Origin: a virus
Taxonomy: Duplodnaviria; Caudoviricetes
Strand: one strand, 5' to 3'
IMG/VR virus record: IMGVR_UViG_3300010398_000018
Location: 1 to 39,924 of that record
Length of the DNA: 39,924 bases
Under the pieces are notes generated by a model that was not told the DNA's origin, did no database searches, and was given only the letters and a program-made list of their open reading frames with translations. The stretch's first letter is position 1. Each line of letters opens with the position of its first letter. Below are positions 1 through 39,924 of the stretch, piece after piece. A program made the position numbers and the translations under genes.

Positions 1-2
1 GT

Positions 3-878
3 TCCGTCAAGGAACTGAAGTCTGCCGACTGCGCCCAGTATGCCGCCTCGCGCCGGAAGGATATGAAGAAGGGCTGTGACGGTGGCTGCGCCATCGACAT
101 GGAACTGGGCACCCTGTCCGGCATCTTCACGTGGGCCATTCTCACGGGTGTGGGCAAGCTGGAGAGCAATCCTCTGGCTGCGATGGTGCGAAAGCCTTTC
201 CGTAACAAGAAGGCGATTAAACACTGCCGGGATTTCATGCCGCATTCAGCGCAGGATTTCTGGTCTATCGCCCGGGCACTGTTTGAAGACCCACAGACCG
301 TGCCCCTTGGCTGGCAGTGGCTGCTCGAAGGCATGACCGGGGGCAGGACCATCGAGATCACTGGCGACATCGAGCAGCCCGAATGTGGGCTGCGCTGGGA
401 TGCCAAGACCAAGGACTTTTCCGGGTTCAACGACGGACAGCACCTGTCGATGGTCCGGGCCAAGGGTGGCATCAATCCCTACGTGAAGGTGCACCCGATG
501 CTGGGCCGGACGTTGAAGGCGATGGAGCAGTGGCGCGTAACGGCTGGGTTCGACAAGAACCCTTGGTTCATTCCCAGCACCCGGGCTTCTGAGACTGGGC
601 ACATGCACAAGTCGAGCCTCGGTCATGCGCTGAAGCGCATCTCTGAGAAGCTGCTGGGCTATCAGGTGCGCAGCCACGGTGCCCGGGCATTCTTCGTGAC
701 CGTGTGCAGGGCGCAGGGCATTCCTGATGAACGCATCGCATGGATGATTGGCGACAAGACGGGTGCCAAAATGATCGTGGACACCTACGGGGAAATTCCA
801 CCGAACTGGAAAGGGGGACCGGAGCTTACTTGGGACACTGAGGAGCCAGCATGGGTAGTGCTGGGGATCCCGGCGTAA
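3..878 (+). CDS. int: Tyrosine recombinase/integrase (5'-truncated; frame open from position 3)
   Basis: Catalytic-type motifs: R in MTGGRTIE, HxxR in RSHGARAFF, WMIGD at the usual LGH box, Tyr in VDTYG. A tRNA-derived att core lies directly downstream. Confidence 0.85.
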   Translation, partial: SVKELKSADCAQYAASRRKDMKKGCDGGCAIDMELGTLSGIFTWAILTGVGKLESNPLAAMVRKPFRNKKAIKHCRDFMPHSAQDFWSIARALFEDPQTVPLGWQWLLEGMTGGRTIEITGDIEQPECGLRWDAKTKDFSGFNDGQHLSMVRAKGGINPYVKVHPMLGRTLKAMEQWRVTAGFDKNPWFIPSTRASETGHMHKSSLGHALKRISEKLLGYQVRSHGARAFFVTVCRAQGIPDERIAWMIGDKTGAKMIVDTYGEIPPNWKGGPELTWDTEEPAWVVLGIPA

Positions 879-901
879 GCCCCGATCCAAATCGAACACG
901 C

Positions 902-934
902 ACCCCGGAGCAGCCTCCGGGGTTTTTCATTTTT
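902..934 (+). terminator. Rho-independent terminator after integrase
   Basis: accccggag-cagc-ctccggggt hairpin followed by ttttcattttt. Confidence 0.8.
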
Positions 935-1171
935 ACAGATAAACCCGTCCCATCTGTAACCAGTTTGTAATTCACTTTGCACTTTTCTTCTAAACTGGTG
1001 GAGTCGAGCAGGATCGAACTGCCGACCTTCTCGTTGCGAATTAGCCCAAGCACAAACCCCAAAAAACCCCAAAAAGACCTTAAGACATTATCGGTATAGG
1101 GCTTTACGCCAAATTAGCCGGACAAAGCAGGACAAAAGAGGAAACGCTCCGTTTGTAAAGGGTTTGTAATT
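933..1171. repeat. Putative integrase arm-type sites flanking the att core
   Basis: GTTTGTAA at 963, 1151 and 1162; related TTACAGAT/ATCTGTAA inverted pair at 933/952. Confidence 0.55.
996..1040 (-). mobile_element. attP core = 3' half of tRNA-Ala(CGC)
   Basis: Minus strand reads TTCGCAA-CGAGAAGGTC-GGCAG-TTCGATC-CTGCT-CGACTCC-A-CCA (anticodon loop, T-arm, acceptor 3' strand, CCA). The 5' half of the tRNA is absent. Confidence 0.85.
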
Positions 1172-1190
1172 TACAGAAGCCAGACCAGCC

Positions 1191-1382
1191 TCATTTATGG
1201 GGTGCTTTGCGCACAGCTTGGCGTTTAAGAGGCTTTAAGCAGATTCCGGTCTTCAGACCAGCCATGACTCTGTCGGCCAGTTCTGAGACAGGCCGGGAGC
1301 CTTCAAACCTCCACCGCATGCCGTTCCGGTCTATGTGGGTGTATTGCCATCGGGTCTTCTTTCGGGTAGGCTTTTTCTTCAT
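1191..1382 (-). CDS. Small basic protein next to att (excisionase-like position)
   Basis: 63-aa Lys/Arg-rich ORF starting MKKKPTRKK. Function is inferred from position only. Confidence 0.35.
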   Translation of the reverse strand: MKKKPTRKKTRWQYTHIDRNGMRWRFEGSRPVSELADRVMAGLKTGICLKPLKRQAVRKAPHK

Positions 1383-1530
1383 GAGCACAATTCTTCTTGC
1401 AGCATACCTGCTGCTGGTTGGTGTTATGTCTCTAGTCAGCACCCAAATTCCCCAGTGGGTCGTGGGTGCCTTGGCTGTCGCTGCCGGACTTGCTCTGGGA
1501 GCAGCACAGCTATCTGGCAAGGCCAAGTGA
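1381..1530 (+). CDS. Small two-helix membrane protein
   Basis: MSTILLAAYLLLVGVMSLV...WVVGALAVAAGLALGAA: two hydrophobic segments and a basic C-terminus. Confidence 0.5.
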   Translation: MSTILLAAYLLLVGVMSLVSTQIPQWVVGALAVAAGLALGAAQLSGKAK

Positions 1531-1806
1531 CCTTGCCTTTCGGGACCATTCTTCGTCGGTTGGCGCATCCAGAAATCCGAATGCGGCGAAGACTTTTAAC
1601 TGCAGATCCCGGGCACCTCGGCAGGCAAGGTTTTTCTTACTCACCTGTTTCTTCAAATGCCCGGGACCAGTGGAGTGGCAGATAGGAGTCGCCTGCGTCA
1701 GTGCCCGTTCAACGAGCAAATCCTCAACAGGCAAGCCACCTTCCCGAAATGGGCAGGTGGCACACATCTTCTTCATGACCCCGGCGAGCTTGTAGGTCTT
1801 CTTCAC
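1510..1806 (-). CDS. Cys/His metal-binding hypothetical phage protein
   Basis: CATCPFR...ICH...CRGAR pattern; ATGA overlap with upstream gene. Confidence 0.7.
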   Translation of the reverse strand: MKKTYKLAGVMKKMCATCPFREGGLPVEDLLVERALTQATPICHSTGPGHLKKQVSKKNLACRGARDLQLKVFAAFGFLDAPTDEEWSRKARSLGLAR

Positions 1807-2042
1807 AGCCCCAGTTCATTCACCAGTTCACTCTGGGTGTATTCGTGGAAGCCCAGTTTGGGAATGTCCTCACCTTTGACCCCATGGAGCATGATGTAGT
1901 GCTTCTGGACCTTGAAGCAACGGTTACCAACCCAGACCCGAATGTAGGGTCCAAAGTTGGCGACCATTTTCTTGGCTGTGGCTTCTGCGTCCGGGGTGGA
2001 ATAGTGCAAGGGCTTTCCACAGTGGCACAATTCTTCGCTCAT
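1803..2042 (-). CDS. Hypothetical protein (MSEELCHCGKPLHY)
   Basis: ATGA coupling at both ends; start reassigned to the internal Met at 2042. Confidence 0.7.
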   Translation of the reverse strand: MSEELCHCGKPLHYSTPDAEATAKKMVANFGPYIRVWVGNRCFKVQKHYIMLHGVKGEDIPKLGFHEYTQSELVNELGL

Positions 2043-2398
2043 GCTTCTGCTCCTTCCCCATCCGGCGACACCTTTATGGGAGGCTTTTCGATCTGCGGGA
2101 TGATGTCCTTTTCGTAATCCTGTCGCAGCCGGGGGAGCATGGCAGCAATCACTTCTTCGTAGTGACTGCGTCCCTCTCGCCATGCGCGACGGAAGCCATC
2201 CCCTTTCTTGTAACCTGCCAGCGTCTTGGCCCGGGTGAGACGGTATTGAAACTGACCGTCACTGAGCCGGATGCTGTACTCCTTTCTAATGCAGTCGTTA
2301 TTTTTTCCCAATTCTGCCAGACAGCATGCTTCGATAGTTTCCTGATCGAGCAGCACGGTGCTGCGCCTTCCTGTTGTGCCTCTCTTTTTTGTTGTCAT
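2039..2398 (-). CDS. Hypothetical basic protein
   Basis: 119-aa ORF, translationally coupled to both neighbours. Confidence 0.7.
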   Translation of the reverse strand: MTTKKRGTTGRRSTVLLDQETIEACCLAELGKNNDCIRKEYSIRLSDGQFQYRLTRAKTLAGYKKGDGFRRAWREGRSHYEEVIAAMLPRLRQDYEKDIIPQIEKPPIKVSPDGEGAEA

Positions 2399-3546
2399 TC
2401 GTGTTGGCTGTGTCGTTTGGCTATGGTGTAAGCCTTGTTATGCATCAGTTGATTGTAGCCGCATTCAGGGCAGAATTTGACATGCTCCAGTTTGTTCTGG
2501 TGAGCAATGACAATGGCTTCCAATTGTTCCAAGGTGAATAGGTGACCAGCAACCGTGATCGCAACCTTCCCGTTTTGATCAACCGGGACTGCCTCGACAG
2601 GTTCCTGTGTTATTAACATCTGCTTTTTGGCGTGTTCCATTTCTTTGATCTTTCCTGCTTTGTTCCCCAAGTGGTGGTAAGGACCACCACCAGTGCGCAC
2701 CCGGGCAGCAAAACTTAAAAACAAACTGCGGGTTTCTTCTGAGTAGTTCAGTTCCTTGGCCCAGTCAGGGTGTTCACTAAAAGCCCAAGTCCAGTTGATC
2801 GACTTTCCTTTTTTCCCGGCGCGATAATTCCCTGACTCGAAAATGGCTTTGCACAAGTCGTATTGTTGTTTGCTCCAGTGCGTCCGTTTGCTTTTGTCAG
2901 GAATCCCTGCGGGTCTTCCGGGTCTGCTCACAGGGCGTGGTCCTTTCAGATCAGCATCGTCAGGAATCCTGCGGTGCTGTTTTCGCAGTTTGGCAATCTC
3001 AGTGTGACTGTGTTTGCCGTAGCGCATTTGATTGATGGCATCATAGAGAGTCTGCTTGGGTTCACCTCTTCCCATCAAAGTCTCTTTCCATTCCGGGTGC
3101 TGCTTCAGACACGACGCAATTCCGTTGTGTTCCATGCGACGGATCATGCCCGGATATTTGGCAATCATATCCAGTGCAGTAAGCCACCCTGCGGGTCTGC
3201 CTGCGTAGCGTTTTTCTATGTTCCGACCCAGCTTGTCAGTGCGCAGGCCGAGAGGGTTTGGTTTGAAGTCTCCTACTTCCTCCCCTGCCATGGCGCGTCG
3301 AGCCAGTTCTGAACGCATGGCTTTTCGATTGGCCGGATGGTTTTGAACCCGGGTGGCTTGCTTCTGTGTATTGTGCGAGTAGCGAACGTGACTGCCCAGT
3401 GCCTGCTGGTTTTTGAAATCGTCTCGACCACAGACGGTGCAGACGAATTTTTTACGGGTCACTAGGGTGGTGGTGGTATCTTGCATAGGTATCTTTTCGG
3501 TTGTGCCATTTAAGGCGTGGTTAACTATTTCGGCAATTTCTGTCAT
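2395..3546 (-). CDS. C2H2 zinc-finger / Zn-ribbon-containing putative DNA-binding protein
   Basis: FVCTVCGRDDFKNQQALGSHVRYSH (C2H2), C-terminal FCPECG, and an RPGRP AT-hook-like motif. Confidence 0.75.
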   Translation of the reverse strand: MTEIAEIVNHALNGTTEKIPMQDTTTTLVTRKKFVCTVCGRDDFKNQQALGSHVRYSHNTQKQATRVQNHPANRKAMRSELARRAMAGEEVGDFKPNPLGLRTDKLGRNIEKRYAGRPAGWLTALDMIAKYPGMIRRMEHNGIASCLKQHPEWKETLMGRGEPKQTLYDAINQMRYGKHSHTEIAKLRKQHRRIPDDADLKGPRPVSRPGRPAGIPDKSKRTHWSKQQYDLCKAIFESGNYRAGKKGKSINWTWAFSEHPDWAKELNYSEETRSLFLSFAARVRTGGGPYHHLGNKAGKIKEMEHAKKQMLITQEPVEAVPVDQNGKVAITVAGHLFTLEQLEAIVIAHQNKLEHVKFCPECGYNQLMHNKAYTIAKRHSQHE

Positions 3547-3575
3547 TGGTATTTTGGTTGTTGATTGTTTAAACG

Positions 3576-3612
3576 AAAAAACCCCCACACCGGGATGTCC
3601 CAGTGTGAGGGT
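3576..3612 (-). terminator. Rho-independent terminator (leftward transcript)
   Basis: Minus strand ACCCTCACACTGGGACATCCCGGTGTGGGGGT followed by TTTTT. Confidence 0.7.
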
Positions 3613-3618
3613 CTGCTT

Positions 3619-3771
3619 CTAACCGTAGTGCTTGTAAGTTTTCCGAGGCTTCACTTTCAGCTTCAGCGTTCTAATCTCAGCGCAGATTTCATCGATGCTG
3701 CGACGTTTCTTGATCCACTGCTGCCGGACAGGATCCCACGTTTTGCCTTCGATGTTTTCAGGCAGGTTCAT
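3619..3771 (-). CDS. Small basic hypothetical protein
   Basis: MNLPENIEGKTWDPVRQQW..., ends just before the terminator. Confidence 0.5.
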   Translation of the reverse strand: MNLPENIEGKTWDPVRQQWIKKRRSIDEICAEIRTLKLKVKPRKTYKHYG

Positions 3772-3913
3772 TGTCACCTCGTTTCCACAGCCACCGTGCC
3801 CCACAGAGGCACAGAAGACTGAAGCAGGCACTGGGCAGTATCACTGCGGTGACCAGTGCACCCAGAAGCACTGGGTAGTGATTGACCAGCAGACGGAACA
3901 TTTCAGTGCTCAT
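3758..3913 (-). CDS. Small membrane protein (51 aa, not in ORF track)
   Basis: Hand translation MSTEMFRLLVNHYPVLLGALVTAVILPSACFSLLCLCGARWLWKRGDNEPA*; ATGA overlap with 3910..4170. Confidence 0.55.
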   Translation of the reverse strand: MSTEMFRLLVNHYPVLLGALVTAVILPSACFSLLCLCGARWLWKRGDNEPA

Positions 3914-4170
3914 TCGCACAGCTTTCCGTCTTCAGGGTTGTAGATTTCGACGCAGTCTGTCAGCCTTTCGTCGTTGATAAAGAGGATGGGTTCAGTGCCG
4001 ACCTTCCAAGGCACCCGGGCAAACAGTGCCCAGACTGCACCAGAGTTTTCAATTTCCATCTCTGGATCATTCTCCTCCTTTTCCTGTCGTTTCTGCCTCT
4101 CGTCCACCTTCGCCATGCACTTGATGACTTCAGGATGTTCGTAGATTTTTGGATCCACTTTTTCACTCAT
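3910..4170 (-). CDS. Hypothetical acidic protein
   Basis: 86-aa ORF preceded by the shared AGAAAGGTCTA leader. Confidence 0.7.
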   Translation of the reverse strand: MSEKVDPKIYEHPEVIKCMAKVDERQKRQEKEENDPEMEIENSGAVWALFARVPWKVGTEPILFINDERLTDCVEIYNPEDGKLCE

Positions 4171-4351
4171 AACTAGACCTTTCTGTTGTTCATCCCTGCC
4201 CTAGCCAGTGCACGGTCTAAGGCATGACTGCCACCCGTATGCAACAGGCACCCGGGAATGCACCCGGACTAGGGCAGGGAAAGTATTTTTGTTTGATTGT
4301 TAGTAGTATTATTAGTTCGCACTGAGTAGGCAAGCCTGCTCTATGGGGTGT

Positions 4352-4546
4352 TCACCCTACTTCGAGCAAGCCCCGCTGCTTTTCAGGGGTGGTCACCGGG
4401 ACAATTGCCCACTCAGGCGCAGGGAATTTTTTCTCCATGATGGCAACCTGCAGTGCAGCTTCCTGCACAGTAGGGTAGTGGTAACCGTCCGGCTGGAACC
4501 ACTGCCCCCCATCCAATTCAGTCCAATACTTGATCATGTACTTCAT
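4352..4546 (-). CDS. Hypothetical protein
   Basis: 64-aa ORF preceded by the AGAAAGGTCT leader. Confidence 0.65.
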   Translation of the reverse strand: MKYMIKYWTELDGGQWFQPDGYHYPTVQEAALQVAIMEKKFPAPEWAIVPVTTPEKQRGLLEVG

Positions 4547-4629
4547 TTTTCAGACCTTTCTGTTTTTGCTAGGTTCATCCCAGCTTGCTACCCCGGGGTG
4601 CTGTAACACCCCGGGGCAGATAGCTATGA

Positions 4630-4911
4630 TCAAACTGTTTTGCCACAGGCTTTGCAGGTCATGTTCGCACTAAAAGCAATAACCATTTTGTCAGGCTGTG
4701 CTGCTTGTGGGGCAGGCCAGTTTTTCCACACTGGCACACTCTCACGGGGCAGCAGGATGCCCCTGCCGGACAGCCTGCCGCAGCACACAGTGCAATAGAA
4801 GTGTGCCCCAATTTCAAAACCCCGGAGGTCACCTGCCATCGGCCCGGGTTCTTTGGGGGCATGCTCCAGCCACTGCTTGACGTTGTCCGGGGTGAAGTCT
4901 TGAGCACTCAT
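4630..4911 (-). CDS. Hypothetical Zn-binding protein
   Basis: CTVC...CKACG pairs; coupled to upstream gene. Confidence 0.65.
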   Translation of the reverse strand: MSAQDFTPDNVKQWLEHAPKEPGPMAGDLRGFEIGAHFYCTVCCGRLSGRGILLPRESVPVWKNWPAPQAAQPDKMVIAFSANMTCKACGKTV

Positions 4912-5456
4912 AAATGATCCTCCGGGTAAAGTGCTACGTTGATCACGCCACGGATATGCGCCACCAGTGCAGCCTTGTCTTCAATGACATCAGCCGAACT
5001 GGTAGCACCCAACACCACCGAGCAGGCTTCCAGTGCCACAGTGCCCTGCTGTTGTTCGTGAGACAGCATGCGCCAAGCCTTGCCCCATTTAGCCTCTGCC
5101 CGTTTTCGGCATTGCTTGCCCAGTTGTTTGATGTGGGCTGTCAGTTTTTCCTGATGTTCCTTCTCTTCCGGGCTGTCACAGTCACAGGTGACAACATGCC
5201 CGTGCTTGTCACACCAGTGCGTGGGGCGTTTAGGATGGTCAGCAATCCTGCTATCCTGCGGCAGGTAGTCTTCAGTTTTGATCCAGTCTAGGATCCTGTG
5301 CTGTTCCTCTTTTCTAAAGTAGGCATCTGCCGGACCAGCCCACAGCATCAGTGCCTGCCTACGCTCCGGGGTGATACTGTGACAGTGCACCAGCAGTGCC
5401 CCGGCTTCAGCCGGGGTAAGGTCACGGACCATTTTGTCACGGGTTTGTGTACTCAT
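4908..5456 (-). CDS. Hypothetical protein
   Basis: 182-aa ORF with WCDKHG..TCDC motif; 4-nt overlaps on both sides. Confidence 0.7.
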   Translation of the reverse strand: MSTQTRDKMVRDLTPAEAGALLVHCHSITPERRQALMLWAGPADAYFRKEEQHRILDWIKTEDYLPQDSRIADHPKRPTHWCDKHGHVVTCDCDSPEEKEHQEKLTAHIKQLGKQCRKRAEAKWGKAWRMLSHEQQQGTVALEACSVVLGATSSADVIEDKAALVAHIRGVINVALYPEDHL

Positions 5457-5767
5457 AATGCAAAGGCCAGTTGTTCAGTATTGGAACGCGCAGCCCACAG
5501 GTGGGCACCCACCAAGGATTCCCAGCCAAGGTACCTGTGGGTAATGCCACCCCGGGCACCCAGTGTGGTGAATTCCGTAGGACGTTGCAGGAATGGCCCG
5601 AATTCGCTCTGTAGTGCGTTACAGGCTGCCGCAGGCGACTCTGCCACTATTTCCACCTGCAGGTTGTTTTCCCAGCACAGGCCGGACTGTTGCAGGTTGA
5701 CCGTATATCGGCTGTAGGTTTTACCCCGATATTTCCCCAGCTTGTGGGGCAGGATGTGTTTTCTCAT
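5453..5767 (-). CDS. Hypothetical protein (MRKHILPHK)
   Basis: Start reassigned to the Met after the AGAAAGGTCTA leader; a sigma70-like promoter lies just upstream. Confidence 0.65.
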   Translation of the reverse strand: MRKHILPHKLGKYRGKTYSRYTVNLQQSGLCWENNLQVEIVAESPAAACNALQSEFGPFLQRPTEFTTLGARGGITHRYLGWESLVGAHLWAARSNTEQLAFAL

Positions 5768-5803
5768 ATTTAGACCTTTCTGTCGTTTACTACCTAGTAT
5801 GAT

Positions 5804-5832
5804 AATGTATGACCCAGTGTAGAGAGGGTCAA
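5804..5832 (-). promoter_or_regulatory. Sigma70-like promoter
   Basis: TTGACC-N17-TACATT on the minus strand. Confidence 0.6.
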
Positions 5833-5892
5833 CTGCAGGCTTTAGTGCCCACAGGTGACAGCCCGAACACTTGCCCGGGCTGTGAACCGTGA

Positions 5893-6231
5893 TCACTTCT
5901 TTGCTTGCTTCCGTGCTTTGTTCCAATAGGGAGACTTGCAAGCAGGGCAAATGGTAGGGCTGTGCCCTACTAACGGAATCCATTTGTGATTGCAGCGCAG
6001 GCACTGCAGGCCGGGATTGCTCTTTTCGTCATACCGCATGACCCGCAGTTCAAAAACGTCCCCCGGGCAAATGGCCTGCTGGCTTAAGACAAGCCCATAC
6101 CCATTGACGCCCACTGCCATGGTATTGGCTTGCAAGTCAATTTTCAGATTCAATCCCAAAGGCGGATTGGAAAATTCACCCAGTGCAATGCCATTTGTCC
6201 TATCCCATAAAACTATTTTTAATTCGCTCAT
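5893..6231 (-). CDS. Hypothetical protein with C-terminal Zn ribbon
   Basis: CLRCNHKW...CPACKSPYWN Zn-ribbon motif. Confidence 0.7.
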   Translation of the reverse strand: MSELKIVLWDRTNGIALGEFSNPPLGLNLKIDLQANTMAVGVNGYGLVLSQQAICPGDVFELRVMRYDEKSNPGLQCLRCNHKWIPLVGHSPTICPACKSPYWNKARKQAKK

Positions 6232-6246
6232 AAATTAGACTTTGTT

Positions 6247-6480
6247 TTAATCCAAGTTGACCTGTGAACCGTGACCGTCGACGAAAATAAAATCATGAAA
6301 GGCTATGGTTTCCCCAGTGTAGAGGTTTTCCACCATTACCGCAGGCACACCAGCACAATTGATCCCCAAATGGGCGTTGATATATCGCTTTCCCCCAGTG
6401 TAGAGGTTGCGCGAATGAATGATCCCGTTTAACTGGTCGCATTGCCTCTGCAGAAGCTTTTGGATCCGTTTACTAATCAC
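6247..6480 (-). CDS. Hypothetical protein
   Basis: 77-aa ORF; GTGA overlap with upstream gene. Confidence 0.55.
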   Translation of the reverse strand: MISKRIQKLLQRQCDQLNGIIHSRNLYTGGKRYINAHLGINCAGVPAVMVENLYTGETIAFHDFIFVDGHGSQVNLD

Positions 6481-6707
6481 TTGGCACCTCCCCCAGTGCG
6501 AGGCTGCAGGCTGTTACAGGATACAAGCCCAATGAATTCCCCTGCGAGGCTTTGCACGTGGCAATGCCCCATAGTGTTAGCCCGTGGGCACCCGGGCAAG
6601 TTGACAACCCGGACTAGTTCCCCATTGGCTGGGGTGTAGCTTTCACGTAGGACAATGTCCCAAAAGCTGGCTTGGAATACATACACTGCATTGGCTTTCA
6701 CTCTCAT
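6477..6707 (-). CDS. Hypothetical small beta-rich (SH3-like?) protein
   Basis: VRVVNLPGCP..NTMGHCHV..FIGLV; preceded by the AAGGTCTAATT leader. Confidence 0.65.
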   Translation of the reverse strand: MRVKANAVYVFQASFWDIVLRESYTPANGELVRVVNLPGCPRANTMGHCHVQSLAGEFIGLVSCNSLQPRTGGGAK

Positions 6708-6789
6708 AATTAGACCTTGTTTTGATTGTTAAATGTGCACCCAGTGCGCACAGGTAAAGCCCGGGCACCTGCCCGGGTTTTAACTTTGC

Positions 6790-7161
6790 TCAGTAGGTCA
6801 CTTGCTTTGTTGGCTGCTTGCAGCCAGACCATCTGTCAGATTGAATTTGAAACAGCCTCTCCAGTTCCATGTGCACGGGGCTGTTTTCGTGCTTTGCAGA
6901 CCATGCATAGTCACAAACCAATTCGCCCGGGCTGTTACCATACACAAGGTAAAGCCCGAATTTTTCGCCACCCTTGGCAATGTAAAGCCTGCTTTCGTCA
7001 CAGGCTGTCAGGTTGTCAATGAATTCCCCCAGCTTGCTAGGGTCAAACTTGAATTGCTCCTCGCCATTATCCCCGGAGCGAATTTCAAAGCCTGCAGCCA
7101 GCAGGTATTCAAGCAAAGTTTTGGTTTCCGGTGTCCAGTCGTTTACTGTCTCAGTGCGCAT
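6790..7161 (-). CDS. Hypothetical protein
   Basis: 123-aa ORF with LVYGN..ELVCDY motif; preceded by the AAGGTCTAATT leader. Confidence 0.7.
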   Translation of the reverse strand: MRTETVNDWTPETKTLLEYLLAAGFEIRSGDNGEEQFKFDPSKLGEFIDNLTACDESRLYIAKGGEKFGLYLVYGNSPGELVCDYAWSAKHENSPVHMELERLFQIQSDRWSGCKQPTKQVTY

Positions 7162-7257
7162 ATAATTAGACCTTGTTTTGATTGTTTCGAGTGTGAGCCT
7201 TAATGGTCACAGGTGACAGCCCGGGTTTTGCCCGGGCTGTTAACCGTGAGCACTGGC

Positions 7258-8022
7258 TTAGGCTGTTGCCATCTGTCGACCGTGCTTTTCTCTGCTGTAA
7301 CCCTTAATCCCTGCAGCTTTCAATTCCTTCATTGCCTCTGCAGCCTCACTTCCTGCTGGCTGGGTGCCATGCAAGAGCAGTGCAAAGCTTTTCCCGGGCT
7401 GCTGTGCGTGCGAGTCATCATGATCAATTTCCAAGCCCAGTTTTTTGGCTTGCCTCTCATTGAATACCACCTGTGCGAACCTTAGCCCGTGCTTTTCGAT
7501 TAGGCTGTCATGCGTACCACCCCGGGAGGCTGTCAGAATCAAATTGCCCGGAATTGTGCTCTTATGTTTGACCCATAGGGGCAAGGCTTTGGTGTAGGCG
7601 TAGAAAGTCACCCCGGGATTATTCCGGGCAACCTCTAACCATGCCAGAAAGTAAACTTCATTGAAAAAATCCCCAGAGACATGGATTCTAATAAAGGGGT
7701 AACCCTCAGGCAAGTATGTTTCCAGCAGGGCTGCAATGGCTTTGACGGTCTTAGCCCGTTTGACTAATTCAAAATTTGTCCACCTGCTATTGCGCACAGA
7801 TTTATTCCACTCTGCAGAGGCTGCAAAGCAGCGGAATTGAGTATGCTTGCCATCCGTTACCTTGCCTGTGATACGGTCGGCCGATGACTTGCACAGCAGT
7901 GCAAATGGGCAAGTGTGCCCAGCAGGTAGGCTAAAGGTTGCAACCTCCTTGCCTAGTTTCGCATTTCCTTCCCCGAAGAATAACTCGGATCCAATTTCGA
8001 TTTGATTGTCATTAGCTATCAT
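7258..8022 (-). CDS. Phage Gp88-like protein (radical-SAM-like fold inferred)
   Basis: GNAKL..FSLPAGHTCP..C..CFA..RIHVSGDFF..FYAYTK..NL.L.AS signature recognised from Gp88-family proteins; start at MIANDNQ. Confidence 0.75.
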   Translation of the reverse strand: MIANDNQIEIGSELFFGEGNAKLGKEVATFSLPAGHTCPFALLCKSSADRITGKVTDGKHTQFRCFAASAEWNKSVRNSRWTNFELVKRAKTVKAIAALLETYLPEGYPFIRIHVSGDFFNEVYFLAWLEVARNNPGVTFYAYTKALPLWVKHKSTIPGNLILTASRGGTHDSLIEKHGLRFAQVVFNERQAKKLGLEIDHDDSHAQQPGKSFALLLHGTQPAGSEAAEAMKELKAAGIKGYSREKHGRQMATA

Positions 8023-8385
8023 GTGAACCTTTGAAGCCCGGGCACCTGTTACAGCAGGCTGTGCATTGTTTTGAAGTGAACCTTTGAGCAGTGCACTTGC
8101 CCGGGCTTTTTTCTGCTCAAAGGGAATTGTTAAACCTAACCTTGCACCCCAGTGCAAAGCTAGGGTTAACAGCCTGCTTGAATGTCAAAGGGCAGGCTAT
8201 GAACCGTGACCATCGGTCACCCTTGCACTTTCGCGTACGCCCCGAGCTATCCCGGGTTGCCAGTTTTTAACTGGGCACTGCGTGACTTTTTCTGGGTGCC
8301 ATGCCACCCCGTAGGGAGCAAAACCACTCGCTAACAAGGTAGCACGTGCAAGTGATACGTGCAATCCGTACTTATACGGATATGA

Positions 8386-8400
8386 TATGATAGTATCACA
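8386..8400. promoter_or_regulatory. Palindromic operator copy 1
   Basis: TATGATAGTATCACA; matches consensus TRTGAT-N3-ATCAYA. Confidence 0.65.
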
Positions 8401-8645
8401 CCCCGTTTTTGCTCTTATACGCCCCTATACGCTTGCCTGTGCTCCCAGTAAAGACTAGTTGACTTAATGCATAACCAGTTGAAACAACAACTAGTTAGAT
8501 GTCTAAAGCCTCAAAAAATGGGTCATCATAGCAGAGAGAAAAGCCGATAGCACCTAGACCCATTTACGCTCCAAATCCGGGCAAGTCACTTTCCAGAAAA
8601 ATGGCTAAAATTGACCATTTTTTAGCCCTGCTTTACCCTGCAGGA

Positions 8646-9050
8646 ATGAAAAAGCTTTTCACGGTTGAAACTGCCCGGGCTGCTGGCTTGAAATCCGTTA
8701 GAGTCAGAGCAGAACGCAAAGCAGCCCTTGCCCTTGCCCCGTTCAATTCCCCAGTTCAAACGGAAGCCCAGCCTGACTTATTTGCTGTCACCCTCGCACA
8801 GGCCTGCAATGAGACTTTAGAAAGGCTAAGACTCTCCAAGGTGCCCTTGGAGCGTGCACAGCTTGCCCGGGCACTGCGTGACCTTAGAGAGACTTGGCAC
8901 CTTGCTACAGGCAAGCCAAAGCCCGGGCAGTTAAAGCCTGCAGAGCAGAGGCTTACACGTAGGGAAATTCCCCGGGTTTTGTACCCAGTATGTAACGGTG
9001 AAACCCCTTTGACCATAAAGCCTTTAGACTCAGAGGCTTGCAAGGGCTAG
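8646..9050 (+). CDS. Putative terminase small subunit / DNA-binding protein
   Basis: N-terminal FTVETARAAGLKS basic motif and helical body; first gene of the rightward unit, followed by a sharp composition change. Function is inferred. Confidence 0.4.
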   Translation: MKKLFTVETARAAGLKSVRVRAERKAALALAPFNSPVQTEAQPDLFAVTLAQACNETLERLRLSKVPLERAQLARALRDLRETWHLATGKPKPGQLKPAEQRLTRREIPRVLYPVCNGETPLTIKPLDSEACKG

Positions 9051-9563
9051 TCATCTCATAACGTATTAGACGGACAGTGCCCTATGGTATCTAAAAGCAT
9101 GCTTTGCAAGGGGTTACGCGAGCAGGGAACCTGCCCGGGCACCCCTTTCGCCCGGGGTGTCGCTCGCGCACACCAGCCCGTGGGAAAATGTGGGTATAGG
9201 AAGGTTTGAGGCATGAGGAGAGGCAAGGTAAAGAGTGAGACGGTGGGGGTGCATCGAGGGAAGGGTGAGGGGTGGCAGGTGATGGTGCCGGGGTGGATGA
9301 TAGACGGGAAGTATTTGGTGGATCGTGGGCCGATTTGTGGTGAGTTTGAGGTAAAGGGTGGGTGGGTGGTGAAGTGTGATTGGGTATTGAGGGAGAGGAT
9401 TGGGAGTTGGTTGATATTTGGGAGGAGGGTTGCTCCGGGTTGTTTCTTGGATTGACTGGTAGTTTTGATTGTCAAGACTGGACTTTGGGGTAGGTAGGTG
9501 AACTGCTACTTGGGTATTACTGAGTAGCAGTTAGTGTGATGCAAGGGAAAGGCATTTAGTAAA

Positions 9564-9755
9564 GTGAAATGGATAACGATAGTGGTGGGTTGCTTGGCGT
9601 GGCTCATCCTGATTGCGAACGGGATTTTACTTGTTCGTTTGAGGAGGCAATTGAGGGAGGGGTGGAAGAGGCTGGAGGAGATTGAGGCGACCAAGGCAGC
9701 GTGTGAAGGGTTGAAGGTGGAGATGCAGAAGACTCTGGAGGCAATGCGGCAGTGA
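9564..9755 (+). CDS. Membrane-anchored coiled-coil small protein
   Basis: N-terminal TM segment followed by a coiled coil. Confidence 0.6.
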   Translation: MKWITIVVGCLAWLILIANGILLVRLRRQLREGWKRLEEIEATKAACEGLKVEMQKTLEAMRQ

Positions 9756-10069
9756 TCTGGCTGGCACAATTATTATGTCCGGCGAGGCACTGTATGGTGG
9801 GGGCACCGTTTGACCGGGAGTATGCGCCCTCCGACGAGCAGTTATGGGAGTGGACCAAGCCCTTGTTTGAGGAGATGGGAGTGAGGTATCGGTGTGGGAT
9901 TTGTGGATCTACGAGTCTGCACTGGGAGGTAGGGGCGATGCCGGGGTTGACGATGGGGGAGGCGATGAAGCAATTGAAAGAGGAGGAGCTAAAGCAGATG
10001 GTGACGCGCATTTGGCTGGACCTTCAGGGAACCACACACGACATCAAAGAGCAGAGGAGGAGGAATTGA
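9752..10069 (+). CDS. Hypothetical Zn-binding protein
   Basis: LCPARHC...CGICGS. Confidence 0.65.
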   Translation: MIWLAQLLCPARHCMVGAPFDREYAPSDEQLWEWTKPLFEEMGVRYRCGICGSTSLHWEVGAMPGLTMGEAMKQLKEEELKQMVTRIWLDLQGTTHDIKEQRRRN

Positions 10070-10071
10070 GC

Positions 10072-10347
10072 ATGCACATGCCAGTGACCTATGTGTCGCA
10101 GATTGTCGCCATGGCTGGGAATGGCCGGGAGTGGGTGAAGGACCATCCCGGGGTGGATGTGAAGGTGCAGTTTAATTTTACCAGCCGAGTGTTTTTGATT
10201 CAGCCGATCAGTGAGGCGGTAAAGATGCGGATGGTCAGTTGCAATCAGGCGGGAGAGGAATTGTTGCAAGCGATGTGGTCATGGGAGGCAGTGGATGAGC
10301 CGACAGTGATGATGTGCAAGATGGCATTGGAGGCGATGGGAATATAA
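10072..10347 (+). CDS. Hypothetical protein
   Basis: Start reassigned to MHMPVTY after a GAGGAGGAGG SD. Confidence 0.6.
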   Translation: MHMPVTYVSQIVAMAGNGREWVKDHPGVDVKVQFNFTSRVFLIQPISEAVKMRMVSCNQAGEELLQAMWSWEAVDEPTVMMCKMALEAMGI

Positions 10348-10351
10348 TCTT

Positions 10352-10582
10352 ATGGACGCTTATTTGTGCATTGTGAAATGGCCGGACGGGACCGAGGGGT
10401 TGCTTTTTCCCAGACCGGGGAACGTGCCGATTGCTGACACGCTGGGCAAGGGGATGAGTGACTTTGCCGTGGCGAAGGCGCATCTGCAGGAGTATGTCAA
10501 CGGCAAGCCCGACTTTCATGGAACCCAGGTTCGGCTGGTGATGTTTGGTGAAGTAGAGACGTTAACCCAGTTTGTGGCATGA
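10352..10582 (+). CDS. Hypothetical protein
   Basis: Tightly packed operon ORF. Confidence 0.6.
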   Translation: MDAYLCIVKWPDGTEGLLFPRPGNVPIADTLGKGMSDFAVAKAHLQEYVNGKPDFHGTQVRLVMFGEVETLTQFVA

Positions 10583-10767
10583 ACATTGATGAATTTGAAA
10601 TCGCCTTGCATAAGCTGATTAGTTTGGCGATCAAGGATACCACCTGCACCGGGGAATACATGGCGATTCTTGGGGCACTGAGCAATGCACAGTACAAGAT
10701 GAATGCGGCATTTGAAGCCGGGACCATGGAGGCTGCTCACAAGATCATAGCAAGGAAAAGAACATGA
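10579..10767 (+). CDS. Hypothetical protein
   Basis: ATGA overlaps on both sides. Confidence 0.6.
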   Translation: MNIDEFEIALHKLISLAIKDTTCTGEYMAILGALSNAQYKMNAAFEAGTMEAAHKIIARKRT

Positions 10768-11063
10768 TTGAAGGATTGCAGGTAACTCTAGGGGCAGAGG
10801 AGTTGAAGGTGCTCTGCCGGAAACAAGCGGAGGCGCATGCTGCCCGGGCCAAGCAGTATGAGGAGAGTCTGTCGACCTTGGAGTCGCTGGATTCGCCGCA
10901 TAAGAGCAGCAGGCCGGGAGATGAAGCCAAGGAGACGATTGCCCGTCACCTGCATCAGGCAGCGGAACTGGAATTTATTGCTGACCATTTGGACGCCAAG
11001 GAAACGTATCTGTTGAGCGACTCGGATTTGCGAAAGTTAGGAGTCGCTTACCGTGGATACTAA
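10764..11063 (+). CDS. Hypothetical protein
   Basis: Coupled ORF, helical. Confidence 0.7.
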   Translation: MIEGLQVTLGAEELKVLCRKQAEAHAARAKQYEESLSTLESLDSPHKSSRPGDEAKETIARHLHQAAELEFIADHLDAKETYLLSDSDLRKLGVAYRGY

Positions 11064-11358
11064 TGAACTGATTGACCGGATCACCAAGGAATGGGCCAAC
11101 CGTGGGCTGGTGATCGAAGGTGGGTGGCAGGCTTTCCGGCTGACAGCCATTCCCAAGAACGCGCACGAGATTCAGCTACGGGAAATGAAGGTGGCTTACT
11201 ACGCTGGGTGCCAGCATCTGTTTGCCTGCATGATGTCAACGCTGGATGAACAGGAGGAGCCGACCCCGGAGGATTTGAGGCGCGTGGAATTAATCCACAA
11301 GGAATTGGATCGGTGGGTCAATGAATTGAAGAGAGCAAGAGAGGCGAAGGGCAACTAG
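11053..11358 (+). CDS. Hypothetical conserved phage protein
   Basis: IP..A..IQ.REMK.AYYAG motif typical of small phage proteins. Confidence 0.7.
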   Translation: MDTNELIDRITKEWANRGLVIEGGWQAFRLTAIPKNAHEIQLREMKVAYYAGCQHLFACMMSTLDEQEEPTPEDLRRVELIHKELDRWVNELKRAREAKGN

Positions 11359-11822
11359 TGAGCAAGGCACACCAATTGATTAAGCGCATGAGGCATAAGC
11401 TGGCGTGGAACCGCCGGGACTCCACTGCGGTGCGCCTGATGCGATTCAGTTGGAATGGGAACCAGAAGTGGTTCTTCAACTGGGCATGTGACGAGTGGAG
11501 GGATTCGTGGGCACAGCAGGATGAACACATCGAGACGAAGGTATCCCTGCTCACGCTGATGGCTGTGCCTGTCTCCTGCCGCCGAGTGGTGGAGCACTTT
11601 GGCGTGATGAAGATTATTGGCTTTTTGAAACCGACCCTGTTGGACAAGCGCAACGACTATGAACTGTATCAGTTCCCGTTGGGGATGGTGTTCCTCAAGA
11701 TGAAGAATCCCTCGACCAAGGAACTGCATTTGGAAGCAGTAGACCCCAGCCGAGTGGAAGTGCGTGAGGCACTCTACTGGCGAAATCTTGGATGGTTCGT
11801 AACTGCAGACAGACTAACATAG
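11358..11822 (+). CDS. DUF6745-like protein
   Basis: C-terminal FLKMKNPST.ELH.EAVDP....V.EAL.WR signature, recalled from this family. Confidence 0.6.
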   Translation: MSKAHQLIKRMRHKLAWNRRDSTAVRLMRFSWNGNQKWFFNWACDEWRDSWAQQDEHIETKVSLLTLMAVPVSCRRVVEHFGVMKIIGFLKPTLLDKRNDYELYQFPLGMVFLKMKNPSTKELHLEAVDPSRVEVREALYWRNLGWFVTADRLT

Positions 11823-11847
11823 AAACAAAGAAAGGTAAGAAACCAAA

Positions 11848-12162
11848 ATGAAACAGTTGAACATTCAACAGGGGGACGTTCTTTTGCGTCCCGTAAACGT
11901 ACTCTCGACTCAGGGGTATCCCCGGGTGACCGGGAGGCTGGTGATCCATCAGGGTGAACACGGGGGTCACGCTCATGTGATCGAGGATGACGAGGCGGAA
12001 CTGGTGATGATTGGACACCGGATGCTGCTCAATCTGGGCAAGGCGGCAACCATGGTCCACGAGGAGCACAAGTCGGTGGAGGTTCCGGCTGGCACCTACG
12101 ATGTGGGTCAGGTGCAGGCGCAGGACTACGCTGCCCAGACCAAAAGCGTGGTGGAAGATTAG
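11848..12162 (+). CDS. Conserved QGDV/His-rich beta protein (usual partner of DUF6745-like genes)
   Basis: QQGDVLLRPV...GEHGGHAH...VHEEH..V.VPAGTY.V..Q.Y. Confidence 0.75.
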   Translation: MKQLNIQQGDVLLRPVNVLSTQGYPRVTGRLVIHQGEHGGHAHVIEDDEAELVMIGHRMLLNLGKAATMVHEEHKSVEVPAGTYDVGQVQAQDYAAQTKSVVED

Positions 12163-12213
12163 TATGATGTCATCATATTTCGGGGTTGACAGTCTGTTGA
12201 GTCTCGCTAGCCT
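12163..12213 (+). promoter_or_regulatory. Operator copy 2 plus sigma70-like promoter
   Basis: TATGATGTCATCATA (12163-12177), then TTGACA (12186)-N16-TAGCCT (12208). Confidence 0.7.
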
Positions 12214-12217
12214 GCGA

Positions 12218-12895
12218 GAATGGCTTGCAATAGTGGTAAACAATTTGGCGACTTCGGTGCCAATCGAACGTCGTCATCACTGAGCAAGCCGTTCAGTTTC
12301 CCAGCCTCGCAAGAGGCTGGGATGATTTCCTGCGGGTCGAAGAGAATGGGTTACCATGCGAAACGGAACATCCCATCTCGAACCTTATCTGCAGGAGTTT
12401 GTTTCCGGTGCCGTGGCAAGGATGGTAAAGCAACAGAATTGCGCAAAGTTCCTGCGGCACCGGTGTCTTTGCACCCATCCGATACTATCCACCATGGGCT
12501 AGGTATCTCCCATGGCAGGATGGGTGCAATTGGTATTTCACCTGCCCCTCTCTTAACAACACGTTTGTTGTTTCTACTTGCATACGGGGGCAGGTGTTCA
12601 TCCCCCCGGCAGTGTCTGACCCCCTTCGTGCCGTGCACAGTGCACGACCAGCACTGCCGGACCTTTTTCCCAGCCGATTTCCTCTCTTTGGAAAGTGCTG
12701 GCAGTTGTATGCCCTTGAACTGTGGAAAACCAAGGCTTGCCAGCAGTCAGGCGTGAGAGACTGCAAAACGCGCCAGTCATGGGATTGGAGCAATCAGTTG
12801 GGCGCGTGGTAGAGAAATTCAACTGAGGGTTCCCCTCTCGTCGCAGTCCCTGCCGTTGTTGCTCCGCAGGGGGAGGGGGGTTATGCAGGGGTCAG
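12218..12895 (+). ncRNA. Candidate large structured non-coding RNA (about 9-10 consecutive hairpins)
   Basis: Successive stems at 12218-12294, 12299-12322, 12328-12396, 12405-12463, 12469-12529, 12539-12596, 12606-12660, 12696-12745 and 12768-12807. G-U wobbles read on the + strand, with cUUCGg and GCAA loops. Begins at the predicted +1. Confidence 0.7.
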
Positions 12896-12903
12896 GAAGA
12901 CAG

Positions 12904-13257
12904 ATGATGAAGTGGTCATTAATTTTTCTTTTGTTTTGTAGTGGCTGTATCACCACCCAGTCAGGGCCAGGTCCGGTCCCTCTGCCCACGGGTTTGCCTC
13001 CTTCGCTGCACCTGCCACTGACTCCTCATCCACGAGTGGCAACTATTAATCCGAGAGAAATTAATACCAGATTGATAGTTCATGATTTGAGGTTTGAGTA
13101 TCCCAGCAATGAGTGTGTCATTCGCTGGACTCTGCAGAGCAGCACTAACCTGATGGACTGGGTGGATCTGCAACCGTATGGGATTGGGTGCCCGACCAAT
13201 TTCACCACGGTCACCAACACGGGCAACTGTTTCTATCGACTCAAAGGTTCACTATGA
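12904..13257 (+). CDS. Lipoprotein with Verrucomicrobia-type C-terminal motif
   Basis: MMKWSLIFLLFCSG-C signal/lipobox; C-terminal WTLQSSTNLMDW...NCFYRLK. Confidence 0.7.
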   Translation: MMKWSLIFLLFCSGCITTQSGPGPVPLPTGLPPSLHLPLTPHPRVATINPREINTRLIVHDLRFEYPSNECVIRWTLQSSTNLMDWVDLQPYGIGCPTNFTTVTNTGNCFYRLKGSL

Positions 13258-13769
13258 AGTGGGAAGATGTTTGTGTTGGCAATCCACAGGAAGGTTCTCA
13301 AGGTTGGCCTGTGGTGTTGACTCCGATGGAGGTTTGGTTAGGTGTGATAATTGGTGTGCGTCAGCGCATCACCTCTCTGTGCAACGGGTATAAGGACCGT
13401 CACGGGTTGGATCAGAAAAAGGTATTCGATGCGTGGATGCATAATTTCACTGGAGCATTTGGGGAGATTGCTTTCTGCAAGACAATGGGACTGCCGTGGA
13501 ACTGTGGACCGACTCGTCGTCAGAGCAAGAAGGTGCCCGATGTGCCGCCGAACTGGCAGGTGCGTTGTCGTTCACAGCACAATTGGGATTTGCTGGTCAG
13601 GGAAGATGACCGGGACCAATTCAAATTTGCACTCATCACTGGACTGGTGCCGAATTTCTTTTACCACGGTTGGATGTGGGGAGGAGCCTGCAAACGTCCA
13701 GAATGGAAGCACCCTTACGGCAACCGGGAAGAGGCTTACTTTGTTCCACAAGGGGAACTGACGATTTAA
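13254..13769 (+). CDS. Hypothetical phage protein, possible restriction-endonuclease-like fold
   Basis: GAFGEIAFCK...PDV...QVR..LLVREDD pattern; the catalytic E/K positions are non-canonical. Confidence 0.6.
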   Translation: MKWEDVCVGNPQEGSQGWPVVLTPMEVWLGVIIGVRQRITSLCNGYKDRHGLDQKKVFDAWMHNFTGAFGEIAFCKTMGLPWNCGPTRRQSKKVPDVPPNWQVRCRSQHNWDLLVREDDRDQFKFALITGLVPNFFYHGWMWGGACKRPEWKHPYGNREEAYFVPQGELTI

Positions 13770-15511
13770 AAATCATCAAGCTCTTCAGGACCATAATGCA
13801 CGTTGGCGAAAACCTCTTGGCACTGAGTGACCATGTCTTCAAAGTCCTGATACCGGGAAACGGTTTCGCCCTGCGGGATCAAACGCAGTCCCCGGAGGCG
13901 AGCCATCTCGCAGACCAGTACTCCACTGTCGGCAAAGTCAGGACTGCGGCGAAACTTTTTGCGATAATCTTTTTTGCTCTGCAGTTTTATGCGGCGGGAA
14001 GAATCGTCAAATTCAAGGGTGCACAATTCGACGGCAGTCTCCCGGTCAATGCCCCGAAGCTGTCCGTGGTTGAGCATGTCCCGGGCACGGAAATACATTT
14101 CGACCCGTTTGTTCTCGAACACCTCGCAGGCCGGACGAATATCCTCCAATGACGCCGCATCTTCAGAAGCAGCCGCAGAAAACATCACCCGTTGAATCCT
14201 TGCTGAGACGGTCCTTTGCAGGATATCTGCGAACCCTGCGCCTTCGCCTGTGGCATCGACTGCGAGGTTTTCAAAGGGACAGTGGTAGTCAATGTTGCGA
14301 TGGACAAAATGCTCACAGTGGAGGCGCACCTGTTCCGACAATTGGAAATCTATCGGCACCGTCGATGCCGCCGATACCGAAAGAACTATTGGTCCCATCC
14401 ATTCCACAGCCAGCTTCCCATCAGGGAGCAAACCCAGCTTGGCAAACCGGAGCGTCGGTCTGTCCCCCCCGTTGCGAGCATGATCAAAACCGCCGAGGAT
14501 TTGAAATGCCTCCCCACTGAATTCAAATGAAGAGAAACCGTTCTGCGAAGCAATTGCCGACTCCGAAAAAACTGTCTTACAAATTCCTTCTGGGGGAGGA
14601 AATCCACGAAAGTTTGACCACCATAATGGGGTCTGCCCTCCAGCAGCTTGCTTTCGTGCTTCGACGGTATGAGGAAGAGGCAGGTGTCGTGAGACAATTC
14701 GACCCTCTGTTATGTTCGGAGATTTCTCAGCGTCGAAACGGATCACAAGTGGAATTGCTCCTCCGTATTCGTGTTGAGGCTTGCCTTCCCATTCCTCGTC
14801 ATCAACCGTCACCGAGGTCCACCCCTCCAGTGGCTCGATGAATTTGGAAAACTGATCGAGTCGATTGCGTGGGTTACCCATCACGACCATCAGGAATTCT
14901 TCCGGGTAGGAAAATAAATTCGAGCAGGCATCGAAGATGGCTTCCGGCACACTGGTTGCCTCATCGATGATCACCATTTGTCGGCGTGTGTGAATGCCCT
15001 TGATGTCGTCAGCCACCTTGGTGATGGAACCTTCCTCGACTGCCTTGCCGAAGATGGCGTGGCGAGCGTCCCCATAAACGCAATTCCAGATCATGCGCGA
15101 GTCGGTGAAGGTGCCTCGCAGTTCTTCCGGCGCATTGGCAAAGCAGCGTGAGATTTCAGCCCATGCCCGTTTGCGAAGCGACTCCTTGGAGGTGGAAACC
15201 AGAATGACCGACGACTCGGTGGGGTCGCACAGCCACCAGATGGCAGCGAAATTGGAGACGTTGTAGGTCTTGGCACTTCCAGCGCAGCCGGGGATCCCAA
15301 TCAAGGTCCGGTTGCAAACGGCATAGAGAAGTCGGTTGGTCCACTCGTGATACTCAAAGTGCCCGGGGAGGATGGATTCAGCCACCCGTTTGAAAAGGTC
15401 CACCCTCGGTGGCACCCCGGCATCCGGCGGCAGGCGCATGGAAAAGGCACGTTGATCATACTCGTGCTGCTCAAAGCCGGGAGGAAGACCGTAGCTGTTA
15501 ACGTGTTCCAC
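13766..15511 (-). CDS. terL: Terminase large subunit
   Basis: Walker A variant GCAGSAKT, Walker B VIIDEA, motif III MGNP, nuclease GFDHARNGGD, AVDATG, and C-terminal SPDFADS. Confidence 0.9.
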   Translation of the reverse strand: MEHVNSYGLPPGFEQHEYDQRAFSMRLPPDAGVPPRVDLFKRVAESILPGHFEYHEWTNRLLYAVCNRTLIGIPGCAGSAKTYNVSNFAAIWWLCDPTESSVILVSTSKESLRKRAWAEISRCFANAPEELRGTFTDSRMIWNCVYGDARHAIFGKAVEEGSITKVADDIKGIHTRRQMVIIDEATSVPEAIFDACSNLFSYPEEFLMVVMGNPRNRLDQFSKFIEPLEGWTSVTVDDEEWEGKPQHEYGGAIPLVIRFDAEKSPNITEGRIVSRHLPLPHTVEARKQAAGGQTPLWWSNFRGFPPPEGICKTVFSESAIASQNGFSSFEFSGEAFQILGGFDHARNGGDRPTLRFAKLGLLPDGKLAVEWMGPIVLSVSAASTVPIDFQLSEQVRLHCEHFVHRNIDYHCPFENLAVDATGEGAGFADILQRTVSARIQRVMFSAAASEDAASLEDIRPACEVFENKRVEMYFRARDMLNHGQLRGIDRETAVELCTLEFDDSSRRIKLQSKKDYRKKFRRSPDFADSGVLVCEMARLRGLRLIPQGETVSRYQDFEDMVTQCQEVFANVHYGPEELDDF

Positions 15512-15525
15512 GTGGAACCTCTTGA

Positions 15526-15579
15526 TATGATAACATCACACTTTTCTCATTGACGATATCGGGCATTCGGGTGTAGAGG
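15526..15579 (+). promoter_or_regulatory. Operator copy 3 in the divergent terL / tail-fibre intergenic region, with possible promoter
   Basis: TATGATAACATCACA (15526-15540); TTGACG (15550)-N18-TAGAGG. Confidence 0.6.
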
Positions 15580-15606
15580 CAAGCTTGAAGGCTTTAACGA
15601 AAAAGT

Positions 15607-17445
15607 ATGAGTGCGCCCATTCCCCTGAATTCCGGTTGTTGTTCGCCTCCCTGCCCCAACAACCCGCAGACTGCGGTGCCGGGACCACCGGGGGAAAATG
15701 CGTTCAGCTTTACGACGGCAAATTTCACCCAACCACTGGTCGGTGCCAACGTCACCGTCTCTCTTACTCACGACGGTTGGGTGGTTCCCGGGCAGACCGT
15801 GTTCATTCAAGGAGGTGGCTTCTACGAAGTAGCCTCGGTGTCTGGTTTGCTTGTGACCCTCACCAACACTGGCAACACGGGCAATGCTGCCCCGGGAACA
15901 GTGATTAATTCCGGTGCCAAGATTTCTCCCGGCGGCATTGGAGGCAACGTCGGCAATGCGTTCACGACGACTACTGCTCTGTTCGTTCAGCCAGCGGTGA
16001 GTGCCAACGTGACCGTGCAGGTGGTCAACACCAACTGGATGGTGGCGACTCAGGACATCTACATCGGGGTCGGTGGTTACTACACAATCTTTAGCGTTGT
16101 CGATGGGACTCACGTGACCGTGACTAATCTCGGTTACCCCGGCAACGCTGCTCCTGCGACCAACATTCCCAATCCACAGGGAGTGACTCCTTCCGGCATC
16201 CGTGGCGCGACAGGAGCCACGGGTGTGTCCACCCTCAACGGCATTTCTCCGACCACGACCAAAGGCGATCTGATTGTTGATAACGGTGCCAATAATCCTT
16301 TGGCTTCCAACGTCCGGTTTCCGGTGGGCACGGATGGTCAGGTGCTGGCTGCGGATTCAGCGCAGCCTACGGGCATCGTCTGGAACACCGTCCAGCCCAA
16401 TTCGGTGGCGATCAGTGGAGACATTGCCATCTATGACGGGACCACCGGGAAACCAGTTCCTCTGAAGGATTCCAAACTGCTCATCACTGCCGATGGAGCA
16501 ATTCAATCGACACCGTCCGGCGGCAATGCGCGTGGCACCCGGGCTGTGGACCTTCAGGTGAACCGTGCTTCGGTGGCGCAGGTGGCTTCCGGTTTGGAGT
16601 CGGTGATCTGCGGCGGGAAAAACAATCTCGCCATGGGAGCACAGACCACCGTGTGTGGTGGGACTGGCAACGTGGCTTCCGGTGGTGGAGGAGCCGGGGT
16701 GTTCTGCGGTGAGACGAACACCTCCAGCAACAACGACACCTTCGTGGGTGGTGGCATCAGCAATCTGGCTTCCGGTTCGCTGGCTGCGGTCATGGCAGGC
16801 TCGACCAACCATGCCATCGGCAACACCAGTTGCATTGGTGCTGGTGCCCTCAATGTGGCTTCCGGGTCCAATTCGTTTGTTGGTGCTGGTCAGTTGAACA
16901 CAGCCTCCGGGCCTTTTGCTTCGGTGGTCGCCGGGAACAACAATACTGCGTCCGGCCAGAATTCAACCGTGCTGGGTGGGCAAGGAGCAGTGGCGAATCT
17001 TTTCGGAGAAGTCTCCCACGCCAGTTTTGATTTTGCCAATCCCGGGGACGCGCAGCACAACGATTTGCTTTGGGGTTTTGCCACGACGGATGCGACTCCG
17101 GGCGTGGAGATTTTTATCGATGGCACTGCGGTTCGTGCCGTGCTTCCGAACAACACCACGTGGTCGTTTGATATTTATCTGGTCGGTCGATCCAATGCGG
17201 GTGTGTCGGCTGTCTGGCAAGCCAAAGGGGGAATCCAAAACAATGCGGGGACCGTCACACTGGTGGCTGGTCCGATTGTGCCAGTCGTCATTGCTGATGG
17301 CACTGGTGGCACGTGGGGAGTGGCAGCGAATTTTGCTGTCACCGCTGACAACGTAAACAAGAGCTTGAAGCTGGCTGTGACAGGCGCAGCCCTGACCACG
17401 ATTGCGTGGATGGCTCATGCTCGCATCGTTCAGGTGACTCTGTAA
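15607..17445 (+). CDS. Tail fibre/spike with beta-helical (YadA-head-like) repeats
   Basis: Repeated ASG..S.V.GG..N.A units, short Gly-X-Y stretches, TTKGDL and GTDGQVL.ADS fibre motifs. Confidence 0.8.
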   Translation: MSAPIPLNSGCCSPPCPNNPQTAVPGPPGENAFSFTTANFTQPLVGANVTVSLTHDGWVVPGQTVFIQGGGFYEVASVSGLLVTLTNTGNTGNAAPGTVINSGAKISPGGIGGNVGNAFTTTTALFVQPAVSANVTVQVVNTNWMVATQDIYIGVGGYYTIFSVVDGTHVTVTNLGYPGNAAPATNIPNPQGVTPSGIRGATGATGVSTLNGISPTTTKGDLIVDNGANNPLASNVRFPVGTDGQVLAADSAQPTGIVWNTVQPNSVAISGDIAIYDGTTGKPVPLKDSKLLITADGAIQSTPSGGNARGTRAVDLQVNRASVAQVASGLESVICGGKNNLAMGAQTTVCGGTGNVASGGGGAGVFCGETNTSSNNDTFVGGGISNLASGSLAAVMAGSTNHAIGNTSCIGAGALNVASGSNSFVGAGQLNTASGPFASVVAGNNNTASGQNSTVLGGQGAVANLFGEVSHASFDFANPGDAQHNDLLWGFATTDATPGVEIFIDGTAVRAVLPNNTTWSFDIYLVGRSNAGVSAVWQAKGGIQNNAGTVTLVAGPIVPVVIADGTGGTWGVAANFAVTADNVNKSLKLAVTGAALTTIAWMAHARIVQVTL

Positions 17446-19520
17446 TGGCCGACCCTGCACGAAAGCTGGCTGGGTTCAATGAACTGTCCCAAGGAATGGA
17501 CAGTGGAATTGCTCCGGTCCTGTTGCCGCCGAATCAGTCTGCGATGGCAGTCAACGTCACCTTCCGTGGCGACTTTCCCGAGACGCGACCACCGTGGAAG
17601 AATCATGTGCTCAATGGTGGCTTTGACACCGGGAATAATCCGCTGCCCCTGCCAGCCACGTGGACCGGAATCTTTCAAGGCTCGCAGTTTTACGTGAACG
17701 ACAACGGGCAGAGTGGGTGGGTGGTGGCGCGTGGAGGCAGATTCTTTTTCGTGACCGACGACACGTTCAGTATTCGTGAAATCACTCCCCAGATCATCAT
17801 CGTTACCACTGCTGCTTTCACCCTTCCCGGCGCAGGAAGCAATGTGCTGGTGAACTTCAACGGCAATGCTCCGGTCAACGTGGGAGACACGGTGATGATT
17901 GGTGCCATTCACTACACGGTGGCAGCGATCTTCAATATGCAGCTTCGGCTGACACAGGTGGATGCCGGGGCTGGAACCGTCGCTGCCGGGGCATTGCTCT
18001 TCGATGCGACGGGCACCAACCAGTTGATCCAGTTCGAGGTTTATCCGGCGAACATCAATTTCGTCTTCATGTTCCAAGCCGAGAATTACGTGATCGTTTT
18101 GGGAGGTCACGAGCACACCATGATCTGGGATGGGACGCTGATGCGTCCCAGCGGCACCAACGAGGTTCCCTCTGGATTCATTGGTGCTTACGGGTGGGGG
18201 CGCATCTGGATCGTGAACCCGGACAGACGCACGTTCGTGGCTGGCGACATTGTGTTTGGTCCGTCCGGCACACCGCAGAACGGATTCCGTGATGCGATTT
18301 TAAAATTCACAGAGAATACTTTTCTCAACGAAGGAGGCAGTTTCGGTGTCCCGTATGAAGCGGGTCCGATCACTGCGATGCAGTTTCTGGCAACGCAAGA
18401 TACCTCGCTGGGTATTGGTGTATTACTCGTTGGGACTACCAACATGGTGTTTTCGGTTAACGCACCAGTTGATCGGACTATTTGGAAGGATCTTACCTAC
18501 CCGATCCAAACCGTCTCGCTGATCGACTACGGACCAATGGGTCCACGCAGCACGATCAGTGTGAATGGGGACATGTGGTATCGCAGCCTCGATGGGGTTC
18601 GTTCCTTCGTGGTGGCGCGACGACTGTTCGGTTCTCCCGGCAACACTCCCATGAGCCATGAGGTGGACGAGGTTTTGGATTTCGATACCTCGCAATTGCT
18701 CTTCTACGGCAGCGCAGTGTTCTTCGATAACAAGATTTTCATGACGGTGTCTCCGGTTCAGCAGGTGAGCAATCAAGTGATCCATCGGGGGATGGTGGTC
18801 ATCAATTTTGATTTGGTCAGCGACCTGAAAGTGAAGCAGAACCCTGCGTGGGAAGGGGTCCATACCGGACTGGATCACTGCCAGATTTCAAAGGCCAGGA
18901 TCGACAATGACGAACGCATGTTCAGTTGGGTGGCTGGAGCAGGTGACACACTGGAACTGTGGGAGAATCTCACCAAGGGCATCGCAGACGAATTCAACAC
19001 TGATCCCGGAGGTGTGCTCACGGTCCAGCGCAAGGCGATTGGTTGCCTCTTGCAGACCCGAGCCGAGGACTACGGTCTGCCGCTGGAATTGAAGCGGTTG
19101 ATCATGGGCGAGATTTATGTCGAGGACGTTGCTGACACGGTGACCTTCCAGATTTTTTACAGGCCGGATTCCTACCCCAACTGGATCCCGTGGCAGACCT
19201 TCACGCTCTGTTCTTCGGTGACTCAATGCAGCCCGGATGTGAACAACTGTTTTTTTGTGAATAACGCTCGCAGTTATGCTGCGCGACTCACGCTGCCGCA
19301 GCCTGCGGAAACCTGCAATGGAATGACAGGCACCTTTGCCCGGGAATTTCACGACTGCCAGTTCCAGTTGCTCTGGACGGGGCATTGCAGGGTGAAGCGA
19401 TTCTTTACTCACGCCAAGATTCAAACGCAGCCCACGGAAGGCACCTGTCCACCGCAGGTGACCTGTGTCGCAGTGGCGACCTGTGGCGACAACCTGTTCA
19501 CCTACGACTCGCACCCATGA
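17445..19520 (+). CDS. Tail nozzle / tail tubular B-like (stabilisation) protein
   Basis: About 690 aa, beta-rich; position in the podovirus-like tail module. Start reassigned to MADPARK. Confidence 0.65.
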   Translation: MADPARKLAGFNELSQGMDSGIAPVLLPPNQSAMAVNVTFRGDFPETRPPWKNHVLNGGFDTGNNPLPLPATWTGIFQGSQFYVNDNGQSGWVVARGGRFFFVTDDTFSIREITPQIIIVTTAAFTLPGAGSNVLVNFNGNAPVNVGDTVMIGAIHYTVAAIFNMQLRLTQVDAGAGTVAAGALLFDATGTNQLIQFEVYPANINFVFMFQAENYVIVLGGHEHTMIWDGTLMRPSGTNEVPSGFIGAYGWGRIWIVNPDRRTFVAGDIVFGPSGTPQNGFRDAILKFTENTFLNEGGSFGVPYEAGPITAMQFLATQDTSLGIGVLLVGTTNMVFSVNAPVDRTIWKDLTYPIQTVSLIDYGPMGPRSTISVNGDMWYRSLDGVRSFVVARRLFGSPGNTPMSHEVDEVLDFDTSQLLFYGSAVFFDNKIFMTVSPVQQVSNQVIHRGMVVINFDLVSDLKVKQNPAWEGVHTGLDHCQISKARIDNDERMFSWVAGAGDTLELWENLTKGIADEFNTDPGGVLTVQRKAIGCLLQTRAEDYGLPLELKRLIMGEIYVEDVADTVTFQIFYRPDSYPNWIPWQTFTLCSSVTQCSPDVNNCFFVNNARSYAARLTLPQPAETCNGMTGTFAREFHDCQFQLLWTGHCRVKRFFTHAKIQTQPTEGTCPPQVTCVAVATCGDNLFTYDSHP

Positions 19521-20299
19521 ATGTCACAGTCCAAAACGGTTTATTGCCGCAGGGTTTTTGCCCCAGCGATTACCAGTCACTGCTCAATGCTTTTTCTGCC
19601 GTGCAGTTTGTTCCGATCAACTCGGTCAGCAGCATCGTTGTCTCTCCCACACCCCCGGCAGATCACAGTGTGGCGTGGCTACAGACCGATTCCAACGGCA
19701 ACCCGATTCGGATCTATGTCGTGGCTTCCGGCGCGTGGCTTTCGCCGCATCCGTTGCAGCCCGGGCACACGATGATTTGGAATCAGACGCTGCCCAACCT
19801 CCAGACCTACGACGGTGGTGATGCCAGCGTGGCTCCCTTCTCTGACTTGTCCGGCCAGATGTGGCAGTTGATGGCGACGACGCTCGACGGCAATGGCACA
19901 CAGGTGGCGCAGGCGCAGTTCCCGGTGGGTGTGGGCACTACAGTCAACAGCGGTGCCGTGGTGGTTGGTGCGAATAACGTCACTGACACTGGTGTCAACG
20001 GAGAGGACAAGCATGTGCTTCTGGATACGGAACTGGCTTTGCATCGGCACTACCTTGCCAACACTGATTTTGGTAATCCCATTGCTGGTCCGTTTCTTTC
20101 CAACAGCACCCAGATGAATCAAGGGGCAGGTGGTGGTTCCAATTTTCTGGACTACAAACTGACTGGTTCGGCTAATCCAGCCACACAGGGGCTTTCCTCG
20201 ATTGTCGGATCCAATATCGCGCACAACACACTGCCGCCTTTTTACGGGGTTTATTTTCTGCAGCGAACCATCCGTCGATTTTACGTGGTGCCGTTATGA
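19517..20299 (+). CDS. Short tail fibre / collar-domain protein
   Basis: GEDKHVL...EL..HRH...AHNTLPPFYGVYFLQRT, typical of phage collar or short-fibre C-termini. Confidence 0.7.
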   Translation: MNVTVQNGLLPQGFCPSDYQSLLNAFSAVQFVPINSVSSIVVSPTPPADHSVAWLQTDSNGNPIRIYVVASGAWLSPHPLQPGHTMIWNQTLPNLQTYDGGDASVAPFSDLSGQMWQLMATTLDGNGTQVAQAQFPVGVGTTVNSGAVVVGANNVTDTGVNGEDKHVLLDTELALHRHYLANTDFGNPIAGPFLSNSTQMNQGAGGGSNFLDYKLTGSANPATQGLSSIVGSNIAHNTLPPFYGVYFLQRTIRRFYVVPL

Positions 20300-21387
20300 G
20301 AGTCACACTTGCTGATGCGAAGAACAGCCGGATCCCGTCACAGATTGGCGAGTGTCCCCCGGCTGATCGATTTCTTGCCCTGCTCAATGAGGCGCAGGAG
20401 AGACTGATCTACTGCGGCAAATGGTGGGGGACCGTGCAGAAGTGGAGGTTCTGCGCCACGGATGGCTGCGTGGCACTACCTTCGCAGTTCGCCACCTTGG
20501 AAGCAGTGGCTGTTTGTGGTCGCCCGATTGCCGTGCGTGATCAGTTCTACGAATTCTTGGAAAACGGTTTTGGAATTCGTGGACAGAGTGTGATCAACAT
20601 CACCAATTCCAGTGGCACTATGACAGGCAGTCCGGCTGGTTCTTGCTGTGGAGGTGTTGCTGGCGTGTGTGGCATTGCCGAGGCTTTGTATCGAGGTCAC
20701 TACCCGACCTTTGCTGATATCCAGCCGACTGGAAAGCAACTGCAACTGGTGTGTGATAGGTTAACTGACGTTGGTAAGCCAGTGCTGTGTCTTGGGTATG
20801 ACGACAATAACAATTGGATCAGGACGCTGCAGAACGGAGTGGTTTCAGATGGCGAAGTGGTATCGCTATCGCAAGCACCCGGAACGAACAGTGTCAACAA
20901 CTTCTCCACTGTTACCGATCTGCAGCCACCTCAAAACCTCGACGGGCAATGGTGGCTTTATGAATACACCGTTGCTGGTGGAGCACAGAGACTAATCGGT
21001 CAGTATCAGTACTACGACGTTCGCCCGACGTTCGCTCGCTATTTCTTCCCGGCCATTTTACCCACGGTGGGACAACCTCCCGGTTCCTGCTCGCAGATTC
21101 TGGTGGAGGCACTGGTCAAATTGGAATTCATCCCGGCCAAACGAGATACAGACTATCTAATAATTGGCAATTTGCCGGCGTTAAAGGAACTAATGATGGC
21201 TTTGCAGAAAGCCGAGGATGAACCTGACGCACTGAGGAAGGTGCAGATCGTCTCTGCCGGGACCACGGTGGCGAAACAAATTTTGGATCTTCAACTCGAC
21301 CACTATCTGGGAAGTGGTCGCAAGATGGGAATGAACATTGTGGGTTCATCCATCGGTGATGTGATCCCGGTTCCTAACCTGTTGTGA
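20296..21387 (+). CDS. Tail adaptor / tubular A-like protein
   Basis: N-terminal LLNEAQERL..GKW helix as in adaptor proteins; synteny. Confidence 0.55.
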   Translation: MRVTLADAKNSRIPSQIGECPPADRFLALLNEAQERLIYCGKWWGTVQKWRFCATDGCVALPSQFATLEAVAVCGRPIAVRDQFYEFLENGFGIRGQSVINITNSSGTMTGSPAGSCCGGVAGVCGIAEALYRGHYPTFADIQPTGKQLQLVCDRLTDVGKPVLCLGYDDNNNWIRTLQNGVVSDGEVVSLSQAPGTNSVNNFSTVTDLQPPQNLDGQWWLYEYTVAGGAQRLIGQYQYYDVRPTFARYFFPAILPTVGQPPGSCSQILVEALVKLEFIPAKRDTDYLIIGNLPALKELMMALQKAEDEPDALRKVQIVSAGTTVAKQILDLQLDHYLGSGRKMGMNIVGSSIGDVIPVPNLL

Positions 21388-21388
21388 T

Positions 21389-22327
21389 ATGTCAATTCTA
21401 AGCAGTCTCTTTGGGTCCAAGCCAGTGGTGCCGGATTTGCCGACGCTGAGTCTTACGACGGAGCAGCAGAAGGCACTCGCTGCCAACCTGCAAGCCATCC
21501 CGGCAGCGGAACGGATTGGCGCGAAGGTGGACCTGTTCAATCAACAGCAGGTGGACCAGATGCTGGAGCATGTGATTCCCAATTACAAATCACTGACCCA
21601 GACCATCAGCCAGCAGGCGCAGCAGATGGCGCAGGGACAAATTCCTACCGATGTGCAGAACGTGGTCCAGCAGAGTGACGCAGCCAAAGCTATTGGTGGT
21701 GGCACTGCAGGTTCTGGCTTTGGACGCAATCTGGTGGCGCGTGATTTCGGGCTGACCAGTTTGGGCATCATGCAGCAGGGAATTTCGACTGCTGAAAACT
21801 GGATGCAGACGGCCAATTCCATTTATGCGCCGGGGATGTTCAACATCACGAGCATGTTTGTGTCGCCGCAGCAGATGGCTGCGTTCGATACACAGGAGAG
21901 GAACGCGCAATTCCAAAAGCAGTGGATGCAAAACCAGATTGCTGCGATGCCGGACCCGACCACAGTCGGTCTGTGGAACGCATCGTGGTCGGTGGTTGAT
22001 GCGGCACTCTCCGCTTACACGGGCAGCAGCGTGTCACTGGGACTGATTAATCCGCAGGGCACGATGCAGCAAACCTCCGGGCTGAATCTGGGCAACCAGA
22101 ATGCCTTCGCTGCTCCACAGACGGGCTACACGTTCGGAGGTCAGCCCAGTCAGGCAGGCGCAGGGCTGTATGGCTATCCGTCTGCCGCTGCCGCCGGGAC
22201 GGGTGGGGCTGGGGCTTTGGGAAGCTTATCCGCCGGGGGCATGTCCAGCAGTGGCTTGGGTGGCTTTGGTGGTGGAGGTGGTGGTGCTGCTGGCATGGGT
22301 GCTGGTGGTCTTGGCTTTGGCATCTAA
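21389..22327 (+). CDS. Internal virion / ejection (pilot-like) protein
   Basis: Gln/Ala-rich helices and a Gly-rich C-terminal tail. Confidence 0.6.
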   Translation: MSILSSLFGSKPVVPDLPTLSLTTEQQKALAANLQAIPAAERIGAKVDLFNQQQVDQMLEHVIPNYKSLTQTISQQAQQMAQGQIPTDVQNVVQQSDAAKAIGGGTAGSGFGRNLVARDFGLTSLGIMQQGISTAENWMQTANSIYAPGMFNITSMFVSPQQMAAFDTQERNAQFQKQWMQNQIAAMPDPTTVGLWNASWSVVDAALSAYTGSSVSLGLINPQGTMQQTSGLNLGNQNAFAAPQTGYTFGGQPSQAGAGLYGYPSAAAAGTGGAGALGSLSAGGMSSSGLGGFGGGGGGAAGMGAGGLGFGI

Positions 22328-22337
22328 CAGGTGATGT

Positions 22338-23684
22338 ATGAGTGATATTTTTGGTGGCGTAGAACCTCCGCAGTGGTTGCAGCGAATGGCGCAACCCGCA
22401 GACATGTCGGTGGCTGGTCGCGTCGTAGGCGAACTGGTCGGTGGACTCGGCCTGTCGGCAGAGAATGCGCTCAAGGAAGCCAAGACCAAACAGGCTCAGG
22501 GCATCGACACAAACTGGATCAAGGAACTGCCCGGGCAAATTCATCAGGGGCTATTCGAGGCTCGCATGAACATGCAAAACCCGATGTGGAAATTGGGTGT
22601 GCAGCAGGCGCAACTGGGAATGGCGAAAACCCAGTTGGATATGCAGAACACGCAATCACAAATCGATGTGCGCAAACAGCACATGACGATGCTGCAGACC
22701 GACCAGCAGAATTTTTCCCGGTGGATGCAGGACCATCCCACGTGGCAGAGCAGGCAGAACGTGGCTCCTCCGGTGTTCATGACCCCGGAATACCAGAAGG
22801 GGATTCACGACATCTTCATGGCTGACAGCCGAAGTGTGCAGGCCAAGTCTGCGGTGGAGTCGGTCAAAGAATTCGGCAAACAGAAAACGGAACTGAGTGG
22901 TTACGACGCCATTCTGGGGGGCAAGTATGCAAACTATAACGACTTCAATTCCATGCCCAAAGAATTGCAGGAGCAGTTCCCCAAGGACATGGCAGCAGCC
23001 CGGGCGAAGCATCAGGAAGACATCCAACCACGCGCCACAGTTCTGAAGACACCTGATGGTCGAGAGATTGTTGGCACCATGGAGCAGGAGCCGGGAGGTC
23101 GGTGGAAATTCACCGAGGCAAAGCAGCAGCCCGGAATGAAACCCGGAAGCAAAATCAATCTGCCGCCGGAACTGGAGCACCGAATCAAAGCAGCGGAGGG
23201 GGTTGCGAAGTTTGCTCACGAACAGCGCATCAAGGAAAAGGACTCGGACAGATTCCCGGCATTGGAAAAGGAAGAGGCAGAAGCAGAGGGTCGTCTACAG
23301 GCACTGTATAAGCAGGCGCAGGATTACCAGAATAGTCTCGGTGGTGCCAAGCCAGCCGCAGCACCTCCAGCAGCGGCACCTGCCAAACCAACTGTGCCCG
23401 GACTCAAATCCGATCCTAAAAATCTGTTTGGTGGTGGAACCAATGCGGCACCGACTAATGCTGTGCAGACCGTTGGGGTGGCGACCAACACTCCAGCAGC
23501 AACGACCAATGCTGTGGTCCCGGCACCCGTCACGACTGCTCCTGCAACCAATGCTCCTGTGGTGAGGAACCTGACCTACCGTCCGGGGATGAGTGACATG
23601 GAGATGTTCGAGCAAATGATGAACCAGCCTGAATTCGTCACACTGATGAATCAGTGGTTGGCGAAACAGGGATTGTCACGGTGA
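22338..23684 (+). CDS. Internal virion / ejection protein
   Basis: Gln-rich coiled coils and a Pro/Ala/Thr linker; synteny. Confidence 0.6.
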   Translation: MSDIFGGVEPPQWLQRMAQPADMSVAGRVVGELVGGLGLSAENALKEAKTKQAQGIDTNWIKELPGQIHQGLFEARMNMQNPMWKLGVQQAQLGMAKTQLDMQNTQSQIDVRKQHMTMLQTDQQNFSRWMQDHPTWQSRQNVAPPVFMTPEYQKGIHDIFMADSRSVQAKSAVESVKEFGKQKTELSGYDAILGGKYANYNDFNSMPKELQEQFPKDMAAARAKHQEDIQPRATVLKTPDGREIVGTMEQEPGGRWKFTEAKQQPGMKPGSKINLPPELEHRIKAAEGVAKFAHEQRIKEKDSDRFPALEKEEAEAEGRLQALYKQAQDYQNSLGGAKPAAAPPAAAPAKPTVPGLKSDPKNLFGGGTNAAPTNAVQTVGVATNTPAATTNAVVPAPVTTAPATNAPVVRNLTYRPGMSDMEMFEQMMNQPEFVTLMNQWLAKQGLSR

Positions 23685-26600
23685 GTGATACCATCGACCA
23701 GTTGAAAAAAGATTTTCCGGCATACAAGGATGTGCCGGACGATTACCTGACGGTTGCTCTGGCCCAAAAGGAGCCGGACAAGCTGGAGCAGGATCCTTAC
23801 TTCAAAGCCGACTACGAACGGCTGACCAAAACTGTCAGTAGTGGGGAAGAGAAGGCACCGAAGATGTATCCGGTGCAGATCCCGGCTGGGCAGGAGCAGA
23901 CAGGCAAAAGACCTTCTGGTCCGTTGCGACCTTATGCTTACGGTGCTGGTCCGTTTGGTCCCCGGGAAGATATTGGTCCCTCGATTCTCGATGTCGGCAA
24001 AGGGCTGCATGCTGCGGCTGAACCTGTGCTGGAAGCCACGGGTGGAACGGTGGTGGATCTTTACAACGACTTTGCCCAGCGTACTGGCCTGCCCACTTTC
24101 GAGAAGGACAAGCCACTGATCGAACCGATTTCGGTTGAGGAACGGATTGGCAAAGAGGAATTCGATAAGCTTTCCACCGTCAAAAAATCGCTCATCAAAA
24201 TGCACGATGCAGCGATGGGATTTGCAGCTGGACTTTACACCCCAAAAAACATTGCGCTGGGTCCGGTTGCTGGCTTGGAGGTGGCTGGCACCAAACCTAT
24301 CGTGGGTGCCTTTGCCGCCGACATTGTGTCCGGTCTTCCCGAGCAGGCAGGTGAGCTTCTCCAGTCGAAAGATGTTCCCGAGGCTGCAGGTGCCCTGACC
24401 AAATTGGGATTGGGCACGTTCATTGCCAAAAAGGTTGTGGGTCATGCGACGGAAGGAATTGCCAAGGCGGGTGCCCCGGCAACTGCCAGCGCATTGGAAC
24501 AGCAAACTAGCGAGAACGCATTTTACGAAAACTTGCGTCGAAAGGATCAACGTGCCCTATACCCCGAAACAGACGAGATTCTTCAACCTGTGCGCCCATT
24601 CCCCGGAGAAGGCGAAGGGCAAATGCCCGTCACGCCAGACTTCACGGAAGTTGGCCCACGAGGCGAACCGACTGGCCCGGAAAAGACAGGCCCGGAGATA
24701 ATCACGCACTCCGCTTACAAAGATGCGGAAGGAAATATTCACACGGGTGCCAACCACCCGGAGATTCTCTCCCGGCTGGTTAACGAGGGTGTGATCACCA
24801 AGGAGGTTGCTGACAGTTTCAATGAACGTGAGAGTCGCAACACTCCGCAGTTCGGTTTCTTCACTGATCTAAATCGATTCATCACTCGTGGCGAGGCAGC
24901 GAAGGTGGCGACCGAATCCGGCCAGAACCTGCGCGAGATGAAAGAGGGTGATCAGGTTCACAGTGATGAAATTCGTTCGGCCAGTGATCCCAAAAAAACA
25001 CTCGGTGAATCTCCGGTGGAGAAAGGGCCAGGTATCATCGGTTTTGGTGGTGCCATCCCGGCTGAATTCGATGTGAAAAAGGAAAGCCCCACGAGTCTGA
25101 AAAATAAAATCGTGGACAAGGAACGCGAGCTTCGTGGTTTGCCAGCAGCCATGCAGGCAGCACGGAAAACTTTTGGTGAAGTCTGGGACCGTGCGATGCG
25201 CAAGCTCGATGAGAATTCCACTCTCGATGATGATCTGGTCAACGAACTGCGGTTGAAGCCACGTGCGATCACGGACGAGGAGGATGCGATCCTGTTGCAT
25301 CGGCAGGTGCAGCTTCAGAATGAATACCGCAGGGCGAAAGAGGCTTTGGCACAGGCGCACGACGACGGACGGGTCGAAGCAGCCGAGGCAGAGAATCTCC
25401 GGGTCAGTTGGTTGTCGGATAAACTGCTGGAACTTTACAACGTCGGTAAGGCTGTTGGCACCGAGACGGCCCGGGGACTCAATGCCCGGAAGATGTTAGC
25501 CAACGAGGATTTCACTTTGGAGTCGATGGAGATGGACGCACGGGCTGCGCGTGGTGGTGCTCCGTTGAGTGAAGAGGAACGCAACCAGATCAAGGAACTG
25601 AGCGAGGAGATCAACAAAAAGCAGACTGCCTATGACGAGTATGTGAAGCAGATGGACCAGAAGATGGCTGACCTGCAGCACCAACTGGAACACGAACGCA
25701 TGCTCAAGGAAGCAGCGGAAAAAGCAAAGCCTGCTTTCGCGCCGGAAATCATGAAGGCAGCGGAACGTCTGGTGGCTGGGCTGGACAAGCGAGCCGATGC
25801 AGCACGGCAACGTCTGCGTGAACGCATGGGCCGGACCACTGCTGGTGTGGATCCCACGATTCTCTTCGACCTTGCTGAAGTGGGTGCCTCGCATCTGGCT
25901 CATGCCGCTTTGGATTTCACGCAGTGGTCGGCAAAAATGGTCGATGAGTTTGGTGACTGGGTGAAACCGCATCTGGACGAAGCTTTCAAAGCTTCAAAGG
26001 AGGCAATCAACAGTCTCAAAGCCCCGGCGAAGGTCCGGGCAGCGATGCAACCCAAGCCTCCTGCGCCGACGATTGATCAGTTGAAGGCGAGCACTGCCGA
26101 CCACATGAAGGGGATGAAGGAATCCGGCAACATGGATGCCATCATCGGTGACATCCAGAAGCTGGCAAAGCAGGTGATTGCCAGCGGCATCACAGACCGG
26201 GACGCAGTGCTCGATGCCGTCCACGCAATTGTTCAGGAGGCTGTTCCTGAAATGTCCCGGCGCGACACGCAGGATGCGATTGCTAACTATGGCAGGATGC
26301 GATTGCTGCCGCAGGATCAGGTCAGCAAAACTTTTCGTGATTTGAAAGGCCAGTATCTGGAATTGTCGAAGCTGGACGACATGGCAAAGGGGATTGCTCC
26401 CAAGCAGACGGGCACCAGTCGTGATGTGCCCAGTGCTGAAAAGCGCAGGCTGCAAAAGCAGGTGAACGAGGCAAAGAAAAAGGGTGGCTACCATGTCACC
26501 GACCCTGCCACGCAACTGCGCACCACGATGCAGACCATCAAGACACGGTTGTGGAATCAAATCGTGGACTTGGATCACCAGATCAAAACGCGCACCAAAA

Positions 26601-28861
26601 CCATCAAGAACAAAACCGAGATTGTTCTGGATGATGAAGCCAAATCACTGCGTGAGTGGCGCGACAGCCTCAAAAAGGATTACGACGAAATGTTCAAACG
26701 CGAATTGACCGATGCAGATCGGATCAAAATTGCGATGAAGCATTTGGAGCGTCAGACCTACGAGTATGATAAACGGATCAAGTCAGGCGACTTCTCCACC
26801 AAGGCTGGGAAGGCATTGCCTGAGACTCCAGAATTGCAAGCAGCCCGGGCGAAGCGGGATGCCATGCGTGACCAGTTCGACCACCTGCGTGATCTGGATG
26901 ATGACTATCAGCGGCAGCAGCAGGCCAAAGAGATTTTGACTCGCCGGGAATCGTTACAGAAGAGCATCGATGAACTGGAACGGAAAATAAGGGAGAAGGA
27001 TGTTGGTCCCAAACCCAAGGAGATGGCTCGCCCGGAGGTGCCGGAACTGGAGGAGATGATCCAGCGTCGAGAGGCACTCAATAAACAGGTGGCTCAGATG
27101 CGCAAGAAACCAGCAGCGCAGAAAGCAGCCGAGGCATTAGACCGACAGATCAAGGCACTCAACAAACGCATTGCTGAAAAGGAAAAGCAGGTTGCCAGCG
27201 GCAAAGCCCCGGAACCCAAACCTCAACAGGTGTCCCGGCCTGCCTCGCCGGAATTGGAAATTGCCAAGCAGCGAATGGAGGAACTGAACAGGCAGTTGAA
27301 CAAACTGCGCCATCCCGAAAGGACCGAGGAAGAGATTGCGCTGGCTGCGATGAAGTCTCGCATGAGCAGCCGCATTGCCGAGTTGACTGACAAACTGGCC
27401 CGGGGTGATTTCTCGCCCAAGGCAAAACGTCCACCACCTACACTGGATCCCGAGGCACGACGATTGCGAACCGAACTGGAAGGATTGAAAGAGGACTGGC
27501 GCGAGGGGCTGGACCGGGAACGCTACAACCAACGTGGGCTTCCTGAAAGAGCCGGGGATTGGTTGGCGAAACTGAAACGGTTTCAGATTCTCTCCAGCGG
27601 TGTGTCGCTCTTCAAGTTGATGGGTGCTGCGGTGGCACGTGTGGCTATCAGCACCCCGGAGGAAGCCATGGGGATCCCGGTCAGTGCCATTGTGCCACGT
27701 GCCGTTATGGAGAAGGCAGCACGGCAGGCAGGCTTCAATACCCGGGCCGAAGTGAAGTCGATTGCCAGCACAGTCAAGCAGGGGATGAAGGATGCCCATC
27801 GCACTCTGATGAAGGGCAAGAGCGAATTGGATTTGATGTATGGCGAGAGGGATGCCACGCCACCGTCGTGGCTGGACTTCTGGGGACGCATCCACGGGAT
27901 GCTCAAGGCTCCCACCAAACGCGCCGAGTTTGAACGCTCCTTTGAAAAGCGATTGCAGCATGCCGCCGACCATGGCGTGGACATCACTGATGAAGATGTG
28001 AAAGCCCGGATTGGATTGGAGGCATACAAGGATGCCAATCGAGCAATTTTCTTGCAGGACAACATGGTCACCAACTGGTGGAAGGCTGGGCTGGGTGCTC
28101 TGGAACGCAGGCAGAAAGCCACAGGCGAACCGCATCCGATTGGGAAGCTGGCTGGCACTCTTGCCCGGATCACACTGCCGATTGTGAAGGTGCCCACCAA
28201 TATCGTGGCAGAGACGCTGGAGTATGCAGTTGGGTCGGTGACGGGGCTGGGCCGACTGGGGTATGCAATGGCCCGAGGCGTGGACCGACTGCCGCCGGAA
28301 GAGGCTGATGCCATCATGCGTTCACTTAAAAAAGGATCACTGGGCATGGCTGCACTGGCACTGGGCTATTACAACCCGGATATTTTCGGTGGCTACTACC
28401 AGAAGGGAGAAAAGCGAAAGAAGGAAGAGGCACAGGTCGGTGGTCTGCGCATCTACGGGCATAACGTCCCGAGTTTTCTCCTGCACAATCCGCTGCTCGA
28501 AACCTTGCAGATTGGTGCCACCATCCGGCGGGTTCAGGATTCCAAATACGCAGCCACCGGAAAACGCAAAGGCTTTGGCGAAGGACTGTATGCCGCAGCC
28601 ATGGGCATCGGTGAACAGATCCCGTTTATTCGTGAGACACCTGTGCTGGCAAAGGCAATGGACCCAAACCAGAAGGGACAATTCTGGGGCGAGATGCTGC
28701 GTTCCATGCTGGTGCCGCAGTTACTCCAACAGGCAGCGCAGTGGCACGACGAGGATGCGTTTGGCAATCCAGTCAAACGCAACCCTCGTGATGTGGTGGA
28801 GGAATTGGAAGTGGGAATCCCGGGGCTGCGTGAACGAGTGAAGAAGAAACAACCGAAGTGA
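23681..28861 (+). CDS. Large internal virion / ejection protein (about 1726 aa)
   Basis: Long coiled-coil helical protein, third of three ejection-type genes; GTG start overlapping the previous TGA. Confidence 0.7.
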   Translation: MSDTIDQLKKDFPAYKDVPDDYLTVALAQKEPDKLEQDPYFKADYERLTKTVSSGEEKAPKMYPVQIPAGQEQTGKRPSGPLRPYAYGAGPFGPREDIGPSILDVGKGLHAAAEPVLEATGGTVVDLYNDFAQRTGLPTFEKDKPLIEPISVEERIGKEEFDKLSTVKKSLIKMHDAAMGFAAGLYTPKNIALGPVAGLEVAGTKPIVGAFAADIVSGLPEQAGELLQSKDVPEAAGALTKLGLGTFIAKKVVGHATEGIAKAGAPATASALEQQTSENAFYENLRRKDQRALYPETDEILQPVRPFPGEGEGQMPVTPDFTEVGPRGEPTGPEKTGPEIITHSAYKDAEGNIHTGANHPEILSRLVNEGVITKEVADSFNERESRNTPQFGFFTDLNRFITRGEAAKVATESGQNLREMKEGDQVHSDEIRSASDPKKTLGESPVEKGPGIIGFGGAIPAEFDVKKESPTSLKNKIVDKERELRGLPAAMQAARKTFGEVWDRAMRKLDENSTLDDDLVNELRLKPRAITDEEDAILLHRQVQLQNEYRRAKEALAQAHDDGRVEAAEAENLRVSWLSDKLLELYNVGKAVGTETARGLNARKMLANEDFTLESMEMDARAARGGAPLSEEERNQIKELSEEINKKQTAYDEYVKQMDQKMADLQHQLEHERMLKEAAEKAKPAFAPEIMKAAERLVAGLDKRADAARQRLRERMGRTTAGVDPTILFDLAEVGASHLAHAALDFTQWSAKMVDEFGDWVKPHLDEAFKASKEAINSLKAPAKVRAAMQPKPPAPTIDQLKASTADHMKGMKESGNMDAIIGDIQKLAKQVIASGITDRDAVLDAVHAIVQEAVPEMSRRDTQDAIANYGRMRLLPQDQVSKTFRDLKGQYLELSKLDDMAKGIAPKQTGTSRDVPSAEKRRLQKQVNEAKKKGGYHVTDPATQLRTTMQTIKTRLWNQIVDLDHQIKTRTKTIKNKTEIVLDDEAKSLREWRDSLKKDYDEMFKRELTDADRIKIAMKHLERQTYEYDKRIKSGDFSTKAGKALPETPELQAARAKRDAMRDQFDHLRDLDDDYQRQQQAKEILTRRESLQKSIDELERKIREKDVGPKPKEMARPEVPELEEMIQRREALNKQVAQMRKKPAAQKAAEALDRQIKALNKRIAEKEKQVASGKAPEPKPQQVSRPASPELEIAKQRMEELNRQLNKLRHPERTEEEIALAAMKSRMSSRIAELTDKLARGDFSPKAKRPPPTLDPEARRLRTELEGLKEDWREGLDRERYNQRGLPERAGDWLAKLKRFQILSSGVSLFKLMGAAVARVAISTPEEAMGIPVSAIVPRAVMEKAARQAGFNTRAEVKSIASTVKQGMKDAHRTLMKGKSELDLMYGERDATPPSWLDFWGRIHGMLKAPTKRAEFERSFEKRLQHAADHGVDITDEDVKARIGLEAYKDANRAIFLQDNMVTNWWKAGLGALERRQKATGEPHPIGKLAGTLARITLPIVKVPTNIVAETLEYAVGSVTGLGRLGYAMARGVDRLPPEEADAIMRSLKKGSLGMAALALGYYNPDIFGGYYQKGEKRKKEEAQVGGLRIYGHNVPSFLLHNPLLETLQIGATIRRVQDSKYAATGKRKGFGEGLYAAAMGIGEQIPFIRETPVLAKAMDPNQKGQFWGEMLRSMLVPQLLQQAAQWHDEDAFGNPVKRNPRDVVEELEVGIPGLRERVKKKQPK

Positions 28862-29475
28862 AGCCAAGACTCAAATCCAGAATTCTGACTCCACATGGGG
28901 GTGGGTTCTTCATCGAAGACCCGCTGACCAAACGCGAATTGTATGGGTCGCATTTCGAGATGCTCTACAACAAAGCAGTCGCTTACCGACGAGCAAACTC
29001 GATTCCCATTGGCTTGGATTTTGAAGATGAAATCGAGAGCCAGGTATGTGCCCGATATCCGACTGAATGCGAGGTGAGCAAACGAGCACTGGGAGTTTCC
29101 TTGGTGGCACCCGGGCTTTACGACGTTGTGCGTGGATCACTGGTGATGATGAATCACAAAGCGCATGACAGCATGCTGGTGCCGCAGGAGGAAGCTAACC
29201 GTCGCGCCGAGATTTGTTACAAGTGTCCACTCCGGGCGCAGATGACTTTGCCGTGTGCTCGATGCCTGACTGCGCTGGAGAATGTGGTGCAGGTGATCAC
29301 TGGCGCACATGGGACTCCTTTCGATGAGAAGCTTTCCTGCTGTTCGATCTGCAAGTGTTACATCTCAGCCAGCGTGTGGTTGCCATTGGAGACGCAGTGC
29401 GTTGGGGTCAGCGATGACATGCGCGAGAGGTTTGGTTTTGCCAAAGAGAATTTTAACTGTTGGAAAAATTGCTGA
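28858..29475 (+). CDS. Cys-rich hypothetical protein
   Basis: RAEICYKCP..CARC..CSICKC..CWK. Confidence 0.7.
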   Translation: MKPRLKSRILTPHGGGFFIEDPLTKRELYGSHFEMLYNKAVAYRRANSIPIGLDFEDEIESQVCARYPTECEVSKRALGVSLVAPGLYDVVRGSLVMMNHKAHDSMLVPQEEANRRAEICYKCPLRAQMTLPCARCLTALENVVQVITGAHGTPFDEKLSCCSICKCYISASVWLPLETQCVGVSDDMRERFGFAKENFNCWKNC

Positions 29476-29481
29476 TGTTTT

Positions 29482-31710
29482 ATGGGTGCTGGAAGTTACG
29501 AATCTGATTATCTCCAAACACTGAATCCCGACCTGAGTGTTCCACACACTCGTATGCGCAATGCGCAGGCAGTGCAGGATTTCTTCCGTCGTTGTATCGA
29601 TGATGATCAACTACGTTCGCGCAAGCGAGCATTGGTGAATGGTCTGGTAGATGGCAACCCTCCATATCGCAGACAGGATTTGCTTAAAGCAAATCGAGCC
29701 GATGCCTGCAATGTGAACTGGAACATTGCTCGTGCTTATCTCGAATCAGCGACGGGAGCCTTTTACGATCTATACACCGAGGCACCCGGGTTCTTTTCAA
29801 TCCGAACTGCTTTCGGCAAAACCGATCAGGAACGCGAGCAGTCGTCTCGCATCATGAGTGAGGAGGCTGACCGGATCATCTCCTGTGACGAGGTGTGGGA
29901 TTACCAGATGCAGCAGTCGATTTGGAACATGGTGCTACATGGCTGTGGTCCGATGCTGTTCGAGGATGCGTTCAAAATTCTGCCCCGGGCGTTTGCCTGC
30001 GGCGATTTGAAGGTGCCCGAGTTTACCTACTCCGACACGCACTACTGGGAAGTCTGCGGAGTGCAGGTGGTCTATTACCCGCCGGAACTTTACGAATATA
30101 TCGAAGACGAGGAAGCAGCGGAGCAGATGGGCTGGGATGTCGAGTATACCAAAGAGGTGATCAAAAACGCCATGGACATCCGGCAGACCGCAGGCATCCA
30201 GTACGAGTGGGAGATGTATCAGGCTGAACTGAAAAACAACACGCTGGCTTACTATGATAACAGCAAGATTTGTCGCCTTGTTCATGTGCTCTGGAAGGAG
30301 TTTGATGGAAGAATCACCCAAGCAATTGTGGAGCGTGATAGCGTATCTGGCACCCAGATCGGCTTCCTGTTCCGTTCAATTGGTCGGTATGGGAATTTCC
30401 GAGAGGTCATTCACCCGATGTATTTCGACCGTGGGAACGGTGGTTACCATCATAGTGTCACCGGTTTGGGAGTGAAAATGTTCTCAGCGATGGAGTGGCA
30501 GAACCGTGCCATTTGCAACGCTGCTGACAAAGCCTTTGCTCCGAAAACTCTGTTCCGGCCCACGACCACGGAAGGTTCCCAGCGGTTCCAACTGGCCCAC
30601 CATGGCGACTATGCCCTGCTGCCGCCGGGATACGATGCCGTGCAGAATCCGATCACCGGGATGATGACCGAAATCCTTGCCTTCAATCAGGAGATTACTG
30701 ACATCATGCAGAGCAACCTCTCCAGCTATCGGCAGCAGATTCCGATGCAGGAGAGTGGCAACCCGCCGACCAAATTCCAGAAGCAGTTGGAAGCCTCGCA
30801 GCAGTCGTCACTGAGCAAGACCAGTTACAACCGTTACTACAAGCAACTGGATTTGCTCTATACCGAGATTGCTCGCCGGATGTGCAACCTGAATAGCTGT
30901 GATGATCGAGCCATGGAGTATCAGCGTCGGTGCATCAAGCGTGGTGTGCCCCGGGAATCCTTTGGGCGCATCGACAAAGTCGAAGCAGTGCGTGTGGTTG
31001 GGCAAGGTTCGACCTTCATGCGCAAGATGGCAGTGGACGGCATTACGCCAATTGTGGGGAGCCTGCCTGAAGATGGTCGCCAGAACTGGCTCAACGACAA
31101 GATTGCCGCCGAGGCTGGACAGCATGCGGTGAGTCGCTATAACCCGCCGCAGCAGCAGAACAAACTGGCAACCGACCAGCAGGCCGAGGCACTGCAGTGG
31201 GTGGCTGCAATGAAGGTGGGTGTGCCACCCGTTGTCACCTCGTCGCAAAATGCCGTCACCTATGCCAGCACATTCCTCGCTGCCGGGATTCAGGCGATGC
31301 AATCACTGCAGCAGGGAGCCGACCCGTTGGAGGTTTTGAAATTCCTTGCCATCTGTGGTCCTGCGGTTCACGCGCATTTGGAACGGTTCAAGGATGACCC
31401 GACCCGGGCGACTGCTTACCAGATGATGGTGCAGCAGTGGCAGCAACTGGCGAAATTGACCGACCAGTTGAAGCAGCAGGCCAATCAGCAAAACGATCAG
31501 CGCATGCGCCAGCAGAATCGGCAGCAGCAGGTGATGACCGACGAGCAGATCAAGAACATGCAGGCTGCGTCAGACATGCGCCGGAAGGATCTGAAGACGC
31601 AGCACGGAATCAGGCTGTCAGAAGCCAAGGGTCGTCAGCGCATGGCACTGGATGATGCGAGCACAGCCTCTGAAATTCAACGCAACCGATTAAAGGCATT
31701 CAGTGAATAA
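29482..31710 (+). CDS. Portal protein
   Basis: 742 aa; NVNWNIA...NMVLHGCG portal-like N-terminal half and a Gln-rich C-terminal barrel coiled coil; lies upstream of scaffold and capsid. Confidence 0.75.
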   Translation: MGAGSYESDYLQTLNPDLSVPHTRMRNAQAVQDFFRRCIDDDQLRSRKRALVNGLVDGNPPYRRQDLLKANRADACNVNWNIARAYLESATGAFYDLYTEAPGFFSIRTAFGKTDQEREQSSRIMSEEADRIISCDEVWDYQMQQSIWNMVLHGCGPMLFEDAFKILPRAFACGDLKVPEFTYSDTHYWEVCGVQVVYYPPELYEYIEDEEAAEQMGWDVEYTKEVIKNAMDIRQTAGIQYEWEMYQAELKNNTLAYYDNSKICRLVHVLWKEFDGRITQAIVERDSVSGTQIGFLFRSIGRYGNFREVIHPMYFDRGNGGYHHSVTGLGVKMFSAMEWQNRAICNAADKAFAPKTLFRPTTTEGSQRFQLAHHGDYALLPPGYDAVQNPITGMMTEILAFNQEITDIMQSNLSSYRQQIPMQESGNPPTKFQKQLEASQQSSLSKTSYNRYYKQLDLLYTEIARRMCNLNSCDDRAMEYQRRCIKRGVPRESFGRIDKVEAVRVVGQGSTFMRKMAVDGITPIVGSLPEDGRQNWLNDKIAAEAGQHAVSRYNPPQQQNKLATDQQAEALQWVAAMKVGVPPVVTSSQNAVTYASTFLAAGIQAMQSLQQGADPLEVLKFLAICGPAVHAHLERFKDDPTRATAYQMMVQQWQQLAKLTDQLKQQANQQNDQRMRQQNRQQQVMTDEQIKNMQAASDMRRKDLKTQHGIRLSEAKGRQRMALDDASTASEIQRNRLKAFSE

Positions 31711-31760
31711 CCCCGAAGGCTGGACCGAGGATCCTGTTCCTGAAGAGGAGGAGGATGACG

Positions 31761-31910
31761 ATGACTGATTTGGGCACAGAAACTAATCCCAACTCTGCAC
31801 CCTCAGACCCGACGACTTCTGCCAACGAGTCGCTTGAAGAAATCGGGAATGGGTCTGTGCCCTGTCAACCGATGGACCTGTTGCGCATGCGCGAGGAGGA
31901 TTTGGAGTGA
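31761..31910 (+). CDS. Acidic 49-aa peptide (not in ORF track)
   Basis: GAGGAGGAGG SD; MTDLGTETNPNSAPSDPTTSANESLEEIGNGSVPCQPMDLLRMREEDLE*; its TGA overlaps the GTG start of the ATP-grasp gene. Confidence 0.5.
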   Translation: MTDLGTETNPNSAPSDPTTSANESLEEIGNGSVPCQPMDLLRMREEDLE

Positions 31911-33208
31911 AGAGCACAAACGAAGTGACTTTCTGCGTGGTGGACCGGGGCACGTTCTTTCCGGTGGCTGACCGACTGGCGCGAAACAACAAGGTCTATT
32001 ATTACTCGCCCAGTGGGGATGGATTTGAAACGGTGGCAAAGGATGCGTTGGGGCATGGATATCCCGGGGTGGAAACCATTCGTGATTTCTGGCCGATCAA
32101 AAGTCAGATCGATTGCTTTGTATTCCCTGATTGCCGGGACTGGGGACTGCAGCAGGAACTGGTGTCACAGGGTTTTCCGGTCTGGGGCAGCAGGCGAGGC
32201 GAGGAACTGGAGGGGCTGCGTGGCGTGTGGCTTGATGTGGCAAAGGAGATTGGCCTGCCGATGCCGCATACCGAAGTGATCGTTGGGCTGGAAGGGGCAC
32301 GGCAATACCTCTCTGACTTTCGGGAGAAAAAGAAGCACATCAAAATCAGTCGCTACCGTGGCGACATGGAAACGTGGTGTGCTGACGATTGGACCCGGAC
32401 CCGGACCAAACTCGATGCGCTGGCGCACAAGTGGGGACCGCAGCAGGACAAACTCATTTTCTACATTCAGCAGGATTTGGACACTGACATTGAAGGTGGT
32501 GGCGACAGTTACAACATCGATGGTGATTTTCCTGACGAGGTTTTGTTGGGCTACGAGGCGAAGAGCAAAGCCTATTTCGGTGCTGTGATGGCTCGCACCG
32601 AGGTGCCACCGGAGATCTGGAAACCCAGTGAACTGGTGGCACCAATTCTGGCAGCGCACGGTTATCGTAATTTCTTCACCACCGAAGTGCGTGTGGTGAA
32701 TGGGAAAAGTTATCTGCTGGATCCCTGCTGTCGGTGCCCCAGTCCAGCCGGGGAATCCCAATTGGAGATGTATAGCAACTATGCCGACATCATCTACTAC
32801 GGTGCCCGTGGCGTGTTGATTCAGCCGGAATGGACAGCAAAATATTGTGGGCAGGTGGCGATGGACTGGACTGGCGACAAGGACTCGGCTGCGTCCATTC
32901 GGGTGCCGGAAAAGGTAAGCCAGTGGGTGAAGCTTCCGGCCTGTTGCTATAGTGACGGTGCCTATCATTTCCCGCCGACCCCGGACATGGACATGGGCTG
33001 GGTGGTCGGCATCGGAGACACTCCCACCGAGGTGCTGAACCACATTCTGGAAGTGAATAGCGAATTAAAGGACCAGCCACTGCACCTGCATCTGGAACGA
33101 CTGGTGGATTTGATCGGTGAAATCAATGAAGCCCGGGAGCAGGGGATGGAGTTTGGGCAAGGGCACCAGATGCCGCAGCCCGCAGCAGTGCTTGACACGG
33201 ATTCCTGA
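31907..33208 (+). CDS. ATP-grasp ligase (PurD/GARS-like)
   Basis: G.PVWG...EELE..R, IGLPMP, HIK, YIQQ, IEGG, GYRNFFTTEVRV..YLLDPCCRCPSP (PurD-like C-terminal ATP-grasp motif). Confidence 0.75.
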   Translation: MKSTNEVTFCVVDRGTFFPVADRLARNNKVYYYSPSGDGFETVAKDALGHGYPGVETIRDFWPIKSQIDCFVFPDCRDWGLQQELVSQGFPVWGSRRGEELEGLRGVWLDVAKEIGLPMPHTEVIVGLEGARQYLSDFREKKKHIKISRYRGDMETWCADDWTRTRTKLDALAHKWGPQQDKLIFYIQQDLDTDIEGGGDSYNIDGDFPDEVLLGYEAKSKAYFGAVMARTEVPPEIWKPSELVAPILAAHGYRNFFTTEVRVVNGKSYLLDPCCRCPSPAGESQLEMYSNYADIIYYGARGVLIQPEWTAKYCGQVAMDWTGDKDSAASIRVPEKVSQWVKLPACCYSDGAYHFPPTPDMDMGWVVGIGDTPTEVLNHILEVNSELKDQPLHLHLERLVDLIGEINEAREQGMEFGQGHQMPQPAAVLDTDS

Positions 33209-33209
33209 G

Positions 33210-33224
33210 TATGATGTTATCATA
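33210..33224. promoter_or_regulatory. Operator copy 4
   Basis: TATGATGTTATCATA. Confidence 0.65.
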
Positions 33225-33226
33225 CC

Positions 33227-33424
33227 ATGCTGCGAACCACAGACTTTACGTATCCCAATCCACCGAATGATATTCCTCTCGGTCCATTTGCTTTGCCTTG
33301 GCCGAGAAAACCTCTGTCCGGCAAACCGAAGGGACCATCACGCCAGCCACATACTAAGCCCAGCAAATCCGGGCTGGATAAATTTCTGAAGAAACGGGTA
33401 ACCCACCCCGACCCCTTCTTTTAA
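33227..33424 (+). CDS. Small Pro/Lys-rich protein
   Basis: 65-aa ORF filling the gap between the ATP-grasp and glycosyltransferase genes. Confidence 0.45.
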   Translation: MLRTTDFTYPNPPNDIPLGPFALPWPRKPLSGKPKGPSRQPHTKPSKSGLDKFLKKRVTHPDPFF

Positions 33425-33434
33425 GAGTGTAACA

Positions 33435-34346
33435 ATGCAGGTTACGCTTTGTTACCTGACCAGTCGTCAGGACTGCAAGATGCAGTGGTGGTGGGATTCT
33501 CTCCTGTTGCAGCTACAACCCGACGATGAAATTCATGTGGTCATGGTGGACTTCTGGGCCAAAGAACGACCCTATTGTGCCGATGGTTCCCCTCCTCAAA
33601 TCAAATCCTTCCAACAGGTCCAGCCAAAGCCCAATGTTTGGCAGGGTGATCATCGGCTTACGAAAGAAAATTGGTTCGCTGCTGCGAATGCTCGCAACAC
33701 TGCTCTGTGCCTTTGTCCTAGTGACTGGATTGCTTACAGTGATGACCTTAGCGTTCTTGCTCCTACTTGGCTTGAAGCTGTTCGCAGATCCATTCGAGGC
33801 AATTACATCGCACTGGGTGCCTACAAAAAGGTGCGCAACCTCGTCGTTGAAAAAGGCCGAGTAGTTTCCTGTGAGGAATTTGCCGGTGGGCTGGATTCAC
33901 GCCTGCGCCACGTAGGGGAGGTTGTCTCCTGCGGTGGCGACTGGATGTATGGGTGTTCGGTGGCTGGGCCGACAGAAGCCTTCCTCTCGGTCAACGGTTG
34001 GCCCGAGGCGAACGACGGACTCTCCTTTGAAGATGTGTGCATGGGCATCTGCATCGGCAACACCAACAAGTTTTCGTTCAGGTATGATAAAACGATGCTG
34101 ACTCTGGAGAGTGAGGAGGACCACTACAAAGAGAAGCCGATGATTCGATCCGATTTCGGCATCAGCCCGAAGGACAAGTCTCATGCCGCATTGAATATCG
34201 CCAAGCAGTCCGTCTGGTTCCCGAACTACTTTGGCGAGGAGGGCATCCGTGGGTTACGCCAACGGGTGCTTCACGGTGAACCATTCCCGATTTGTCAGAT
34301 CCCTGACCGGGAGTGGTTCACCAAAAAACTTCTGAGCGAATTATGA
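33435..34346 (+). CDS. Glycosyltransferase, GT-A fold (GT2-like)
   Basis: VVMVD, AANARNTAL, WIAYSDD, VNGWPE, SFED motifs. Confidence 0.85.
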   Translation: MQVTLCYLTSRQDCKMQWWWDSLLLQLQPDDEIHVVMVDFWAKERPYCADGSPPQIKSFQQVQPKPNVWQGDHRLTKENWFAAANARNTALCLCPSDWIAYSDDLSVLAPTWLEAVRRSIRGNYIALGAYKKVRNLVVEKGRVVSCEEFAGGLDSRLRHVGEVVSCGGDWMYGCSVAGPTEAFLSVNGWPEANDGLSFEDVCMGICIGNTNKFSFRYDKTMLTLESEEDHYKEKPMIRSDFGISPKDKSHAALNIAKQSVWFPNYFGEEGIRGLRQRVLHGEPFPICQIPDREWFTKKLLSEL

Positions 34347-34903
34347 TTCCACTTTGGGTATCTGAAGGCTCAGTAAAACCGTTTGGTTTTCCCATGAGCC
34401 AGAATCGCCTGTCGCCAACGATCTGGTCGTATGCGATGGAGGTCTATCCACCGACGCGCGTCCTTGATTTGGGTTGCTATAACGGTGGCTTCACAATTCT
34501 GCTGGGACTGCATGCGTGGCACCTCGGTGCCACGGTGTTTGGTTTTGATCGGATGGCAGCACCCAGTGAGGACTGGGCCAATCTGGCGAAGGTTCTTGGT
34601 GTCGAATTTGTTCAAGGCGATATCCTGCAGGGACTCTCCGAAACCATTATCCGTCTGATCGAGAAACCCGGGATCACCTACGTGCTTTGCGACAACGGCA
34701 AAAAGAGTTTGGAGTTTTCCATATTCGCGCAGCACCTGAAGCCCGGGGATATCATCGGTGCTCACGACTACTTCAATGCCGTCTACTGGCCTTGGACGGA
34801 AATCACACAGGAGGCAGTGGCTGAACCTGTCGCCAGATACGGACTGGAACCTTGGATGCAAGAGCACTTCGATTTAGCCGGATGGTTGGTTTACAAAAAA
34901 TGA
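34343..34903 (+). CDS. Class I SAM methyltransferase (CmcI/O-methyltransferase-like)
   Basis: VLDLGCYNGGFT, LCDNGKK, LKPGDIIGAHD. Confidence 0.85.
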   Translation: MIPLWVSEGSVKPFGFPMSQNRLSPTIWSYAMEVYPPTRVLDLGCYNGGFTILLGLHAWHLGATVFGFDRMAAPSEDWANLAKVLGVEFVQGDILQGLSETIIRLIEKPGITYVLCDNGKKSLEFSIFAQHLKPGDIIGAHDYFNAVYWPWTEITQEAVAEPVARYGLEPWMQEHFDLAGWLVYKK

Positions 34904-35529
34904 TCACCGAAAAACTCAAACACGAAATCAAGGACATGCTCTCGCTGGACCGCAGGCCAATCATCGAGGGCTGGACGACACAGGAAAAGGCCGAGGTGCT
35001 GGCTGGACTCATTCTCGATCACAAACCGCAGGTGCTGGTCGAGGTCGGTGTGTTCGGTGGACGCAGTGTGTTCGCCATGGCGTTTGCTTTGCGCGAAAAC
35101 GGAATGGGCACTGTAACCGGGATTGACCCGTGGAGTCTGGATGCCGTGCTGGAAGGCGAAATCGGGGACGAGAATCGTAAGTGGTGGACGGAAAATGTGA
35201 ACCTGCAAACGATCTACGAAGGGTTCGTCCGGGGGGTGCTCGAATTCCAACTGCTCAAACAGATTCGCTGGGTGCGCGAGAAGGGAGTAGTCGCCTGCAA
35301 AATGTTTCCAGACAAGTCAATTGACCTGTTGCATCTGGATGCCAACCACAGTGAGGAGGCTTCCTGCGGCGAGGTCGATCACTGGCACAAGAAGGTGAAG
35401 CCCGGAGGCTTTTTGGTGGCTGACGATGTGGATTGGACCACGGTTGCCAAGTCGCTAAAAAAGATTCGGGACTTGGGCTACAAACCAGTCACCGAAACAA
35501 AACAGTTTGCCGTGTTCCAGAAACCGTGA
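34900..35529 (+). CDS. Class I SAM methyltransferase (Methyltransf_24-like)
   Basis: VEVGVFGGRS, GIDPW, IDLLHLDANH, VKPGGFLVADD. Confidence 0.9.
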   Translation: MITEKLKHEIKDMLSLDRRPIIEGWTTQEKAEVLAGLILDHKPQVLVEVGVFGGRSVFAMAFALRENGMGTVTGIDPWSLDAVLEGEIGDENRKWWTENVNLQTIYEGFVRGVLEFQLLKQIRWVREKGVVACKMFPDKSIDLLHLDANHSEEASCGEVDHWHKKVKPGGFLVADDVDWTTVAKSLKKIRDLGYKPVTETKQFAVFQKP

Positions 35530-36512
35530 TTGCTGTTGATCCACCGATTGCTGTTAACGACAAGGTGCCTTCGATCTTGCAACAGACCGATTGGGAGTGT
35601 GGCATCTTCGACTTCCGCAGAGGCGAGCATCCCCAGACGGACTACTTCAACTGCGGTCTGGTGAGCAGGCCGGATGGGAACTGGTTGATGGTGCGACGGT
35701 CAGTGTGGAAGGACCGACTGATATTCGGGATGAACGACATTGTTGCGTTCCGGCTGGGTGGTCCCAACGGGTTGGTGCCGCAGATTGGCTACAAGGTCCG
35801 GTTCCTCAACACCAACACCAATGAGCAGTACGAGGATCCCCGGGTCATTTATCACAACGGCAAAACCTACGTGGCTTGCTGCAACTTCGTTTGGTATCGC
35901 ATCAAGAAGTGGACAGGGGCGCATCAGATTCTGGTGGTGTGCGATGACAAGTGGGATGTGAAGCAGCGGTTCGATCCACTCTATGGCAAGAATGGCAAGG
36001 GGCTGGGGCTGAACACGGGGCACGAGAAAAACTGGTTGTGGTTTTTCCACGACGACAAACTGCAATTGCTTTATGAAGCCCAGCCTCACACGGTGGTCGA
36101 GTTTGACTCTTACGTGCGCGTGGTTACGGTGCGCCGAACCGAAAGGAAACTGCCGTGGGCCTATGGCGAGATACGTGGTGGAACACCACCATTCCGAGTG
36201 GGATCAGAATATTTCACCTTCTTTCATTCTTCACTGCCATGGACAGCCAAATTCCGTCGTTACTTCATGGGGGCATATGCATTTGAAGCCCGTCCCCCAT
36301 TTTCAGTCACTCGAATTACACAGGAACCATTGCTCATCGGTAGCCAGCACGACTACTGGGTGGATAAAAAACCTTTAGTGGTATTCCCCTGTGGGTCACT
36401 GCTGCGCGACAATAGCTGGCTGGTCACACTGGGAGTCAACGATCTGAAGTGTGGCTGGATTGACATTCCTCACAAAGATTTGTTAAAGAGGATGACATGG
36501 CTAGGGGCATGA
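35526..36512 (+). CDS. Five-bladed beta-propeller glycosidase/phosphorylase-like protein (GH130/GH43-DUF377-like)
   Basis: YFNCGL, EDPRV, EKNW.WF, RGGTPP, FFHS, VVFPCG, LGVND motifs. Confidence 0.8.
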   Translation: MIAVDPPIAVNDKVPSILQQTDWECGIFDFRRGEHPQTDYFNCGLVSRPDGNWLMVRRSVWKDRLIFGMNDIVAFRLGGPNGLVPQIGYKVRFLNTNTNEQYEDPRVIYHNGKTYVACCNFVWYRIKKWTGAHQILVVCDDKWDVKQRFDPLYGKNGKGLGLNTGHEKNWLWFFHDDKLQLLYEAQPHTVVEFDSYVRVVTVRRTERKLPWAYGEIRGGTPPFRVGSEYFTFFHSSLPWTAKFRRYFMGAYAFEARPPFSVTRITQEPLLIGSQHDYWVDKKPLVVFPCGSLLRDNSWLVTLGVNDLKCGWIDIPHKDLLKRMTWLGA

Positions 36513-36850
36513 AATTCAACCGTGAAATGATGGAAGAGGCACTCAAGCGAAAGATTTTCGCGTGGGTCGATGGTGTGATGCGTGACATACTTCCCAACCA
36601 CCTGTATCAGACGGCCCATCGTGGCAATCCGATGGAGCGTGACCGTGCTAATCGGTGGCTCAAAGAAAAAGGATATCGGGTCGAAAGTTCAGATGACGGG
36701 GTCATCCGGGTATTCAAAGGCACCAAGGTTGTCCGGCAGACCAAACTGGTGCTGGAACTGGATGACCCGGAGGAACTGTTGCAAATCGCAGAAGTGGTGC
36801 AGCGACACGCCAAAGCAATTCAACCACCACCGTGGCAGCAAGACCAATGA
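36509..36850 (+). CDS. Hypothetical protein
   Basis: Coupled ORF starting MKFNREMM. Confidence 0.65.
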   Translation: MKFNREMMEEALKRKIFAWVDGVMRDILPNHLYQTAHRGNPMERDRANRWLKEKGYRVESSDDGVIRVFKGTKVVRQTKLVLELDDPEELLQIAEVVQRHAKAIQPPPWQQDQ

Positions 36851-37275
36851 ACCGTCGTAACTTTTTCAGATCATTGGCTATTGCTGCCGGGGCAGCGTCG
36901 GTTGCTCCACATCTGCTGGCAAAGGAGCCGATGCAGCAGTGGATGTATCTGAGCGAATTTCGTTTCGTGCCCCGGGATTATTACGGCACGTGGCGATTCA
37001 TCGTTTTTAAACGGGAGATTGATCGAAATGAAATTGTTAAACTGGCTACTGCGGAAGAAGCCGATCCACTTGGAAGTCGTGCGTGTCGAAGAGCACAAGT
37101 TGAGACTATCCAATTGGCAGATGGATCGACGGTTGTGCCATACTGCGTCGAAGGTTTTGGACAGCCCGGACTTCAAACTGATGCTGTCTGTGTTGAAGAA
37201 CGAAAGCCCAGCCAACACGGCATTGCCATACGGAGTTGGGTTCGACGACAGGGTGGTCCTGCAAGCACGGACTGA
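36847..37275 (+). CDS. Protein with twin-arginine (Tat)-like N-terminus
   Basis: MNRRNFFRSLAIAAGAASVAPHLLA; ATGA coupling. The 3' part overlaps the next gene. Confidence 0.45.
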   Translation: MNRRNFFRSLAIAAGAASVAPHLLAKEPMQQWMYLSEFRFVPRDYYGTWRFIVFKREIDRNEIVKLATAEEADPLGSRACRRAQVETIQLADGSTVVPYCVEGFGQPGLQTDAVCVEERKPSQHGIAIRSWVRRQGGPASTD

Positions 37276-37366
37276 GGGTTATCAGATGTGCCTCGCCAAT
37301 CTGGAGGCACTGGCGATCTGCACCGAGATTGATGTCCTGCCCGAGTCGGTTTTCGAGCCTGCCTGA
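37028..37366 (+). CDS. Hypothetical head-associated protein
   Basis: Helical ORF (..EGYQMCLANLEAL) directly before the scaffold gene. Confidence 0.7.
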   Translation: MKLLNWLLRKKPIHLEVVRVEEHKLRLSNWQMDRRLCHTASKVLDSPDFKLMLSVLKNESPANTALPYGVGFDDRVVLQARTEGYQMCLANLEALAICTEIDVLPESVFEPA

Positions 37367-37369
37367 AAA

Positions 37370-37414
37370 TGTGATGTTATCATACTTGACAACTTAGACG
37401 TTTATCGCTAAAGC
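37370..37414 (+). promoter_or_regulatory. Operator copy 5 abutting a -35 box
   Basis: TGTGATGTTATCATA-C-TTGACA-N17-TAAAGC. Confidence 0.65.
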
Positions 37415-37422
37415 CTGCCACT

Positions 37423-38685
37423 ATGGCAGCAGCAGTAGCACCTCCGATTGAAGCAAACGAAAACCCAGCGGGATCAAAAGAGGAAGTCAATTTCCGACAG
37501 GGAAGCTTATCAAAGTGGATGGCTGGACTCAAAGAGGCACTGCCGAATCCAGCACTTGGACAAGGAGGCGAGCCGGATCCAGATCAGGAAACTGAACCAC
37601 CTGCTGATACTCCAGCCACACCAGCCGAAAAGCCAGCCACACCTCCTGCGCCTGCAACGACACCTCCAACTAAACCTGCGGAAGCACCAAGTAAGCCTGC
37701 CGACGCTGCCCAACCCGCAGCCGAAGAGCGTTGGCCGAGGTCGGCCAAGGAGTGGAAAAACTTCACCCAATCACGAAAAGCCAAGGATGAACAATATGAA
37801 AAAACGATTGCAGACCGGGATGCCAAAATTAAAGACCTTGAAAGCAAAGCGTCCCAACCTGTCAGCCCGGAAGTCCAAAAAGAAATCGAGATACTGAGGA
37901 AGGAGAATGACGATTTCTCCAAGCAATTGCGACTGGTCGCAGTCACCAATCATCCACGGTTCCGCAGTTATTTCGAGAGCAAGACCAATGCGGCATTGTC
38001 CCAGCTAAGAGGCTGCGTTCCGGCAGAGAGGCTGGACACGGTCACCAAGCTTGTGCAGCAGCCGGACTCCGATGCCAAGAACGATCAGATCAACGAATTG
38101 TTGGGGGAATTGACTCCGGTGCAGCAGGGGAGGCTGTTCGGGGTCATCAATAACCTTTCTGCCATTCAGGCTGAGAAGGATTCTGAAATCGAACGGGCAC
38201 GAACGGACTATGACCAGATGATGGCACAGTCCAAAGCCCAGCAGGAACAGCAGAGGGCTGGGTTTACCAAGCTGCTGGATGACACCGTCAAATTGATGCA
38301 GGATGCCAAGGGGGGCAGGCCGGAATATCAGATGCGTGATGGGGAGGTCGAGTGGAACCAGTCCGTGCAAAGGCGCATCGACGCTGGGAAGGCTCTTATA
38401 GCAGGCAATCTTGCGCCGGAAGTGATGTTTAAAGCAGCCTTTGATGCCGCAGCCTACCCAGATGTGCTGGTTGGCTACCGGACGGCACTGGCCGAGGTGG
38501 AGAAGCTGCAGAAGCAGATTGCTGCGATGAGTGCAGCCAACCCGAGGATTGAACCTCAGAGGCGAGCCGAAACGTCCGGCACCGGGACCGAACCGCCGAT
38601 GCCCAAGGATATGCGTCCCATGGACTGGACCAAAAACTGGGTGAAGAAATTTGGTGAAGCCATGCGTGGCGAACAATCTTCCTGA
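37423..38685 (+). CDS. Capsid scaffolding protein
   Basis: Pro/Ala/Glu-rich N-terminus and coiled coils; directly upstream of the capsid gene. Confidence 0.7.
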   Translation: MAAAVAPPIEANENPAGSKEEVNFRQGSLSKWMAGLKEALPNPALGQGGEPDPDQETEPPADTPATPAEKPATPPAPATTPPTKPAEAPSKPADAAQPAAEERWPRSAKEWKNFTQSRKAKDEQYEKTIADRDAKIKDLESKASQPVSPEVQKEIEILRKENDDFSKQLRLVAVTNHPRFRSYFESKTNAALSQLRGCVPAERLDTVTKLVQQPDSDAKNDQINELLGELTPVQQGRLFGVINNLSAIQAEKDSEIERARTDYDQMMAQSKAQQEQQRAGFTKLLDDTVKLMQDAKGGRPEYQMRDGEVEWNQSVQRRIDAGKALIAGNLAPEVMFKAAFDAAAYPDVLVGYRTALAEVEKLQKQIAAMSAANPRIEPQRRAETSGTGTEPPMPKDMRPMDWTKNWVKKFGEAMRGEQSS

Positions 38686-38712
38686 CAGTCGAATGCAGTT
38701 CTAACCATAGGC

Positions 38713-38746
38713 ACCCCGGTGGCACACGACACCGGGGTTTTTCTTT
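38713..38746 (+). terminator. Rho-independent terminator
   Basis: accccggtg-gcacacga-caccggggt followed by ttttcttt. Confidence 0.8.
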
Positions 38747-38748
38747 CG

Positions 38749-38793
38749 TGTGATGATATCATACTTGACAGCAGAAGCCTTTTGCCGTAGGGG
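38749..38793 (+). promoter_or_regulatory. Operator copy 6 abutting the -35 box of the capsid promoter
   Basis: TGTGATGATATCATA-C-TTGACA-N17-TAGGGG. Confidence 0.65.
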
Positions 38794-38990
38794 TGATGAC
38801 AGAGCAGCACTCGCTCTGACATCACGGGTGCCATTGGCTGACTAAAATCCGGGTTCTACTTCAGCCTGCCGGGAGTGGTTCAGGACCACCTTCAAAAACC
38901 CTGTTTCCCAAAATCACGCTAGCGATCTGCTAACACACACACGGTGTGTTCCCAGCCTGTTAGCACCTAACCCTTTGATTTTTAGTCCGT

Positions 38991-39924
38991 ATGGCATGTT
39001 TAAGTCCGTTTGATGTCCTGCGAATGAGGACAGAAGATTTGGGTCCACAGCTTTACGTTCGTGGCTCCTTCAAAAACCCGTGGCTCAATTTGATTCCTCG
39101 GGATCAATGGCCTGTGGGTGCTGGTCTTGATCGTTCAGCATTCACAATTGGCCGAAGCGAACCTGCAACCGATGAAGAAACGTGGTCGGCAATTGCCGTC
39201 TCTTCCGGCGGCACTTTCACTGGCTCCTGTGCTGTTACTTATAACCAGACGTTCGTGGGGCATCTGGAGGTGCATTATAAGCCAGAGGAATTCGGTCTGC
39301 TGGGACCGTTGATCTGCCAAGACGATCTGACGTTGCACTGGAACAGTCAGGATTTTTGGGAAAAATATTTTCAGTCGCTCGAAAAAAGAAATTTGAAGTC
39401 GATCATCAATCGGCTTCAGAACATTTATCAGGACTACGTGCCTACTTGGGTGTGTCAAAACACGGCACCGTTTGCTCCTACTCCCGGGCTGTTCAATCTG
39501 GTCCAGCCACCTCCGTCCATCGTGGACCTTAACGGTGTGACTCCGGGGTCGATTGCAGCGGCACAAGCCTCGTGCAATCTCTCGCAGGACTTCCTCGATG
39601 ATATTGCTACCAACTTGTCTGAAGAGGGTGCTGATGAACCCAACACCAACGGGTGGATCACGCAAGGCCCGGAAGGCCCAATTTTCCCGCTGCTGATCGG
39701 ACAGGATGCGAGCAATCAAATCCTGCTCAACAATTCGGAACTGCGCCGGGATTACCGTTCTGCGTTTGAAGCGTTCGGTGATGCCAACCCAGTGATTCAG
39801 CGTCGTGGTTCGTCCCGGGTGATCAAAAACTTCCGGCACATGATCACACGATTCCCTCCACGCTGGGCATGGATGACTGCTGGCACCAAACAGGAACTGG
39901 TCCCCGGGACTTTGTTCACTGCGA
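38991..39924 (+). CDS. Major capsid protein (3'-truncated; not in ORF track)
   Basis: Hand translation MACLSPFDVLRMRTEDLGPQLYVRGSFKNPWLNLIPRDQWPVGAG...GPLICQDDL..., apparently open to the window end; follows the scaffold and has its own promoter. Confidence 0.8.
   Translation, partial: MACLSPFDVLRMRTEDLGPQLYVRGSFKNPWLNLIPRDQWPVGAGLDRSAFTIGRSEPATDEETWSAIAVSSGGTFTGSCAVTYNQTFVGHLEVHYKPEEFGLLGPLICQDDLTLHWNSQDFWEKYFQSLEKRNLKSIINRLQNIYQDYVPTWVCQNTAPFAPTPGLFNLVQPPPSIVDLNGVTPGSIAAAQASCNLSQDFLDDIATNLSEEGADEPNTNGWITQGPEGPIFPLLIGQDASNQILLNNSELRRDYRSAFEAFGDANPVIQRRGSSRVIKNFRHMITRFPPRWAWMTAGTKQELVPGTLFTA

Follow-up and report, generated by a model that had tools for sequence, protein, structure and literature searches.

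The window, that is, the whole stretch of DNA that was analysed, corresponds to the entire IMG/VR record IMGVR_UViG_3300010398_000018 (39,924 bp), a soil phage with an estimated completeness of 74%. Among its genes are those for an integrase and, on the minus strand, a large terminase (13766–15511); there is also a long structural block. The terminase falls in a tight clade (80–87% identity) surrounded by a wide halo of relatives at 50–60%; identity with terminases of cultured phages is ~23% at most, and no prophage with a related terminase was found in the terminase scan of genomes. Several terminase relatives (P0045, P0048, P0059, P0068, P0076, P0089, P0090 and P0108) are 760–930 aa long and give intein-type Pfam hits. 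The terminase gene is inverted with respect to the structural block, the two having a divergent promoter region in common (operator at 15526), and the same orientation is found in contigs L001 and L004–L006 and in phage G007, considered below. Predicted modification enzymes (ATP-grasp-like by eye, glycosyltransferase-like, methyltransferase-like and GH130-like) are clustered at 31907–36512, inside the structural region, which suggests glycosylation of the virion or of DNA.

The biggest gap in the gene list (741 nt) separates two plus-strand genes: upstream, a gene for a 104-aa QGDV-type phage protein (11848–12162; PHROG 27831, function not assigned) and, downstream, a gene for a predicted lipoprotein (12904–13257). 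GC skew drops from 0.15–0.35 in these flanking genes to 0.02–0.04 inside the gap. The nearest Atlas cluster of the lipoprotein gene carries mostly Verrucomicrobiota labels (score 0.88), a lead, and only a lead, to Verrucomicrobiota as the possible host group. Another large gap (9050–9750, ~700 nt) shows a jump in GC skew to 0.4–0.5 and G/T-rich low-complexity sequence; CCCGGG sites are frequent to its left and the gene just before it (8601–9050) is 53% conserved in L006. It is possibly an origin or a genome-end/packaging junction.

The 741-nt gap opens with a 15-bp operator-like palindrome (12163–12177), followed by a predicted plus-strand promoter (12186–12213). The original prediction had given the latter as TTGACA-N16-TAGCCT: the perfect −35 hexamer and the 16-nt spacer stand, but the −10 element is weak and the site is absent from the consensus promoter scan list. 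An operator belonging to the RNA itself had also been proposed; the palindrome is indeed there, but it is a genome-wide site, not specific to the RNA, with 9 matches in the window versus 1 expected. Six of the nine are intergenic. Promoters across the genome are marked by it (8386, 12163, 15526, 33210, 37370 and 38749), among them those before terL/15607, 33435, the scaffold-like gene at 37423 and the gene after 38749. At 12163, 15526, 37370 and 38749 a TTGAC hexamer begins 1–9 nt after the palindrome, with a weak −10 at each. The palindrome recurs in four contigs with 81–84% identical terminases (L004, positions 2112 and 4295; L005, 466 and 2649; L006, 3346, 5825 and 6614; L007, 1733); L004 and L007 each have one copy placed after a −35 hexamer and ahead of the −10 region, the position expected of a repressor operator. 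On this evidence the promoter of the RNA appears to belong to a clade-wide regulon that includes structural genes and, because the palindrome recurs before structural genes, expression of the RNA is probably lytic. The shared operator would thus link the RNA to the structural-gene programme, which provides a prediction of timing.

Hairpin chain and coding potential

The predicted RNA is ~680 nt long (12218–12896, plus strand), its ends being placed by the promoter and by the last helix. Its variable 5′ domain (12218–12596, plus strand) consists of six independent, very stable hairpins, H1–H6, of which H1 carries a UUCG loop and H2 a GNRA loop. All the stems of the original prediction were recovered at their positions, the outer ones being 12218/12294 (11 bp), 12299/12322 (10 bp), 12328/12396 (8 bp), 12405/12463 (12 bp), 12469/12529 (12 bp), 12539/12596 (11 bp), 12606/12660 (9–10 bp), 12696/12745 (9 bp) and 12768/12807 (7 bp). 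Units 3–7, described as 55–69 nt long, measure 69, 59, 61, 58 and 55 nt; linkers of 5–9 nt were found at the five junctions between units 2 and 7, while the one after unit 1 has 4 nt. The units have no sequence in common, and the 20 largest repeat families of 7000–14000 include none made of such units.

When folding was compared with that of dinucleotide shuffles, as originally suggested, the region outdid all 20 shuffles whichever strand was taken (z = −5.25 and −5.20). The signal sits on the 5′ side, since 12218–12600 gives z = −10.2 and 12601–12896 only −0.7 with a nested model. Nine non-overlapping stems of at least 9 bp are packed within 700 nt; among the other scanned loci, only L122, a tandem-repeat coding region, has more (12). 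Elsewhere in the phage, strong local folds (z from −4.7 to −7.1; 150-nt windows, scan of 1–31650) occur at 901–1050, 4501–4650, 7126–7275 and 8026–8175, mostly gene boundaries of the left arm. G-U pairs in the outer stems had been read as a sign of selection at the RNA level. This argument is weak: the stems were defined on the plus strand, the two strands give an equal z, and a better fold on the plus strand is seen for only 5 of the 8 units. The strand is better fixed by the promoter, by the loops of UUCG and GNRA type and by the promoter of the homologue described below than by the G-U pairs.

Complementarity between the interiors and linkers of the 5′ hairpins is at chance level (six-base matches, 5 versus 5.1 expected; seven-base matches, 1 versus 1.3), and the loop match once proposed between 12351 and 12422 is of this kind. 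Palindromes in the window copy are likewise at chance level (9 six-mers versus 10.5 expected). H1–H6 have no counterpart in G007 or in any other searched locus. They are real, stable hairpins, and tertiary contacts among them are without comparative support.

The interval had been said to hold no credible ORF. This holds only in part: a 178-aa ORF (12220–12756) covers much of the region, but no true homologue of it was found among 1.84 billion representatives, the only matches being the ORF itself and a chance match to a repeat protein. In the ungapped block aligned with L103, the homologous locus of G007, every one of the six frames has 1–2 synonymous changes of codon versus 7 that are non-synonymous, and the alignment contains frame-shifting gaps. 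Because of the lack of homologues, the non-synonymous excess and these gaps, we regard the region as non-coding. A protein gene, or DNA-level palindromes with no role as RNA, would agree with an ORF that begins at the predicted transcription start and with folding scores equal on both strands; set against the same three observations, and against the pseudoknot covariation and G-U-preserving changes described below, this explanation is largely refuted and hardly credible.

Homologue in phage G007 and core anatomy

A total of 130 loci was gathered by scanning with two proteins, the terminase and the QGDV-type protein encoded upstream. Among these, and blindly, L103 was found to match 12697–12833 of the window (blastn, E = 1e-5; nhmmer, E = 3.7e-5), and a covariance model built from the window alone scored it at 60.4 bits (E = 4e-15), the stretch with a homologue being 12696–12865 of the window. 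G007 is a complete 77-kb phage that has in common with the window its terminase (46%), a portal-like protein (55%), a scaffold-like protein and others. Two genes upstream of the RNA are shared by the two phages, whereas the downstream genes are not; the G007 homologue of the QGDV-type protein (48%) lies ~1.9 kb upstream of that phage's RNA copy. The copy sits in a gene gap, 130 nt behind a promoter with 11 of 12 consensus positions, at a place matching that of the window. The RNA predicted there (~3146–3535 of L103) is ~390 nt long and starts with one small hairpin followed by an H7-like hairpin, so that the 5′ addition amounts to one small hairpin in G007 versus six hairpins before H7 in the window. 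Nested folding of the whole L103 copy is no better than that of shuffles (z = −0.4).

The part that is conserved (~12696–12865) forms a set of interlocked elements on the plus strand. Domain 1 (12699–12742) comprises two stacked stems, an invariant 6-nt internal loop and a 13-nt terminal loop; 37 of 45 positions are identical to L103, as are 11 of the 13 in the terminal loop, which we take to be of T-loop type. The adjoining hairpin Pc (12743–12764) has 3 of its 5 pairs changed on both sides, and its loop keeps a UGAGA-type motif that fits the T-loop pattern only in the window copy. An H-type pseudoknot follows (12769–12826), made of stem A (12769–12774/12801–12806) and stem C (12794–12800/12820–12826); in both phages it lacks a loop 2 and has a purine-rich loop 3 of 13 nt. 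Stem C corresponds to the loop match 12794/12820 of the original prediction, which is thus backed by covariation. The long-range helix D (12787–12793 with 12859–12865; 12787–12865 overall), which the original prediction lacked, has seven Watson-Crick pairs in both phages, three of them changed on both sides, and joins the only variable bases of loop 1 to a segment 66–80 nt downstream. The chance of finding such a downstream partner is 0.006 (window) and 0.02 (L103) for D, and 0.002 and 0.09 for C. A small TTG/CAA hairpin present in models R2 and R3 was superseded by helix D.

Two further elements complete the core: a small hairpin, E (12827–12836), and a possible helix B (12781–12786 with 12845–12850; 12781–12850 overall), whose 5′ strand is invariant and whose partner strand lies before the 3′ strand of D (D′) in the window and after it in L103. 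Helix B is the weakest of the core helices. Upstream of the core, the pyrimidine-rich interior of hairpin H7 (12606–12660, plus strand) can pair with the G-rich 3′ tail that follows D′ (12866–12896, plus strand), and the hairpin at the corresponding position of G007 (3191–3254 of L103) has the same possibility. This duplex, which is suggestive only (P = 0.17 in the window and 0.014 in L103), includes the originally proposed match 12616/12888, for which there is a counterpart in the homologue by position but none by sequence; another proposed match, 12580/12707, has no perfect counterpart there. Alternative pairings exist in both copies. In L103, a 90-nt insertion in the 3′ part of the core (3410–3500) offers the H7-like hairpin another partner over 10 bp (3197–3206 with 3431–3440), a possible switch.

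Over 46 homologous pairs, 28 are identical in the window and L103, 12 show double changes, 5 compatible single changes and 1 is broken; this covariation comes from two sequences only and hence carries no phylogeny-aware statistic. The 27 pairs of the model itself contain 6 double changes versus 0–1 with slid partners, and versus 7/500 shuffles, a figure which, with two sequences, is not a probability. Helix C had been predicted before any homologue was available; the choice of D, B and E, like that of the registers of Pb and Pc, was made with both sequences in view. Taken from these two sequences, the predicted core fold is conserved, multiply pseudoknotted and common to two distant phages. 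We consider the existence of a functional structured RNA core very probable.

The original prediction had offered two readings of the locus: a new large structured non-coding RNA or an array processed into small RNAs. The first is supported by the covarying homologue, the absence of an Rfam family and the non-coding pattern of substitutions, except that the part which is conserved, and probably functional, is the 3′ core and that the hairpin chain is missing from the homologue. The second, in which RNAs of ~60 nt would be released by processing, could draw on five hairpins of 55–69 nt joined by short single-stranded linkers, but it is very unlikely given that the units have no common sequence, that the homologue has no array and that the conserved part is one interlocked fold.

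Distribution and possible modes of action

Two members of the family were found, one in the window and one in G007. Core pattern scans of viral contigs yielded 1, 7 and 25 loci, of which that of G007 was the only true one, the others reaching at most 17.6 bits and having only the searched motif in common; a similar scan of 185,579 bacterial and archaeal genomes gave 5 loci, none of them a full match. The RNA-model search was positive in 1 of 98 other viral records, many of which are distant, and in 1 of the 26 that are at least 90% complete. When both strands of 49 sequences (1.74 Mb) were scanned with a structure descriptor, the two known copies were the only places where the pseudoknot was accompanied by close matches to both core motifs, and blastn against cultured phages and plasmids gave short matches at chance level only. 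A weak match in L094 (E = 0.1), which falls within a gene of 700 aa, was discarded before model R3 was built. In L006, ORFs fill the interval that runs from the homologue of the 8601 gene to that of the lipoprotein gene, and no RNA match is present there. Because this contig, with an 83% identical terminase, is without the RNA at the same place, the RNA is accessory.

We consider that there is an even chance that the locus encodes a stand-alone large RNA, transcribed with the lytic genes and acting in trans. It would serve as a folded scaffold or as a decoy, which is what has been proposed for GOLLD and ROOL. The promoter behind the operator would fire with the structural-gene regulon, transcription starting presumably near 12218. 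The 3′ core (the T-loop hairpin, Pc, the pseudoknot A/C with its A-rich loop 3, helix D and probably B and the H7-tail duplex) would fold into a compact tertiary unit, and this unit would be the selected, functional part. The 5′ hairpins would be an optional, lineage-specific addition protecting or displaying the core, like the separate variable 5′ domain of GOLLD. In the least certain step, some of the long-range helices would form between copies to give an oligomer, which might bind or sequester a host RNA or protein during infection, with the exposed T-loop as a candidate docking site; no signs of oligomerisation were seen in the palindromes or the 5′ loop-loop matches, both at chance level. 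More speculatively, and this we find doubtful, the small pseudoknotted core with paired T-loops might dock on the elbows of host tRNAs or ribosomes, or self-assemble into a cage, while the extendable 5′ hairpins would serve as a multivalent binding rack. This would be a new class of modular phage RNA, equipping soil phages with an RNA-only means of taking over the host late in infection.

Action in trans is favoured by the fact that both copies lie behind a TTGACA promoter and before unrelated genes. The main rival is a cis-acting leader, riboswitch-like or an attenuator, in which the core would sense a ligand, a tRNA or a protein and control translation of, or read-through into, the genes behind. 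No intrinsic terminator was found after either copy, in the window or in G007, and, in the window, a start codon follows 8 nt past the predicted end of the RNA, so that a leader fits these features equally well. Moreover, the last helix (12615–12623/12888–12896) reaches the probable ribosome-binding site for the next gene, at 12904, both copies have alternative pairings, and an H-type pseudoknot with invariant loop bases and a loop 3 rich in A is a typical feature of RNAs that bind ligands. On the other hand, the downstream genes are unrelated between the two phages and not metabolic, L006 manages the same lipoprotein gene with no such element, the core of the window is preceded by 480 nt of additional hairpins, and no riboswitch of Rfam is matched. 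On balance, we hold control in cis to be possible but rather unlikely.

The patchy occurrence of this accessory RNA (found in 1 of 98 other viral records) and its location in a variable cluster of small genes also bring to mind an anti-defence decoy. Such a pseudoknot RNA would imitate an antitoxin of the host, or the ligand of a sensor, and so disarm a defence based on RNA sensing or on a toxin-antitoxin pair; pseudoknots are also the form taken by type III antitoxins (PMC4627078; PMC5772629). The core, at ~170 nt, is far larger than these, the tandem repeats of type III antitoxins are lacking and no defence gene is linked to the locus, all of which makes such a decoy unlikely. A catalytic or self-processing RNA, either a new ribozyme class or an intron remnant, is quite improbable: the nesting of several pseudoknots and the invariance of loop bases speak for it, but Rfam provides no ribozyme or intron match and the element, rather than being inserted in a gene, has its own predicted promoter.

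If a stand-alone RNA with a docking core and a hairpin rack proves true, the minimal 390-nt version of G007 would make the function of large ornate phage RNAs, a long-standing question, directly testable. The two natural versions (~680 and ~390 nt) already separate the core from the additions and define concrete constructs.

Comparison with known RNAs

A check against Rfam 15, which had been called for originally, gave no family at gathering level for the window, the region, the homologue or G007/G023. The best match, flg-Rhizobiales, has 20.4 bits versus a gathering threshold of 55 and is not found in the homologue. No match was obtained with the riboswitch, ribozyme, intron, T-box and RNase P models, and none with tmRNA. 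At E ≤ 10, neither the window phage nor G007 matched the models of GOLLD (RF02032, gathering 150 bits) and MISL (RF03079, 751 positions, gathering 274.6 bits); the ROOL model (RF03087, gathering 99.1 bits) gave no match either, in a targeted search that was without any positive-control signal. No published description of this RNA was found, and the supplements of the screens of Weinberg 2017 and Fremin 2023 (PMC10690425) could hold one.

The known RNAs that come closest resemble it in different respects. The loops of its two adjoining core hairpins, one clearly of T-loop type and one of UGAGA type, recall the double T-loop platform of T-box Stem I and RNase P as presented in PMC12990946, whereas a specifier loop, an antiterminator and an Rfam match are absent here. 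MISL RNAs are similar in length to the present RNA; they consist mostly of independent hairpins and belong to Verrucomicrobia, the host group weakly suggested here. ROOL, as outlined in PMC5737381, has intertwined 5′ and 3′ parts and multistem junctions. The size class (~600 nt), several pseudoknots and a phage context are likenesses to it, but in the present RNA the 5′ part forms a detachable chain, not intertwined with the 3′ part.

Large, intricate RNAs are rare in bacteria and phages, and the few known classes, GOLLD, ROOL and OLE, form assemblies made only of RNA, with an as yet open function. GOLLD and ROOL are homo-oligomeric cages of RNA alone, with high expression that rises on lysis; they also usually have tRNA neighbours, whereas ARAGORN finds 0 tRNAs in the window and in G007. 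GOLLD, in the account of bioRxiv 10.1101/2024.12.08.627333, has a conserved pseudoknotted 3′ region and a variable 5′ region forming a separate domain. The RNA described here differs from it by its smaller core and by the absence of any sequence or model match; it resembles it, so far as that account goes, as a large phage-borne RNA of open function with a conserved pseudoknotted 3′ part and a variable 5′ part (here from two sequences), a patchy distribution and probable lytic expression. The comparison thus points to an uncatalogued family of large phage RNAs from an uncultured phage group, unrelated to GOLLD in sequence and GOLLD-like in plan, with a putative function.
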